Source: a virus. From it: a DNA stretch of 64,000 bases. The DNA lies in IMG/VR virus record IMGVR_UViG_3300017971_007885, positions 1-64,000 of that record; one strand, written 5' to 3'. Shown here piece after piece: positions 1 through 64,000 of the stretch. A model generated the notes under the pieces. That model had not been told where the DNA came from, searched no databases, and saw nothing but the letters and a program-made list of their open reading frames with translations. Position 1 is the stretch's first letter, and every line of letters starts with the position of its first letter. A program made the position numbers and the translations under genes.

Positions 1-237
1 CAGTTGTCGGGCGGTGAACGGGTGATCGCTGCCCTTGCGTGCCGGTTGGCCATAGCCAAGTACCGGGCCGATCTTGGCATGATGGTTTTGGATGAACCCA
101 CGATCCACTTGGATCCAAACAGTAAGCAGGGACTAGTAGAAGTTGTAGCGGCGTTGGGGTTGGGTCAGATTATCATTGTCTCACACGATGATGCCTTTAC
201 AACGGCGGCCACGAACGTGATAGAGGTAGGGCCATGA
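1..237 (+). CDS. SbcC/Rad50-like ABC ATPase, C-terminal fragment (5' truncated by window edge)
   Basis: LSGGE signature, Walker B LDEPT and H-loop VSHD motifs. Confidence 0.85.
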   Translation, partial: QLSGGERVIAALACRLAIAKYRADLGMMVLDEPTIHLDPNSKQGLVEVVAALGLGQIIIVSHDDAFTTAATNVIEVGP

Positions 238-953
238 GCGAACTAATGGAGTGGAAGCGTTGGGAAGTCCAGGGACGTGGTTTTGGCCCTAGACAGGTGA
301 TCGAAGCGCCAAGCAAGGGCGTGGCCATTGCTTATTACGAGTGCATGCATGCAATAGATTCTATCGATGATGTGGTTGAGTGTGTGCCCACAGATAGGCC
401 GCTTTATGGTTCCAAAGAAGACGTAAATCAAACTTTGGGCGGGGTCAATGCTTTGAAGGTCCGGGAACTCGATGCCCGCCACAATGCCCTTCTTGGGCTC
501 CAGAGGCGTTATGCTATTGCCTACAAGATAGCTCATGCTCTAGATCACAGCTTCAGCCATGGGCCGTATAAAGTGCTTTGGAAGGCGTTAGAAGTGGAAC
601 CGGACGAAAAACATGCGTTGCTTTGTGAGATTTATCCGGAAGGGCCAACGATTATCAAGCACTATTGGAATGGGAAGCGGTGGGTTATGGCGGGAACTTT
701 GTCCATTGTGGCCAAAGACGAAGGCGATCCACTCGGGCCGGTGCGCTATGGTTTCCCTGGAGTGTTTGAGTTGGCAGGTATCCCGGCGTTGCCTTTTATG
801 TGTCCACACGATCAGATTGTAGACAATGGGGGCAAGGGCCGGACGGTATACGTGCATCGGTGTGCTCAGTGCGGGAAGCTTTTTGCCAGAAGTATGATGG
901 CTCTTGTACCGGCGAAGTGTGGCCGGTGCTCTGAAAGGCGGATCACGTTATGA
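234..953 (+). CDS. hypothetical protein with C-terminal zinc-ribbon
   Basis: ATGA-coupled ORF; CAQC...CGRC. Confidence 0.6.
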   Translation: MSELMEWKRWEVQGRGFGPRQVIEAPSKGVAIAYYECMHAIDSIDDVVECVPTDRPLYGSKEDVNQTLGGVNALKVRELDARHNALLGLQRRYAIAYKIAHALDHSFSHGPYKVLWKALEVEPDEKHALLCEIYPEGPTIIKHYWNGKRWVMAGTLSIVAKDEGDPLGPVRYGFPGVFELAGIPALPFMCPHDQIVDNGGKGRTVYVHRCAQCGKLFARSMMALVPAKCGRCSERRITL

Positions 954-1396
954 GGGCGGAACTCGAAGCGTTGCTTGATCGGGCGGTGGATTATCAAGAT
1001 GAGCCCATAGAGTGGGCCAGGGCGTGGGCTATGGCGGCCCAAATGCGCAATGTGCTATGCTATCGGGGATCGGAGATAGTCCGTTGGCATGAAGATTGGT
1101 ACAACGAGATCGAGATGTGGGGGGCAGATCGGGCCGGGCTGACAGTTGAGATTATCAAACAATGTGCACTTGAGGCTTTGACTGGGCGATCCGCTCCAGG
1201 TCGGAATTTTGGGCTAGAAGTGCGCTATGAAGCATGGTGGAATCATACGTGGGGGCTCCAGGGCTATAGGTCCATGTGTGAAGAGTTAGTGAATATGCAC
1301 CGTGATCTAGAGATCGGGTGTAAAGGGTTTGAGTCATATGATCAATGGTTGGCGGTGTTGCTGGAAGGCGCTCCGCCCCGAGAGTTGAGCCTGTAA
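950..1396 (+). CDS. hypothetical protein
   Basis: ATGA overlap with previous gene. Confidence 0.6.
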   Translation: MRAELEALLDRAVDYQDEPIEWARAWAMAAQMRNVLCYRGSEIVRWHEDWYNEIEMWGADRAGLTVEIIKQCALEALTGRSAPGRNFGLEVRYEAWWNHTWGLQGYRSMCEELVNMHRDLEIGCKGFESYDQWLAVLLEGAPPRELSL

Positions 1397-1419
1397 CAGG
1401 CTAGAAAGCAGGATTATCA

Positions 1420-1620
1420 ATGTTTGGAAGTTGGAGCGAACAGGCAAAATGGGTGATTCAGTGTATCAAACGAGCGGTGCAACCGTATGGCCGGGACAAA
1501 TATGGCCGGGAATGGCGGGGGAAAGTGTGGCCCAAGATTGTAGAAGCCGGGCCGCCCGCCGATCTGACAGAAAAAGAGAGTAGGGCCGGGTATTGGGAAT
1601 TGGTTGCAGATCTGCCTTGA
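1420..1620 (+). CDS. hypothetical protein
   Basis: fills gap, AGGA RBS upstream. Confidence 0.5.
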   Translation: MFGSWSEQAKWVIQCIKRAVQPYGRDKYGREWRGKVWPKIVEAGPPADLTEKESRAGYWELVADLP

Positions 1621-1645
1621 CCGTGGGGATCTCTCGTGGTATACT
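1617..1645 (+). promoter_or_regulatory. sigma70-type promoter
   Basis: TTGACC (1617-1622), 17-nt spacer, TG-n-TATACT (1640-1645). Confidence 0.7.
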
Positions 1646-1688
1646 TGGATCAAGTTATACCACATCGGACAGAAGCTAGGAGCCAGCC

Positions 1689-1892
1689 ATGCCGGTTGAT
1701 CTTGCATCGTTCACGAGTGTATCAAGTTTTTTTGTTCTATTGTGGTTGTTGATTCTCCGGGTGTTGCCGGTGGATTGGCTGACCATCATGGGGCTTGTGA
1801 TCTTTGCGATCATCGGCATGGCTTCTAGCGATCAAATGAAAAGAGCGGAAGAACATGGACGAACCAGAAAAAAGTTTGATGCTCACAAGTGA
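1689..1892 (+). CDS. small membrane protein (2 TM)
   Basis: AGGAG RBS; two hydrophobic stretches and a basic tail. Confidence 0.55.
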   Translation: MPVDLASFTSVSSFFVLLWLLILRVLPVDWLTIMGLVIFAIIGMASSDQMKRAEEHGRTRKKFDAHK

Positions 1893-2643
1893 GCTAGACA
1901 TATTATCAAACTGGGATGCAACCGCAACCAGGGCCAACGGGCTGGAACTATGTCAACGGTCCAGCACCTTGGTGACAGCGGCGGAACGAAGCGAAGATCA
2001 AACATTTCTTGTCTTTGCGTGGGCGTGCTATTCGTTTTATGAGACAAAAATACCCGGCACTGGGGGCAAGAAAAAATGGCAGTTGACCAGGATCATAGAT
2101 CCCAAAACGGGCGTGATCCCGCCCTATGCCGATAGTTGGGCAGAGTTTTGTACCCGGCACTTGCGCAAAGCTACAACCACGGTAAGCGGGTATAAATCTA
2201 TTTGGGATACGTATGTGGTCAAGCTGGAGATCGACGTAACAAGATTATCATTGGCCGGCAAAAGCAAGCTACTCGTGGCCCAGAAATTGATCAAAGACAT
2301 GTATCCGGGCGTGAACAAAGAGCTTATGGATAAGCTTCTTGATCCTGAAGTCTCACTAAAGGAACTGCAAGACTTGGTGCACAAATTGCGGCGCTTGATG
2401 GATGGCAAGGACGATCCGGAAGAAGAGGAAGAGCCCAAGGGTGCCTTCCAGGGGGATCAGCGTTACGACAAGGATATGGGGATCATTTACTGGACCGGAC
2501 ACTTTATATACAAAGATCGCAAGGTGCCCTTGAATGAGTTGACCTTTGATGTACTCGGGCCGGATGTGGTGGGAAAGGGTGTGCCTGAAGATCTTGTGAT
2601 CCCGCTTATGGATGCTATAGCCGAAGCGTTGGGGGGATCATGA
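1855..2643 (+). CDS. hypothetical protein
   Basis: 262-aa ORF coupled to next gene. Confidence 0.65.
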   Translation: MDEPEKSLMLTSELDILSNWDATATRANGLELCQRSSTLVTAAERSEDQTFLVFAWACYSFYETKIPGTGGKKKWQLTRIIDPKTGVIPPYADSWAEFCTRHLRKATTTVSGYKSIWDTYVVKLEIDVTRLSLAGKSKLLVAQKLIKDMYPGVNKELMDKLLDPEVSLKELQDLVHKLRRLMDGKDDPEEEEEPKGAFQGDQRYDKDMGIIYWTGHFIYKDRKVPLNELTFDVLGPDVVGKGVPEDLVIPLMDAIAEALGGS

Positions 2644-3515
2644 AGACAACGATCGGATGGACTGACCATAGTTTGAATCCGGGAATCTTTGGGTGCTCCC
2701 CTAAAGGGCCGGAGTGCTTGCACTGCTATGCCGCCAAGATGGCACATAGACAGGTTGCCATGGGCAATTATCCACAAGGGATCACCGAGAGAACGGCGGA
2801 AGGGGTCAAGTGGACCGGGAAAGTGATCTTGGGATGCCATGCTTACGTGGTGGATGCTTTTGCCAAGTTGCCCAAACAGAAGCGGGGGCGGGTGTTTGTA
2901 ACCAGTATGGCCGATCTTTTCCATTGGCAGGTCAACAGCACGTTTATCCTGAACGTGTACAAAGAGATGGCCGCCAGGCCACACTTGACTTTCATGGTGC
3001 TCACCAAGAGGCCAGATCATTTACTCGAATTTTGGCAAGCCCTGAGAGTATGGGACGGTGGCAAGTATTCCGAGTTGCCCAACGTGTACTATGGTATAAC
3101 CGGTGGCACCCAAGGTACCTTTACCGAACGGTGGGCGCTCTTGCGCCAGGTGGAAGCGCCCCGGTATTTTGTGAGCCTGGAGCCGTTATTATCAAGCGTG
3201 GTACTGCCTTCCGACTTGCTCAATCTCGGGGACCGGGTACAAGTGATCTGGGGCGGTGAACAGGACGCCAGGGCCAGAGTGATGAAGCCGGTGGATGCCA
3301 GGGCGATCCGGGATCAACTTGAGGGAACGGGGATCAAGCGTTACTTCAAGCAATGGGGAACGTTCTTGCCCGCCAGCCAGATGATCCCCGGCGTGCATAC
3401 GAGCTTTACCGACTTGGCACCAGGCGGCGATAACACTTTTATCAAAGTAACTAAGGCCGGGCAAAGCGATCTTCTTGATGGGGTGACCTATCATGAGCAT
3501 TTGGACCTTGCGTAA
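2640..3515 (+). CDS. DUF5131 / phage Gp37-Gp68 family protein
   Basis: TTIGWTD..NP..GCSPKGPECLHCYA, SMADLFH, LTKRP, SLEPLL, GGE, FKQWG motifs. Confidence 0.9.
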   Translation: MKTTIGWTDHSLNPGIFGCSPKGPECLHCYAAKMAHRQVAMGNYPQGITERTAEGVKWTGKVILGCHAYVVDAFAKLPKQKRGRVFVTSMADLFHWQVNSTFILNVYKEMAARPHLTFMVLTKRPDHLLEFWQALRVWDGGKYSELPNVYYGITGGTQGTFTERWALLRQVEAPRYFVSLEPLLSSVVLPSDLLNLGDRVQVIWGGEQDARARVMKPVDARAIRDQLEGTGIKRYFKQWGTFLPASQMIPGVHTSFTDLAPGGDNTFIKVTKAGQSDLLDGVTYHEHLDLA

Positions 3516-3787
3516 TGGCTCAGTTTATACGGATTGCAACGGATGAAGATCGGAAACGTGTTGCACAATTTGAATTGCGTTTTGCAAGGAATAGGGAAAT
3601 AGAGCCGGTGCTTTGGATTTCAACTTTGCAATCTTGGTTTGATGGGTTTATAGAAGATGCTCCAGAACCAACACAACAAGACAGAAGGGCATATGTAGCA
3701 GGTATGAAACGAGCACTCCAGTGTAAAGATGCTACTGGGATAAGTGGAAAGTATGTTGTAGGTAAGGAGTTGGCCAGTGAAAGCTAA
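3515..3787 (+). CDS. hypothetical protein
   Basis: TAATG coupling. Confidence 0.6.
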   Translation: MAQFIRIATDEDRKRVAQFELRFARNREIEPVLWISTLQSWFDGFIEDAPEPTQQDRRAYVAGMKRALQCKDATGISGKYVVGKELASES

Positions 3788-4283
3788 TCCGCCTATGGCT
3801 GAAGGGCCGTTTATCTATCGTTTTGAGATCGTTGGCCAACCGCCCCGGAAGAGCAATAACCGGGTGATCCGGTGGGTGTATCGGAGCAAGAGCGATCCAA
3901 AGCGCAAAACCCATGGGCCAATGAGGCCGATCGTTGCCAAGTCGGATGAAGCCATAGCGTGGGTCAATGAGGCTATAGAGCAGGTGCCGGAAGACTTCAA
4001 GCTTATGCTTGGGAGCCTGGAAGAGCCCTTGGGAATCACGTTCTTTATCACCTATCGGAATGAAAGGCCGGATCTGTCGGCTGAATTGATATGTGATATG
4101 CTCCAAGATGCTGGAATGCTCAAAGATGACCGGTATCTTAGGGAAAAACATCTATACTGGTACAAGAACAAAGAACGGCAAGGGGTCAAGATTCTATTAT
4201 TTTCAAGCCTGGACGATCCGATCTTGATACAGGTCCGGGATCTCTTCCTTGATTGTCTGGAAGATAGAAATGGGAGCATGTAA
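3777..4283 (+). CDS. RusA-like Holliday junction resolvase
   Basis: PPRKSN, RPDLS..ICDMLQ..G...DDR pattern. Confidence 0.7.
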   Translation: MKANPPMAEGPFIYRFEIVGQPPRKSNNRVIRWVYRSKSDPKRKTHGPMRPIVAKSDEAIAWVNEAIEQVPEDFKLMLGSLEEPLGITFFITYRNERPDLSAELICDMLQDAGMLKDDRYLREKHLYWYKNKERQGVKILLFSSLDDPILIQVRDLFLDCLEDRNGSM

Positions 4284-4284
4284 G

Positions 4285-5292
4285 ATGGAAATAACACTTG
4301 TTGGAATTGATTTTGGTCGTGGGGGAACCAAGGCCGTGGTGTCTCGGGATGTGCGCACATGCTTCCCTTCAGTGGTGGCCAGGGACGTGGAACGGCGCTA
4401 TGGAGATCTCTTGACGCCCCTGGATGCTAATGGGTGTGTGCACGTTCAGATTATCAATGAATTTGGGACACGCCAGATCGAACGCCTTGTGGGCAAAACG
4501 GCTATAGACCAAAACCCACTTGCCAGGGCGGAACTTGCCCAACAGCGTGATCCGGATGATGTGATCGCTCTTGTGGCAGAAGCGTTTTACAAGCTTGGAG
4601 TTGTGGGGCCGGCCAAATTGGTCGTGGGCGCTCCGATCGATTATTACAAGCCGATCCGGGACAATCGCACCTATCACGATTTGTTGATCGGTAACTGGAC
4701 GATCAACGGCCATGAAGTACAGGTGTTGGATGTAGTTGTGTTGCCTGAAGCCGTGGGCACGTTTTATTCTTTGGCCCTGGACTTGGACGGCAATCCCAAA
4801 AACCTGGACCTGCTTAGAGGCGATCATGCAGTAGTAGACGTGGGCATGTTTACCACGGATGTGGTATGGTTTAGAGATTCACGATTCATAGAGCCAAGGT
4901 CGTTTTCTCGCCAGTTTGGCGTACATGCTATCTTGACGGCACTCAAGGCGCATATGCTCAACGAGCACGGCCAGGATGTGAGTTATTTCCGGCTAGATGG
5001 GCCGCTCCGGGATGGCAAAGCCGGACTTGGAGAAAACACGATCGATTTTGGCCCAGTGATCAACCAGGCGGCGGAAGTGTTGGCAGAATCGATCATATCC
5101 GAACTGCGATCGGCGTGGCGTGATGTGATGGGGTTGCGATCCGTGCACATTTGCGGCGGTGGCTCATATTACACATGGCAGTATTTTCAAGATGAGTACG
5201 GGGATATTGCCAGGCCGGTGCAAGATGCTGAATGGTCAAATGCCATGGGATTCCGGGCTTTTGCACCGTACAAATTCAGGAGGGCTGCATGA
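4285..5292 (+). CDS. ParM/StbA-family actin-like ATPase
   Basis: GIDFGRGGTK, FPSVV, LPEAVG, VVDVGMFTTD, ICGGGS, NAMGF actin-fold motifs. Confidence 0.85.
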   Translation: MEITLVGIDFGRGGTKAVVSRDVRTCFPSVVARDVERRYGDLLTPLDANGCVHVQIINEFGTRQIERLVGKTAIDQNPLARAELAQQRDPDDVIALVAEAFYKLGVVGPAKLVVGAPIDYYKPIRDNRTYHDLLIGNWTINGHEVQVLDVVVLPEAVGTFYSLALDLDGNPKNLDLLRGDHAVVDVGMFTTDVVWFRDSRFIEPRSFSRQFGVHAILTALKAHMLNEHGQDVSYFRLDGPLRDGKAGLGENTIDFGPVINQAAEVLAESIISELRSAWRDVMGLRSVHICGGGSYYTWQYFQDEYGDIARPVQDAEWSNAMGFRAFAPYKFRRAA

Positions 5293-5696
5293 AGGGATAT
5301 AGAACCCGGTTTGCCAAGGGGATGGATGATCCTGTTTTGAATGCGTTGGCCACGGGGCGTACCAAAAGTGCATGGTTGGCCAATGCGCTGGAAGCGTTTT
5401 TTCAAGCCTTCGGGCCGGAAGACCTTGGCGAATTGAGCTCAGAACGATACCAAGTTATTGCGTATAATGCCAGGTTGCCCAAGTGGGCGGTAGCTTATCT
5501 GGAGCGGGCAAACAATCATCGATCTGAATTGGTCCGGGCGGCGGCGTGGTTTTATCTCGGGCAACAATCCATGTCTTTTGATCTGAATAAGCTCTTGGCA
5601 GAAATGAAGCGAGTCATCGATCCAGATTTAACGCCCCAGGAACCTATAACCAGTGAAGATCAAGCACTTGTCGAAACACTAACGAGCCAATTTTAG
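5289..5696 (+). CDS. putative ParR-like ribbon-helix-helix DNA-binding protein
   Basis: ATGA-coupled to parM-like gene; two RHH-like segments (KSAWLANAL, RSELVRAAA) and acidic tail. Confidence 0.55.
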   Translation: MKGYRTRFAKGMDDPVLNALATGRTKSAWLANALEAFFQAFGPEDLGELSSERYQVIAYNARLPKWAVAYLERANNHRSELVRAAAWFYLGQQSMSFDLNKLLAEMKRVIDPDLTPQEPITSEDQALVETLTSQF

Positions 5697-5716
5697 TTAG
5701 AAGGGAATTGGGAAAA

Positions 5717-6586
5717 ATGAAGTTGATCGCGTTTGACTTGGAGATCGCAAAACCCATGGTAGATGGGGTGGAATGGTCGGAGCAAAGGCCATTGGGGATA
5801 TCTTGTGCCGCTACCTTAACCAGTGAAGGCCAGATGCGACATTGGCACAACGGCCAGAACTTGACGATAGGCGGCAATTTCGCCTTTGGTAACAAGATGA
5901 ATCCGGGCCAGGTGCATCAATTGGTGGCCTATTTGCAGGACTTTATCAATCGGGGCTATTACGTGGTGACCTGGAACGGGCTTGGTTTTGACTTTGACGT
6001 GTTGGCGGAAGAGTGCAAAGATCGAACGTGGGCCATGCAGGTCGGCAAAATGGCCATGGGTGCACATATCGATCCGGGCTTCCAGATGGTTTGTCAAAAG
6101 GGATATATGATCGGGCTGGAAAAAGCGGCCAAGGGGCTCCGGGTGGAAGGCAAAACCAAGGGCATGCATGGGGCGTTGGCTCCCCTTTTGTGGTCCGGTG
6201 ACCTATCGACAGCAAGCCCAGAGCAGTTGGAAGATATCGCTGGATTTTTTGAGGGCGGCCCGCCCGATCGCTTTGCCGGAAGCAGGTCCGCACAAGCCCT
6301 ATGCCTGGAATATGTGGGTCAGGATGTGCAAGCCACGATGAACGTGTACACAGCGTTGGTCGAGCAAAAAGAAGTGTGGTGGATAACTGCCAAAGGTACG
6401 ATATGCCGGAAGCCGTGGAAGCCGATTATCAAGACCGATCCATATGACCGGCTTTTGACCGTGGAAGAGGCGCTACGGATCGATGAGCCCAATACCTCAT
6501 GGATGTCGGATCCCCGCCCACGGGGTGAATATTTTGGGTGGGTGAAAACGTTACAACAGATGCCCGAGCGTGTGATCACGCTCTAG
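5717..6586 (+). CDS. DEDD 3'-5' exonuclease (RNase_H_2 / PolB-exo-like)
   Basis: AFDLE, TWNGLGFDF, YVGQDV motifs. Confidence 0.8.
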   Translation: MKLIAFDLEIAKPMVDGVEWSEQRPLGISCAATLTSEGQMRHWHNGQNLTIGGNFAFGNKMNPGQVHQLVAYLQDFINRGYYVVTWNGLGFDFDVLAEECKDRTWAMQVGKMAMGAHIDPGFQMVCQKGYMIGLEKAAKGLRVEGKTKGMHGALAPLLWSGDLSTASPEQLEDIAGFFEGGPPDRFAGSRSAQALCLEYVGQDVQATMNVYTALVEQKEVWWITAKGTICRKPWKPIIKTDPYDRLLTVEEALRIDEPNTSWMSDPRPRGEYFGWVKTLQQMPERVITL

Positions 6587-6600
6587 AGAGGAAAGGAGCA

Positions 6601-6750
6601 GTGTCCAGGAACGAAAAGATTCAAGAGTTTTTGCGCGTGTTGTGGGCCATCGTGACCTTACAGGGAACCCCGTGGGGGCTCCTGCGGGCGTGGCTTGACG
6701 TGGCCAGTGGTACCTATCCGGTGGATGATCAAGCCGAAGCAATGGCATAG
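6601..6750 (+). CDS. small hypothetical protein
   Basis: GGAAAGGAG RBS before GTG. Confidence 0.4.
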   Translation: MSRNEKIQEFLRVLWAIVTLQGTPWGLLRAWLDVASGTYPVDDQAEAMA

Positions 6751-6791
6751 GCACGAGCCGGATTATCATTCAGTGAAGGGAGTATGTATCT

Positions 6792-7187
6792 ATGGAAGGG
6801 AATTTGCTTTTTGGGTTTGACCTGTTTGCGATCGTGTTGGCGATCTGGAAGTTGATCACAACGGAACTTTTCCCCAAGTTGTCAGAACGGTGGAAGCGTG
6901 CGATCTTGGCGTTTTTGATGACCGGGGTTACCGTTTTGATCGGGCTCCAGACCATGGGCCTCATCTTTCCGCCAGAATCACAGCCGGTTGTAACCCTTGT
7001 TTTGACGGCGATCATGGCATTCTTGGCCACTATGGGCTATAGTGCGGAAGTGATCGGCGTGGTCAATGCCACAGTGGACTTGGTGCGTTTTGCGGCGATC
7101 CAAAAGATTGCCGAACCCAGTATGATGGCAAAGGGTACGGAAGAGACGGTGCTAAAGCGCATGATCCGCTATCGGTTGCACAAGTGA
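6792..7187 (+). CDS. membrane protein, holin-like
   Basis: three hydrophobic helices, basic C-terminus, GGGAG RBS. Confidence 0.55.
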   Translation: MEGNLLFGFDLFAIVLAIWKLITTELFPKLSERWKRAILAFLMTGVTVLIGLQTMGLIFPPESQPVVTLVLTAIMAFLATMGYSAEVIGVVNATVDLVRFAAIQKIAEPSMMAKGTEETVLKRMIRYRLHK

Positions 7188-7489
7188 CCGGCTCCGGCAA
7201 TTGGGGCCATCAGGGCCGCCCCGGACAACGGGGCGGCTCCATCCCACGGACTGAAGTGCACCCTATCTTCCGGTATGCTCAAGAACGATTATCAAAGCCG
7301 CCGCCGTGGCCGGACGTGATCGTGCTCAAGTCGGGGCTAAAAGTGCCGGTATGCCGGTGTGATGAAGTGTCAGAAGGCGTGATCTTGGTGGAAAATTGGC
7401 GGCTCATGGGTGCAATGTGGGATTTTAAGATGCTTATGCATGAACTTTGTGGGCCGTGTCCAGAAGAAAGGCAATGGACGAAATGTTAG
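7184..7489 (+). CDS. small protein beginning with the SGNWGH tag (no leader)
   Basis: MTGSGNWGHQGRPGQRGGSIP. Confidence 0.6.
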   Translation: MTGSGNWGHQGRPGQRGGSIPRTEVHPIFRYAQERLSKPPPWPDVIVLKSGLKVPVCRCDEVSEGVILVENWRLMGAMWDFKMLMHELCGPCPEERQWTKC

Positions 7490-7953
7490 AGTTTAGGAGT
7501 GATCGGGGGAAAGAGTGGGCCGCCAGGGCTCATCCAAGCCTAGTTGTTGCCGTGAATCGCCAAGTGGGCGAATTTTGGCGGCGTAATGATTTGAGGCTGG
7601 CACGTGAGGACTGCTCTTCTGCGATGTCTTCTCAAGAAGCCGAAAGCGAGATTCCGGAAGGAGCCATGCCTATCTCGGACATATCCAGGATTTTAGGGAT
7701 GGATCGTGCCACTTTGGCCAGGTGGGTCCGGGCGGGGGATCTTCCGTTGGCCGGCCGGTTTATGGTGAAGCGTAGTAGCCGGATTCATCATCAAGAGGTT
7801 TTTACGTGGCCGGGGTTGGTTGTGCAAGAGATTATCACTCGGAATGCAACCAGGACCGGGCGGACCAAAGAAATCATATGGATCGGTGAAGCGGCGTTGG
7901 CGGATAAGGGATATACTCCATGGCTAGAAGCGGCGGATCTATGTCTGGATTAG
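7474..7953 (+). CDS. HTH DNA-binding protein (excisionase/MerR-like)
   Basis: ISDISRILGMDRATLARWVRAGDLP. Confidence 0.65.
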   Translation: MDEMLEFRSDRGKEWAARAHPSLVVAVNRQVGEFWRRNDLRLAREDCSSAMSSQEAESEIPEGAMPISDISRILGMDRATLARWVRAGDLPLAGRFMVKRSSRIHHQEVFTWPGLVVQEIITRNATRTGRTKEIIWIGEAALADKGYTPWLEAADLCLD

Positions 7954-8531
7954 GTGTGCACGGGTTGTCTCTAAGCGGGAACTGGGAAACTCCGCCAAAG
8001 ATGGTAACGGATCTTGCCCCACTTTTCCCGTGGGATCTTGACGTATGCTCTTTGTGGCCCACGATAGCACCCAAGTTTTACACACCTTGGGACGATGGAT
8101 TATCATTGCCCTGGAAAGGTCTGTGCTTCATGAATCCGCCCTATGGCCGGAAGCGATTGATCGATCGGTGGATGGCCAAAGCTAGGGCGGAAGGGTGCAA
8201 ACTGGGCACCACGGTGGTATGCTTGATTCCGGCGCGTACTAGCACCACATGGTGGCAAGATAACGTGCCTTATGCCAGTATGGTAACGTTTATCCGGGGG
8301 CGGCTCCATTTTGTGCTTCGGGAACACTTTGCCCGTAAAGAAAACGGGGTTTTTGTGCGGGTGCCCACCAAGCAGGGGCCGGCGGGCTTTCCAAGCGCCT
8401 TTGTCGTGTTCGGTGATCTGGAGCGAGAGCAGATTATCAAGCTTGACAGCTATGGCTATACAGATATGTCAATTCTTGATGTTGGCGGCATGTGTGATTG
8501 GCTTTCTTGGGTAAAAAGAGAGTGGAAATGA
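7941..8531 (+). CDS. phage DNA N6-adenine methyltransferase (T1 Dam-like family)
   Basis: WETP, DLDVC, DDGL..PW, FMNPPY, LIPART.T.WW, FIRGRL.F. Confidence 0.85.
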   Translation: MSGLGVHGLSLSGNWETPPKMVTDLAPLFPWDLDVCSLWPTIAPKFYTPWDDGLSLPWKGLCFMNPPYGRKRLIDRWMAKARAEGCKLGTTVVCLIPARTSTTWWQDNVPYASMVTFIRGRLHFVLREHFARKENGVFVRVPTKQGPAGFPSAFVVFGDLEREQIIKLDSYGYTDMSILDVGGMCDWLSWVKREWK

Positions 8532-10423
8532 ACAATTGGCAGGTGCTTCCGGGGCACGTTTTGGAGTGGTTGCGAAAGTTGGCGGCGGGTAGTGTCAATC
8601 TGATTTTCACGAGTCCGCCATATTGGGCCTTGAGGGATTACGGGCTTCCGCCTTCAGTGTGGGGCGGCGATCCGAGTTGTAACCACGTATGGGGCGATCT
8701 TGTGCCGGGGGCGCATCCAAACCAGGTTGCCCAAACCAATACCCGACATTCAGACGCGGCGGCCAATGGCCAAATGGCCAAACGGGGCCAATTCTGTCAA
8801 AAGTGCGGGGCATGGTTGGGTTGTCTGGGGCTGGAGCCCGATCTAGACATGTTTATCAATCATTTGGTTGAGATCTTCAGGGAAGCACGGCGGGTGCTAC
8901 ATCCAAGCGGTACGCTCTGGGTGAACTTGGGGGATTCTTATGTAAGCAATCCTATAAGTGCCGGTGGTAAAAATGAGATCCGAACCGACGATCAAACAGG
9001 TGGCTTTCAAAGGGGGCATTCTAGGCGTGTGACCAGTCGTGGCAATGGGTTGAAGCCCAAAGACTTGATCGGAGTGCCATGGCGGTTGGCGTTGGCGCTC
9101 CAGGCGGATGGTTGGTGGCTAAGATCAGACATAGTGTGGTGCAAAGGTCTGGACCGGTCAGAGCAGGAGCTAGAGGCACAAGCGGAAGTGGAAGCGGCGC
9201 TTGCCATGGTGCGCCAGGCGGCCGGCGGAAGTCTCTTTGGATTATCAAAGCCACTAGATCAGGCTCTGAAACGGGCGGAAAAGGCTGTGGAACGGCTCTT
9301 TATGGTTGGGGCGACAATGCCCGAGAGTGTTAAGGATCGGGTCACCGCAAGCCATGAATACCTCTTTGTGTTTGCCAAGAGCAAAAAGTATCATTGGGAT
9401 AGGCATGCGATCCGGGTGTTGCCAAAACAGTGTAGTGTAGAACGGCGCTTGTATGGGCGGAGTGGCGATCACAAGCATACGGAAGGGGCTCCGGGCCAAA
9501 TGCCACATTCCTTTTTGATGGAAACAGAGATTGGTCAGGGACTGGATAACATGAATTCAGGGGGCCGCAATGCAAGAACGGTGTGGCGTGTGCAAGCCGA
9601 AGGTCACAAGCCCTTCATTTTGCCCGATGGTGAAGAGGTTGCCCACTTTGCCAGTTTCCCGAGAGCGTTGGCGGCCAGGGGGATCCAGGCCGGTACCTCA
9701 GAGCATGGGTGTTGTGCCACGTGCGGCGCTCCATTCAAACGGATTATCAAACCATCCGCCGCTTATGCCGAACTGCTAGGCCAGGACTGGGCAGATTATG
9801 AGCAGGACGCCAAAGAGGGCCGGGGTCATTCTGTAAGCAATCAACGAACCCAAAAGCGTGGGCCGGCGGCCACGGCGGAATACGAAACAACAGGTTGGGA
9901 ACCTACATGTAGGTGCCATGGCGCTCCAGAACCGGGGTTGGTGCCGTGCAAAAAGTGCAAGGGGACCGGGCAAAACCGGAAAGGCAAGAAGCGCCACGAT
10001 GATCATATGCCGGAAGAAGGCCAAAGGGAAAGTAAAAGCCGAGGCCATATCGGGAACTTGGGCAAGAATTCCATGGAGATCTTGGACGATCCATGCCCCA
10101 AGTGCAACGGTGCCGGACAGGTCCAGGGATGGGTATGGAACGAAGAGATTATCAAGGCGTGGCCGCTGAAAAGGCCAGTTGTGCTTGACACCTTTGCGGG
10201 AACAGGGCAAACGTTGCTTGCCGGGCTGGATCTCGGATGTGACGTGATCGGCATTGACTTGTCAGAAAGGTACGCCAGATTATCAAATGCCAGGTGTGAA
10301 GCGTGGCCGGAAGCGTTGCCCGAAAAAGGCAATGCCCGAGAAGAGAACGAAGCAGAAGCAATCCAACTAGAACTTGAACTAATGCGGGACGCTTCAGATT
10401 TTGAAGAGTTGGGGCTTCACTAA
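8528..10423 (+). CDS. beta-class N4-C/N6-A DNA methyltransferase with insertions
   Basis: TSPPYW, LWVNLGDSY, KDLIGVPW, MPESVKDR, HFASFP, VLDTFAGTGQT. Confidence 0.9.
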   Translation: MNNWQVLPGHVLEWLRKLAAGSVNLIFTSPPYWALRDYGLPPSVWGGDPSCNHVWGDLVPGAHPNQVAQTNTRHSDAAANGQMAKRGQFCQKCGAWLGCLGLEPDLDMFINHLVEIFREARRVLHPSGTLWVNLGDSYVSNPISAGGKNEIRTDDQTGGFQRGHSRRVTSRGNGLKPKDLIGVPWRLALALQADGWWLRSDIVWCKGLDRSEQELEAQAEVEAALAMVRQAAGGSLFGLSKPLDQALKRAEKAVERLFMVGATMPESVKDRVTASHEYLFVFAKSKKYHWDRHAIRVLPKQCSVERRLYGRSGDHKHTEGAPGQMPHSFLMETEIGQGLDNMNSGGRNARTVWRVQAEGHKPFILPDGEEVAHFASFPRALAARGIQAGTSEHGCCATCGAPFKRIIKPSAAYAELLGQDWADYEQDAKEGRGHSVSNQRTQKRGPAATAEYETTGWEPTCRCHGAPEPGLVPCKKCKGTGQNRKGKKRHDDHMPEEGQRESKSRGHIGNLGKNSMEILDDPCPKCNGAGQVQGWVWNEEIIKAWPLKRPVVLDTFAGTGQTLLAGLDLGCDVIGIDLSERYARLSNARCEAWPEALPEKGNAREENEAEAIQLELELMRDASDFEELGLH

Positions 10424-10443
10424 CTCTTCCAAAGCGACCAAAA

Positions 10444-10455
10444 CCATGGTATAAT
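10444..10455 (+). promoter_or_regulatory. extended -10 promoter driving the metallopeptidase array
   Basis: CCATGGTATAAT in the intergenic gap; near-identical boxes at 28236, 42364 and (minus strand) 38222. Confidence 0.6.
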
Positions 10456-10506
10456 GGAGTATACAACGTGATCTTTAGTTTTTGCGCAAAAACTGAGGTA
10501 TGAATA

Positions 10507-11709
10507 ATGGATAGACAAGCACGAAGGGCGTGGTTTGGCGGTTGGGTCGTGTTACGCTCCCTTGTGGAAAAGGGATCGGATACGTCTGGAAACTACTTCC
10601 ACAAGGGCATTCCTGGACAACGGGGCGGCTCTTTGCCAGGCGGCGGCCATAGAACGTTAGGCATATCCAGCATTAGCACGGAAGATGAAAAGCGGACTGC
10701 CATTGCCCACCACAGGCGGATGATGGCCAAAAAACGGGCTATGAAGAAGAAAAAGCCCACCCCCAAGCCGAAACCCAAACCGAAACCAAAACCAAAGCCC
10801 AAGCCAGCGATCGATCCAAACGATCCCGAGGCGATCATGGCGGCATTACTCGAAGGCACCAAAGGTCTTCAGGACCAACGGGAAAGTCTTCAATCTACAA
10901 TAGATCAACTAGACAAAGACATGGAGAAGTATCAAGAAGAATACGTGATGCCGATATCACGGCAGATGTGGAGTGCGGGATATAGAAGCCAAGAGTGGGA
11001 AAAACTTGCCAAAGAGATGGAGCCTCACAACGAAAAAATGGAGCAGATGCGCCAGGCCAAATATGCCGCTTTGCGTGAAAAAGGAGAGATTGAAACCCAA
11101 TTACGTGAAGATGGTCTAAAGTACCTGGAAGTGCCCAAGAGTCAGCAAAGCACGGTGCAATTGGATTTTGGCCGGTTGCGCAAAGGCAAGGCAGAAGCGC
11201 AAGCCGGGTTAGATATCTTTAATCGTTTGTGTGGTACCGGTACCGTGAACGGCAAAGTGGCGGGTGTGGCACGGACTTCTAGTAGAAGGGCGCATTATGT
11301 GCCCAATGCATTGGGGAAACTTGGCGTAAAAGAGCCTGGAAAAGTGGGATTATCAACCAAGAGCGGCAAAACCACGATGCTCCACGAGTTGGGCCATTGG
11401 TTTGAGGATAACGATCCCGAAGCACAAAGAAAGGCTTATGCTTTTTTGGACCGGAGAACCAAAGGAGAGCGCCCCCAACGGCTATCAAGGCTCATGCCCA
11501 ATTATCGGTTTAGTCGAAGAGAAGTTGCCAGGCCAGATCAGTTTATGAGTGCCTATGCTGGAAAAGTGTACGAATACGGAAGGCTTGGCCGGTACGCAAC
11601 CGAGATCATATCTATGGGGCTAGAAACGATGTTCACCGATCCGGTTGGAATGGCCAGGGAAGATCCGGATTATATGGGCTTTATGTTGAGCCTACTTAGG
11701 GGAAAATAA
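10507..11709 (+). CDS. tagged zincin-like metallopeptidase A1
   Basis: AWFGGW..EKG.SGNYFHKG tag; PK repeat; coiled coil; HELGHW...YATEIISMG. Confidence 0.8.
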   Translation: MDRQARRAWFGGWVVLRSLVEKGSDTSGNYFHKGIPGQRGGSLPGGGHRTLGISSISTEDEKRTAIAHHRRMMAKKRAMKKKKPTPKPKPKPKPKPKPKPAIDPNDPEAIMAALLEGTKGLQDQRESLQSTIDQLDKDMEKYQEEYVMPISRQMWSAGYRSQEWEKLAKEMEPHNEKMEQMRQAKYAALREKGEIETQLREDGLKYLEVPKSQQSTVQLDFGRLRKGKAEAQAGLDIFNRLCGTGTVNGKVAGVARTSSRRAHYVPNALGKLGVKEPGKVGLSTKSGKTTMLHELGHWFEDNDPEAQRKAYAFLDRRTKGERPQRLSRLMPNYRFSRREVARPDQFMSAYAGKVYEYGRLGRYATEIISMGLETMFTDPVGMAREDPDYMGFMLSLLRGK

Positions 11710-11710
11710 G

Positions 11711-11974
11711 ATGATAGCTGTTGAGTTTATGCCAGGAGCGGCGGGCGAAATCGAGAAAGAGAAACTTGTAGCCGTGATCGATGGCTGGAAGTGGGCCAGC
11801 AAAAGCAAAAAGCTGGAAGATTACTTGAATGCGATGCTTGATCCGGATGGCCCAAGCGGTGCCGATCCACAACCGGAACGGACGGCGGTGGATATGGCGA
11901 TCAAAACACTCGGTGGTGGTAAGATTATCAAAGAAGACCAAGGCCCACCCCCGCCGGCCGGGGCCGTGCTATAG
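11711..11974 (+). CDS. small partner protein B1 (putative immunity/inhibitor)
   Basis: VAVIDGWKWAS..LDPDGPSG family, 4 paralogs in window. Confidence 0.75.
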   Translation: MIAVEFMPGAAGEIEKEKLVAVIDGWKWASKSKKLEDYLNAMLDPDGPSGADPQPERTAVDMAIKTLGGGKIIKEDQGPPPPAGAVL

Positions 11975-11983
11975 GAGCAGGTC

Positions 11984-13135
11984 ATGCGCACCGTGCAAGC
12001 GAGCAAGCAAGCCTTATACGCCTACCTTTTGGCCGCCTTGGTGGCCAAGGGATCGTCCACGTCTGGGAACTGGGGCCACAAGGGCGTGAAGGGAAGGCGG
12101 GGCGGGTCGGCTCCAGGCGGGGGCCATACTCAACTTGGGATCACGGGTACCACTTCACCGGGCGGCAAAGAGAAGATTATCAATCTTTACCGGAGGCAAC
12201 AAGCCGAAAAAAAGAAACCCACGGCGGAACAGGCACGGAACAAAATAGCCAGGATAGAAAGTGCTACCCAGGCCAAGATCGACAAGCTGAAGGCCAAACA
12301 GAAGGCCATCTTACAGGCGCGTGAAGATTACATGGACGATCATGGCCTAGAAGACCTTTACGATCGGTATAGGATTGCCAGGAGAGCGGAAGGGGCTGAA
12401 TCCGATCCGGACGTGATCGCTATGCGTGAAGAGATCGACCAACATGATGCGAACTTGAGCGACATGTGGGATGAACACCAAGCACTTGGCAAAGAGCAAC
12501 GGGCTCTTGAGAACGGCGCGAGAGAAGCAACCATGAAGGTGTTGGAAGTGCCCAAAGATCAACAAGCCAAGGTGCAATTGAGGACCAAAGATCCGACGAT
12601 CGAGAAAACAGCACAAAAGGGGTTGGATATTTTCAACCGGTTGTATGGTCGTGGTACTATGGATGGTACTGCGGTGACCGTGGATACTCATAACAGGTCA
12701 AGGGCCGGGTACGATCCCCTTGTACTCGGAGGAACAGGCCGGATCTTGCTTTACTCTTCAGGGCCGGGCATACTGACTTCAACATCTAGCGCCACATCTA
12801 TGCTTCATGAGATGGGTCATTGGTTGGAAGAGCGAGATCATGGCGTGTTCCAAAAGGCCAAAGCGTTCTTGTTGAGCAGGACGCAAAAAGATCCGGCTCA
12901 GAAAATGGCCGATCTAAAGCCGGATCGTGGGTATGCAGAATACGAAATCACAAGGCCGGACAGGTTTATAGATCCCTACGTTGGCCGGGCTTATGTCGAA
13001 CCAGGGGTGGGACACTATGCCACGGAAATAGTGTCTATGGGGATGGAACTCTTTTTTACCGATCCGGGCCAGTTTGCCAGGGACGATCCGGGCCACTTTG
13101 ACTTTATATACAACCTCATGAGGGATAGGCCATGA
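11984..13135 (+). CDS. tagged zincin-like metallopeptidase A2
   Basis: AKG.SGNWGHKG tag; HEMGHW...YATEIVSMG. Confidence 0.8.
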   Translation: MRTVQASKQALYAYLLAALVAKGSSTSGNWGHKGVKGRRGGSAPGGGHTQLGITGTTSPGGKEKIINLYRRQQAEKKKPTAEQARNKIARIESATQAKIDKLKAKQKAILQAREDYMDDHGLEDLYDRYRIARRAEGAESDPDVIAMREEIDQHDANLSDMWDEHQALGKEQRALENGAREATMKVLEVPKDQQAKVQLRTKDPTIEKTAQKGLDIFNRLYGRGTMDGTAVTVDTHNRSRAGYDPLVLGGTGRILLYSSGPGILTSTSSATSMLHEMGHWLEERDHGVFQKAKAFLLSRTQKDPAQKMADLKPDRGYAEYEITRPDRFIDPYVGRAYVEPGVGHYATEIVSMGMELFFTDPGQFARDDPGHFDFIYNLMRDRP

Positions 13136-14280
13136 TCGATTATCATTCAAGGACAACGGCACTTGGTCCTAGACTGCGCTCCAAGTACAGGGCATGGTTT
13201 TTGGGATGGTGGGTGCTTGACGCTCCGGATGTGGTTGGTAAGGGATCGTCCAAGTCGGGCAATTGGAGGCACAAGGGCCGCAAGGGACAACGGGGCGGCT
13301 CCCTTCCAGGGGCTGGACATGGCGCGATCGGGGTGATGATAGGCGATACTCCAGAGCGAGTGGATGAGCAGATCCGAAGGCATAAAGAGGCCCAGGCGAG
13401 TGCTAAAGAGGCCAAGCGGGCACGGGCCAAAATGCTCCGGGACGTGGCTCCGATTATCAAACAAATATCAGCGGCCAAGGCCAGGGCGGCGGCTCTGGAC
13501 AAGCAACGATCCGAATTGACCACGGAACATCTTATGCCGCTTTATGACCAGATGCAGGAACTCAGAAGGGCCGGGCAACAAGATAGCGCCGAATACGCGG
13601 CGCTTCAGGAACAGGCCAAGCCCTATGAAGCACAAAAAGCCCAATTATTCAAGGGCTCTAGCTCAGAGCTAAACTATGCCAAAAACTTACAATTGGAGTT
13701 GCGAAACAAGGCGGTTGAAAGTCTATCCGTGCCTGAAGGGCAACGGGCCAACTTTAACTTAGACATTCAGCCGGGCAAAGACCTGGAAGATACGGTGGGC
13801 GTGGGTGCGCAAGTCTTCAGCCAATTGGTGGGCACCGGTACCATGGACGGCAAAACTTTGAAAGTGGTGGAAACGAACAAAAGCCGGGCCTCTTACAACG
13901 ATGGTACCAAAACCGCTTCTTTAACATCCTACTCCAAAACGGCTTCTGTGGTGCACGAGATGGGCCATTGGTGGGAAGATCACGACAAGCAAGCTTTTGG
14001 GAAGGCGCTTGCATTTTGGGAACGGCGCACCAAGCGGGAAAGCTTCCAACAACTAAACAAGATCTTTCCTCATGAAGGGTATCCCGATCACGAAGTCACC
14101 AAGCCGGACAAATTCATGGATCCCTACTCGGGCAAGGTGTACACAGAGGCGGGCAAGGGGATCACGGCTACGGAAATCCTGTCCGTGGGACTGGAAAAGA
14201 TGTATACCCATCCCGTGGCCTTTGCCAGGAACGATCCGGATTACTTTGACTTTATGTATAGCACACTGAGAGGTAAGTAA
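13132..14280 (+). CDS. tagged zincin-like metallopeptidase A3
   Basis: AWFLGW..GKG.SGNWRHKG; HEMGHW...ATEILSVG. Confidence 0.8.
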   Translation: MIDYHSRTTALGPRLRSKYRAWFLGWWVLDAPDVVGKGSSKSGNWRHKGRKGQRGGSLPGAGHGAIGVMIGDTPERVDEQIRRHKEAQASAKEAKRARAKMLRDVAPIIKQISAAKARAAALDKQRSELTTEHLMPLYDQMQELRRAGQQDSAEYAALQEQAKPYEAQKAQLFKGSSSELNYAKNLQLELRNKAVESLSVPEGQRANFNLDIQPGKDLEDTVGVGAQVFSQLVGTGTMDGKTLKVVETNKSRASYNDGTKTASLTSYSKTASVVHEMGHWWEDHDKQAFGKALAFWERRTKRESFQQLNKIFPHEGYPDHEVTKPDKFMDPYSGKVYTEAGKGITATEILSVGLEKMYTHPVAFARNDPDYFDFMYSTLRGK

Positions 14281-14281
14281 C

Positions 14282-14542
14282 ATGGTTGCTGTAGAATTCC
14301 CTTTTGGCTGGAGCGATAAAACCCAGAAGCCGGGCACCGTGGCCGTGATCAAAGATTGGCGGTGGGCAAGCGAAGATGAAGCCTTTGAAGCTGTTTTGAA
14401 CGCTACGCTTGATCCGGACGGCCCAAGCGGCTCCATTCCCCAACCCGACCTATGGGCGGCTAACCAGGCGATCGAGCAGTTTGGCGGCAAGATTATCAAA
14501 CAGGAATTGCCCGAGTACCCGCCCAAGGGGATGATCCTATGA
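14282..14542 (+). CDS. small partner protein B3
   Basis: paralog of B1. Confidence 0.75.
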   Translation: MVAVEFPFGWSDKTQKPGTVAVIKDWRWASEDEAFEAVLNATLDPDGPSGSIPQPDLWAANQAIEQFGGKIIKQELPEYPPKGMIL

Positions 14543-15783
14543 TTTCCAGAACCAGGAACGGCAGGGCACTTAGTCCTGAACTGCGCTCCAAGTACAGGGC
14601 ACTTAGTCCTGAACTGCGCTCCAAGTACAGGGCACTTAGTCCTGAACTGCGCTCCAAGTACAGGGCATGGTATTATGGTTGGCGTGTGGTACAACGGGGA
14701 TCGTCCAGGTCCGGAAACTGGGGCCATAAAGGCGTAAAGGGAAGGCGCGGGGGAAGTGCTCCGGGCGGCGGCCATAGGGTGATCGGCATTGGCCCAGAGG
14801 CTGAAGACTGGATGGTTGACACGGCTCTTTTAGAGTATCGCAAAGAGCGGGCCGAAAGAGCGGCCAGGAAAAAGAAGGGAGAAGGGCCAGAGCTCCGGCG
14901 CAAACTTGCTAAACAAGCTGAACAACAAGAAGCCAGGATCAAGGCTTATGGTGATGCAGCGGAAGCCGCATGGGAAACGATGAAGGGCCATGAGACGGCC
15001 ATGAATTCAGCGGCTAGAAACATCAAGTACATCAGGGAGCAAGGGCTATCCGAAGGGGCGCTTGAGGCGCAACGAGAAGTGTACTTTGCCGAGAAGGCGG
15101 AAGTGGAAAAATACTTGGGCATGTATCGGGAGTGGCGGGAAAAAGAATATGAACTTGGAAGAGAAAAGAATGCTGCCCAGATGGAACTTTTAGCCGTGCC
15201 CAAAGACCAACAAGCCAACGTCAAGCTGACCACCAAGATCCGCAAAGGTCGAGCGGAAGCCCAAGAAGGGCTTGATGCCTTTAACAAGCTTTGTGGAACC
15301 GGGACCGTGAACGGCCAAAAGGTGGAAGTGAAGCGCACCAATAGAAGCCGATCGTTTTACCGGGACAAGCTGACACGTACTTATGCCGGCTTTGGTGCCG
15401 GGGGCAAAGATATGACCGTGACGGTGGGCGGTGAAGTGCACTTGTCCAGTTGGAGCAGTGCAAGGACGATGATCCACGAGATGGGCCATTGGTTGGAAAA
15501 TCGAGATCCCAAGATCGCCAAGCGGGTCCAAAGCTTCCTTGCCAGGCGAACCAGGGGCGAAACGGCACAAAAACTATCTGTGCTAACCGGAGATTCAGCC
15601 TATAAAGCTTACGAAGTGGCCAAGCCCGACAAGTTCATGGATGCCTATGTGGGAAAGGTGTACGGCACCGGCTCCGAAGTGATCTCGATGGGACTGCAAT
15701 ACATGTTTAGTGGGGCGGCCAAGTTCGCAAAGCAAGATCCTGATTTCTTTGACTTTATGATCTCAGTGCTCAGAGGACAGTAA
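14539..15783 (+). CDS. tagged zincin-like metallopeptidase A4
   Basis: 3x RALSPELRSKY; AWYYGW..QRG.SGNWGHKG; HEMGHW...SEVISMG. Confidence 0.8.
   Translation: MISRTRNGRALSPELRSKYRALSPELRSKYRALSPELRSKYRAWYYGWRVVQRGSSRSGNWGHKGVKGRRGGSAPGGGHRVIGIGPEAEDWMVDTALLEYRKERAERAARKKKGEGPELRRKLAKQAEQQEARIKAYGDAAEAAWETMKGHETAMNSAARNIKYIREQGLSEGALEAQREVYFAEKAEVEKYLGMYREWREKEYELGREKNAAQMELLAVPKDQQANVKLTTKIRKGRAEAQEGLDAFNKLCGTGTVNGQKVEVKRTNRSRSFYRDKLTRTYAGFGAGGKDMTVTVGGEVHLSSWSSARTMIHEMGHWLENRDPKIAKRVQSFLARRTRGETAQKLSVLTGDSAYKAYEVAKPDKFMDAYVGKVYGTGSEVISMGLQYMFSGAAKFAKQDPDFFDFMISVLRGQ
14562..14667 (+). repeat. 33-bp tandem repeat x3.2 (cagggcacttagtcctgaactgcgctccaagta)
   Basis: perfect copies at 14562, 14595, 14628. 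Confidence 0.95.
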
Positions 15784-15784
15784 A

Positions 15785-16045
15785 ATGATAGGCGTGCGCT
15801 TTGATGGACCATTATCAATCGAAGGGAAAAAGACCGGGCGGGTGGCCGTGATCAACGGTTGGCAGTGGGCAAGCAATGACAAAGCTTTTGAAGCCGCTCT
15901 GAATGCCGATCTTGATCCACAAGGGCCGGGCGGTGAAGTGCCCGATCCAGATATGCAAGCGGCGCAAGCGGCGATCAAACGATGGGGCGGTAAGATTATC
16001 ATTCACGAACCAAGGCCATATCCGCCCAAGGATGCCAAACTATGA
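15785..16045 (+). CDS. small partner protein B4
   Basis: paralog of B1. Confidence 0.75.
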   Translation: MIGVRFDGPLSIEGKKTGRVAVINGWQWASNDKAFEAALNADLDPQGPGGEVPDPDMQAAQAAIKRWGGKIIIHEPRPYPPKDAKL

Positions 16046-17139
16046 ATGAAGCAATCGGATGGTTTCATGGATGGTGGACAGTCCAGAGCCGGGGATCTCG
16101 CACATCGGGCAATTATGGCCACAAGGGCCGGAAGGGCCAACGCGGCGGATCGCTTCCAGGGGCCGGGCATACCACCATTGGCGTGACGCCGGCCATGTCC
16201 AAAGAAGAGATCGCGCAAGCCATTGACGCCCACCAAGAGGCCAGGGCCAAAGAAAAGGGCAAGATGGGACCGCTTATCCGCAAACGGTTGGAAAAAGTGG
16301 ATGCCAAGTATGAAGCCAGGGCTCTAGCACTCATGCAGGAGAATGGAGAGCTTAACTTTTCTCTCAGATTGCACCAAGACGAAATCACAAACCTGTACGA
16401 TATGCGGGAAAGGGTCAGGAAGCAGGGGGCGGGCCAAGCGTCGATCGACTTTTGGAGCGATCAGATAGAAAAAACATCCGCCAAGGGTGAAGTTATGTTC
16501 AACCGCTCCATTGAAGTGAGTCAGGAACTGCATGGCTTGCGCCAGGAACAACGACAAGCCATGCTTGATGTTCTCTCGGTACCCAAAAGCCAGCAAGCTA
16601 ACGTGACTATGGATACCCGGATCCGGCTCAACCGGGAAGGCGTGCAAAAGGGCGTAGATGCCTTTAACCAACTGGTAGGCACCGGTACCGTGGATGGCCA
16701 GAAGGTCAGCGTGGGGCGGACCAACGATAGAAGGGCTGCCTATGTGCCGATCGGCTCCCCCAAGAACTCGGGCCGGGTAGTATTATCAAAGGGCGATAGC
16801 GCCACGACGATGCTTCACGAGATGGGCCATTGGTTGGAAGACCGAGATCCCAAGATACACCAAAAAGCCCTTGCCTTCCTGGACCGGCGCACCAAGGGCG
16901 AAACGGCACAAAAACTTTCGATACTCACCCGCAATTCCAACTATAAAGACCGAGAGATCGCCAAGCCGGACAAATTCATGACGCCCTATTCAGGCAAGAT
17001 TTACGAACACAGCACAGCAGGACGCTATGCAACCGAGATCATTTCTATGGGGCTCCAGCATATGTATGTGGAAGCGGCCACGTTCGCAAAGCGAGATCCA
17101 GATTTCTTTGATTTTATGATCTCGGTGTTGAGGGACTAG
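16042..17139 (+). CDS. tagged zincin-like metallopeptidase A5
   Basis: GWFHGW..SRG.SGNYGHKG; HEMGHW...YATEIISMG. Confidence 0.8.
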   Translation: MNEAIGWFHGWWTVQSRGSRTSGNYGHKGRKGQRGGSLPGAGHTTIGVTPAMSKEEIAQAIDAHQEARAKEKGKMGPLIRKRLEKVDAKYEARALALMQENGELNFSLRLHQDEITNLYDMRERVRKQGAGQASIDFWSDQIEKTSAKGEVMFNRSIEVSQELHGLRQEQRQAMLDVLSVPKSQQANVTMDTRIRLNREGVQKGVDAFNQLVGTGTVDGQKVSVGRTNDRRAAYVPIGSPKNSGRVVLSKGDSATTMLHEMGHWLEDRDPKIHQKALAFLDRRTKGETAQKLSILTRNSNYKDREIAKPDKFMTPYSGKIYEHSTAGRYATEIISMGLQHMYVEAATFAKRDPDFFDFMISVLRD

Positions 17140-17142
17140 ACT

Positions 17143-17400
17143 ATGATTGCCGTACACTTTCCTTTGGTATTCAAGGGCGATAAAACCAGGGCCGGACACG
17201 TGGCCGTGATCGACGGCTATAAGTGGGCCAGCAAACACCAGATGCTAGAAGACCTTTTGAACTCGAAACTTGATCCCGATGGACCACGGGGCGACGATCC
17301 CAACCCAGATGCCACGGCGGCACAAGCGGCAATCAAGCTTTGGGGCGGTGAGATTATCAAACAAAAGGCCAAACCAGAACCCCAAGGGGTGATCCAATGA
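17143..17400 (+). CDS. small partner protein B5
   Basis: paralog of B1. Confidence 0.75.
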   Translation: MIAVHFPLVFKGDKTRAGHVAVIDGYKWASKHQMLEDLLNSKLDPDGPRGDDPNPDATAAQAAIKLWGGEIIKQKAKPEPQGVIQ

Positions 17401-18557
17401 ACCAAAGACAGGCAGGAGCGTGGTATCTCGGGTGGTTGGCGGTAAGGCCCACCGGGGTGGCCAAGGGCGTAGTCCTTGAACGAACGATCAAGGGATCCAG
17501 CAAGTCTGGGAACTGGGGCCACAAGGGCGTAAAGGGTAGACGTGGCGGTAGTGCTCCAGGGGCTGGACACGGTGCGATCGGGATAACCCCGGCCATGTCA
17601 CAAGAAGAGATTCAAACGGCGGTGGATGCGCAACGAGCCAGGACGGCGGCCAAAAAGAAACCGGCCACAGCCAAGGCTGCCAGGCGTGCGATTATCAAAC
17701 AAGATGATGCTTTGCGGGCCAAAGAACAGGCGTTGCGCCAGGCCCAAGAAGAATACATAAAAGAGCTTACAGCTTTTCGGGAAGAGTACACAAGCCCACT
17801 TATCAAACAAAAACTAGAGTTGTACGAAAAGGGTTACAGGCCAGGCGATCCCGAGATGGAAGGGGTGGAAGCTGAATTATCCAGGTACCGGGGGAAACTA
17901 GATGACATGTGGGCGGAACACGCCAGGCAGTCAACCGAAATCAAGGCTATCATGGACCAACGAAAAGAAGCCGCCCTTCAGGCTCTGGAACTGCCCAAAG
18001 ACCAACAGGCTGAAGTGGAACTTGATTTTGGAAACTTGCGCAAGGGCAAAACAGAGGCGCAAGCGGGCGTGGATGCCTTTAACCGGCTAGTGAGCAACCG
18101 GCTGGAAATGGACAACGAAGTGGAAGTCACACGCACCCAAGACAGCAGGGCATTCTATACGCCCTTTGGCTATAGCATAAATCCCGGTACCATCGGACTG
18201 GCAACCACTTCAGGCCGCACAAGTATGCTTCACGAGTTGGGTCATTGGCTGGAAGATCGAGATCGAAGCGTGCACACCAAAGCCCTGAATTTTCTCAACC
18301 GGAGAACGGCCGGCGAAAGCGCGATCAAGATGCGAGATGCCAGGCCAGGTATGGGCTACGACGATTACGAAATAACCAAAGTGGACCAATTTTCCAGGCC
18401 GTACATGGGCAAAGTCTATCAGTCTAAAAGCCGGGGCCACTATGCAACCGAGATCGTTTCTATGGGACTGGAAGAGCTTTACAAGGACGCCGCCAGCTTT
18501 GCCAGAAAAGATCCGGATTACTTTGACTTTATGTATAGCCTACTGAGGGGACAATAA
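17397..18557 (+). CDS. tagged zincin-like metallopeptidase A6
   Basis: AWYLGW..IKG.SGNWGHKG; HELGHW...YATEIVSMG. Confidence 0.8.
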   Translation: MNQRQAGAWYLGWLAVRPTGVAKGVVLERTIKGSSKSGNWGHKGVKGRRGGSAPGAGHGAIGITPAMSQEEIQTAVDAQRARTAAKKKPATAKAARRAIIKQDDALRAKEQALRQAQEEYIKELTAFREEYTSPLIKQKLELYEKGYRPGDPEMEGVEAELSRYRGKLDDMWAEHARQSTEIKAIMDQRKEAALQALELPKDQQAEVELDFGNLRKGKTEAQAGVDAFNRLVSNRLEMDNEVEVTRTQDSRAFYTPFGYSINPGTIGLATTSGRTSMLHELGHWLEDRDRSVHTKALNFLNRRTAGESAIKMRDARPGMGYDDYEITKVDQFSRPYMGKVYQSKSRGHYATEIVSMGLEELYKDAASFARKDPDYFDFMYSLLRGQ

Positions 18558-18561
18558 CCAC

Positions 18562-19092
18562 ATGTCTAAGGCCAAAAAACGCAAGCCGGACAGCGACACC
18601 ACTATACTGGAGAAGGTGGACGAAAAGAAGACACATGAACCCACACCCAGACCACCGATCCGGGTGCTAATATGCGGCTCCAGAACCTGGACCGACGAAG
18701 ATGCGATCTTGGCTCAAATCTTCACCCTGCCACACGAGTCGATTATCATTCACGGTGCCCACCCAGAAGGCGCGGATGCCATTGCCCGCAAGTGGGCGGA
18801 ATACCTGGACTATAAACAAGAACCCTATCCAGCCGATTGGCCACGATATGGCAACCAGGCCGGTCCGATCCGCAATACCCAGATGCTCAAAGAGGGCAAG
18901 CCTATGGTCGTGTGGGCCTTTACCCATGAACTGTATGGCGGTGGCAGTGAAACCCACTGCGTGGCGGATATGGTAAACAAGGCCAGGCGGGCCAAGGTAA
19001 AGGTAAAACTTTTTGGATGCCAAGAACCAACCCAACTTGACTTCTTTTCCGTTGCCAACGAATCTACTCAGATACGGAACCTTGCCTTGTAG
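18562..19092 (+). CDS. SLOG-superfamily protein (YspA/DUF2493-like)
   Basis: VLICGSR, IIHGA..GAD, YPADW..YG..AGPIRN.QML. Confidence 0.85.
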   Translation: MSKAKKRKPDSDTTILEKVDEKKTHEPTPRPPIRVLICGSRTWTDEDAILAQIFTLPHESIIIHGAHPEGADAIARKWAEYLDYKQEPYPADWPRYGNQAGPIRNTQMLKEGKPMVVWAFTHELYGGGSETHCVADMVNKARRAKVKVKLFGCQEPTQLDFFSVANESTQIRNLAL

Positions 19093-19165
19093 AGGCTCCA
19101 ACTCGGGATTATCATTCAATCCGATCTGATAAGCGAGCAAGATGCTCTAGAAACGATCGCCAACC

Positions 19166-19597
19166 GTGATAGACTATGACGATTGCGCCCCACCGGGCGG
19201 ACACTGTACAGGTTTTTTTACCCCTATAGACGTATACTTGGTGAATCCCCGCAACGTAGTGCCCACCACGGCTAACTTTCATGCCATGGCCACATTCGAT
19301 CTTTGCCTATTGGATCCTTGTCCTGAACCGCAAGCCCAAGTACAGGGTTGCAAACTAAAACACGGACAGGTCACCCTTTACCGTTGGGCACATGGCATAA
19401 TCGTGGAACTAGTCAATTATATGCCTATCTCGCAGCATAGCGGGTCCGGACGCTCTGAGCAAGATATACCTAGCTGGATGGGCTCAAACTCGGAAGAGTG
19501 GGATCGGCTCCTATTCACGGCCATAGACCAATTGTGCAAACGGCAAGGATTATCATTCGCCGGAATGCTGGAAAGCAGGAGGTTTTTACTATCATGA
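19166..19597 (+). CDS. hypothetical protein
   Basis: ORF coupled to next gene; start uncertain. Confidence 0.45.
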   Translation: MIDYDDCAPPGGHCTGFFTPIDVYLVNPRNVVPTTANFHAMATFDLCLLDPCPEPQAQVQGCKLKHGQVTLYRWAHGIIVELVNYMPISQHSGSGRSEQDIPSWMGSNSEEWDRLLFTAIDQLCKRQGLSFAGMLESRRFLLS

Positions 19598-19878
19598 ATT
19601 GCCCTGAGTGTGGGCGCTTTATGACACTGACAATTGCCTTTGAGGTTACACCGGCCCAGGATGTATGGAACTGCGCTTATTGGTGGATATGCAACAACGA
19701 ATTGCACTTTTACCAGGCGGATCCCATACCCGCCCCAGAGTATCAATGGTTGTGGAATTGTGAAGGCATACCGGCCACGGCACTCCAAGCGTGGCCAGAG
19801 CTATACCAGGAATACAACCAGATGTGGGCCAGATTGCCCAAATCTATCCAAAAACATTATCAAAAGGTCCACCTATGA
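19594..19878 (+). CDS. hypothetical zinc-ribbon protein
   Basis: AGGAGG RBS; MNCPECG...WWIC. Confidence 0.6.
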   Translation: MNCPECGRFMTLTIAFEVTPAQDVWNCAYWWICNNELHFYQADPIPAPEYQWLWNCEGIPATALQAWPELYQEYNQMWARLPKSIQKHYQKVHL

Positions 19879-20198
19879 GCAAAACAACCAAGACCGTTAC
19901 TAGGCCAGCCCGCCCACTCGCCAGGATCGACGTGCCCAACCTTGTTATGTACCTGCGAGAGTATAACACGGATGAACTCCAGGCGTATTATGCCATCTTT
20001 AACACGTGCGTGGATCGGCTCCTAGATAGATCTAAAGATCACCGGCTCCGGAGAGATGTAAGACGCAAAGCACACGAAAGACTAAAGAAAACACGCAAAA
20101 AACGCAACCAGATCCGGGCTACCCTACTAGCTAGAGGGGCCAACCTGGAGCCCGAGCCGGAAGAATGGGAAGAAGACCATGCCAATACTACCCAATGA
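19875..20198 (+). CDS. hypothetical basic protein
   Basis: ATGA coupling. Confidence 0.6.
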   Translation: MSKTTKTVTRPARPLARIDVPNLVMYLREYNTDELQAYYAIFNTCVDRLLDRSKDHRLRRDVRRKAHERLKKTRKKRNQIRATLLARGANLEPEPEEWEEDHANTTQ

Positions 20199-20778
20199 AG
20201 AGCCTTACGTGTGTGATGGAGCAAGACACGATCCAGCCGGTATAGAACACCGGGGCTACTATAGACCAATGTTGTATGATGGAGAACCGGGGCGGATACT
20301 CATGCGGGGGGTGGGGGTATGGATCAAGGCCCAAGCGATGCGAACCACAGGGACGATCTTTGCATGGCAACAAAAACCATCATTCCCTTCATGGCTGTAT
20401 GTGGCTATGGGCCAAGTGCGAGAACTGGAAGACCTTTGTGGCTCCCAGTCCACAGACATTATCATGACAATGAACTGCATTGTACAGATTCCCGTGGCCA
20501 GCGCCGTGGTGCAACGGATAGGCATTGACCAAACCATAAACGAGATCAAGAGAGCCAGCCAGGTCATTGTAACACACCCGAGACATGAACCCAGACAAGG
20601 CAAGCCCGGAGCAATGGATATCTTGGCCATCTATCGCACCGACTTTTTGAACGTGTGGGATGATGTCAAAGTGGCACCCTTTTATAGGCAGTTTGGAGCC
20701 ATGGGGGACGTTCCAGAAGGCCATATTTGCTTTTGCGGCTATCCACTATATGGCGGCACCTACAAGGAAGACTGCTAA
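20179..20778 (+). CDS. hypothetical protein
   Basis: 199-aa ORF in operon. Confidence 0.6.
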   Translation: MPILPNEEPYVCDGARHDPAGIEHRGYYRPMLYDGEPGRILMRGVGVWIKAQAMRTTGTIFAWQQKPSFPSWLYVAMGQVRELEDLCGSQSTDIIMTMNCIVQIPVASAVVQRIGIDQTINEIKRASQVIVTHPRHEPRQGKPGAMDILAIYRTDFLNVWDDVKVAPFYRQFGAMGDVPEGHICFCGYPLYGGTYKEDC

Positions 20779-21089
20779 TGTCCATTGATCCGGATCTGTT
20801 TGCCCAGATGGAAACTATGTATGGGATTATCAAAGCCGATCCCAGATGGGGCGGCTCATACTGCATTGGCGTATGCCCAGAACTCAAAGAAGCCGCCTTT
20901 GCCGACATAACAGAACTAACCCTTTGCGGAGATACACTCTCGATCCTTGTCAGTGACCAAATTGTAAATGTGACCGATGGACAAGGCAACAAACATAGCG
21001 ATCTGTGGATCTGTAGGCTCCCGCCAGTACAAGACACTGATACGCCAGTACAAAACACTGATACGCCAGTACAAGACACTGGACAATGA
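20778..21089 (+). CDS. hypothetical protein
   Basis: TAATG coupling; ends in PVQDTDT repeats. Confidence 0.55.
   Translation: MSIDPDLFAQMETMYGIIKADPRWGGSYCIGVCPELKEAAFADITELTLCGDTLSILVSDQIVNVTDGQGNKHSDLWICRLPPVQDTDTPVQNTDTPVQDTGQ
21022..21081 (+). repeat. 21-bp tandem repeat x2.9 (cgccagtacaagacactgata)
   Basis: copies at 21022, 21043, 21064; one mismatch. Confidence 0.9.
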
Positions 21090-21508
21090 AACTTTACCCG
21101 TGGCACTCCAAGTCCTGGACTCGTAGTACAGGGCACTCCAGTGATTTCCAAAGACCGGCGCAATGGGGGGACTTGGCAGGTGCTTTGTTTGAAGCATCTA
21201 TGGCCAGCGATGAAGGGGCATATATCGAGATCGATGGCACCCCAAGTCCTGGACTTGTAGTACAGGGCACATGCCAAGAAGAACCATCTTCCTTCTTTAG
21301 AACCCTGGAGCAGGTCACCAGAGCCATAGAACGGCGGGCGGCTAACGTGAACTTGGAACTTATACCAGATCCAACCGTGGTACTGCCAAGACGTATCTTT
21401 GACCAAATCATAGCGGCGAGCTTTGGCGTGCCGACTGATATCCTGTACTCGGAACGTAGCCCAGGATCAAGTATGCTCATAACAGAACAGGAAAGGACAA
21501 ACCCATGA
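21086..21508 (+). CDS. hypothetical protein
   Basis: ATGA coupling both ends. Confidence 0.5.
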   Translation: MKLYPWHSKSWTRSTGHSSDFQRPAQWGDLAGALFEASMASDEGAYIEIDGTPSPGLVVQGTCQEEPSSFFRTLEQVTRAIERRAANVNLELIPDPTVVLPRRIFDQIIAASFGVPTDILYSERSPGSSMLITEQERTNP

Positions 21509-21693
21509 TGGCTGAAACTAAACCGATGTACGACGAATGCGCTTATGAACTCGGATGCAAAGCACGAGCAGATAACCAATCTCTTGATGCGTGCACTTAT
21601 CCAGATGGACACCTTGCCGACTCCTGGAAGGCCGGGTGGCACGACATGAACCGAACGCTACAAGAACAGAACCAGGCCAGTAAAGGACACTGA
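21505..21693 (+). CDS. Rmf (ribosome modulation factor)-like small protein
   Basis: AYELGCKA......CTY......SWKAGW matches the Rmf A..GY.AG....CPY....W..GW pattern. Confidence 0.6.
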   Translation: MMAETKPMYDECAYELGCKARADNQSLDACTYPDGHLADSWKAGWHDMNRTLQEQNQASKGH

Positions 21694-21694
21694 C

Positions 21695-22021
21695 ATGTCT
21701 AGACAACCGTACCAGGATTTTACACCAGAAGAATACTATACCATCCAACTCGCTACCTTTGGCGCTCAAGTGCTCCAAATCGTGGCCAATGCCAAAGCCG
21801 ACAAAGAACACCGGGGCCAAAAAGCCTACCATGAAGCCCAACGGCTTATCCCTCACCTTCCAAGAATCAAAAACCATCTTTACCGGACCGTGAGCGTGGC
21901 CATAGGCGGAGCCACCGATTCAAGCCAAGATGTTCTACAATGCGTACTTTGCCAAGCTAAATTCAGACGCAACCAGGAACGCCACTTGCCCAGTTGCCCA
22001 TATGGCCCAATGGCAACATAA
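21695..22021 (+). CDS. hypothetical protein, C-terminal Cys/His cluster
   Basis: CVLC...H...CP. Confidence 0.55.
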   Translation: MSRQPYQDFTPEEYYTIQLATFGAQVLQIVANAKADKEHRGQKAYHEAQRLIPHLPRIKNHLYRTVSVAIGGATDSSQDVLQCVLCQAKFRRNQERHLPSCPYGPMAT

Positions 22022-22036
22022 TAACCACGTGAACTT

Positions 22037-22660
22037 TTGCGGCAAAAACTAGGGCCATTTTGGACCATAACTGTAGACATATCACCATGCTGTGCGATCA
22101 AAAGATCGTTCCAAACCTGTAGAGGTAGAATGTCACCACAAAGCATAAATAACGGCAATAGAGAACATTGCTCCGGTCATCCCAGAAGCATAAATAACGG
22201 CAATAGAGAACATTGGTTGGGGATTATCATTCATCTAGATGCCCATGTCTACAAACTGGCATGGCAAAAGCTATATGGTAACCCACGGCAGTATAACCCA
22301 TTGCCCAAACTTGCCGATCCCACGATCACTAAAGCCTATCATGACGCCAAACACAAAATCATGCTCAATGAACTGTATGGCGTAAGAGGCTTTCCGGCAT
22401 TAGAACCCAAACCCACATACAACCAAGTAACCAATGCCCTACAAGCAAGCATAGCAGGGATACAAGCTTTCTATACCGCTATAGGGAATGCCATGATCCC
22501 GACCATGGAACGAATGACAGCTTCCTTTACTCACTTTGCCCAAAACCTCAACCAATGGGCCAATAACCCACTTGATATCAGAAGCCCAAGCCAAGAAACC
22601 ATAGACACGATCTTGGCCATGGCACCCGAAGAACCGGAGCAAACCCATGACAGGCCGTGA
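22037..22660 (+). CDS. hypothetical protein (start uncertain)
   Basis: ORF overlapping next gene. Confidence 0.45.
   Translation: MRQKLGPFWTITVDISPCCAIKRSFQTCRGRMSPQSINNGNREHCSGHPRSINNGNREHWLGIIIHLDAHVYKLAWQKLYGNPRQYNPLPKLADPTITKAYHDAKHKIMLNELYGVRGFPALEPKPTYNQVTNALQASIAGIQAFYTAIGNAMIPTMERMTASFTHFAQNLNQWANNPLDIRSPSQETIDTILAMAPEEPEQTHDRP
22141..22215 (+). repeat. 30-bp direct repeat x2 (aagcataaataacggcaatagagaacattg), 45-bp period
   Basis: copies at 22141 and 22186. Confidence 0.9.
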
Positions 22661-23675
22661 TATTCTAGTGCTATGCCAATATCATCCCCAATTCCAAGAC
22701 TTTCGCCGCAAGTGGGAACTCGATTACGCCATGCGCCAACGTGCCCACTTTTACGAACCAGATCAAATGGCCGATCGCTTCGATCTGTCCTACTATCCAT
22801 GCCCCGATCGCTTCGATCTGTCCTACTATCCATGCCCCGATCGCTTCGATCTGTCCTACTATCCATGCCCCGATCGCCTTCACTTTTACCGTGGACACGC
22901 CCAACAGGTAAATGGTCGGATTGTAAACATCATTGCCCAAACCGGGACATGGTATCAAAGAAGGCACATTCATGATGAACTACTTGAAATCAGGCACTCT
23001 TGCCCAGAAGCAGAATGGATCAATGACACACAACCCCTTCACGTGTTTGCTATCAATGAAGCAGACTTTAGGGATTACTGCAATAGCCGTTTCTTGAACC
23101 CAAACGATGGCCATGAAGCTGTTTTTGTGTCGCCAGATTCTAGCCTATCGCCGGAAACATTCCATCAACGTTTCCCCATGGCACACTTTGACATGACTTA
23201 CCACTATCTGACCTCTGACAGACGCTCAACCCAATATGCTATGCGAGATTCCAGAAACACCCAAACAATACCCATGTTCGACAGCGATGGCCCAACGACA
23301 TGGGTCAATGTGCCAGGGGATACGCCAAGACCATCCATAGATGACATGATCGATGCCATGCGGGCAGGGGTCCAGGCTGTACAAGATACCCCATGGGGTT
23401 GGACTTCCTCTATAGAATGGCCCGAGTGGATAGAAACCCAAGATCGCGCATTTCTAGAAGGGCAGTTTCATACCCATACCCACATGAAGCACGTATGCAT
23501 AGAGATGCTAGAAGAGGTACACATGGGACGCACATGGGACTACTTTGCACAACGCAAAAGCCTTGCTCATTTGACGTGCTATCTTATGCACACACACAAG
23601 GTCAAAGTGTTATTGGCCAAGCACTGGGCTAAATCCTATCTGGACCTGTATAGGCTATGTGGGGGGCACTCATGA
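22647..23675 (+). CDS. hypothetical protein
   Basis: 342-aa ORF with GGAG RBS. Confidence 0.6.
   Translation: MTGRDILVLCQYHPQFQDFRRKWELDYAMRQRAHFYEPDQMADRFDLSYYPCPDRFDLSYYPCPDRFDLSYYPCPDRLHFYRGHAQQVNGRIVNIIAQTGTWYQRRHIHDELLEIRHSCPEAEWINDTQPLHVFAINEADFRDYCNSRFLNPNDGHEAVFVSPDSSLSPETFHQRFPMAHFDMTYHYLTSDRRSTQYAMRDSRNTQTIPMFDSDGPTTWVNVPGDTPRPSIDDMIDAMRAGVQAVQDTPWGWTSSIEWPEWIETQDRAFLEGQFHTHTHMKHVCIEMLEEVHMGRTWDYFAQRKSLAHLTCYLMHTHKVKVLLAKHWAKSYLDLYRLCGGHS
22771..22877 (+). repeat. 33-bp tandem repeat x3.2 (ccgatcgcttcgatctgtcctactatccatgcc)
   Basis: copies at 22771, 22804, 22837; encodes DRFDLSYYPCP. Confidence 0.95.
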
Positions 23676-24082
23676 GCATGTATGCTACAAGGGGGGGCAT
23701 ACAGGCCCACGCTCTAAACACTAGTCCACGAGATGAAGGCTATGTGCATTTCTGTCAAGTGTTTGAGCATATATGTCACACGTGGCCAGAGGCTGACCGT
23801 ATACGTGAGAGTTTTGGTCTAGAGCGTATCTATACAGAGCTACAGGCACATCCCTTTGCTGTGGTACTAGAGGCTCACATAAGGCGTACCGTAAAGGACT
23901 ATAGAGGCAGAACTATCAGGATGACATGGGAACTGTGTACGCTACTCATGATAGAGCGCAAGATCACGTGTGTGGATGTGGCCATGGAGCTATTGCATAC
24001 TATCATCCATATGTGGCTATTGTGTGGGGTACCTGAAGAGCTAGATCCTAGTGTTGAGGTTGTACGTAGGGAGCCTACGTGA
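23672..24082 (+). CDS. hypothetical protein
   Basis: ATGA coupling. Confidence 0.55.
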   Translation: MSMYATRGGIQAHALNTSPRDEGYVHFCQVFEHICHTWPEADRIRESFGLERIYTELQAHPFAVVLEAHIRRTVKDYRGRTIRMTWELCTLLMIERKITCVDVAMELLHTIIHMWLLCGVPEELDPSVEVVRREPT

Positions 24083-24515
24083 GGATTCCCACAGGGCCAC
24101 ACATACGGGGGCGTGTGCGTGCCCACTCCGCCCCATCATCGGCTCTTATATGCAGCATGGGGTGCCTAATCCTATGTCTAAAAGCCTATGTCTAGCAACA
24201 CATGTTATACGACATAGAAACGTGCACCCCCCTATACACAAATATACGCAAGGCTGCAAGCAGAAAGCGGGGCAAAATGACCACGGATCGCAAAAAAAAT
24301 TACTAGGCCGGAAGGTCCAAGGTATTCCTTCGGGCCGGATGATCGATTTTTTACATGCTACAGTGATTGAAAGGACGGTGCTCTATGGAAGTATGGCATT
24401 GGTTGGACTTTTACGGGTGGGCGGACGGCTGAAAGGGGTTGGTTGTGGGTGGCTTGGTGAACGTGTCGGAATGCGAAGGCAATGGGGCTTAGTGGGTATC
24501 AGGTAGGAAGGCAAT
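24083..24515. other. largest non-coding gap; strand-skew switch point (candidate origin or packaging/terminus region)
   Basis: C/A-rich upstream, G/T-rich downstream; inverted repeat 24306-24336 flanked by A8 and T6 tracts. Confidence 0.5.
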
Positions 24516-24800
24516 TTGAGTAATATGGTAAACTGTGTTGTATGTCAAAAGGTGCTTTTAGGTGGGATTGACACGTTTGGATCGTATGATATGCCGATGT
24601 GTTGGGAGCACTTTAGTGAATTAAATGGGCAGGGTGGATCTTGTTATGGGCTTGCGCCGCATGTTCATGATTTGAGCCGAACGGGATCGATTATTGGTTC
24701 TACAGTTTTCACGGGTGAAGAGGATAGCAGGTTTGTGGCCGATCTTGATGCTCCGGGGTTGGGGGTTTGGATATGGTCAACGGCAAGAGGGTGGCGATAG
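24516..24800 (+). CDS. hypothetical protein
   Basis: AGGAAGG RBS; CVVC...CWEH. Confidence 0.55.
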   Translation: MSNMVNCVVCQKVLLGGIDTFGSYDMPMCWEHFSELNGQGGSCYGLAPHVHDLSRTGSIIGSTVFTGEEDSRFVADLDAPGLGVWIWSTARGWR

Positions 24801-25738
24801 TGGTGGAAAGGGTAAAGGGATTGTGGCAGGTGGATGGCACGTTGCCCAACTTGGCTTTGATGAAGCTATCTAGTTGGTTGCGCTCTTTGGATTTTGTGCC
24901 GGTATTGCAACGGGTACCGGATCGGTTTACGGCTTACGCATCGGTGATCTTTACTGAGAACAGGCCACGGGTTGAGATGTGGCGGCGGGTGTATGATTTT
25001 GAGGTTGGGGGTAGTGGGTGGGATTTGGCGGGCAGGTTACCGGATGAAGTGGAAGGGTGCGTGCCGGATTACTCGCTTTACGGGATCGGCTATGCCATGG
25101 GGCGGTTGTCTGTGGGGTGTATCCGGGATTGTTCTTTTTGCATTGTGAGGCGGAAAGAGGGGGGATTGAGGCAGGTGGCCCAATTGGGGGACTTGGTACG
25201 CCCAGATAGCAGAAAATTGATGTTATTGGACAACAACTTGTTGGCATTGCCGGGTGTGGTGGGGATATTGGAAGAGATGATCGATCTGGGGTTGCGGGTT
25301 GCCTTCACTCAAGGGTTGGATATTCGGTTAGTGACGCCGGAAATAGCCGAGTTATTGGCCGGGGTGGATTATAGGGCGAACGATTTTAAGCACAAGCGGC
25401 TATTTTTTGCCTTTGATGATATTGGTTTAGAAGAGCGGGTGCGGGCGGGCATTGATCTTTTACTCGGGGCCGGGTTGGATCCGGATACTTTGTCTTTTTA
25501 CGTGTTGGTTGGCTATGATTCTGATTTTGGTTCGGACGTGGCCCGGTGTGAGATATTGCGGGGGTATGGGATCAAGCCTTATGTGATGCGATATCGGAAG
25601 GCTCCGGATTTGAACGCATTGGCCAGGTGGGCGAATGCTTCGCGTGGGTTGTGGCGCATGCCCTTTTCCGAGTATACCCGGACTGAGAGGGTGAAGGTTG
25701 GGGAAGGGCAGGGCTGTTTATTTTCAATAGATGTTTGA
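24773..25738 (+). CDS. radical SAM protein (phage PNLALMK family)
   Basis: PNLALMKLS, GGSG, PDYSLY, GCIRDCSFC (CxxxCxxC), DNN, QGLD.RL. Confidence 0.85.
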   Translation: MVNGKRVAIVVERVKGLWQVDGTLPNLALMKLSSWLRSLDFVPVLQRVPDRFTAYASVIFTENRPRVEMWRRVYDFEVGGSGWDLAGRLPDEVEGCVPDYSLYGIGYAMGRLSVGCIRDCSFCIVRRKEGGLRQVAQLGDLVRPDSRKLMLLDNNLLALPGVVGILEEMIDLGLRVAFTQGLDIRLVTPEIAELLAGVDYRANDFKHKRLFFAFDDIGLEERVRAGIDLLLGAGLDPDTLSFYVLVGYDSDFGSDVARCEILRGYGIKPYVMRYRKAPDLNALARWANASRGLWRMPFSEYTRTERVKVGEGQGCLFSIDV

Positions 25739-25759
25739 TTGTAAGTAAAGGAGAAAGCG

Positions 25760-26035
25760 ATGGGCAAGAAAGAGAAGCGGTATAGTTCAACCGTTGTTGA
25801 CAGTATGGTAGCGAATGAAGCAAGAAAAGGATCGGATAGTTGTTACGCTTTACCGTGGCCTGATTGGCGTTCGGCTTTTGGTGAGCGAGAGCGGCGATTG
25901 ATCGAGAATTGCCAGGTGTATGCTCAGAACGATCCGGCTGGAATGCCTGGGCATGCATTAGCTTTGATCGTTTCCCAGTTTGCCGACATTTTGGATCAGG
26001 ATAGGGCGAAGTCTAGAAAGCTAAGTGATCAGTAG
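25760..26035 (+). CDS. hypothetical protein
   Basis: AAGGAG RBS. Confidence 0.6.
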   Translation: MGKKEKRYSSTVVDSMVANEARKGSDSCYALPWPDWRSAFGERERRLIENCQVYAQNDPAGMPGHALALIVSQFADILDQDRAKSRKLSDQ

Positions 26036-26059
26036 TTTAGTTAGAAATGGCAAAGCAAG

Positions 26060-26344
26060 ATGAAAAGCTGGAGGGATGTTAGCATAATTTTGTTGGTAGC
26101 GGTGTTTTGTACTACATGTGCCGCTCCCACCCCGATCGTGGTCAATGAGCGGGGCACGCCATACCCGATTTTGCAGGTCACCCAGATGGAAGGGAACGTG
26201 AAGCGGGTGATTGATCGGCAAGCGTGTGTGGTGCTCTGGGTTCACAACTATAACAGTGGGGGTGGTGTGGCGGTGTTGCCGGTTGATCAAACGGCTTTGA
26301 ATGTGCCCGAGTGTAATCGGGATAGAGGGAACAGTCATGAATAG
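26060..26344 (+). CDS. putative lipoprotein/secreted protein
   Basis: signal-like hydrophobic N-terminus followed by Cys. Confidence 0.5.
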   Translation: MKSWRDVSIILLVAVFCTTCAAPTPIVVNERGTPYPILQVTQMEGNVKRVIDRQACVVLWVHNYNSGGGVAVLPVDQTALNVPECNRDRGNSHE

Positions 26345-26750
26345 GAAAAAAGATGTGGATACGGTCATGGGGGTTGAGTTATTGGCTGACCTGGAGAAGC
26401 GGACAGGTCGGGAAGGGGCGTTTCAGTGTAACTATGATGAGGATCGGGCCACGTGTCGGGCGCTCATAGAATGGGTGGGGGTAGATCGGTGGTCGTGGGA
26501 GCGGTTGCGGTTATTGCTTAACTATGTGCATGAGCGGGGGATCCGGTTGGGGGCGGAGCGGTCTAGGGCGGCGATTATGGGGCAGGTATTGGGTGGGTCG
26601 GTGCATCGGGAATTCACCTTGTGGGGTCGTGATTTGACCGGGCTGGACATGGAAGAGTTGCAAGCCTTCTACAATGGGGAGTCGAAGCGGGGACTTGAGC
26701 ATGGGCTTGCCGGGTTTTTGTTGGTGAAGGGGGATCGGGATGGATCTTGA
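26337..26750 (+). CDS. hypothetical protein
   Basis: GAGGG RBS. Confidence 0.55.
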   Translation: MNRKKDVDTVMGVELLADLEKRTGREGAFQCNYDEDRATCRALIEWVGVDRWSWERLRLLLNYVHERGIRLGAERSRAAIMGQVLGGSVHREFTLWGRDLTGLDMEELQAFYNGESKRGLEHGLAGFLLVKGDRDGS

Positions 26751-27210
26751 AGTGATGGGTGGATGGTTACAGTTGGAACATGGGGTGGACGTGCATAGTG
26801 TGGAACATGCGTGGGAAGGGTTGCGGGTAGATGTGCCCATGGGTTGCACCTACGTATTAGCCGGGCAGTTAGCCGCTCCTGAGAAAACTTTAGGTCACAA
26901 GTGGTCCTTTTACATCGTGGCCGGTCAATCTTTTTTGCCCGATCGTTTTACTAGGGGTGATCTAGAGCTTGTGCGGTTAGACATGATATTGAAGGGCCGT
27001 TTCAGCATTAGTCATGATTTGCTGGACTTGGCCAACAGGTTACTAGCGGATGCTTTGGTGTTTGCCGGGTCCGGGATATTTTCAAGGGGCAAGAAGGAAG
27101 AGTGGACCAGGATGGTCAGGGGCTACTTGAGGCGGGCCGGGGTTGAGATACCGGAACCGAACCCCACGATCGAGGACATAAGGGAGGGAGGCGGTTGGGA
27201 TGGTGGATAA
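26740..27210 (+). CDS. hypothetical protein
   Basis: overlapping operon ORF. Confidence 0.55.
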   Translation: MDLEVMGGWLQLEHGVDVHSVEHAWEGLRVDVPMGCTYVLAGQLAAPEKTLGHKWSFYIVAGQSFLPDRFTRGDLELVRLDMILKGRFSISHDLLDLANRLLADALVFAGSGIFSRGKKEEWTRMVRGYLRRAGVEIPEPNPTIEDIREGGGWDGG

Positions 27211-27427
27211 GTGGTGTTTGCCATATGCTGAAGATATGAACTATTGGAAGACTGGCAAGAGTGGGCCGGATGTGTGGATGGAGCGGGCCAAGGTTGAGAT
27301 TATCAAGGCGGGTTGGGTTGTGCTCCAGCAAGCCCACGTTGAATGAAGCGGATGGCAAAAGGTGGGGGCCGGGTGCTCCATATGAGGCTTTTAGGCGGAG
27401 TTGCGAGAACATCATAAGGATGTGGCG

Positions 27428-27604
27428 ATGATCGAGCGAATTTGGTTTGTGGCATTGGGGGTTATGATCGGCCAGGTGCCGTGGATCGTGTCTATCGCTT
27501 GTGCGTTGTTTTGGCTTTGGCGGCGGCGGTGGCAGGTTGCGTTTTTGGCGGACGTATGTCGTCAACTGATGGTGTGGTTAAAAGAAGATCTTGACACGAT
27601 ATAG
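27428..27604 (+). CDS. small membrane protein
   Basis: hydrophobic, AAGGA RBS. Confidence 0.45.
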   Translation: MIERIWFVALGVMIGQVPWIVSIACALFWLWRRRWQVAFLADVCRQLMVWLKEDLDTI

Positions 27605-27608
27605 GGGG

Positions 27609-27803
27609 ATGGTGATGGTACTGGAAAAGATCATGGTGGTTATTGTGTACATCTTTGGCATTTCCGGCATGTATGATGTATGTTACTATGAAGCGGACAT
27701 GCCCAGAGGGGTGGCGCTCTTGTTTGCCTTGGTGTGGCCCATGGGATTGCCGATTTTGGGCGTGTTGTTGCTTATATCTCGGGTAGAGAGGCGGCACTTT
27801 TGA
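27609..27803 (+). CDS. small membrane protein
   Basis: two hydrophobic segments. Confidence 0.5.
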   Translation: MVMVLEKIMVVIVYIFGISGMYDVCYYEADMPRGVALLFALVWPMGLPILGVLLLISRVERRHF

Positions 27804-28120
27804 TGTTCTTTGAGATTGTTTGTCAGTACCACATCTTTCAGGATAAGGTTAGGGCGTTGGCCGGGTTTACGGGAGTGCTTCCGCCCCTGGAGTACCCACG
27901 GGTGCGCTATGAGGATGCCAGGCGGTTAGGATGGTGGCAGACAAGCAACCGGATATTTAGTCAGGATGGAAGATTGGTGTGGATATGCCCTGATTGTGCG
28001 CGGTGGCTTGACGATTACGAGGGCCGTGGACCGTTATGGCAAGCCAGCCGTGGCCTTTTTTACCCGTGGCAAGCCGACACTGGGCGGTTTATGGGTCCGG
28101 ATTATCAATGCGGGGCTTGA
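27803..28120 (+). CDS. hypothetical protein
   Basis: TGATG coupling; WICPDC. Confidence 0.5.
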   Translation: MFFEIVCQYHIFQDKVRALAGFTGVLPPLEYPRVRYEDARRLGWWQTSNRIFSQDGRLVWICPDCARWLDDYEGRGPLWQASRGLFYPWQADTGRFMGPDYQCGA

Positions 28121-28126
28121 TCTGGG

Positions 28127-28223
28127 GATACAGGGGCTTGATCCTGGATTGGAGATACAGGGGCTTGATCCTGGATTGGAGATACAGGGGCTTGATCCTG
28201 GATTGGAGATACAGGGGCTTGAT
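28127..28223 (+). repeat. 27-bp intergenic tandem repeat x3.6 (gatacaggggcttgatcctggattgga)
   Basis: copies at 28127, 28154, 28181, partial 28208. Confidence 0.95.
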
Positions 28224-28247
28224 TGATGGGTCATTCCATGGTACAAT
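28219..28247 (+). promoter_or_regulatory. sigma70-type promoter
   Basis: TTGATT, 17 nt, TG-n-TACAAT. Confidence 0.6.
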
Positions 28248-28280
28248 AGAGACAATCAAGAGCAACGGAAAGTGTGGTGT

Positions 28281-28481
28281 ATGGAAGATCAACTAAAGAG
28301 CATGTTTGATGAGATTCAAGAAGAACAGTTGGTTGAGCTAGAGGCGATGGCTAGGGCGTTATTGGCCAAAGCTGAAGACATGGGGCTTGATTCCATGTCG
28401 ATTTCATGGACCAGGGGGGAAAAGCAACAAGAGCGGGTCTATTACTGGAACCGTCCGGGCCTAGAAACCTTGGAACTGTGA
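28281..28481 (+). CDS. hypothetical protein
   Basis: acidic small ORF downstream of promoter. Confidence 0.55.
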   Translation: MEDQLKSMFDEIQEEQLVELEAMARALLAKAEDMGLDSMSISWTRGEKQQERVYYWNRPGLETLEL

Positions 28482-29449
28482 AGGGCGCAAAGAGGGTTGA
28501 GCGTTGGCAGTTGGCACAACGGCGATCTTTGAACCTGGATCAAAAGATCATCATGTCAACGAAGCGTATAAGGGCGTGGCATGAATGGTTTGATGGCCAG
28601 GTGCACGTATCGTTCTCGGGCGGGTTGGATAGCACTGTTTTGCTTCACTTGGTACGCTCTATCTATCCGGATGTGCCCGCCGTATTTTCAAACACGGGCC
28701 TGGAGTACCCGGAGAACGTGCGTTTTGCCCGTGGCACTGAGAACGTGCATGAGGTTAGGCCGGACAAGAATTTTAGGCGGGTGATCGATGAGTACGGTTA
28801 CCCGGTTGTGAGTAAAAAGATTGCCCAGTATCTTCATGAAGTGCGTATGGCGGGCGATCGCCAAACGGCTACAAAGCGGCTCCGGCTGACCGGCATTCGA
28901 TCGGACGGCACTTTTAGTAAGATGGCCAAGATCCCGGACAAGTGGCTTTACTTGGTAGATGCGCCGTTCAAGATCTCGCATCGGTGTTGCCATTGGCTCA
29001 AGAAACGGCCACTTAGACAGGCTTCAAAGCGGTTTGGGTATCCGTTTGTGGGCACTCGGGCGGATGAATCGAACGAGCGGGAATTAGTGTATCTACAGCT
29101 TGGGTGCAATGCTTACGATACAAAAGCGCCCAGATCCACGCCATTGGCCTTTTGGTTGGACAAGGACATAAAAGAGTACATCAACTTTTTCAATCTGTCC
29201 TATTCGCCTTTGTACGATATGGGTTATGACCGGAGCGGGTGCATGTTTTGCTGTTTTGGCGTGCACTTGGAGAAATATCCGAACCGGTTTCAGAAAATGC
29301 AGAAAACACATCCAAAATGGTGGGACGTGTGCATAAACCGGCTTGGGGTGGGCCGGGTACTGGAGCATATAAACGTGCCTTTTGAGATGCAGGATCAACA
29401 GCTTTCATTTTTTGAACCCAACTATGCCAGGTTAGAAGTGCGGGTATAG
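28478..29449 (+). CDS. PAPS-reductase-family (PP-loop) protein
   Basis: SFSGGLDSTVL, NTGLEYPE, CCHWLKK, RSGCMFC. Confidence 0.85.
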   Translation: MKGAKRVERWQLAQRRSLNLDQKIIMSTKRIRAWHEWFDGQVHVSFSGGLDSTVLLHLVRSIYPDVPAVFSNTGLEYPENVRFARGTENVHEVRPDKNFRRVIDEYGYPVVSKKIAQYLHEVRMAGDRQTATKRLRLTGIRSDGTFSKMAKIPDKWLYLVDAPFKISHRCCHWLKKRPLRQASKRFGYPFVGTRADESNERELVYLQLGCNAYDTKAPRSTPLAFWLDKDIKEYINFFNLSYSPLYDMGYDRSGCMFCCFGVHLEKYPNRFQKMQKTHPKWWDVCINRLGVGRVLEHINVPFEMQDQQLSFFEPNYARLEVRV

Positions 29450-29459
29450 GCTTCAAGCC

Positions 29460-29882
29460 ATGGCTATCAGGATCGTGTTGCTTCTTTTACTTGCCGGGAT
29501 CACTCGGGATCAATACGAGCTTGCGCGGATGCTGGATGGTGAAGCCTACGATTGCACGGATAGCTTTTGCCACGAAGCGGCCACATCTTTGATTGACACG
29601 GTATACAACCGGTTGGATCTGGGATGGTGTACCACGGTCAAGGGATGCCTGTTAGCCGGATATTGGGGTTACCTGGAAGCGCCGGAGATTCCCAGTGTGT
29701 GGGCGGTTGAGGCGGCCAAGGATTATCAAAGGTCAGATCGGCGGATCGTGTTTGCTTTCTCGGGTTGTGATTGTGATCGGCTCCAGTTGGATCGGGATTT
29801 GGCTTTGGTTGAGGCTGGACCGTTCTTCTTTTATGGGAATGAGATCGTGCTAGATGGTGGATCGCAACGTGGCGATCCTTAG
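29460..29882 (+). CDS. possible SleB/Hydrolase_2-like cell wall hydrolase
   Basis: N-terminal hydrophobic helix; LARMLDGEA....TVYNR pattern. Confidence 0.4.
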   Translation: MAIRIVLLLLLAGITRDQYELARMLDGEAYDCTDSFCHEAATSLIDTVYNRLDLGWCTTVKGCLLAGYWGYLEAPEIPSVWAVEAAKDYQRSDRRIVFAFSGCDCDRLQLDRDLALVEAGPFFFYGNEIVLDGGSQRGDP

Positions 29883-29982
29883 TTTGTCGTAATGGCGGGC
29901 ACTGTCAGGGACACCGGGCACCCCCCCTAACCCGATGATCGCCGGGTGCCCGCCTTACTTAGTAAGCAGTGAGGTATGCTGC

Positions 29983-30567
29983 ATGGTTGCAAAAGGGAGC
30001 CATCTATCTGAAGAGCACAAAAAAAAGCTGTCCGTAGCCTTGCGGGGCAATATGAACCGGCTGGATCACGGGGGCCGTTCTAGCCAGATTAAGGCCGTAC
30101 AACCGGTCAAGTGTGATCAAAACTGTGTACTTTGGGACAAATGCCCCAAAAAGATCGAAACGGGATTATCAATTTGTCCGATGAATCAGGAATTCATGGC
30201 CCTTGCGGACACATTGGCCAATGATGCTTTCTACGACCACCACGCCCTTGCCACGTTTTTATCCAGAGTGCTCCAGGTCCAGGGCACCCGCTTCAGCCGG
30301 GCCGCCTTTATAGAGCAGATGGAAGGCGGGGGCGATTTGGATCCCGAGATCACCAAGTTGGGCCAGGCCGTGGCCGGTGACTTGATGCGATTGGCCAGGT
30401 TAGTAGGCCACGACAAGACGGATCCCAAAACCGTGATTGACGCCAGGCAGGTCCACATACATGAGGGGTTGAACGGGAAGGAACGGGGGCGGGTTCTGGA
30501 GATCATTGCTCAGTTGCGTGAAGTGCATCCGGCGCTTGCAGAATCGATCCTTGAGGAAATTGGCTAA
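29983..30567 (+). CDS. probable terminase small subunit
   Basis: position upstream of TerL; NUMOD3-like HLSEEHKKKLS start, Cys cluster, helical C-terminus. Confidence 0.45.
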   Translation: MVAKGSHLSEEHKKKLSVALRGNMNRLDHGGRSSQIKAVQPVKCDQNCVLWDKCPKKIETGLSICPMNQEFMALADTLANDAFYDHHALATFLSRVLQVQGTRFSRAAFIEQMEGGGDLDPEITKLGQAVAGDLMRLARLVGHDKTDPKTVIDARQVHIHEGLNGKERGRVLEIIAQLREVHPALAESILEEIG

Positions 30568-32360
30568 TGAGACAATACATACATGGCCTACACGAGCCGG
30601 GGGGCGAACACTTGATGGTCACGAACCCCGGTTTTTTGCTTTTTACCCACGAGTTGGGTCGGGATCCGGGCAACCATAACGGTTTCGACTATACGCCGTG
30701 GACTTCTCAGGGCTTCCAGGTCATTGCCAGGCTCAACCACGGCTATGGGGCGGCCGGCACGATCCCGCTTCCGGCCTACTATGCCGACTTTGCCCAGAGG
30801 GTGCAAAACTTTGCGGCCAACAGCGTGGGGTGTTACCGGTGGATCATTGGCAATGAGCCAAACCACTCACAGGAGCGTCCAGAAGGCCAACCTATTAGGC
30901 CCGCCCAATATGCCGAGTGCTTCAACATGTGCGCCGATGGGATATTATCAATCGGTGGCTATTGGGATGACATCGTGATCCCGGCTCCGGTGGCCGTGTG
31001 GAATGTTGAGACGACCTATCCGGAGAATCCTTCCGGTGATTGGATCAAGTATTTTACTGACCAATTGGCCGGCTGTGATGAAGCTTTGGTGGGCGGCATA
31101 GCCCTTCACACCTACACCCACGGCAGTGATCCCCTTTTGATCGTGTCAGAGCAGACCATGGATCCCCCCTACCAAGATCGCCGGTACCACTTCCGGGCTT
31201 ACCGGGACTTTATGGCCGTTGTGCCCGATCACTTGGCCAGCCGTCCCGTTTACATCACCGAGACAAACCAGAACGGGCCGTGGTTGAATCAAAACAACGG
31301 TTGGATTCAGGCTGCCATGGCTGAAGTGGATGGGTGGAACCAGGTCAACGATCAGGTGATAGAAGCGTGTATTTGTTACCGGTGGCCACGGTATGACCAA
31401 TGGTACATGGATGGTCTTGGCGGGGTCATGCAGGGTTTTCAAGAAGCGGCGGATTTGGGTTATTATGTTGAAGTGAATGGAGATGGAACGATGCCAGATG
31501 AAGAGTGGGTACGAATATACTTGAACGAGTGCACGAACTTTTACGATCAAGATGGTGTTCCGGAGCAGACGATCCCGGTTGGCACCAGGCTTCACTATCG
31601 CCATCGCCTTGAGGGTCAACCGCCAGGGTATTTTCCACGCCCCGAGTTGGATTTGAAGGACCAAGACCTTGGGCATACCGAGTACCACAGCCCACCGAGG
31701 GCGGCAAGCGGTTTGTATATCAGTGCCGAAGGGCAATTTGCATGGGTCACGGACCGGATTCCGGTCACGCCTGGAAAGAAATTGAGGGCTATTATCAAGT
31801 ACATGCACATTTTCCACGAGGGTGGTCAAAATGGTGGTGGTGGTGCTCAACCGGGCATTGTGATGGGTGATGGTCCATTCGGCGGCGAGAACTATATTTG
31901 GCCGGTGAACGAAGACAGCCCATTTGACGATCCCAACATCGTTTATGGACCTTGGCGATCTTCGAGGATCGGAGCGAGCGACTATCTACAGGATCGTGGT
32001 TGGGCGGATCTGGTTGTGGACGATGTTCAGCACGGGGTCAACTTTGTGCGGCTTATTGTTCGGTGCCATTCTGATGTTCAATCATCGTGTGTTTTTCACA
32101 TAGATGACCTGGAGCTATTCATGCTCACAGACGACGATCCGGGCTTGCCCCCCGATCCGCCGGCCGGTGGTGGGGAATGCGATCCGATCTCCAGCGGTGT
32201 GGCAGATTTGGCGTTGGTTATGGCCAAGTCGTTGCTTTTGTTTTCCGACACGGCCAAGGAAGCGGCCAAGCTTTTTCACAACTTGGTGGATGAGTGGATG
32301 CCGGATGCATCCCCTTCTTTTCTTCAGCGAGTAACCCGGTTTTTTACTAGGAAGGGGTAG
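30567..32360 (+). CDS. GH-A clan glycoside hydrolase-like protein (possible endolysin)
   Basis: IIGNEPN acid/base and VYITETN nucleophile motifs, LHTY; C-terminal beta-rich domain. Confidence 0.65.
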   Translation: MRQYIHGLHEPGGEHLMVTNPGFLLFTHELGRDPGNHNGFDYTPWTSQGFQVIARLNHGYGAAGTIPLPAYYADFAQRVQNFAANSVGCYRWIIGNEPNHSQERPEGQPIRPAQYAECFNMCADGILSIGGYWDDIVIPAPVAVWNVETTYPENPSGDWIKYFTDQLAGCDEALVGGIALHTYTHGSDPLLIVSEQTMDPPYQDRRYHFRAYRDFMAVVPDHLASRPVYITETNQNGPWLNQNNGWIQAAMAEVDGWNQVNDQVIEACICYRWPRYDQWYMDGLGGVMQGFQEAADLGYYVEVNGDGTMPDEEWVRIYLNECTNFYDQDGVPEQTIPVGTRLHYRHRLEGQPPGYFPRPELDLKDQDLGHTEYHSPPRAASGLYISAEGQFAWVTDRIPVTPGKKLRAIIKYMHIFHEGGQNGGGGAQPGIVMGDGPFGGENYIWPVNEDSPFDDPNIVYGPWRSSRIGASDYLQDRGWADLVVDDVQHGVNFVRLIVRCHSDVQSSCVFHIDDLELFMLTDDDPGLPPDPPAGGGECDPISSGVADLALVMAKSLLLFSDTAKEAAKLFHNLVDEWMPDASPSFLQRVTRFFTRKG

Positions 32361-33779
32361 ATGGGTGCAGCGGATCTTGCTCCAAAAAACAAAGATGAGT
32401 TGCACAGTTGGATCAAGGCGTATCTTGGGCTTCACATTCCCAGAGTGCCGGTCTATCCTGGATCTTGCGCACCGTTCGATCTAATCTCGGATATCTATTT
32501 TAGGCGGGTACAAAGGGCGCTTGTATTGGCGTGCCGGGGCGGTGGGAAAACGCTCAATTTTTCATTACTCAACCTGCTACGTTCCAAGTTTCACGAGCGA
32601 TCGGGAACCGGCCATTTTGCAGCGGTGGAAGCACAAGGCGATTGGGGCATGTCCTATCTGAAGACGTGGCTCCAAAAGTCCTATCTTGCCCGTGATATCG
32701 TGAAGGATTACACGGATTACGTGGAGTGGGCCAACGGCTCATGGGTGCGCCGGGGCTCTGGGTACGCTACGAGGGGCGTTACTGCTTCCCACCCCAACCG
32801 ATTGGTGATAGATGAGGTGGACCTTTGGACGCCGGAGCAGTTTGAAACGGCTCAATTTATGGTGTCCGGGACCAAAGAGCATCCGCCCGAGACGTTGATC
32901 GCGTCTACCGCTTACACGGCACATGGCATGATGCTGTCCACATTGCTCCCACAGGCCAAGAAGCGCAATTTTAAGCTTTACCGGTGGACTGTCTTTGAGA
33001 CGTTGGAGCAGTGCCGCAAATGTCGGAAGGCCAAGTGCCCACTTTATCAATGGGAGCATCCACGGACAGGCCAGAAGGCGGCGCTATGTGGGGGTCGGGC
33101 ACTGCACAGTGATGGTTACGTGCCTTTGGACGTGGCCATAGATGAATACTACCGCACCGATGCGGATACTTACCTTGTCCAGAAGCTTCTAGCGGCTCCA
33201 GAGCGTCAACATTTGATCTATCCCAGATTTTTGCCCGATCTTCACGCTCCAGGGCCACCCCCGGAAGACGTAAAGCGGTATGGCCAATACGGGATCGGGG
33301 TTGACTGGGGGTTTGATCATCCCTTGGTGTTTACCGTCTTTGCCGAAATGCCCAACGGGGTGTACTGGGGCATAGAAGAGCATGGGGAACGGTTTGCGAC
33401 TCCGGATCGTGAGGTCGAGATAGCCAAGGATTTTCAAGCCAAGTACGGGGTGGAAGTGCCTTTTTATTGTGGCAAGGATCAACCCAAGAGCATCCAGGCA
33501 TTCTATGAGGCCGGGCTTGTCGTGATCCCCAACTTGGTAGATCGGCGGGACGATGGGCACCGTTATGTCAGGCGGCTTATGGATCCCAACAAGGGGCCGC
33601 TTTTGTACCTTGATCCGGATGAGATGCCCGCCACGGTGCACCAACTTGGGGCTATCCATCGGAACGATCGGGGCAAAGAAGTGCTCAAGGACAACGATTT
33701 TGCCGACTCTAGCCGCCACGTTCTTGCTTCAGCGCAAGAGGCCGGGGGCATTCAGGCGGGCGGGGGATTTATGGTATGA
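32361..33779 (+). CDS. terL: terminase large subunit
   Basis: Walker A CRGGGKT, Walker B LVIDE, coupling AST, nuclease GVDWG and ND.AD. Confidence 0.85.
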   Translation: MGAADLAPKNKDELHSWIKAYLGLHIPRVPVYPGSCAPFDLISDIYFRRVQRALVLACRGGGKTLNFSLLNLLRSKFHERSGTGHFAAVEAQGDWGMSYLKTWLQKSYLARDIVKDYTDYVEWANGSWVRRGSGYATRGVTASHPNRLVIDEVDLWTPEQFETAQFMVSGTKEHPPETLIASTAYTAHGMMLSTLLPQAKKRNFKLYRWTVFETLEQCRKCRKAKCPLYQWEHPRTGQKAALCGGRALHSDGYVPLDVAIDEYYRTDADTYLVQKLLAAPERQHLIYPRFLPDLHAPGPPPEDVKRYGQYGIGVDWGFDHPLVFTVFAEMPNGVYWGIEEHGERFATPDREVEIAKDFQAKYGVEVPFYCGKDQPKSIQAFYEAGLVVIPNLVDRRDDGHRYVRRLMDPNKGPLLYLDPDEMPATVHQLGAIHRNDRGKEVLKDNDFADSSRHVLASAQEAGGIQAGGGFMV

Positions 33780-33973
33780 AGATCAAGGTTACTTTGGAAT
33801 TGGACGTGCCGGAAAACGTGGCCAGGGCTATCCAGGAAGCAAAGCAGTACGATCCGAACTTTCTGGAAGTGTTCGCTCTTTTATCAATCCAAGAGTTGGC
33901 GGCGGAATACGATTTTGCGCTTGCCAATACGCCGGCCAGTCTCGATCCAAGCGGACCACAGCTAGAGCCATGA
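33776..33973 (+). CDS. hypothetical protein
   Basis: ATGA coupling. Confidence 0.55.
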   Translation: MKIKVTLELDVPENVARAIQEAKQYDPNFLEVFALLSIQELAAEYDFALANTPASLDPSGPQLEP

Positions 33974-34044
33974 CGTATGGCCAAGTTTTTGTGCACTAGT
34001 CCTTGGGACCAGTACCAAGGGCAAAAACCTAGAGGTACAGTCAA

Positions 34045-34785
34045 ATGCCAGCTACGCCGGGGATCATTTTAACTGACTATCGGACCGGGGGATCGTTTCT
34101 ATCCTTGTGCCTGGACTCGCATCCGTTGATCTTTTGTCTCAGGGGCGAGCCGTTGGCCAGGCGATCCGGGCTGTACCGTTATTTTCCGAACTTGGATCCG
34201 GAGCAGGTGCTTCAATACATCTTTCGGACCGAGTTTTGCGAATTGGCCATGTGCAAGATCGTCTACCGCCAGGCCGGTCCGAAGGTTTGGAAGTATCTTG
34301 TTGCGCAAAAGGGCATAAAGGTGGTACACTTGGTGCGGCGCAACGAATTAAGGGCCGCATGTTCTTTTCTTTTTCAAAAGGCCGTGCTCCAGGGCAAAGC
34401 AGAGCATCCCCACCCACTCCACCACTTCAATCGCAAGCCCACTCAACCGAAGCCGATCCGGCTTGATCCACATGTGATCTTGGACCTTTGCCGGGATCGG
34501 ATCCGGGCCAGAAAGGCCGCTTACAGCCAGATAGATAAGCATAACTTGTCTGCAAAAGTAGTCTACTATGAGCATATGTGCGGCGGAGAAGAGATCGAGG
34601 CGCTACCGGAAAGTCTGAATGAAGAGTTGTGCCGTTTCTTGGATCTGCCATATTATCAAATGGCCGCCCCGTTCTTGCATCGGGTCAATGCACAATTCCC
34701 CTTGTCCGAGTTGATCAAGAATTGGCGACAGGTGAAGGCATTGATCAGGGAAACGGAATTTGGCCACTATCTGGAAGGTGAATAA
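34045..34785 (+). CDS. Stf0-like sulfotransferase
   Basis: 5'-PSB RTGGSFL...LDSHP..GE; 3'-PB VHLVRRN..A.S; VYYE. Confidence 0.75.
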   Translation: MPATPGIILTDYRTGGSFLSLCLDSHPLIFCLRGEPLARRSGLYRYFPNLDPEQVLQYIFRTEFCELAMCKIVYRQAGPKVWKYLVAQKGIKVVHLVRRNELRAACSFLFQKAVLQGKAEHPHPLHHFNRKPTQPKPIRLDPHVILDLCRDRIRARKAAYSQIDKHNLSAKVVYYEHMCGGEEIEALPESLNEELCRFLDLPYYQMAAPFLHRVNAQFPLSELIKNWRQVKALIRETEFGHYLEGE

Positions 34786-35486
34786 TGTACATCAACGAAG
34801 TTGATCTTGCCAAGCTCACCGTGCGCGTGGAAGGATCTCCGGGCTCCATTCTATCATTCTTTACCGGGGCGTATCCCGAGTTATACATGCCGCTCCAGCG
34901 CATGCATGGGATCAAGAGCCAGGTTGGTTTACATCAGGCGTGTGCTCTTGTTTTGCTTGCCCGCCAGTTTGCCGGAAAAGAGGCGGCGATCTTAAACATC
35001 GGATGTGCTTTTGGCTATAGCACGGCTTGCCTTGCGGAAGGAGCTCCAGACGCTGACATTGTAAGCCTGGATGTGGCTCCAAAGCGGATCAAGCTTGCAA
35101 AGAAGGCGCTTGTCAGGTATCCCAACGTGAAAGTGCTTCAGATAGCATCTTGGGACTTCTTTTTGCCCAATGCCGGCCGGTTGTGGGATATGATCTTTGT
35201 GGATGGATGCCATAGGGCGATCTGGAAGGATATGCCATTTTACAACACGGTCAGGCCGGGCGGGCTTTTTATGTCCCACGATTACATACCGGCCCGCTTT
35301 CCCTTTGTGGTGGAAGCGTTGGACAGCCTCAAGGAGCAGTTTGGCCGCCTTTATGATGTGCGGATCTACGACGATCGGGGATGTGGCGTGGTCGGCATGG
35401 TCAGACAAGAAGGCGAAATGTGGCAGATGCCAAAGGGTTATCAATGGACAGAAGAAGCGGTGCGTGGTTTCAAGGGTGGCTTGTAA
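34785..35486 (+). CDS. class I SAM methyltransferase (Methyltransf_24-like)
   Basis: NIGCAFGYST, DMIFVDGCH, PGGL..HDY. Confidence 0.8.
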   Translation: MYINEVDLAKLTVRVEGSPGSILSFFTGAYPELYMPLQRMHGIKSQVGLHQACALVLLARQFAGKEAAILNIGCAFGYSTACLAEGAPDADIVSLDVAPKRIKLAKKALVRYPNVKVLQIASWDFFLPNAGRLWDMIFVDGCHRAIWKDMPFYNTVRPGGLFMSHDYIPARFPFVVEALDSLKEQFGRLYDVRIYDDRGCGVVGMVRQEGEMWQMPKGYQWTEEAVRGFKGGL

Positions 35487-35977
35487 CCAAAAAGGGGGCG
35501 GATACATCCGGAAATTGGCGGCATAGAGGCACGCCGGGAAGCGTTGGCGGATCGTTGCCAGGTGGTGGCCACGGATTGATCGGCATTGGAGCAGATACCC
35601 CGCCGGCCATGGCCAGTGATTTGGTGCACGAATACCGGAAAAATCAGGTGCGCAAGCGAGAGCTTGAAGAAAAGATGCGCAAAGCAGAAAGGGCGAAGCC
35701 GGGCGAAGCGCCGGCCGGAGAACCCAAGGGCCAGTTACCACCCGAAATCACTCAAAAAGAATCCAAGTTCACGGCCAAGGATCTGCGGGGGCTCAACAGG
35801 GAATGGGGCCACAAGATCCGGCAGTGGAAGCGCCGGGTGGATCAAGTTGTGGTATGGCTGAAAGGGGGCTGGATCGGCAGACCTGAAGTAAAAAGCCGGA
35901 TCGGGGCCATAAGGCAGGTCATGCAAGCGGCGCAAGAAAGACATGACAAGAAGATGAAGGAGTTTATGGCCAAATGA
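35444..35977 (+). CDS. tagged basic protein (putative internal virion protein)
   Basis: AWFQGWLVTKKG.SGNWRHRG.PGSVGGSLPGGG. Confidence 0.7.
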   Translation: MDRRSGAWFQGWLVTKKGADTSGNWRHRGTPGSVGGSLPGGGHGLIGIGADTPPAMASDLVHEYRKNQVRKRELEEKMRKAERAKPGEAPAGEPKGQLPPEITQKESKFTAKDLRGLNREWGHKIRQWKRRVDQVVVWLKGGWIGRPEVKSRIGAIRQVMQAAQERHDKKMKEFMAK

Positions 35978-36693
35978 ATAGCATACAGGCTTGGTTTAAT
36001 GGTTGGGTGGTCACAAAGGCCCATGGTCCTTTGGCCCATGGACAAAAGGGCTCCGACACGTCCGGGAATTGGCTCCACAAGGGTCGTAGAGGGAAAAGGG
36101 GCGGATCTTTGCCGGGCGGGGGCCATAAAACGCTAGGAATCGCCTCAGACGCTACGCCAGCGGAGATCAAGGATGAAGTGGCTGCCAGGCGTGAAGAGCG
36201 AAAGGACAAAAAGCCGGACCAGGGGCCGCCGATCGCGCCGGGCAAGTATATCCGGGCCAAAGCGGGCGTGTCTGGGGGAAAGGTCGTCAAGGAGATAGAC
36301 TATCTGGGCACAAAAGACGCTTACTTGGTCCAGATCCGCAATGGGGATCTCGTGGCATTTTCCAAGAAAGTGCCCCATGAAGAGATAAGCAAGGATCAAG
36401 CGATCCGCCAGGGTTTTGAAGCGCCAAAGGCCCATAAGCCCAGTCCGCCGCCCAAGAAATTGCCCAAGGGCGCATCATTTTACGCTCAGACGACAACCCA
36501 ACTTGGAAAGGAATTTGCCCACAAGATCCGATTGGTTCAGGGGGCCGTGAATAGGTTACAGGCCAGATTATCAAGCGGCAAGGGCAAAACGGCCAATATA
36601 GAGCGGGATCTTAGGCGATATGCCAGGCTGGCTACAGCCATTCGAGAAGAGTATAACCGATTGCTTGATGAGTTTTCAGGGGCCGGGGTATGA
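35974..36693 (+). CDS. tagged basic protein (putative internal virion protein)
   Basis: AWFNGW..QKG.SGNWLHKG; C-terminal helix related to previous gene (KEFAHKIR vs REWGHKIR). Confidence 0.7.
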   Translation: MNSIQAWFNGWVVTKAHGPLAHGQKGSDTSGNWLHKGRRGKRGGSLPGGGHKTLGIASDATPAEIKDEVAARREERKDKKPDQGPPIAPGKYIRAKAGVSGGKVVKEIDYLGTKDAYLVQIRNGDLVAFSKKVPHEEISKDQAIRQGFEAPKAHKPSPPPKKLPKGASFYAQTTTQLGKEFAHKIRLVQGAVNRLQARLSSGKGKTANIERDLRRYARLATAIREEYNRLLDEFSGAGV

Positions 36694-37727
36694 ACCAAAG
36701 AGCGGCACTTGATCCTGAATCGTGTTCCAAGCACAGGGCTTGGTTTAATGGTTGGGTGGTCACCCAGAGGGGCGGGCCAGGCTCTGGTAACTGGGGCCAT
36801 AAGGGGCGGAAGGGGCAACGGGGTGGATCGTTGGCCAAGACAGGCGGGGCCGCCTTTGCCCTTTACCGGTACATGCGCAAAAAGAAGGCCGGATTATCAA
36901 GCCCCGCCGCCAAAGCCGTGATCGATGGGATCAAGGCCCAGAGGCCGGATGCCACGGATGCCGGGATCGAGATGTATCTAGACACGATGGGTATGGACCG
37001 TGAAAAGTTCGACTATTATGGCGAAAAGTTGGGCTTGGATGTGGATGCGCTCCGGGATCCGTTTTTTGCCGAGATAGGCGAAACAGACAAGGCCATGGAA
37101 CGGCTCAAGATGCAGATCCAGGACAAGGCAACCTATCAATGGATCGGCACGAGTGGCAAAAAGTTTGTGGCCTTTTCTCAGGAAACGCCAGATGATATAT
37201 GGGAAAAGGTCAAAACGCCGGTAGGGACCACTTCAGCCGATGCGATCGACAAGCTGAAGAGCCAGGGGATCAAGGTCAATATACAGGGTGACGTAAAAGA
37301 AGAGCGGTTGCATCGGGAGTTATCGCAATTATCCAACTTGCTTCAGGAAAAGCCCATTCTGCAAAAGATCTTTACTTCCCAAGGGGGCCGGGTAGACTAC
37401 CGGGAAAGGCCGCCCCACAAGCCAACGGCTTCAGCTTCTTATGAATTTGACAAGATCGTGGTGTGGGCTGGAGAAGACGACTTTCCCAACTTTCCCAACG
37501 TATGGGCTCACGAGATAGGCCATGCGACGGCCAAAATGGCCAGTGTCAAGGATATGGCCAAAGTGTTTGGCCGGGGTCGTCACGTAAGCGCCTATGCCTG
37601 GACTAACTTCCAAGAGGACTTTGCGGAAACATTCACAAGCGTGATCTTTGGGGACCAGAAAGCCCAGAGTTTTGCAGGTCCGGACAAGGTTGGTTTTATC
37701 AATGACCTATTGGCGAGGGTACAATGA
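36690..37727 (+). CDS. tagged metallopeptidase of lethal-factor/Tox-MPTase type
   Basis: AWFNGW..QRGGPGSGNWGHKG; HEIGH...SAYAWTNFQEDFAE. Confidence 0.75.
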   Translation: MNQRAALDPESCSKHRAWFNGWVVTQRGGPGSGNWGHKGRKGQRGGSLAKTGGAAFALYRYMRKKKAGLSSPAAKAVIDGIKAQRPDATDAGIEMYLDTMGMDREKFDYYGEKLGLDVDALRDPFFAEIGETDKAMERLKMQIQDKATYQWIGTSGKKFVAFSQETPDDIWEKVKTPVGTTSADAIDKLKSQGIKVNIQGDVKEERLHRELSQLSNLLQEKPILQKIFTSQGGRVDYRERPPHKPTASASYEFDKIVVWAGEDDFPNFPNVWAHEIGHATAKMASVKDMAKVFGRGRHVSAYAWTNFQEDFAETFTSVIFGDQKAQSFAGPDKVGFINDLLARVQ

Positions 37728-37921
37728 CCACGGTGCGGATTATTCCATGCCAGGAACGTGGTTGCCGGTGGCTCCGAGATCCAAAAGGGCCATTGGACGA
37801 TCCGGTTTTTGTGTGTTACGCATTTCCGAACGGGATACCCGAAGAGATCCTAAACGGCAAAAACGATCACACAAAGCCCTATCCGGGCGATGATGGTTTT
37901 ATGTTCCAGGCGGAAGAGTAG
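37724..37921 (+). CDS. small Cys/His protein (putative partner of upstream peptidase)
   Basis: CQERGC...CYAFPNGIP..I..G..DH..PYPGDDG. Confidence 0.7.
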   Translation: MTTVRIIPCQERGCRWLRDPKGPLDDPVFVCYAFPNGIPEEILNGKNDHTKPYPGDDGFMFQAEE

Positions 37922-38199
37922 TGCTTGATCGATTGGCGTATTTCTTCCACCCATTCCTTGGCGTTGACCTGGACGCCGGTCAGATCGAGCGAGTTGGACA
38001 CGACGAATAGACCATATAGGGTTTGGATCACAGATTCGATTTGATCGGCTGAATAGGCGGCCAATGCCGGGCCGATCTCTCGGGCAAGGCGCATGTTGCG
38101 CTCTTTGCGTGTGACTGCTACACTGGGGAAATAAAAAGAATGTGCCCCCGGCGCTTTCAGTGCTTCACGCATCTTTGACACGTATTCTTGCAGTTTCAT
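37879..38199 (-). CDS. hypothetical protein, the only convincing minus-strand gene
   Basis: AAGGGAG RBS and CATGGTATAAT promoter on minus strand; fills + strand gap. Confidence 0.6.
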   Translation of the reverse strand: MKLQEYVSKMREALKAPGAHSFYFPSVAVTRKERNMRLAREIGPALAAYSADQIESVIQTLYGLFVVSNSLDLTGVQVNAKEWVEEIRQSIKHYSSAWNIKPSSPG

Positions 38200-38221
38200 G
38201 TGTGCTCCCTTCTATAAGGGA

Positions 38222-38232
38222 ATTATACCATG
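38222..38232 (-). promoter_or_regulatory. extended -10 promoter (minus strand)
   Basis: reverse complement reads CATGGTATAAT. Confidence 0.55.
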
Positions 38233-38236
38233 AAAA

Positions 38237-40492
38237 ATGGATAAAGGTAAAACTATGGAGCCCAGATCAAACGATCAATTGGCCACGATGGCCAAAAAAG
38301 AATCATTGGCCCTTGCCCAAAAGGCCAGTGCGCCAAAATCATCGATCCAGCTTCGAGTAACCGATCCGGCAAAGTTGGCCGGCGGTTGGAGTTCGGGCTT
38401 GACCAATTTTGTGAACCTCTTGGCCGGTCAAGATCAAGGGTGCCCGCCATGGTCGTGCCCATTGCGCCGGGCTGACTATTTGGAATCGGTTTGGCGTAAT
38501 GATAGCCGTCTATCAGGTGTGATCTTTACGATGGTTTCACGGATCGCTTCACTGGGGTGGGCCATTGTGGGGCCGATCAAGAAATTAAGACGTTGGTACG
38601 ATATGCTTGCGTGGGCAGATGAAGAGGGATGGACTCAGTTTATCAAACTGTTTTTTGCCGACTATCTGACCACGGATGAAGGCGGGATTCTGGAAACAAC
38701 CCGGAGCTTTTATCCCCGTGGTCCGCTCGTTTCTTTGTGGAATATGGACGCCAGGCACGCCATACCGGGACCGGTCACGTTGCCCGCAAAAACTGAAGTG
38801 GCCGGAAAGAGCACCAAGATGAAGTCTTGGCCGCTTATTTTCAAAGATCAAGATCATTGGAAGGGACTCAAGAAAGGGCAATTTTTGCGCGTGGCCTCAC
38901 TTCCGACCACGGACCAATTCAGACGGCGCATGGGGTTCTGTTTTATGTCTAGAATCTTGCGCTATGCCGCTCTAGCCGATGCCATGCTAAAGTTTCAAGA
39001 AGAGCGGGTGTCAAACTTGCCCCCAGAGGGGATCGCCACGATCTCAGGACTAACCAGGCCACAGGTCGAGAAGGCCATGCAGGAATACACCCTTCAGCGC
39101 AAACAAAAAAACCAGTTGACATGGCCGGGCGTGCTTTGGTTGGTATCCAATACCTATGGTCAGGAATGCAAGGTAGCTTTTACAAGCTTTCGCCAGGTGT
39201 GGGAAAACTTTAGTGATCGGGAAGCAAACGAGGTTTTTTCTAAAGTCGTGGCACTGGATGCCGGGATCGATGTATCCGAGATATGGCAAGTGGAATTCCA
39301 CGGGGCAACAAAGGCCGCTTCTTGGCTCCAGCACAAAAAGAGCTTGGGCAAGGGATCGGCTGAATTTATCGTGGAATTCGAGCGATGGATCGCCAGGAAC
39401 ACGCCTCAAGATATCGCTTTCCGCTTTGACACGCCGGACGACGAACAGGACGTGACGCATGAGCGGATCCGGCAAATGCGAATTAAAAACATCAAGGAGC
39501 TTTGGGTACCGCCTCAAGGACAAGAAGAAGGACTGCTTACAAAAGAACAAGCTCTTGAGTTATTGGCCATGGAGCAGGTTATACCCAACTATATGGCCGC
39601 CCCAACTATAAGCACGGTGACTGACATTATCAAAAGCAACACAGGGGGGACCATTGGCCGGATGCACTTTCCTTCAGGGGCTATCGAGATTGACCGGCCA
39701 TATTGGCAACTTGATGCCACGATGCTGACAGCCGCCGATCTTGACCTGGAGCCGGTCAACCGGAATGATCCGGGGATCGATGCCTTGCTAGATGAAGCAT
39801 CCCCAGAGTTGGCCACTCAACTAATCCCGATCGTCAAGCGGTGGGAAGACCTGAACGAGCGACTTAGGAGAGTGCTTGATCTATGGCAAAGGGATATAAT
39901 AAGCGAGTTGGAAGGCAACCCGGATATTTTGGCAGATCCAAACTACTGGAGCGGATGGGGCGATCAAATCTCAGATGCTCTTATGCCCGCCTTTTATCAA
40001 TCGGCACTCGAAGGCGGCATGAGTGTACTATCTCAACCCGGTCTAGATGTAAGCTTTGATCGGGTCAATCAAGTGGCCAGGCAGGTAGCACAAGAAGAGA
40101 TGTTTGGCATGGTCAGCTTGACAGGCAATGAAAGCATAGTGCGATCACGCCGGGAACTGCTTGATCAAGTGCGCAAGGACTTGGCCACGGAAAAGATCGC
40201 TTGGACAGATGTGGAAGGGCGGCTTGCCCCCTACTTTGGAGCGGGCCGGGCACGTATGATTGCCGTGTCCGAGAACACCGATCTATGGGCCGGGGCTCAG
40301 TTACGAACGGCCACGGGTGCAGGGCTCACGGAAAAGAGGTCTATCCGGGCTGACATTGGCCGGGTATGCCCAACCCACATATGTGACGATGCGCAAGCGG
40401 CGGGGTGGGTGCCGATCGATGAAGAGATCGTGCCGGGTCATAAGCGCCCAAGATACCATCCTATGTGCTATTGTTTCACTCAATACCGCTAA
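38237..40492 (+). CDS. portal protein fused to MuF-like head morphogenesis domain
   Basis: position and size; C-terminal RARMIAVSE...C..C...HPMCYC MuF motif. Confidence 0.75.
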   Translation: MDKGKTMEPRSNDQLATMAKKESLALAQKASAPKSSIQLRVTDPAKLAGGWSSGLTNFVNLLAGQDQGCPPWSCPLRRADYLESVWRNDSRLSGVIFTMVSRIASLGWAIVGPIKKLRRWYDMLAWADEEGWTQFIKLFFADYLTTDEGGILETTRSFYPRGPLVSLWNMDARHAIPGPVTLPAKTEVAGKSTKMKSWPLIFKDQDHWKGLKKGQFLRVASLPTTDQFRRRMGFCFMSRILRYAALADAMLKFQEERVSNLPPEGIATISGLTRPQVEKAMQEYTLQRKQKNQLTWPGVLWLVSNTYGQECKVAFTSFRQVWENFSDREANEVFSKVVALDAGIDVSEIWQVEFHGATKAASWLQHKKSLGKGSAEFIVEFERWIARNTPQDIAFRFDTPDDEQDVTHERIRQMRIKNIKELWVPPQGQEEGLLTKEQALELLAMEQVIPNYMAAPTISTVTDIIKSNTGGTIGRMHFPSGAIEIDRPYWQLDATMLTAADLDLEPVNRNDPGIDALLDEASPELATQLIPIVKRWEDLNERLRRVLDLWQRDIISELEGNPDILADPNYWSGWGDQISDALMPAFYQSALEGGMSVLSQPGLDVSFDRVNQVARQVAQEEMFGMVSLTGNESIVRSRRELLDQVRKDLATEKIAWTDVEGRLAPYFGAGRARMIAVSENTDLWAGAQLRTATGAGLTEKRSIRADIGRVCPTHICDDAQAAGWVPIDEEIVPGHKRPRYHPMCYCFTQYR

Positions 40493-40512
40493 GCATCATA
40501 GAAAGATTGTCA

Positions 40513-41517
40513 ATGCCTAGAAAAGCAACTAGAATACAAAAAGTCTGTAAAGTTTGCGGTGAACCATTTGAAGTGCTCCCAAGTAGAGCCAAGAAGCGGT
40601 TTTGCTCCAAGTCATGCGCCGCCAAAGTAAACCGCAAGACTAAAAATCCAGTGTTTGTAAAGTGTCAACAATGTGGCGTAGAATTCCAGGTGCCACCAAG
40701 TAGAAGAGATGCCAAGTTTTGTTCCAAAGAGTGCTATGGAGAATCCAAGAAGGGCATAGTGCCGGATGTAAAAGGCAAGCATTGGTGGAATTCGGAGCCG
40801 GTCACTTTGGAATGTGAGCAGTGCCACGCACCGTTTCAGGTGCCAGAATCACGGAAAGGCACGGCGCGTTTTTGCACAAAAACATGTGCCGATCTTTGGA
40901 GAGTAGGCCGGGATAGACCAGAAATGAAGCGCCAGGTCCAGGTAACTTGTGAACAGTGCGGCAAGACATTTTCAATCAATGCCGCCCAAACAGAACGGCG
41001 CTTTTGTTCTCGGGGTTGTCGTGCTCTATGGCTTGGTGAACTGCAAGCGGGCCAGGATCATCCAGGTTACAACAGTGAAGAGCGGGCTTGTTTGCAGTGC
41101 GGGAAGCCGATCCAGGTAACCAAGGGGTACAGAGAAAAGGGATGGGGTCAGTTTTGCAACCGGCAATGCCAGGCGCTCTATCAAGTGGGAGCCAATAGCC
41201 CGGCATGGAAGGGCGGCTTGTCTTTTGAGCCGTATCCCCCCGAGTTTAACGATCGGCTGAAGCGCCCGGTGTGGGCACGGGATCGGGGTATTTGCCGGTG
41301 TGGATGTGGCCAACCCGGTGCCGATGTGCACCATGTGGACTATGACAAGGAAAACAACAGCTTGGGCAACTTGGTGCTTTTGGCCAAGTCATGCCACGGC
41401 AAAACGAACTTCAACCGGGAGCACTGGACGGCATTTTTCCAGGCCCAACAAGAGGGATTATCAAATGCCATACCCAAACGAGCACGCCGCAAGGCTCAAC
41501 AACCCGGACAAGTATAA
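40513..41517 (+). CDS. HNH endonuclease with tandem CxxC/FCSxxC zinc fingers
   Basis: five C..C-x-FC...C repeats; NSPAWKGG; RD..C..DVHH.DYDK.NN..NL. Confidence 0.85.
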   Translation: MPRKATRIQKVCKVCGEPFEVLPSRAKKRFCSKSCAAKVNRKTKNPVFVKCQQCGVEFQVPPSRRDAKFCSKECYGESKKGIVPDVKGKHWWNSEPVTLECEQCHAPFQVPESRKGTARFCTKTCADLWRVGRDRPEMKRQVQVTCEQCGKTFSINAAQTERRFCSRGCRALWLGELQAGQDHPGYNSEERACLQCGKPIQVTKGYREKGWGQFCNRQCQALYQVGANSPAWKGGLSFEPYPPEFNDRLKRPVWARDRGICRCGCGQPGADVHHVDYDKENNSLGNLVLLAKSCHGKTNFNREHWTAFFQAQQEGLSNAIPKRARRKAQQPGQV

Positions 41518-41767
41518 GCGAGTGCGCCGGGTCAATAACAAATTTGGTCCAGGGATCCATGCCATCTTTGGCTTTACGGGTTCAAAGCAGGACGGCGGTG
41601 GTGAACTGCAAGCAATCCGCTTTGATCGCTCCAAGTATACACCCAAACAGGCACGGAAGTGGCTCAAAGAGCACGATTACAAGGCTATGCTGGAAGAGGC
41701 CACAAAACCAAAGGCCGCTCCGGTCAAGAAGAGCGCATGGTTTATGGGTTGGCACGTAACCCGATAG
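41465..41767 (+). CDS. conserved-looking phage head-region protein
   Basis: MPYPNEHAARL..., ELQAIRF...ARKWL; ends in KKSAWFMGWHV. Confidence 0.7.
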   Translation: MPYPNEHAARLNNPDKYKRVRRVNNKFGPGIHAIFGFTGSKQDGGGELQAIRFDRSKYTPKQARKWLKEHDYKAMLEEATKPKAAPVKKSAWFMGWHVTR

Positions 41768-41777
41768 GGGATTATCA

Positions 41778-42278
41778 ATGGCTTGGGACGTGATCGATGA
41801 AGGGCAAGAATACGAGATTGATCTTGATGAATTCGACGTGGCGATCGGGAAGGCGCTCCAGAGAGCGGCCAACGTGGTCCGCACCCCTTTGGCTACGCCG
41901 CCCACCAAAAAGCCAGGGGAAAAACACCTTGCCGGGCCATTGCCAGGCGGATTTTACACGAACCGCCAACGAAAGTTTGTGCTTGCCGGGATCCGGAGCG
42001 GGGCCATCAAGGTGCCTTATCTCAGGACTGGAAACTTGCCACGATCTTGGTCTATCTCAGATCCCGAGAAGGATGGCAAGGATCTGACCGTTACCATCTT
42101 TTCGGATATTACAGAAGCGCCATATAATGAGTGGGTCCAGCAGGACAACAGAGCGGCAAAGCGCCGCCAGGTGCCCATGCATAAGGATTGGCCGGTGCCC
42201 AACGATGTAGCAGATAGGAACGAGAAAAAAGTAAGCCAGATCCTGGAAGACGAAATGAAGCATTGGGGCGGTGCATAA
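41778..42278 (+). CDS. HK97 gp10-like/head-tail component
   Basis: YLRTGNLPRSW, APY..WVQ. Confidence 0.55.
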   Translation: MAWDVIDEGQEYEIDLDEFDVAIGKALQRAANVVRTPLATPPTKKPGEKHLAGPLPGGFYTNRQRKFVLAGIRSGAIKVPYLRTGNLPRSWSISDPEKDGKDLTVTIFSDITEAPYNEWVQQDNRAAKRRQVPMHKDWPVPNDVADRNEKKVSQILEDEMKHWGGA

Positions 42279-42481
42279 TGGCGGACACTAGAAAAACCGT
42301 CCGGCTTGGCCCGGAAGAGATGCAGCTTATACAGAAACTTAGGGTATTGCGGCGGAGCGATATCCATGGTATAATGGTAGTTAAATGGGAGCCATCGGCT
42401 CTTTCTATAGTCACGAAGACAGGCCAGATCGTTACCTACGAGTGCGGGAAACGCCGCACATCCGGAAACGGCACTATCTGA
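42278..42481 (+). CDS. small hypothetical protein
   Basis: TAATG coupling; contains internal promoter. Confidence 0.45.
   Translation: MADTRKTVRLGPEEMQLIQKLRVLRRSDIHGIMVVKWEPSALSIVTKTGQIVTYECGKRRTSGNGTI
42347..42375 (+). promoter_or_regulatory. sigma70-type promoter
   Basis: TTGCGG, 17 nt, TG-n-TATAAT. Confidence 0.55.
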
Positions 42482-42511
42482 CCACCCAACCGGATCGGTA
42501 TAGCCGATGAC

Positions 42512-42553
42512 GCGGGCATGCGCTTTACGGGCGCATGCCCGTTTTTGCGTTTT
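42512..42553 (+). terminator. intrinsic terminator/attenuator
   Basis: GCGGGCATGCGC-7nt-GCGCATGCCCGT stem followed by T-rich tract. Confidence 0.7.
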
Positions 42554-42568
42554 GGGAGCAGGTGCATA

Positions 42569-43147
42569 ATGCAACACGGCAGGGCCATGGTGGCATTCTT
42601 TTTGCCCCAGTACGCGAGTGAACAACTGGACTCATTCAAGGAGCACTTTCCGCCAGGCTCTGAAGTGACGCCGCTTCAGGATTATCATATCACCTTGGCC
42701 TATATGCCGGAAGTCAAGGATAAAGAGCTTTTGCGTGAAGTAGTCCGGGGGTTTGCACAAAACGAGCACCCAATATCCGGACAGATCGGTGGTATCGGGC
42801 GTTTTGCCCACGATGAAAAGGGTACAAACCCATTTTACACGTCTTTTGATGCTCCAGTGTTGCCAGGCTTCCGCCAAAGGCTAGTAGAAAAGCTTGGCCA
42901 ATACGGCATTGCGGTTTCAGAATTGCACGGCTTTATTCCACATTGCACCATGGCCTACATTCCAGCCAACACACACAACCCGGCCCTTGTGGTGCCATAT
43001 ATCGGGGTCACTTTTGATTGCATTTGGTTAGCATCCGACGATGATCGGGAACGGTTTCCGTTGGTATCCACGACGATGGAGCTAAAAAAAAGACTCGGGC
43101 CAAGAGCAAAAGCCCTTGCAGGAGTGATAGAGTATGCCAAGTCCTAG
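42569..43147 (+). CDS. 2H phosphoesterase (2'-5' RNA ligase/Acb1-like)
   Basis: two HxT motifs: YHITLAY and PHCTMAY. Confidence 0.8.
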   Translation: MQHGRAMVAFFLPQYASEQLDSFKEHFPPGSEVTPLQDYHITLAYMPEVKDKELLREVVRGFAQNEHPISGQIGGIGRFAHDEKGTNPFYTSFDAPVLPGFRQRLVEKLGQYGIAVSELHGFIPHCTMAYIPANTHNPALVVPYIGVTFDCIWLASDDDRERFPLVSTTMELKKRLGPRAKALAGVIEYAKS

Positions 43148-43577
43148 TAAGCCATGGTTAGCAAGAGTGCTTGTAGCAATCGAGCAATTATCTGGTGCGA
43201 TCGGGGGCGGAAGCGGATCCGCGATCGGGGTGAATCTGGAAGATATCATTGGTGCGGATGCCAATGCCAACTTTGTGGATGAGCCGGCGGCCAACACAGC
43301 GGCGGTTGTGACATTGGCCGCTCCAGGTGCCGGAGTACGTAACGTGATCGGTGTGATTGGTTGGTCCTATGATGGTGAACCGGCCAATGGTTCTTTAACA
43401 ATTGCATCCGGGGGAGCCGACTTTTTCAAGATCGACATAACAACCAGTGGGCCGGGCTTCTATCCTTTTTTGCCCCGCCCCTTGCGTCTTCCAGCGGGCC
43501 AGGCCGTGACGATCACCCTATCGGCGGCAGGAGTTGGGATCAGCGGGATTGTCAATACCCATGCCTGGACAGAGTAG
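43134..43577 (+). CDS. putative virion structural protein
   Basis: Ala/Gly beta-rich, head module. Confidence 0.55.
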   Translation: MPSPSKPWLARVLVAIEQLSGAIGGGSGSAIGVNLEDIIGADANANFVDEPAANTAAVVTLAAPGAGVRNVIGVIGWSYDGEPANGSLTIASGGADFFKIDITTSGPGFYPFLPRPLRLPAGQAVTITLSAAGVGISGIVNTHAWTE

Positions 43578-43586
43578 GGTGGAAGA

Positions 43587-43829
43587 ATGGTTATTCGCTA
43601 TTGGTGGCTTGCAAGACTCATTCAAGCACTTTCTATTTTCGGGCGTTGCGGGACTATTGGCGTATTGCTTGACCTGGATCATGTGTTGGTTCTCTTACTC
43701 GAAGGGAAGCCCCTCACGTGGGAGAACCTTTGCACGAATTCAGGCAGACCGTTCCATATCCCGGCTGTGTTGGTCAGCGGCGGTGTTTTTTGCATTTCTT
43801 GTGCATTGCGTACAGGACGGGCTAATTAG
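43587..43829 (+). CDS. small membrane protein
   Basis: hydrophobic; LLDLDH motif reminiscent of YdjM-type hydrolases. Confidence 0.45.
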   Translation: MVIRYWWLARLIQALSIFGRCGTIGVLLDLDHVLVLLLEGKPLTWENLCTNSGRPFHIPAVLVSGGVFCISCALRTGRAN

Positions 43830-45569
43830 ATGAGCTTATCACTGACAGGGATGCAAGGTCTTCATGGCCTCATAGGTAGAGTGCGGTGGTTGTTGCGGGA
43901 TGACTTTTGCGACACGAGAGCGGCCGGCGCTGTCGATGGCACCCCGGCCACGCCTGGACCTGGAACGAGAACGGTGGTTGACACGGGCAATCACATGTCT
44001 GTGAATGGAGATTTTTTGACCACAGATGGGTCCGTTGCAACAGGAGATCCACGATGCTACTACAATGTTGTGTTTACTAGACAGGCCGGTCTAGTAGCTC
44101 TTTGTGATATTGAAACGAATTCACGGATCTATTTTGGATTTGATAGTGGCGTCGGGGCAGAGCCAGATCTAGCCGCCTTGTCGTTTAACGGAACGCCTCT
44201 TTTTGCTTGGGATGGTGGAGTGGCACGCCAGGTTGGAACCATAGTTCTTGGTGCAAAGTATAAACTGGGCATTGTGTTGCGCACATCAGGGCTGTACTGT
44301 TTCATCAAAGGACAAGCATTCACACATTGGACACTATTGTGGTTCAGTGCCGCAAATAATACAGCAAATTTGTATCTAGGGGCTTGTGGACGAACAGGCA
44401 CACTGGATAGTGATTTTATCCGTGTCCCAGACGCCCTATGGCTCCCAAACCCGCTTGCCCATGACTCTTTCACTCGTGCCAACGGGCCGCTAGGATCAAC
44501 GGAAGATACAGGGCCAGATGGACAACCGTCAACGATCAGGGTGTGGCAGTTGGGTGGGGCGACATGGGCCGTGAGTGCAAATGAAGCCGTCAACACGCCA
44601 ACGTTGGGATCGGAAGAATTGACCAACGGTAACTTTACAGCCTGGACCGGGGATGATCCGGATAATTGGTCCGTTTTACTTGAGGATGTGAACAACTATG
44701 TCACCGAAAATCCGGCCAACAACGCACAAGTTGTGTCGGACGGATCAGCAGGTGTCAATCTCCGGCAGTCTTGCATGGGCGAAGGGTGGTTTCGCATTCA
44801 AGCGGTCGTTTCTGCACATGCCGTTGGCGGGCTTAAAATCTACAACACTGATGGGGAATGGATTTTTCAAAGCGGAAAACCCAATGCGGTTGGAACGTGG
44901 GAGAGTAGCCAATACAACAGCGGTGTAGGAATGTCGCTCATCGTCCAGGCGGCGGCGGCCTGTGATATCACGCTTGATAGTGTCAGCGTGAAACGGCTGA
45001 CCACAAAAGAGCTATTCTCAGCCGTGCAAGTAGCAACGGCAGATGTACTTGCCAGTGTCGAGATTGACGCAATGCCAGTTTCAGGAACTGAATATGCCCA
45101 GGCCGGCCTTATGCTCAACCTTGACGATCCGGACAACCCGCAAAACTATGTGTTAGTCCTTATGGATACAGCACCGTTGTCACTCGGATTTGTGCGAATT
45201 CACAAGTGGGTAGCCGGGGTGAGGACGAATGTTGCAAACACAAGTGTTGCTTATGTACCCGGCGCAACGCTTGTAGCCGTTAAGGATGGCACATCCTATT
45301 CAGTGTACTATAACAACTCGCTCGTAGGAACGACACAGACCATTGCTGATGCCGGGATTATCAATAACACGTTACACGGCATGTTCAGCACGCACGAAGA
45401 CAACCAGTTAGACAACTTTCAGGTGTTCGCTCGTGGAACAGGTAACGAGTACAACCGGCTGGATGCGTGGTCATTTGACGGCAATTGTGCTGCCTGTGTT
45501 TGACTGCTTTTAATGGAATCAGGCGATTTCCTACTACTCGAAAGCGGGGACAAGATTTTATTGGAGTAA
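43830..45569 (+). CDS. virion fibre/decoration protein with in-frame UGA (45501-45503), candidate selenoprotein
   Basis: DSFTRANG and ELTNGNF carbohydrate-binding-type repeats; frame continues past TGA into LLLMESGDFLLLESGDKILLE; hairpin 11 nt after UGA. Confidence 0.65.
45515..45531 (+). promoter_or_regulatory. candidate bacterial SECIS element
   Basis: GGAATC-AGGC-GATTTCC, 17-nt stem-loop with bulged U, 11 nt after UGA. Confidence 0.55.
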
Positions 45570-45573
45570 AACG

Positions 45574-47745
45574 ATGCCCGACACAAAGATATCAAATTTG
45601 ACACCGTTGGCTACCGCCGTTAAAGGTGACGTGCTCCCGATCGTCAACGGGGGCGCAACCAAAAAGATCACGGTTGAAGACTTGTTGCGTTACGAGAACG
45701 TGATCACGGTTGCCAAAAGCGGGCCGGCGGACTATACAACTATTGAAGCGGCTCTTGCTGTAGCGGCGGCTCGTGATGTGATCATGGTTGCGCCGGGTAT
45801 CTATTCTGAAAACAACCCTTTGACCGTGCCCGATCAGGTCACGATCATGGCACTCGGGGAGCAGAACACAACCCGGATAGAAGCAGCCAATGCCAACCAG
45901 GATCTGTTCACGAGTGCTAACTTTTTTATCGTCACGGGCTTTTCTATTGCCGATGTAGCTGGAACTGGTTGGATCATTGACGTAAACGCCGCCGATGCCG
46001 TGATTTTTGAGGACTGTGTTGTCTATGAGTGTGAGCAGGGATTCAGAACGTCTCACGTGTCCGCCACGCTGACCTTGGGCAATATATTCTTTTTGACCTT
46101 GGGCGTTACCAAGACCGATCCGTGCGTTCGGAACAACGCCGGAAACATCACCGTTGCCGGTGGGCGTATTGGCGTAGGCTCTTTGATCGGTTGCGTTTTC
46201 AATGTGGACGGCGCAAATGCGATCACCACCGTGCTTCACTTTCTGACATTTGAAACCACCGTTGACTATGTTGTGGTAGCTGACAACGGGGCACGCTCTG
46301 TTTTTACCGGGTGTTCGTTTGTGGGAATGAACGATGCGGCTTCTTTGGCCGGTGGAAGCGATACGCGATTTGTCGCCACGTCTGTCTTTTTGGCCGGGAA
46401 TGATGCGATCCGAATTGAAAACAGCGGAGCCAACACAAACTTTGTAGGCCAAGGGATCACGGTTGAGTCAACGACTCGCTACGATCTCAACATTTTGAGT
46501 GCAACGGGTACAGTATCGGGGTTTGGACAGTCTGCGCTTGATCAGATGAACTTTGTTACGGGAGCGCAGTTTACAGCCAGCTTTGTGGACTTGAAAGAGG
46601 ACGACGAAGGGCTGAATGTCGTTGGGGAACTTCACGTTGGCATACCGGAACTTGGCGCAGAATCGGTTATGGGCCAGGGCGATAGTTACACACGTGGTAT
46701 GCTTGTCTACACTTATAATCCAGCCGGGCCGGTGTGGGCTGATGTTAGTGTCGCCGCCCGATCTGCTTCCGGGTCCACATTCACATTTCCGGCAGTGGCG
46801 GCAAATAACGCGATCTATGTTGCTTCCAGCTTGGCGGATGCTTCGGACTATTTGCACCACGATGGAATCAAGGCCAGCATTACAACCGCCGCCGTTTTGG
46901 GTGGTGGGTCGATCGTGGTCGAATACTGGAACGGGGCGGCCTGGGTGCCCATTGATCACATGTCCACGCTATCAAATGCCCCCTATACTCAGTATGGAAA
47001 GAATATCTTTGAGCGGACAGGCTCCGAACAAATCCGCTATCCGTTGGCCTTTGTATCGTCTTGGACCAAAAACGATCCAGTGACGCCGGCCATTGGCACA
47101 AATTACTTTTGGATGCGTTTCCGGGTTGTAGGCGGGATTACCACGGCACCGATCTTTGAGCAATTCAAGCTACACACCGATCGCTTTGAGGTTAACGCTG
47201 ATGGCGTCACGGAGTATTTTGGCCATGCCCGCTATCCGCAAGATTTGAGACTAGACTATCGGGAACTAAGCGGCTTTTCTCCAGGCAATCAGAATGTTGC
47301 TTATGGAACCGGGGTCACGTTTGTTTATATCAATAACAAGTTTGTAGATGGCAAAAAGGACGGATTTGGTGTTTACGTGACCATTCCGACAGGTATCGAC
47401 ACAAGTTTGCCACTCCGCTTTGCCTGGAACTGGTATGCAGACACGGCCAATGCCGGGGATGTGGAATTTACTGTAGAAGATATACAGCTTGAGGTAGGTG
47501 ATCTGATAGATGGCACGGCCGGCACCACAACTTATACCACGGTTGAGACTGTCGGGGCTGGAACCAGATACGTTTTCCGCCAGTCTTACCTTGACCTGGA
47601 TATCTCGGATTTGGTGCCTGGGGAAGCCGTGGCCATCGCTCTTTATCGTGATGCAACAGCACCCAATGATCCGCCTGATACACTAAACGGTGATGTTGTG
47701 ATCTTTGGTGATATCCGGGCGATCGGTTACTTTTGGCGGCCATGA
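45574..47745 (+). CDS. beta-helix (pectinesterase/pectin-lyase-like) spike protein
   Basis: N-terminal KISNL...KKITV domain; TVAKSGPADYTTIEAAL...VAPGIYSE. Confidence 0.7.
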   Translation: MPDTKISNLTPLATAVKGDVLPIVNGGATKKITVEDLLRYENVITVAKSGPADYTTIEAALAVAAARDVIMVAPGIYSENNPLTVPDQVTIMALGEQNTTRIEAANANQDLFTSANFFIVTGFSIADVAGTGWIIDVNAADAVIFEDCVVYECEQGFRTSHVSATLTLGNIFFLTLGVTKTDPCVRNNAGNITVAGGRIGVGSLIGCVFNVDGANAITTVLHFLTFETTVDYVVVADNGARSVFTGCSFVGMNDAASLAGGSDTRFVATSVFLAGNDAIRIENSGANTNFVGQGITVESTTRYDLNILSATGTVSGFGQSALDQMNFVTGAQFTASFVDLKEDDEGLNVVGELHVGIPELGAESVMGQGDSYTRGMLVYTYNPAGPVWADVSVAARSASGSTFTFPAVAANNAIYVASSLADASDYLHHDGIKASITTAAVLGGGSIVVEYWNGAAWVPIDHMSTLSNAPYTQYGKNIFERTGSEQIRYPLAFVSSWTKNDPVTPAIGTNYFWMRFRVVGGITTAPIFEQFKLHTDRFEVNADGVTEYFGHARYPQDLRLDYRELSGFSPGNQNVAYGTGVTFVYINNKFVDGKKDGFGVYVTIPTGIDTSLPLRFAWNWYADTANAGDVEFTVEDIQLEVGDLIDGTAGTTTYTTVETVGAGTRYVFRQSYLDLDISDLVPGEAVAIALYRDATAPNDPPDTLNGDVVIFGDIRAIGYFWRP

Positions 47746-48962
47746 TGACTCAAAATCAACTTGTTTTTTCAAACCAACCCGATTCATCGATCTTTGTTTG
47801 GAAGGCAATGGGAGATCGGTGGTATGTGGCCATCGTTTCAAAGGCAACCACGGACCGGGTTGGCGAACTGGTTACAATCAAGGGAATGGACTTTGCGATC
47901 GACGTTGCAAAGCGGCACAATTATCATTCCGGGCTCTACATCGAACATGCGGTGCCATGGACACGCATAGGGCGATCGGTGCGCGAAATGCGAATTGGAA
48001 AGCTGTGGATCGAGATCGGGAAGTTTTATAAGAACCCATTAGCAAAACTAGCCTATAAGGCATTGCAAAAGGCCAAAGACGGCGCGATTAGGTTGAGCGT
48101 GGGCTTCTTAACGCCAGCAAAGCAACGGAAACTTGGCGTATATACAAAGCTTTTGAAGTTTGACACGAGTTTGGTGCTTAAACCGGCTCACCCAGAAACA
48201 CACATCATAGTGGGAGGTAACAAAATGAGTGATCTAATGCAACGGGTCTTGAAACTGCTTGGCCCTGAGAATCCGGAAGAGGAAGAACAGGCCATGGCAA
48301 TGCTCAAGGAGTTGTTCACCGGATCGAAGTCCATGGACGGTGATCTTGCCTTAGTGGGGAAGGCCGGAAAAGGCAAGGACGACGACGACAAGAGCGGTTT
48401 CCCGGCTTTTCTGAAGAAAGTCAAAGCCGGGGACAAAGAATTGTTTGGCATGCTGGAAAAGATGGCTGAAGAGATGCCCGACAATGAAGCTCTGAAAAAG
48501 GCTTGTGCGACGATGAAGAAACGCATGAGCGAATACCCGGCCATCGAAGAGAAGCAGGAACCGCCCCCGGAAGAGGAAGAGGAAGAAGAAGAGGCAGTGG
48601 CCGCCAAAACAAAGAGCGGTGAAGGGGTCGAGACTCTGCTTACCGCTGTAGCGGAGATCGTGGACGCCAGGCTTGTCCCGATCACGGAAGCCCTTGCCGG
48701 ATTATCAAGCACGCCGGGCCAGGTCGTGGAACTGACCGAACGGGTCAAGAACTTGGAAGCCGGGGACCAGGCGGCGGAAGTGATCGCAGCTTTGGTCAAG
48801 CGGTTGCCTGACATGGCTTTTGCTCAGTCCACCCGGCCATCCGACGATGCTGAAGACGTTGGCGACACGGCGGACTTGATCGAAGAGCTTCAGAAACGGC
48901 TTGACTTTGGCGACGATGAACCACAGCACCCACTTGCGCATTTTATTGGCGCGGGCGAGTAG
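47742..48962 (+). CDS. prohead protease-scaffold fusion
   Basis: DRVGE, EH, LSVGF, SLV..PA HK97-protease-like motifs; acidic helical C-half; upstream of capsid. Confidence 0.7.
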   Translation: MMTQNQLVFSNQPDSSIFVWKAMGDRWYVAIVSKATTDRVGELVTIKGMDFAIDVAKRHNYHSGLYIEHAVPWTRIGRSVREMRIGKLWIEIGKFYKNPLAKLAYKALQKAKDGAIRLSVGFLTPAKQRKLGVYTKLLKFDTSLVLKPAHPETHIIVGGNKMSDLMQRVLKLLGPENPEEEEQAMAMLKELFTGSKSMDGDLALVGKAGKGKDDDDKSGFPAFLKKVKAGDKELFGMLEKMAEEMPDNEALKKACATMKKRMSEYPAIEEKQEPPPEEEEEEEEAVAAKTKSGEGVETLLTAVAEIVDARLVPITEALAGLSSTPGQVVELTERVKNLEAGDQAAEVIAALVKRLPDMAFAQSTRPSDDAEDVGDTADLIEELQKRLDFGDDEPQHPLAHFIGAGE

Positions 48963-49026
48963 CCAACCCATTCTAGTGCACGATTGCACGGAATGAAACC
49001 CAGAAACACATTTTGGAGGTAACAAG

Positions 49027-50472
49027 ATGGATCAAAACACATTATCAATGCTTGTCCGGTTGGCTGAATCGGGCCAGTCAGAAACCCTACTGAACCTCTT
49101 GGGCAATGACATGGGCGGTGTGGCTGTGCGCCGGAAAGCACTCACCAACACTCTTTTGTACGGCAATGGTGGGTTGTTTACCGTTTGTGCGGATGACAAC
49201 TTGATCAACGCATCGGTGAACGATGATGGCATTTGTGCCGTTATTCCCTGGAAGCCCACCACGGCGGATGTGCGCCGCCAACCCGTGATCACGGCGATCG
49301 GACACTTGGGCGGCTACGCTCAACCAACCGATCAGTGTGGCGATCCCCCGGTCAGCGATTGGCGGGGGTGTGAACTCGAATGGTGCATTGGCCGCATCCG
49401 TGGCCGATCCCCCGAGTATGACCGGCTGGATCTTGGCACCCGATGGTGCGAGAAATACCCGATCTTTCGCACCTTTGGTAGTTTGACCGTGGGCGGGCAA
49501 ACGATCGCTCCCACTGGCACCCAGATCCAGAATGATGCAGAGTGGGGAGCCGTGGCCGCCGCCATCCAGGTCCGCCAGGTGCTTGGACGCTGGATCTATA
49601 CTGGCAACCGGTCCACAAACCGGAACATGTTCGATGGGTTCCAGATCCTGATCAACACCGGTTATACCGATGTTCAGAGCCGGATCCCGTGCCCCGCCGT
49701 TGACTCGAAGATCGAGGACTTTGAAAGCGACTGCATCAGCGACGAAACGAGCGGCAAGAACATCTATGCCTACCTGGAAGCCGTTGTGCAACGGATCATC
49801 CAGAGGGCACGCCAGGCCGGTCTAGGCCGTCCCAAAGCGGAAGATATGGTGCTTGTGATGCGCACCGAGATGGCAGAAGCCTTGTATGAGTATTGGGCTT
49901 GCCAGATCGGGCCGTGCTCCACCACGCTCCCAGTGGCTGGAACGGCAACCAACCAAGTGCAGTTTGTGTCTTCCGACTGGGCACGCCAGTTTGCCGATGA
50001 CCTACGCCGCCGTGAAGTGCTCTTGGTGCACGGTATGTACATCCCGGTTGTGACCGACGATTACATGCCCTTTACCAATGGAGCAGGGGTCAATAACCGG
50101 ATCTCGGATATCTACATCTTGACGCTTCAGATCTCGGGGCTGCCCAACGTTTACGGTGAATTCCAGGACTTCCGGGCGGGCGTGGGTGACTCGATCACCG
50201 GCTTCAATGAAGAACTTTACGGTGGTCAGCCAACCGATGAGGGCCGCTTTTACGTATGGCAAGAGCGAACCAACACTTGCTTTGACGTGAGGCTTGCCGT
50301 GAAACCACGCTTGGTTGTGGCTATGCCCTTCCTTTGTGGCCGGGTATCCAACGTTTGCGTGACGCCGCTTAACCCGCCGTTGTCGAGCTATCCGCCAGAT
50401 GGTAGCCCGTATTACCCCGATGGTGGCGCTTACGATGCCACGTATGACGCCGGGGACTGCGTGTATAGCTAG
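49027..50472 (+). CDS. major capsid protein (Cys-rich)
   Basis: strong GGAGG RBS, follows scaffold, YTGN...FDGF, DIYIL HK97-fold-type motifs. Confidence 0.7.
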   Translation: MDQNTLSMLVRLAESGQSETLLNLLGNDMGGVAVRRKALTNTLLYGNGGLFTVCADDNLINASVNDDGICAVIPWKPTTADVRRQPVITAIGHLGGYAQPTDQCGDPPVSDWRGCELEWCIGRIRGRSPEYDRLDLGTRWCEKYPIFRTFGSLTVGGQTIAPTGTQIQNDAEWGAVAAAIQVRQVLGRWIYTGNRSTNRNMFDGFQILINTGYTDVQSRIPCPAVDSKIEDFESDCISDETSGKNIYAYLEAVVQRIIQRARQAGLGRPKAEDMVLVMRTEMAEALYEYWACQIGPCSTTLPVAGTATNQVQFVSSDWARQFADDLRRREVLLVHGMYIPVVTDDYMPFTNGAGVNNRISDIYILTLQISGLPNVYGEFQDFRAGVGDSITGFNEELYGGQPTDEGRFYVWQERTNTCFDVRLAVKPRLVVAMPFLCGRVSNVCVTPLNPPLSSYPPDGSPYYPDGGAYDATYDAGDCVYS

Positions 50473-50485
50473 AAGGGCGGCTTGA

Positions 50486-51334
50486 ATGAGCCGGAGTGAT
50501 AGGGGAAGCCCTTCCGGGGCTTCCCCCACTGTACACCTTGTGGGCAAGCGAGATCCGTGGATCTTAGGCAGGTATGCCGATATCTTGACCGGGCGGCTTG
50601 GTTGGTCAATCGGAGAACGTCCAAAAACGGACGTGGCCTTGAACCTCTTTTGGCCTTACTTGTCGATCATGGTCGGGGATCCGCTCCCACAGACCAAGAA
50701 CGCCGCTTTTTTCACGCACCTTGAAGAAGCGGAAAGAGGCCGTACCCAGTCAAAAATAAACCGATGGCATAACGCGGCTCAAGTGGTGGACCTGCGGATC
50801 TGCATGACTGCCAAATACAGGGAGATCTTGGCTCCCCATGGGCCAACGGTGCACGTGCCGGTACCCATAGAAGAGCAGTTTGCGCCCTGCAAATTGCGGG
50901 TGGGTGTGGCCGGGAAGGTGTATGATTTATCTCGCAAGGGTGAAGACCTGGTGCGGCAATTGGTCAACACCAAAGAATTTGACGTGATCGGGGCCGGAGA
51001 AGGATGGCCGTGCCCCACAAAGTTTTACAAGTGGGCGGATATGCCCAAATTTTATCAATCGCTTGATGTGTTCCTGGTTACGTCTGAAGTGGAAGGCGGG
51101 CCGGTAACGATGCTAGAGGCGCTTAGATGTGGCGTGCCGGTTGTGGCTCCGGCACACGTGGGAATGGTGGATGAATTCCAGGTGGCCACATACAAGCGGG
51201 GCAATTTTCAATCAATGCTTGCCCGGCTCCGGACCTTCCAGTTGGGAAGGATAAAGCGATATCAGAGCGTGGCCAATAGAACGGTGGAAAACTTTGCGCA
51301 AGCCTGTCAACAAGCCATCGAACGGGTATGCTAA
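50486..51334 (+). CDS. GT-B (GT4-like) glycosyltransferase
   Basis: RKG; DVFLVTSEVEGGPVTMLEALRCGVPVV (E-x7-E). Confidence 0.85.
   Translation: MSRSDRGSPSGASPTVHLVGKRDPWILGRYADILTGRLGWSIGERPKTDVALNLFWPYLSIMVGDPLPQTKNAAFFTHLEEAERGRTQSKINRWHNAAQVVDLRICMTAKYREILAPHGPTVHVPVPIEEQFAPCKLRVGVAGKVYDLSRKGEDLVRQLVNTKEFDVIGAGEGWPCPTKFYKWADMPKFYQSLDVFLVTSEVEGGPVTMLEALRCGVPVVAPAHVGMVDEFQVATYKRGNFQSMLARLRTFQLGRIKRYQSVANRTVENFAQACQQAIERVC
50502..50526 (+). terminator. stable hairpin after capsid gene (possible attenuator)
   Basis: GGGGAAGCCC/GGGCTTCCCC 10-bp stem; no U-tract. Confidence 0.45.
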
Positions 51335-51983
51335 CACAGGGGCCATGTTTGTGGCTTATGGTCAGAAAGCGATCCAATGTTTCTATGATTGTGCGGAATC
51401 GCTCCGAGTGCATCACCCGGATATGCCTATAGTGGTGATCGGGGATCAATCAATCGTTTTCCCGAATTGCACGTGCCTACAGGAGCCAAGCACCGATATC
51501 GGAGCCAGAAGCATCAAGACTCAGATTTGGCGGTATGTACCCGATGGTTGGACATATGCGCTATACATGGATGTTGACACACTTGTATTGAAACCGCTAG
51601 ATCGTTTCTTGCAACCATTGCTTGACGGTTGGGAACTGGTTATGGTCCGGGATGAGTTGGCGGATGTAGTGGATCGGTGCCGACTCAAGAACAATGAAGA
51701 AAAGCAACACATCAAGAACGCTTTTGGGACCGGGGAACTAGTCCAGTTTGCGGGCGGTTTGTTTTCTTGGCGTATATGCCCAACAGTGCAACGTTTTTTC
51801 GAGATATGGCATGCAGAGTGGGGCCGTTTCAGCTTCAGGGATCAAGGGGCTTTGGTGCGGGCCTTGGCACTTACGCCGGTCAAACTTTGGCCACTCGGAT
51901 GGGCGGCCAATGCTTCCAAACGAGAGCATGCGATCGAAGTATGGCATATACACGGCAAGGCCAGAATGGCAGGTGCTCAATGA
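51294..51983 (+). CDS. GT-A (GT8-like) glycosyltransferase
   Basis: LYMDVDT (DxD), GG.F, RDQGAL..AL, H.HG. Confidence 0.75.
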   Translation: MRKPVNKPSNGYANTGAMFVAYGQKAIQCFYDCAESLRVHHPDMPIVVIGDQSIVFPNCTCLQEPSTDIGARSIKTQIWRYVPDGWTYALYMDVDTLVLKPLDRFLQPLLDGWELVMVRDELADVVDRCRLKNNEEKQHIKNAFGTGELVQFAGGLFSWRICPTVQRFFEIWHAEWGRFSFRDQGALVRALALTPVKLWPLGWAANASKREHAIEVWHIHGKARMAGAQ

Positions 51984-52999
51984 CTTGGTTACAAGCATGG
52001 ATTATCAATCAAGATCCGGTTGCCCAGTTGGCCGTAGCGGAAAAAGGTGGGCCGGGCTCCGGGAACTGGGGACACGCCGGAGTAAAGGGCACTCGTGGCG
52101 GATCTGCTCCTAAACGGGGCAAAGGTGCGGCCATGTCTTTGGCTACTGGCAAGGATTGGGAAGAGCGCCAGATGCAAACCATAGAAGATGCTTACTTGGC
52201 AGATGCTGAAGATAGTTCCAAGCGACTTTATCAAGCCGCCGTGAAGGGTGGCAAGCTGTCTACCAAAGAACAAAGAAAGGATGCCCTGAAGAGCTACAAA
52301 GCACTCAAAGAATTAGACCGGCATAGCATGTATGAGCCGATGGATGACTATCCGGCTATGTCGGAAGCCCTTGCCTATACTGTTAGTCATGGCAGTTTGA
52401 AACAAGCAAGGGCCAACTTCCAAGAAATTGCCGATCTGTTGGTAGATCCAAAACGTAAAGAAGAAGAAGAGTGGAAAGTGCACCGGGTGGATGCCATAAC
52501 ACGGGCCAGGGGTGAACGAGTGCCGGGCCTAAAGAAACAAGCAAAGCCAAAGCCGGTTGAGGTAGTAAAGCCGTCCGGACCGGAAGCAAAAAAGATCTTG
52601 GATGCCAAACCGGTCACGGATGACTATTATATAAACCGCCCAGTAAGCCGGAGAACGATCGGGGGCGGGGTAACAAGCGAATGGCAGAAGGTCAAGGCCA
52701 AGCCGGTTAAGGTAGCGGGCTATGAAGATCAAGATTTTTTCATTCACCGGCCATTGGGCTCCAGAAAAAGCGGTTGGACTATCTCAGAAGGCCGCACCGG
52801 TACATCACTTGTTTTACAATACGGCGGCACTCAGGCCAAAGCCATCCGAAAGCTTACGACTATACTGGACAAAATAAAGAAAGCAGGGCGGACCACGTTT
52901 CAGAACAAAATAACCAGTGCCGTGAACGCCAGTACACAAAGAGGTCAGCCTTTGCAATCGCCCCGCTATGGCGGAACAGGGCCAATATATAGGGGCTAG
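51980..52999 (+). CDS. tagged basic protein (putative internal virion protein)
   Basis: LQAWII...AEKGGPGSGNWGHAGVKGTRGGSAP. Confidence 0.7.
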   Translation: MTWLQAWIINQDPVAQLAVAEKGGPGSGNWGHAGVKGTRGGSAPKRGKGAAMSLATGKDWEERQMQTIEDAYLADAEDSSKRLYQAAVKGGKLSTKEQRKDALKSYKALKELDRHSMYEPMDDYPAMSEALAYTVSHGSLKQARANFQEIADLLVDPKRKEEEEWKVHRVDAITRARGERVPGLKKQAKPKPVEVVKPSGPEAKKILDAKPVTDDYYINRPVSRRTIGGGVTSEWQKVKAKPVKVAGYEDQDFFIHRPLGSRKSGWTISEGRTGTSLVLQYGGTQAKAIRKLTTILDKIKKAGRTTFQNKITSAVNASTQRGQPLQSPRYGGTGPIYRG

Positions 53000-53013
53000 A
53001 AGGGATACTTGAC

Positions 53014-53466
53014 GTGAAGCTACAACTTGGGGCCGGGGACCGGCCACGTCAAGGGTACATTAACAGCGATATTATCAAACTGCCAGGGATCCAGGTGATT
53101 CACGATCTGAATGTGCTTCCATGGCCCTGGGAAGATGGGAAATTTGAAGAGATCCTATCTTTGGCTGTGTTTGAACACTTGTGGCTCAGACTGGACACGA
53201 GTATAGAAGAGTGTTGGCGGCTCCTGAAGCCGGACGGCTTGCTTATTTTCAAAGTGCCAGATTGCAATTCCCCCACAGTGGCGGATGATCCACAACACAT
53301 TCATAGGGGATGGAGCAACCGGACTTTTGACTTCTTCGATCCGACTCGGGGCGAATATGGCAAGCGGGGCCAGATGTATGGATATCATCCATGGTCCGTT
53401 CTCTCGATCAAGCCGATAGCCAACGGGAATTCTTGGATGGTGCGCATGCGGAAGGTTGGGCAATGA
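53014..53466 (+). CDS. SAM methyltransferase (type 11-like)
   Basis: LQLGAG, HDLN..PWP, FEH, RLLKPDG, DPQH. Confidence 0.8.
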   Translation: MKLQLGAGDRPRQGYINSDIIKLPGIQVIHDLNVLPWPWEDGKFEEILSLAVFEHLWLRLDTSIEECWRLLKPDGLLIFKVPDCNSPTVADDPQHIHRGWSNRTFDFFDPTRGEYGKRGQMYGYHPWSVLSIKPIANGNSWMVRMRKVGQ

Positions 53467-54590
53467 GACAAACGATCTATAGATCGGGGACAAACAAAAT
53501 AGAGACGCCAAATCAAATATCCACGCCCACGCGCCAGGTGCCCTATGTTATGCCGCTTCACTATCCAGAAGTGATCTTGGACTGCTACAATGAAGGCGAT
53601 CAGGCACTTTTCATGTTTCCAGAAGCGTGGCTTGCCCCAGAGTATTGCAAGTTGGGCTTTAGGGTCTTGGCTCAAGGGTATGACATAGTTGTGCCGCTCC
53701 GGGAACATCAAGAAGAGCCGGTCATGTATGCCGGGCTTCTATGGATGGCCTTCAGCGATCCGGTAAAGGCGTTCTTGAGAGACTGGGCATTAAAGAGCCA
53801 GGAGCTTTATCCGTGGCGAGCCTTTCATGATGCGCTTTATGAGAGCGGGATCCGGGTATGGTATGCGCCGGCCACGTGGTGGAAGCAACCGACCTATGCC
53901 GGTATGGCCGTGATCATTCCTTGCTACAACCATGAAGAATTCTTGCTTGAAGCGGTAAACTCTGCGCTCCGGGCCAGGGCCGATCAGATTATCATTGTAG
54001 ACGATGGATCTCCGGGGGATGTGCTTGGGGCGCTTGCACCATTGATCAATCGAAGGAAAGCGCCGATCTTTGTGCTCAAGCAGGAAAACAAAGGCTTGCC
54101 CGCCGCCAGAAATGCCGGGATCCGGGCCACGACTATGCAGCATTGCATTGCTCTGGATGCTGACGATCGAATCTCGGATCATTACATTGCCAGGGCGAAA
54201 AAGGCGATCATCAAACACACATGGCTATATAGCAATGTCGAGCTTTTTGGTGACGCTCAGAGGGTGGTCAAGCCTAAAGTCAACAGGGCTTCGATGCGTG
54301 CAATGCAACCGACCAATGCCACTACAGTGGTTCCAAAGCACGCATGGCAGTTTGTGGGCGGGTACGATGAAACGATAGGTGGCTTTGAATCGTGGGACTT
54401 TTTATCAAGGCTCATACAGGCCAATTGGACACCACGCAAATTCACGGGCGTGGCCTACTATCGGAAACGGAACGGTGAAGGCATGTTGGCGGAAAAGGTT
54501 TTTGCTGACAAGCCAACTTACTTCAAGGGTTTGATAGATCGCAACCCGGTCTATTTCCGGGGTGCCTTCAAAGAGCACTTGCGTGAATAA
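53463..54590 (+). CDS. GT2 glycosyltransferase
   Basis: IIPCYN, IVDDGS, N.GL.AARNAG, LDADD, GGYDE, ESW. Confidence 0.85.
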   Translation: MRQTIYRSGTNKIETPNQISTPTRQVPYVMPLHYPEVILDCYNEGDQALFMFPEAWLAPEYCKLGFRVLAQGYDIVVPLREHQEEPVMYAGLLWMAFSDPVKAFLRDWALKSQELYPWRAFHDALYESGIRVWYAPATWWKQPTYAGMAVIIPCYNHEEFLLEAVNSALRARADQIIIVDDGSPGDVLGALAPLINRRKAPIFVLKQENKGLPAARNAGIRATTMQHCIALDADDRISDHYIARAKKAIIKHTWLYSNVELFGDAQRVVKPKVNRASMRAMQPTNATTVVPKHAWQFVGGYDETIGGFESWDFLSRLIQANWTPRKFTGVAYYRKRNGEGMLAEKVFADKPTYFKGLIDRNPVYFRGAFKEHLRE

Positions 54591-54610
54591 CGCTAGAAAG
54601 CAGGTCCAGA

Positions 54611-55156
54611 ATGGAACAAAGTACACGGATGGGGTTGGTTGAGTACATAGGAGCCAAGACGGCTTCTTTCTCAGTAGCCTATAACCCAACTCAGGGCCGG
54701 ACCGTGAACCGGATGTGGGCGGCCATTGGTAACGATCAATCGCCCATGATCAAACAAAGAAGGTGGTTGCCGGAGCCAGAGGCACGATTTTACAACGCTT
54801 TTGCGGACTTTAGGCTTTTGCGATGGGGATCGAGCGTTTCAACCGAACCGGTCAGAACGCCGGTGGTTACTGCATTCTCGGAGCCGATTCCGGAACCGCA
54901 AGCCCTTCCTTTGCACGTGCTTTTACAACAGCAAAGAGATGCAATGATGGCCGTTGCCCCGGCCGGCGCGATCGTGACCAAGGACATAGAAGAGATCGGG
55001 CCGCAATATCTCATGTCAAAATCTGGAACTGTTCACAGGCCAGAATGCTCTTCAGCCAAGAGGATCAAAACGCCGGTAGAATTCCATACGATGGAAGACG
55101 TAACCGCCGATCCGAACTTCAAAAAGTTTCATAGTTGTTGTGAGGGATTAACGTAA
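54611..55156 (+). CDS. hypothetical protein with C-terminal metal-binding motif
   Basis: YIG..T.SF.V N-domain; VHRPEC...HSCC. Confidence 0.6.
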   Translation: MEQSTRMGLVEYIGAKTASFSVAYNPTQGRTVNRMWAAIGNDQSPMIKQRRWLPEPEARFYNAFADFRLLRWGSSVSTEPVRTPVVTAFSEPIPEPQALPLHVLLQQQRDAMMAVAPAGAIVTKDIEEIGPQYLMSKSGTVHRPECSSAKRIKTPVEFHTMEDVTADPNFKKFHSCCEGLT

Positions 55157-55395
55157 TGGGTTGAGGGTGCCCAACTCGGACGGGTCCGAGCAGAACCAGG
55201 CCACGGCGGATTTTCAAACCAGATCCAACGTGGAAGCAGATCCTGTACATCGGTGGGCGTGCGGGCACGTTTACCGTGCCGGGAGGATATACCGGCCAAG
55301 ATTACGCTATTTGTCCAAATACGCTTATACCAGTGCACCCACGGGACATGCCTTTTTTTGAGGGTAGGCCAAGGGAGTATAAAACAGTATGGTGA
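55156..55395 (+). CDS. 79-aa candidate selenoprotein (M-G-U-G-C...), missed by ORF track
   Basis: TAATG-coupled start, GAGGG RBS, TGA at codon 3, 76 further open codons, stop overlaps next ATG; SECIS-like hairpin. Confidence 0.7.
55175..55190 (+). promoter_or_regulatory. candidate bacterial SECIS element
   Basis: CTCGGAC-GG-GTCCGAG perfect inverted repeat 10 nt after UGA. Confidence 0.65.
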
Positions 55396-56594
55396 ATCCA
55401 AGTCCGTTTTATGCGCCGGGCTTTATCGCTCCAGGTATCGCACCGGTGCCGATCTCACTAACTGAATACATCCAAACCACAGGGATCAACGAATATCTAT
55501 TCTATGGCGTGAAACGGGGCGCTTACGTGCCGGAAAGTACCCAATTTTACGACTTTTGGGATCGCCAGATGATTTATCAATACCTGCGGGCGGCGGAGCG
55601 CCAGATCGAGAACAAGATCCGGGTCCACCTTACCCCTACTTGGGCGGATGAAGACGGCGAAGAAGTGATCGTGGCAGATATGCGCGGCTATGTCTCAACA
55701 TCGGGCCGCTCTGGGTACTATGCATGGCACGATTTTGCAGGTGCGTGGCCCTGGAGTGGGAGCGGATCGTACTATTACAACCCAACAAGCTTGGACTGGA
55801 AGGCATTTATCCAGGCCGGGCAAAGAAAAACTTCTGTATACGCCGCCCATGCCACGGTTTCATATGGCGGTGACTGGGCAAAAGTGACCGTTCCAAGTGG
55901 CGGGGTGGGCTCCAAGGACGAAATACGGGTATTTTATGCCGATGGCACCCATACCTATGGGCCAGAGCCGTCCAAGATCAAAGTGGGACCGAACAACATT
56001 ATCATTACATGGCCAAAGGTCCGGATGGTTAAGCCAGAACTGAGCACCAGGCACAACTTGCCGGTGGACTTTGACGATAACAACAACTTTGTGGAAACGA
56101 TCACAGTGGCCCGAGAGTACAACGATCCAAGTGTTCAAGCCGTGGTCAGAACACGCCGGAACTGCAATACAACCGCATGCCAGGAGAGCACGGAAACAGC
56201 TTGTATCTTTCCTTCAGAACGGGAACTTGGTTATGTGGCCATCTATCCGGCTTGCTATGGCGGTGGACAGTGGCGGCGGCGGACGGCATTCCAGGGAATC
56301 CCAGATGTGGCGTTTCTGCATTATCAATCAGGGCTGAAGACCTTGCCGCCAGGGTGGGATCAAGCGATCATCCGCCTTGCTCACACGATTATGCCAGAAG
56401 CACCATGTCCGACAGGTCACCAACCCCAAGATCGTTTCTGGAGCAGGGACCGGAACATGAGCCATTCACAAACCCGAGAGCGGATCAATTGTCCGTGGGG
56501 GCTAATGGATGGGGCGTGGTACTCCTGGATGTTTTTCGAGGAACAAGAGCAGAATTATAGCAAAGGGGGTGGTTTACTTGCCTTCAGAGGATAA
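55389..56594 (+). CDS. head-tail connector/adaptor-like protein
   Basis: YLRAAERQIENKI and Y.SG...P...QAIIRLA connector-type motifs; position. Confidence 0.55.
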   Translation: MVNPSPFYAPGFIAPGIAPVPISLTEYIQTTGINEYLFYGVKRGAYVPESTQFYDFWDRQMIYQYLRAAERQIENKIRVHLTPTWADEDGEEVIVADMRGYVSTSGRSGYYAWHDFAGAWPWSGSGSYYYNPTSLDWKAFIQAGQRKTSVYAAHATVSYGGDWAKVTVPSGGVGSKDEIRVFYADGTHTYGPEPSKIKVGPNNIIITWPKVRMVKPELSTRHNLPVDFDDNNNFVETITVAREYNDPSVQAVVRTRRNCNTTACQESTETACIFPSERELGYVAIYPACYGGGQWRRRTAFQGIPDVAFLHYQSGLKTLPPGWDQAIIRLAHTIMPEAPCPTGHQPQDRFWSRDRNMSHSQTRERINCPWGLMDGAWYSWMFFEEQEQNYSKGGGLLAFRG

Positions 56595-56907
56595 ACAGAT
56601 CGTATTTTTCGATCCTAGAAACTACCGGAGAGGCAATCCCAATGTGATCTTGTTTCATAGCAACCGCTTCTTGATCTTGCCCTTATCTGAGGTAGCCATA
56701 GCTGAAGATGGTATTTTGTCCGTTGATCAAGTCAACTTGGCTTGTGCATTTGATGTAACCCCAGACTTGCCGCCCCGAGTGGTGGGAAGCGCGTGGAAAC
56801 ATCACATTGTTTTCAATACAGAAGTAGATCCAGTGTGGGCCGTAGGTGTAGCCCGATCGTGTGACCTATCCGCAAGTGAGATTGTGGACAAATTCATGGA
56901 GGTATAA
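56569..56907 (+). CDS. hypothetical protein (start uncertain)
   Basis: fills gap before tail gene. Confidence 0.5.
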   Translation: MVYLPSEDKQIVFFDPRNYRRGNPNVILFHSNRFLILPLSEVAIAEDGILSVDQVNLACAFDVTPDLPPRVVGSAWKHHIVFNTEVDPVWAVGVARSCDLSASEIVDKFMEV

Positions 56908-56910
56908 GAA

Positions 56911-58410
56911 ATGTCAACAACCGTTGATCAAACAACTATCCAAAGGGGGTTTCAAACCCCATTCCTAAAGATCCATCCTTCCATCGATCCATACGAGTAC
57001 ACGGGCGATTGTTCACGGCTTCAAGGCGTAACAAAACCCCTTGGCGATGTGGAACACACGGAATGTATGGATGCAACCCAGGCCACGGGCTTCCGGGAAG
57101 ACTCGGAGATCGTCTCACGGCCAGGATCCACCACGGGCACCATGGTGATGAAGAAGAGTATTGTCAATGCGATCAAGGCTGAACTCTGGGCAGATTGCAG
57201 ATGGAACATTGACATTAGGCTTCAGCTAGAGGGTACCGGCTCCAGGTCCGATCAAATGAACTGGAACGCAATCGATCGGTATATCCGGTCCAAGTACACC
57301 GAGTATGCTACTGACGACGAAACGGTATACACTCGGGACGATCAAGGCGAAGTCTTGATCACGATGCCCTTTAGTGCGCCGCCTTTGTCGTTTTACAACA
57401 TCCGCAAGCTGGATGCCCAATTGATCGATACTGACAAGGCCGGAAACATCACATGTATAACGTGGCTTGCCCATGAAGAGTGCCCCAGTGTCAACGGGCC
57501 GGCCGTGGGGTGCAAGATGGCTGTGGGAACGGCTGACATCGGTGGTAACCCACAGGTAGGATTATCAAGCGACGGTGGCCAAACCTGGACTTGGTTTACC
57601 TTTGATGGCACGAACAACACGCCAACGTGGACCAACCCGATTACTGGAATCAGCGGGATCGATGACTTGATCGTGGTGGTCAGTGCGGCGGAAGGGTCAC
57701 ATGCGTATTCCACAGACGGCGGAACCACGTGGGCGGAAGTCACGCTTGCCGACTATGCCGCCAATGCCCCCCAGGCCGTGGTAGTGCAATCGCCTACAGC
57801 TATATGGATTGCCGGTGCCAACGGGTATATCTGGTTCTCGGATGACGGCGCTGTAACAGCAACCACGGCGGACGGTGGGAACCCCGGTGTGGTCACGTCA
57901 AGCAACCTGCTCCGGATCAAGGCGCTATCCGATCGCTTTATCATTGCCGTGGGTGCATCCAATGCCATCGTAAAATCTGAGAACGGCGGCGAAACCTGGA
58001 GCCTGGTTACAGGGCCGGCGGCTCAAGCGGCGGTGCAAGCCAATTCGATCGCAATGTGGGATCAAAACATTTGGCTTGTGGTCTATGAAGACGGCGAGGC
58101 TTACTGGACCGACGATGCCGGAACAACCTGGACCGAGGATACCCAGATCACAGACAAGGCTTTGACGGCGCTCAACGATGTTGCCGTGCATAAAGCGGAA
58201 CGGTATGTGATGGTGGGTGAAGACGGCGATGGTAACGGGATCATTTTGGACAACATCCACGGTGCCCCCGGCAAGTGGGCAGAAATCGCAGAGCCGTCCG
58301 ATGTGCAGGAGCTTTTCCAGGTGATCACGTGTGATCAAAACCTTTGGGTAGCAACCGGCGAAGTCACCTATGTGGGTGCCGAAGGCGCGATCGTTCGAGC
58401 GGTGGCCTAA
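56911..58410 (+). CDS. probable major tail protein with BNR/Asp-box propeller domain
   Basis: GGAGG RBS; directly upstream of chaperones; repeated S.DGG.TW motifs. Confidence 0.6.
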   Translation: MSTTVDQTTIQRGFQTPFLKIHPSIDPYEYTGDCSRLQGVTKPLGDVEHTECMDATQATGFREDSEIVSRPGSTTGTMVMKKSIVNAIKAELWADCRWNIDIRLQLEGTGSRSDQMNWNAIDRYIRSKYTEYATDDETVYTRDDQGEVLITMPFSAPPLSFYNIRKLDAQLIDTDKAGNITCITWLAHEECPSVNGPAVGCKMAVGTADIGGNPQVGLSSDGGQTWTWFTFDGTNNTPTWTNPITGISGIDDLIVVVSAAEGSHAYSTDGGTTWAEVTLADYAANAPQAVVVQSPTAIWIAGANGYIWFSDDGAVTATTADGGNPGVVTSSNLLRIKALSDRFIIAVGASNAIVKSENGGETWSLVTGPAAQAAVQANSIAMWDQNIWLVVYEDGEAYWTDDAGTTWTEDTQITDKALTALNDVAVHKAERYVMVGEDGDGNGIILDNIHGAPGKWAEIAEPSDVQELFQVITCDQNLWVATGEVTYVGAEGAIVRAVA

Positions 58411-58432
58411 GTCCACCTAGAAACGGGAACCA

Positions 58433-58987
58433 ATGTTAGTATCAGAAGCTGAAGCGATCTTGGATGATTTTCAATCGATCGTCAAGTTGTCGTGCGGCGC
58501 GATCGTACTATGCAAAAAAGTGCCGGGATTTTTGCTCCGGGCCTTCCAGCGTAGCCACGTGGAACCAAAACCGCCCAAGAAACCGGTAAAAGTCTTGGGC
58601 GGCATGACAACGATGGAAGAAGATCCAGAGGATCCAGCGTATAAACAAACGATGGACGACTGGACAGCAAAAACAGGCTTTGACTTCCTGGAGATCGCCA
58701 TGGATTATATGGATCTCCTGGACGAAACAAAAGAGCAAGCGACGATCCGGGAACAAAGGCTTGATCGGTACGGCATGGAAAATATCACGCCAAACAGGAT
58801 GGACGTGTTTATATTTTCTGAACAAACAGAAGATACCAATGCCGAGTACATCAAGCTTTTGTGCGATGAAGTCATGCGGTTGAGTACAATTACGCCCCCG
58901 GAGGTGGCTGAAGCCAAGGGCAATTTTCGATCTTCGATGGATGAATCTGCCAGTAACGGATCTCCAGATGCCGAGGACGCATCTTAG
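58433..58987 (+). CDS. tail assembly chaperone (G-like)
   Basis: position between tail tube and tape measure; ends ...KGNFR. Confidence 0.6.
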   Translation: MLVSEAEAILDDFQSIVKLSCGAIVLCKKVPGFLLRAFQRSHVEPKPPKKPVKVLGGMTTMEEDPEDPAYKQTMDDWTAKTGFDFLEIAMDYMDLLDETKEQATIREQRLDRYGMENITPNRMDVFIFSEQTEDTNAEYIKLLCDEVMRLSTITPPEVAEAKGNFRSSMDESASNGSPDAEDAS

Positions 58988-59180
58988 TTATGGCCCTGAA
59001 GGGAAAAGCACTTGGCTTTTGTGTCCGGAACTCTTGAGATGGGAGATCGCCAGGTTTGAAGGTTACCGGCTAGATGAATTTGACGATCTTCCGGGTCCAG
59101 AACAGTCCCGTTGTGCCGCCCGGTTTGAAGTCTACCAGATCAAGGAACGATTACTAGCCGGAGGGTTGCATGGCGGATAA
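58926..59180 (+). CDS. tail assembly chaperone extension (T-like), probably reached by +1 frameshift
   Basis: +1 frame open from 58884; TTT-CGA shift site; W...EFDDLP..EQ..A pattern. Confidence 0.55.
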   Translation, partial: FDLRWMNLPVTDLQMPRTHLSYGPEGKSTWLLCPELLRWEIARFEGYRLDEFDDLPGPEQSRCAARFEVYQIKERLLAGGLHGG

Positions 59181-59210
59181 TGTGCAACCCTTTTTTCACA
59201 TGAGGTAGCC

Positions 59211-59666
59211 ATGAAACGATCGCAATGGTACGGATGGCCAAAAAAGAGGGCGCTTTATAGCCAGGGCGAAGGGCCAGGCGGTGAATGTGTATGCCCAGAG
59301 TGCGGCGCAAAGAAGCCGCATGAAGCAGGGACGCCATGCACAGATGTGCCGTGCCCAAAGTGCGGTACAAAGATGGTCCGGGAAGGGGCGATTATCAACA
59401 AGGCCGCCTATAGCCGGAGCAGGTGCATGATGTGCGACAATCCCCCCCAGATAGATGCCAGGTGGGCGGATGGCCGGGGGCGGGCATGGTTTTGCATCCC
59501 CCACTTCCTAGAGTGGACGCAAAAAGAGCCACGAGAGATCGTACAAGCATGGTTTATCAAAGATGGCCAAGCACCCAAAACTTTGAAGGATCATCCAGGG
59601 GCTAGACTCGGTACAGAGCCGGCCAAGATAGCAAATCGGGCCAGGGAGTTAGCACATGGCGGATAA
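59211..59666 (+). CDS. Cys-rich zinc-ribbon protein
   Basis: GPGGECVCPECG...H..G.PC....CPKCGTKM; CMMC...CIPH. Confidence 0.65.
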   Translation: MKRSQWYGWPKKRALYSQGEGPGGECVCPECGAKKPHEAGTPCTDVPCPKCGTKMVREGAIINKAAYSRSRCMMCDNPPQIDARWADGRGRAWFCIPHFLEWTQKEPREIVQAWFIKDGQAPKTLKDHPGARLGTEPAKIANRARELAHGG

Positions 59667-62600
59667 AATGCGCAAACTTGGGCTAAAAGTGGCGCTTGCC
59701 GGGCTCCAGTCCTACCGATCCGGCATTCAGTCTATCAACAAAGACAACGCCGCAACCAGGCAATCAATGGAAGACGTGGCCCAAGGGAGCCAAAAACTAG
59801 ACTTGGGCATGGCCGCCTTGACCGGCGGAATGCAAGCCCTTGCCGCAAAGGGGATCGAAGTGCTTCTTGGCGGACTGAAGAGGTTGGGCAAAGAGATCTA
59901 TGGCATGGCCTCAGAAGCCGGTGTGGTGGCCGGGCTAAAAGGAGCCTTTGAAGGACTGTCCGCTTCTGTGGGCCTAACCGGTGCAGAAATGCTACAAAAG
60001 TTCAGGGTGGCCACGGGTGGCATGGTGACCATGAAAGATGCTATGATGAGTTTTAACAAGGCCGCCCAGTTGATTAGCACTGATTTTGCCACAATGATCC
60101 CCGATGCTATGGGGCACCTATCCAAGGTGTCTCGGTCAACCGGGGCCAGTCTGGACTATTTGCTTGACTCCTTGGTGATCGGTATTGGCCGCCTATCTCC
60201 TATGATCCTGGACAACTTGAGTATCCAGGTGTCCCTTGCCGAAGCCTCACAACGAGCCGCCGACATGTTTGGCGTGAACACCAAGGCATTATCAAAACAG
60301 CAAAAGCAATTGGGCATGGCCAATATCGTTATGGAAAAGTTGGCCATCAATACGGCGCATATGCCAGGCGTAACCGGCACAACCACGGCACAAATGGCTG
60401 CATTGGGTACAACCTTGAAAGACGTGCGAACAGAGATCGGCCTTCGCTTTTTGCCGGTGTTGAGCGAATGGATGGGCATTGCCAACGCTCTAGCCACTGA
60501 GTTTATGCCAAAACTCATTCCAGCGGCTGAAAAGGTATCTAATGCAGTCATGGGAATGATGACTTGGTTTCAAAAGTTGGTTCCTGTACAGAAAATTGTG
60601 GCCGGTTTATCTGAAGCTTTTGATGCTTTCGTGACCGGGATGCAAACGGCGCTTGCTCCGGCTCTAGAAGTCTGGGGGAACTGGACCGGGATTATCAAAG
60701 CTTACATTGAAAGCATCGTCAATATTTTGACCGGTGGTGGACTGGGGAAGGTGTTTGAAGAACTGCCAGGCAAGATCGAAGCCGCTTTTGCGGTGATCGG
60801 GCCAATAATTGAAGAGGTAACCAAGTACCTGACTTATTTCTTCAGAGTGGCCAGAGATGTTTTTGCAGGAGTTGAAGCCCTTTTGAAGGGGGACACAGAG
60901 CGGGCAACCAAATTTTTTACAAAAGCCTTCAACACAGCCATAGCCACGGTGATCGCCCTATTCAAGCGGCTTGGTGCTCAAGTGATCGAGTGGGGCAAAA
61001 GTCTGATTGCATCCTACAGTAAAGGGATCATTGAAGGGATCAAAGCCTATCTATCCGCCGCTCTTCAATCTGTAGCCAACTTTATCAAATCATTTATGGC
61101 TCCAGGGAGCCCGCCCAAGTTTTTGCCGGATATTGGCACGTGGGGTGCCGGGGCAATGAATGAGTACATCAAGGGCATGGAGCATGCCGATTTTGGTATG
61201 CTGTCTAGTTTTACATCCCAATTCAAAACCGAACTTTCAGGCTTGATCCAGGCCGGTGATTTGGATGCTTCTGCTTTTGCAGATACGTTTTTTGAGCTAC
61301 GTGGCACCGTCATGAAGGTCATGGATGACTTCAAAAAAACCGGCAAGGTTGCAGCGGGGGCATTGGATCCGTTACGCAAAAACTTGGGCAAGACCGGGGA
61401 AGCTTTGGCTGAATTGATCGAGAAACAACTTGCCTTTTCCGCTCTGGATAAGCAGATCGAAGAGCTAGAAAAAGGCTTCAGTGAAGCAATGGATGGAATC
61501 AGCAAAAAGTTCGAGGGCTTGACGGATCAAGAAGAAGCCTTGAATGATGCCTTGATGCCTTTTATCAAAAACCTGGAAAAGCTACGCGCTCAAGAAGTCG
61601 TTGAACTTGACGAATTGAGAGAGATGTTAGACGCCGGAGAAATTGGGCTTGAAGAGTACGAAGATCGGGTCAAGGCTGTAAAAGATCAAACCAGGGAAGC
61701 CGAAAAAGCCTATAATGTGAAGCGAGCAGAGCAGGTAAAATCACGCCAAAATATTCAGGAGCAAAAAGAGGCACTTCAGGACCAGGCCAAAACGCTTCAA
61801 GATGAACGGCGAGAGAAACTAAAAGCTCTTGCTGAAGAAAGAAAAGCTTTGGCTGAAGGGATCACGGCGCTTCAGGACCGGCTTGCGTTCCACCGTGAAA
61901 CGTTGGGCGTGATGAAACAACAAGACCAATTGTTAAAAAAGATGGCTGAAAGGATGCCCAAGGTTGGCGTGGGGGCCGGCCCTAAAGTGGACGGCATGCC
62001 AGCTTTACCAAAGGTTGAAGATTTGCTTGGTGAAGACATGCCCACCGTGCTTGAATCTGTTGACGACTTTAGGAAACGGATGGAAGATCTAGGTAGTCTT
62101 GAGATCGAACCGTTTGATCTCGGGGAACTTTTGCCCGATGTGGAAACAACAAAACGTGAAGTTTCCGCTTGGTTCTCTGCATCTTTGGCCGGCATACAAA
62201 CGGCGGCACAAAATTCGCCTATTGCTCAATGGATCCTGGATGCATTTTTCGTAAAACTCCCTGAAGTAATAAAGGGAATTAGCACGTGGATGGAAAGCAA
62301 TTTTCCTATGGCCTTTTATATGGTACCAAAAATCTTGGAAGAAGTTTTCTCTGGAGATTTTCAAGGTGCCTTGCAATTGGCTATTGATTGGTTCGAGTGG
62401 TTCAAAAGCTATATTGCTATCTGGTGGGCAATGGAGATTGAGCCTAAACTGAAACCATTCAAAGAGTGGTGGGAAAAAACTTGGCCGATCTTGCAAGCGA
62501 TTGCAGTCACGGCATGGAAAGTGATCAGTGATGTTGTCTCGGCGGCGGTGAAAGTGATCGTGGATGATGTTTGGCCAAAACTCCAAGAAGCATGGGATAA

Positions 62601-63717
62601 TTTGAGCGAAGCCCTTGGACTTGGACAGATCACATGGGAAGATACTTGGTATGCGATCAAAACAGCCGTGATGGTGGTCGGGGCCGTTATCGGTGCGGTC
62701 ATTTTGGGAGTGGTGGCCGTGATCGTGGGGCTGGCCAACGCGATCGCTTCCGCTGCACAGACGATCACTAGTGCGATGAGAAACACTAAGGAAGGGTGGA
62801 TCAAAATTTGGGCCGCCATAACAACGTCACTCGAACTTGCCAAAAAGTTCATCTTGGCGATTATCAAAGGTGATTTTGCCCTTGCTTGGGAAACTATGAA
62901 GCAGGGACTCGTAGCAACAAAAATATTCTGGGAAGGTGTTTGGTTGGCCATCAAGGGCGCTTTTGAAGCTTCAATTGGGCTTATTTTGTCGATCATTGGC
63001 GGATTCGTCGAAGGCATAATTGACTTCTTTACTAACCTGTACAAAGACTTGATCGGTGAATCTATCATCACTGATATGCTAACCGATATCTGGACCGCTT
63101 TCACCAAAACGTTCACGGATATTTTGGAGAAGGCGGGGGAATTTGTAACGGGTGTGATTGACTTTTTCAAAGGGCTATTGACTGACCTTGTTGGCGATGA
63201 TGGCACCGTGACCAACATGGCCAAAAAAATCTATGATACGGTTGTCGGCGCTTTTAACGATATCATCAAAACAGCCGGTGAGATGGTGGAAAGCTTCAAG
63301 CAAGTTGGTATAGATATTTTCGCCGGAATTTGGGAAGGTCTAAAAGAAAAGTGGCAGGAAGTCAAAAAGTGGATCTTGGGCCGCTTCAGCAAATTAGGCA
63401 AAGACGTGGAAGACGAAATGGAGATCGAATCTCCAAGCAAGGTGTTCTCCAGAATTGGCGAAAAAATGGCTGAAGGTGTTGAAGTGGGCTTTGGTTTGGA
63501 AGGGCTGGAGAAGAAAGTGTCTATGAGCGTGGCTCCAGCGATCATGATGAGCAAAACCGCCCGACCAATAAGCACATCGAATACAAATAACAACGTTGAC
63601 AGATCGATAGATAGCAGAAACCAAAGCGTAAGCATGCCGGTGACAGTTGTTGATAGCCAGGTGTCGCTTGCTCAATTTAGAGAAACATTCAGACAAATGT
63701 TGACCGAGAGAGGGTAA
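59656..63717 (+). CDS. tape measure protein
   Basis: 1353 aa helical, GRLSPMILDNL, W-spaced repeats, SPSKVF C-terminal motif. Confidence 0.9.
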   Translation: MADKMRKLGLKVALAGLQSYRSGIQSINKDNAATRQSMEDVAQGSQKLDLGMAALTGGMQALAAKGIEVLLGGLKRLGKEIYGMASEAGVVAGLKGAFEGLSASVGLTGAEMLQKFRVATGGMVTMKDAMMSFNKAAQLISTDFATMIPDAMGHLSKVSRSTGASLDYLLDSLVIGIGRLSPMILDNLSIQVSLAEASQRAADMFGVNTKALSKQQKQLGMANIVMEKLAINTAHMPGVTGTTTAQMAALGTTLKDVRTEIGLRFLPVLSEWMGIANALATEFMPKLIPAAEKVSNAVMGMMTWFQKLVPVQKIVAGLSEAFDAFVTGMQTALAPALEVWGNWTGIIKAYIESIVNILTGGGLGKVFEELPGKIEAAFAVIGPIIEEVTKYLTYFFRVARDVFAGVEALLKGDTERATKFFTKAFNTAIATVIALFKRLGAQVIEWGKSLIASYSKGIIEGIKAYLSAALQSVANFIKSFMAPGSPPKFLPDIGTWGAGAMNEYIKGMEHADFGMLSSFTSQFKTELSGLIQAGDLDASAFADTFFELRGTVMKVMDDFKKTGKVAAGALDPLRKNLGKTGEALAELIEKQLAFSALDKQIEELEKGFSEAMDGISKKFEGLTDQEEALNDALMPFIKNLEKLRAQEVVELDELREMLDAGEIGLEEYEDRVKAVKDQTREAEKAYNVKRAEQVKSRQNIQEQKEALQDQAKTLQDERREKLKALAEERKALAEGITALQDRLAFHRETLGVMKQQDQLLKKMAERMPKVGVGAGPKVDGMPALPKVEDLLGEDMPTVLESVDDFRKRMEDLGSLEIEPFDLGELLPDVETTKREVSAWFSASLAGIQTAAQNSPIAQWILDAFFVKLPEVIKGISTWMESNFPMAFYMVPKILEEVFSGDFQGALQLAIDWFEWFKSYIAIWWAMEIEPKLKPFKEWWEKTWPILQAIAVTAWKVISDVVSAAVKVIVDDVWPKLQEAWDNLSEALGLGQITWEDTWYAIKTAVMVVGAVIGAVILGVVAVIVGLANAIASAAQTITSAMRNTKEGWIKIWAAITTSLELAKKFILAIIKGDFALAWETMKQGLVATKIFWEGVWLAIKGAFEASIGLILSIIGGFVEGIIDFFTNLYKDLIGESIITDMLTDIWTAFTKTFTDILEKAGEFVTGVIDFFKGLLTDLVGDDGTVTNMAKKIYDTVVGAFNDIIKTAGEMVESFKQVGIDIFAGIWEGLKEKWQEVKKWILGRFSKLGKDVEDEMEIESPSKVFSRIGEKMAEGVEVGFGLEGLEKKVSMSVAPAIMMSKTARPISTSNTNNNVDRSIDSRNQSVSMPVTVVDSQVSLAQFRETFRQMLTERG

Positions 63718-63721
63718 AGAT

Positions 63722-64000
63722 ATGCCGTCAAACCCATATTCCGGAATGCCAAAGATGTGCTTGCTGTGCACAACTGCCCCCAACGGTAGGCCGATCGATC
63801 TTTTGAATGCTCGTGGCATTTGTATCACAAATCCGCCAGGCTGGACGCCGCAAATTACAACGTTGAAAGGTGGTGGGGTCCGGGTCGGATCGCAAACATT
63901 GGATGATGATTGGCTCGTGGCCGGTGCGTATGGAGCGGTAGGGGAAGCTTTTCCGGTCAGAATCAACGCGGCGGATACCGCTGCAAGGGTACAAGAACTC
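63722..64000 (+). CDS. distal tail/baseplate protein, N-terminal fragment (3' truncated)
   Basis: ATG after tape measure stop, open to the window end (MPSNPYSGMPKMCLLC...). Confidence 0.55.
   Translation, partial: MPSNPYSGMPKMCLLCTTAPNGRPIDLLNARGICITNPPGWTPQITTLKGGGVRVGSQTLDDDWLVAGAYGAVGEAFPVRINAADTAARVQEL

Follow-up and report, generated by a model that had tools for sequence, protein, structure and literature searches.

Programmed passage of stop codons is known from phage genes. In Qbeta, a UGA sets the level of A1 readthrough; Trp is inserted there and no particular residue is demanded. The bypass in T4 gene 60 leaves codons unread and depends on a long nascent peptide. Some phages have gone further and reassigned a stop codon, so that TAG or TGA is recoded in late genes under code 15 or code 4 (PMC9523058).

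Selenocysteine (Sec) is a different case, since here a UGA is redefined at one site by a hairpin. The consensus for bacterial SECIS elements (bSECISearch, and a 2026 review of prokaryotic selenoproteomes, PMC13188914) has a stem of 4–16 bp and a loop of 3–9 nt, in which base 1, base 2 or both are G, usually followed by G or U. The distance from the UGA to the loop is 16–37 nt and the MFE is -7.5 kcal/mol or lower. Phages are not mentioned in the 2026 review, and the virus-encoded selenoproteins named in a review of recoding (PMC8310308) are only two poxvirus genes, the glutathione peroxidases (GPx) of molluscum contagiosum and fowlpox. Our literature search for phage selenoproteins found none. 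The candidate gene described here may encode the first one.

Genome setting

The window that we analyzed covers the initial 64 kb of a record of 100,482 bp, which IMG/VR classes as a provirus and which has a CheckV completeness of 92%. The parent contig is 109.8 kb long and includes about 9 kb of flanking host DNA. Every large ORF in the window is on the + strand. We found no host-like genes at the ends of the record, and the taxa of the ESM Atlas matches were uninformative on the host.

The gene lies in a late-looking region. Reading along the + strand, this region has a GT1 glycosyltransferase at 50486, a SAM methyltransferase at 53014, a GT2 glycosyltransferase at 53391–54590 (Pfam PF00535, E 4.5e-20), a 181-aa gene at 54611–55156 whose product ends in ...SCCEGLT, a conserved Cys-rich 401-aa protein at 55389–56594, and a BNR/sortilin-like protein at 56911. 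Pfam and PHROG searches gave no match for the 181-aa gene. We used the 401-aa protein as a synteny anchor, and the small gene sits directly upstream of it, in the 232 nt “gap” that follows the 181-aa gene. GenBank phages had no DNA or protein matches to the region, to the protein family described below, to the 481-aa protein or to the 401-aa protein, and no cultured phage resembles the late-region genes around 50486–56911. Intermediate relatives were seen as well, namely P0003, P0004 (78%) and P0006 (48%).

A gene hidden by an in-frame UGA

The gene spans 55156–55395 on the + strand and has 79 codons and a stop. Its layout is as the first-pass annotation had described it. A Shine-Dalgarno-like GAGGG (55142–55146) stands 9 nt 5' of the ATG, and the ATG (55156–55158) overlaps the TAA (55154–55156) of the 181-aa gene as TAATG. 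The codons then read ATG GGT TGA GGG TGC, with the candidate Sec codon at 55162–55164 (residue 3) and the TGC at 55168–55170, followed by 74 more sense codons up to a TGA at 55393–55395. This last TGA overlaps the start of the next gene, whose ATG is at 55389 (ATGGTGA). The predicted product is M-G-[UGA]-G-C, a basic linker and a beta domain.

As the first-pass annotation had noted, no alternative start codon lies between the UGA and the YIGG segment. Between 55165 and 55275 there are no in-frame ATG, GTG or TTG codons, and the first canonical start is GTG 55276, which is already past that segment. From the UGA to 55192 there are no ATG, GTG, TTG, CTG or ATN codons at all.

The TGA at 55162–55164 is genuine and is not an assembly error, because the same base is present in both co-occurring alleles, in contigs from three runs of three studies. 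TGY was seen in none of them, so the possibility that reads would show TGT or TGC at codon 3 did not hold. Relatives in IMG/VR and JGI likewise have TGA at codon 3. The gene is overlooked entirely by gene callers: a search with the 76-aa product against a collection of 5.8 billion sequences gave no matches at 41–133 aa, and the frame is absent from that collection. No RNA runs are listed as containing the stretch.

Coding signal in the frame

For comparison we used a sister lineage, which consists of two IMG/VR records that are identical to each other over 54611–56594, one of them also a JGI contig (labels L001 = L082 and L002 = L003 = L083). It is 92% identical to the candidate ORF with no indels. 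The 31 substitutions relative to L001 in 55165–55392 fall 6/2/23 on codon positions 1/2/3 (P = 4e-6 against equal thirds), leaving 21 changed codons synonymous and six non-synonymous; one of the changes is CGG to AGA, which retains Arg. The pattern also holds in 55193–55275, which is 5' of any canonical start: there the counts are 3/1/13, with 13 of 17 substitutions at the third position (P = 3e-4). The adjoining genes show the same substitution pattern, each in its own frame. In the antisense 90-aa ORF the same changes would land on first codon positions, and this ORF was called nowhere.

The frame is coding from at least 55192 and is under purifying selection. We judge that the gap holds a real, expressed gene for a predicted protein of 79 residues. 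Because the frame is coding and there is no other start, the ribosome must either decode the UGA or skip a multiple of three nucleotides there. We rejected frameshifting at GGU-UGA, as either shift exits the frame with the coding signal, and transcriptional slippage at the A5 run at 55121–55125, which leads into the TAG at 55132.

The gene is present in only two close lineages, so stem covariation and a nearby independent switch between Sec and Cys are absent. With just two codons upstream of the UGA, conservation on its two sides is also a thin argument.

A Cys-pair family with a beta domain

By profile, motif and gene order, the predicted small protein is a stand-alone member of a large phage family without annotation. 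Its members combine a Cys pair at the N-terminus with a basic linker and a small beta domain, and they are either fused to GT2 or stand alone. The relatives that we used come from loci with distant kin of the 401-aa neighbor (~30% identity), where the upstream GT2 bears the module at its C-terminus. In these fusions the module reads ...Y-x-G-E-R-P-M-G-C-C-G-G, then a basic linker of 20–35 residues, then a core of Y-x-G-G...G...T-G..Y...V-D-x-R-D.

We built family profiles from 4 or 20 relatives, leaving out the candidate's lineage. They match the candidate ORF with E-values of 2.4e-4 and 3e-3 among 8,461 six-frame ORFs (17–20 bits; 2.5e-7 one-to-one). An AF2 model from alignment A2 has five strands and one helix, with a pLDDT of ~90 over residues 25–79 and a disordered stretch of 20 residues at the N-terminus. 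The model and the profile match to the family core together place the beta domain at residues 26–79 (55231–55392). The first-pass annotation had drawn its support for the frame from a resemblance to the N-terminal part of the 181-aa gene before it. That resemblance is insignificant (-0.7 bits against the family HMM), and the real support for the frame is the large family and not paralogy with the preceding gene.

When 1.84 billion representatives were searched with the profile, 1,216 clusters matched at E ≤ 1e-3, 238 of them at ≤ 1e-10. We took a census of the N-terminal motif among the best 150 representatives, 136 of which include it; about 14 have a called N-terminus that lies past the motif. 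The motif is CC in 134, CxxC in one and Cx4C in one, and Trp occurs in none. Of the 136, 56 stand alone and start exactly at the motif Met, and the other 80 are fusions. The loci that we examined have further variants, which are M-A-C-G-C (L014), C-G-S-C, C-K-G-C, C-G-G-C and C-G-P-C. The candidate's UGA aligns with the first, near-invariant Cys of the pair, and its TGC with the second (alignment A2). Two alternatives that the first-pass annotation had raised against itself can thus be set aside: homologs have Cys and not Trp at the UGA position (compare M-A-C-G-C with M-G-U-G-C), and they start at the same Met and not downstream.

A GGAG-type SD lies 6–9 nt 5' of the homologous ATG in 15 of 15 distinct fused genes, and so the motif Met is probably an internal start in the GT2-fused genes too. 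The M-(G/A/S)-C-C-G motif behind an SD is likewise present in the candidate, provided that its UGA stands for Sec or Cys. The candidate is therefore like the rest of the family in its Met start behind an SD, its Cys-pair site at residues 3–5, its basic linker, its core motifs (Y-x-G-G...T-G..Y...D-x-R-D) and its adjacency to a GT2. It differs in that the first Cys position is encoded by UGA, and at 79 aa it is shorter than most members and is without their HhH-like or HeH-like C-terminal tail. We spotted such tails by eye in many stand-alone members.

Pfam and PHROGs have no entry for the family. Foldseek found no match in the PDB below E ~0.8, and the ESM Atlas matches were viral hypothetical proteins only. 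The GT2 fusion, the disordered Cys pair, the basic linker and the HhH-like or HeH-like tails suggest that the module may act with glycosyltransferases. The Cys pair could serve in redox chemistry, as a metal site or as a site of modification, in connection with the neighboring glycosyltransferases; this is the weakest step, and we draw it from the gene fusion only.

We looked for other UGA forms in the family with narrow pattern scans of IMG/VR (P-M-G-U-C-G-G, SD-M-G-U-C-G-G and SD-M-G-C-U-G-G) and found none; the scans gave chance matches only, with the domain absent. P0116 seemed to be a truncated family member, and its relative has a normal CC. For P0115, a relative in IMG/VR was not found.

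The hairpin after the UGA

The first-pass annotation had described a perfect hairpin 10 nt after the UGA. The hairpin and the spacer are real, but the 2-nt loop that it was given is physically impossible, so we describe the element instead as a 6-bp stem with a CGGG tetraloop at 55175–55190 (+ strand, arms 55175–55180 and 55185–55190). In this form it fits the bacterial SECIS consensus. The stem and the 4-nt loop are within the consensus sizes and the loop reads C-G-G-G. The distance from the UGA to the loop is 16 nt (the 10-nt spacer and a 6-nt arm), which is at the lower limit, and the energy of the hairpin alone is -8.2 kcal/mol (z = -2.35 relative to shuffled sequences). Folding of the 39 nt that start at the UGA gives -10.6 kcal/mol. 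Taken in contexts of 39–66 nt, the fold is unexceptional (z of 0.08 to 0.85), and an equally stable local fold follows ~5% of all genomic TGA triplets. Rfam had no match at 55000–55500 or in the remaining 36 kb.

The 39 nt of 55154–55192, which hold the UGA and the hairpin, have no substitutions between the lineages (P ~0.012), and no changes at their 9–10 third positions (P ~0.015–0.02). The next six codons after 55192 have five changes. This argues for a constraint that acts at the RNA level on 55154–55192, because in the protein the invariant stretch corresponds to the linker, where family members are least alike.

Counted from the AUG, the hairpin starts at +20. It would lie just outside the initiating ribosome, and failed decoding at codon 3 would cost only a dipeptide.

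A second candidate site

A second candidate recoding site is at 45501–45569 (+ strand), at the end of gene 43830. The 557-aa protein of this gene ends in ...C-A-A-C-V before a TGA at 45501–45503. After an 11-nt spacer there is a hairpin at 45515–45530 with a 6-bp stem and an AGGC loop, and the frame continues as a 21-codon LLLE-type tag to a TAA at 45567–45569, 4 nt before the next gene. The hairpin reaches -10.4 kcal/mol only when the lower stem is included.

The homolog in G001 (49% identity) encodes the tag in frame and free of stops, and in G002 the tag is absent. G003 and G004 do not have the 557-aa gene. In G001, the sole informative relative, the UGA aligns with Pro or Gly and there is no Cys there, and so plain readthrough fits this site as well as Sec does. 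At 42479 there is one more TGA junction in the same frame; it is just a gene end followed by a terminator.

After having seen both sites, we set a shared criterion: a stem of at least 5 bp and a 4-nt loop with GG at positions 2–3, located 9–12 nt after a TGA. Nine of the 1,739 TGA triplets have such a hairpin, and the other seven are out of frame with short open frames. Since the hairpins at 55162 and 45501 share this design, we take it to suggest one trans-acting reader for both sites.

Genetic code and Sec machinery

The genetic code of the phage is standard and TGA is not reassigned: among the genuine stops TGA is used most often (54 of 138 ORFs, many as ATGA overlaps) and ARAGORN found no tRNA in the genome. 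We found only two in-frame TGA sites. For these reasons we rejected TGA as a sense codon under table 4 or table 25. SelA, SelB, SelD and tRNA-Sec were not found in the phage record either. Without Sec genes or a tRNA of its own, the phage would have to recode any site specifically, by way of host factors.

As for the host, two MAGs with distant relatives encode SelB, with an unproven connection to the candidate's phage. The 401-aa family occurs in just one of 401 Chloroflexota genomes, which is the MAG from which the search had started, so the contigs of the two MAGs may simply be binned phage DNA.

How the UGA may be read

We consider Sec recoding at UGA 55162–55164 to be the best explanation, and we lean towards it with limited confidence. 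The TAATG overlap and the SD would couple translation of the small gene, from ATG 55156 on, to that of the upstream gene. At codon 3 the hairpin at 55175–55190 would then recruit SelB and Sec-tRNA(Sec) of the host, and the UGA would be redefined as Sec; with the UGA in the A site, the hairpin would be at the mRNA entrance. Where the family has C-C, C-x-C or C-x-x-C, the N-terminus of the product would bear a selenol/thiol motif, U-x-C. We favor Sec because the UGA falls on an invariant Cys, a consensus hairpin follows at the right distance, the RNA is frozen there and TGA is otherwise a normal stop. Several points go against it. The hairpin is short, its spacing is at the lower limit and the family yielded no second UGA form in the narrow scans. 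Of the U-x-C selenoprotein that the first-pass annotation had proposed, the coding frame, the Cys homologs and the consensus hairpin are borne out. The identity of the residue as Sec we infer, as we do SelB dependence and a Sec-competent host.

The main rival, which we think unlikely, is leaky termination that needs no SECIS. A near-cognate tRNA (mainly for Trp, less often for Cys or Arg) would read the UGA, and codon 3 would act as a throttle on expression; at 45501, the UGA would determine how much of the protein is made with and without the tag. An ORF under purifying selection with no other start is just as expected here. The rival also gains from there being two UGA sites in one phage, the second aligned with a non-Cys residue in G001, and from a hairpin that is thermodynamically ordinary in longer contexts. 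However, leaky termination gives no account of why, among more than 130 representatives, the replaced residue is virtually always Cys and never Trp. Similar hairpins with an NGGN loop 10–11 nt after both UGAs also speak against it, as does a hairpin region that is invariant despite encoding a variable linker. To our knowledge, there is no described case in bacteria of near-cognate readthrough that a hairpin stimulates, which again counts against leaky termination.

The same hairpin could instead direct the insertion of Cys, through SelB and a host selC* tRNA of the tRNA(ReC) type. tRNA(ReC) decodes UGA as Cys given a downstream SECIS, and is known from sediment phyla such as Desulfobacterota (Vargas-Rodriguez et al. 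2018, in the account given by PMC13582414). The cis-elements would be identical to those for Sec, and the family residue at the UGA position is Cys. Yet tRNA(ReC) occurs in a minority of genomes (PMC13582414) and there is no evident gain over a plain TGC codon, so we consider this improbable.

Skipping of the UGA we regard as very improbable. The ribosome would hop from GGU 55159 to GGU 55183, as in T4 gene 60, or translation would start without a canonical codon, for example at ACG 55180. The arrangement itself is suggestive: a Gly codon is followed by a stop, an identical Gly codon is in frame 21 nt further on with the hairpin between them, and all of this is kept in the relative, which provides the matched take-off and landing codons of a gene 60-type bypass. 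But the nascent chain would be only two residues long at take-off, insufficient for a gene 60-type peptide signal. Both residues of the Cys pair would be lost, although the skipped G-C after the UGA matches the family motif. A start at ACG has no SD at the proper distance and would initiate very poorly.

It is scarcely credible that the gene was recently inactivated, by a TGY-to-TGA nonsense change in a redundant paralog with a chance hairpin: carriage by one lineage pair only and a possible second beta-domain copy in the 181-aa gene (an insignificant likeness) would fit, but the TGA is kept in both lineages at about 11–14% DNA divergence, the codon changes since their split are 21 synonymous against 6 non-synonymous with no indels or new stops, and both alleles persist across three studies.

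Returning to Sec recoding, the two sites taken together would make a small selenoproteome of the phage's own that runs on host SelB. It would have Sec at residue 3 of the small protein and Sec joining a structural protein to its LLLE-type tag, each with the shared 6-bp/NGGN hairpin 10–11 nt after the UGA. We regard this larger reading as possible but would stop short of calling it probable.

Implications

If Sec recoding is correct, the use of Sec would extend to bacteriophages. Phage production would be tied to selenium and to the Sec trait of the host, and this trait could be used as a host-range marker. Should both sites encode Sec, some late-region proteins would depend on the selenium supply. 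As Sec is normally found where a catalytic or redox Cys would otherwise stand, Sec recoding would also be a clue to the chemistry of a family with more than 1,200 clusters. A very short SECIS 20 nt from the start codon would be useful for engineering N-terminal Sec. Since gene callers overlook a gene like this one, similar cases may hide in the “intergenic gaps” of other phages.

Comparison with known systems

Phage stop-codon reassignment resembles our case in that in-frame stops occur in genes of the late region. It differs because we have only two sites, TGA is the commonest real stop and a suppressor tRNA is absent. Qbeta A1 and T4 gene 60 resemble it in being programmed passages of a stop in phage genes, and the site at 45501 resembles a C-terminal extension of the A1 type; in the small gene, however, the stop is aligned with a conserved Cys.

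The poxvirus selenoproteins are a viral parallel. There a UGA in a virus gene is redefined as Sec by the host's machinery, which is the reading that we propose for the candidate. The poxvirus genes are captured cellular GPx with a eukaryotic SECIS, whereas the candidate belongs to a phage-specific family and has a bacterial-type hairpin beside the UGA.

There is also a likeness to bacterial SelB/SECIS genes such as E. coli fdhF. Shared with these are the in-frame UGA, a hairpin that starts 10–11 nt downstream and whose apical loop contains G, homologs with Cys and a nearby Cys (UxC). The candidate differs in being carried by a phage without Sec genes of its own, in having the UGA at codon 3 and in belonging to a family that is not a known oxidoreductase, and its hairpin does not have the bulged U of fdhF. 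The mechanism would thus be the known bacterial one, and the phage carrier, the codon-3 position and the protein family would be new.

In-frame TGA codons elsewhere in the window

A second in-frame TGA lies at the end of the 557-aa protein encoded from 43830, where the codon at 45501-45503 separates the protein from a 21-codon LLLE-type tag (TGA and tag, 45501-45569). This TGA is followed by a hairpin with an 11-nt spacer, a 6-bp stem and an AGGC loop, which is the same design as the hairpin of the small M-G-U-G-C gene (55156-55395). The homologue of the 557-aa protein in G001, the closest different phage, encodes an LLLE-type tag without an intervening stop, and the homologue in the relative G002 has no tag.

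At 42479-42571, a 72-aa ORF terminating in TGA shares its frame with the next ORF, which is 2H-phosphoesterase-like. We rejected recoding here because a GC-rich terminator hairpin and a T-run lie between the ORFs and the downstream gene has its own Shine-Dalgarno motif and ATG (42569).

Surroundings of the small gene

The 181-aa protein encoded just upstream ends in H-S-C-C-E-G-L-T (55130-55153). This second Cys-Cys motif is only five codons upstream of M-G-U-G-C, and the same ending is kept in the sister lineage (L001). One representative of the Cys-pair/beta-domain family has the N-terminus M-C-C-E-G.

At 54600-56600 there are two alleles, that of the window and that of L001, which differ by about 11% in DNA. 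Three sequencing runs, belonging to three metagenome studies of sediment and seawater, each contain both. In the Logan unitigs, the splits coincide exactly with the variable blocks, and the invariant stretch 55073-55163 is covered by merged sequence.

Short contigs carrying the family of the downstream 401-aa protein (L098 and L099 in G005, L100 in G006) were binned in one Anaerolineae MAG and one Gemmatimonadota MAG, both of which encode SelB. Chance binning of phage DNA may account for these contigs, since the 401-aa family was not found in any of 400 other Chloroflexota genomes searched.

Stand-alone and fused family members

Many stand-alone members of the family have, after a Pro/Ala/Glu-rich linker, a C-terminal motif that by eye looks helix-hairpin-helix or HeH/SAP-like, with residues such as E-Q-A-G-K-x-R (P0015, P0016, P0025, P0115, P0116, P0146, P0155 and P0158 are examples). 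Such tails hint at DNA binding.

Among the GT2 fusion genes, all 15 distinct ones (L114:1133-1153, L121:1420-1440 and 13 others) have a GGAG-type Shine-Dalgarno motif, encoded by the residues Y-x-G-E-R-P, 6-9 nt 5' of the conserved ATG of M-G-C-C-G-G. Because of this constant arrangement, the sequences suggest an internal translation start that would additionally yield a separate protein consisting of the Cys-pair/beta module.

In G001 the module reads C-G-P-C-S-G, has no Met and is fused to GT2 (L113:7591-8601), and the fusion gene is followed by a sulfotransferase-like gene, a small membrane protein and the 401-aa homologue. Judged from this form of the module and the intervening genes, the glycosylation block is apparently a mosaic among the relatives.
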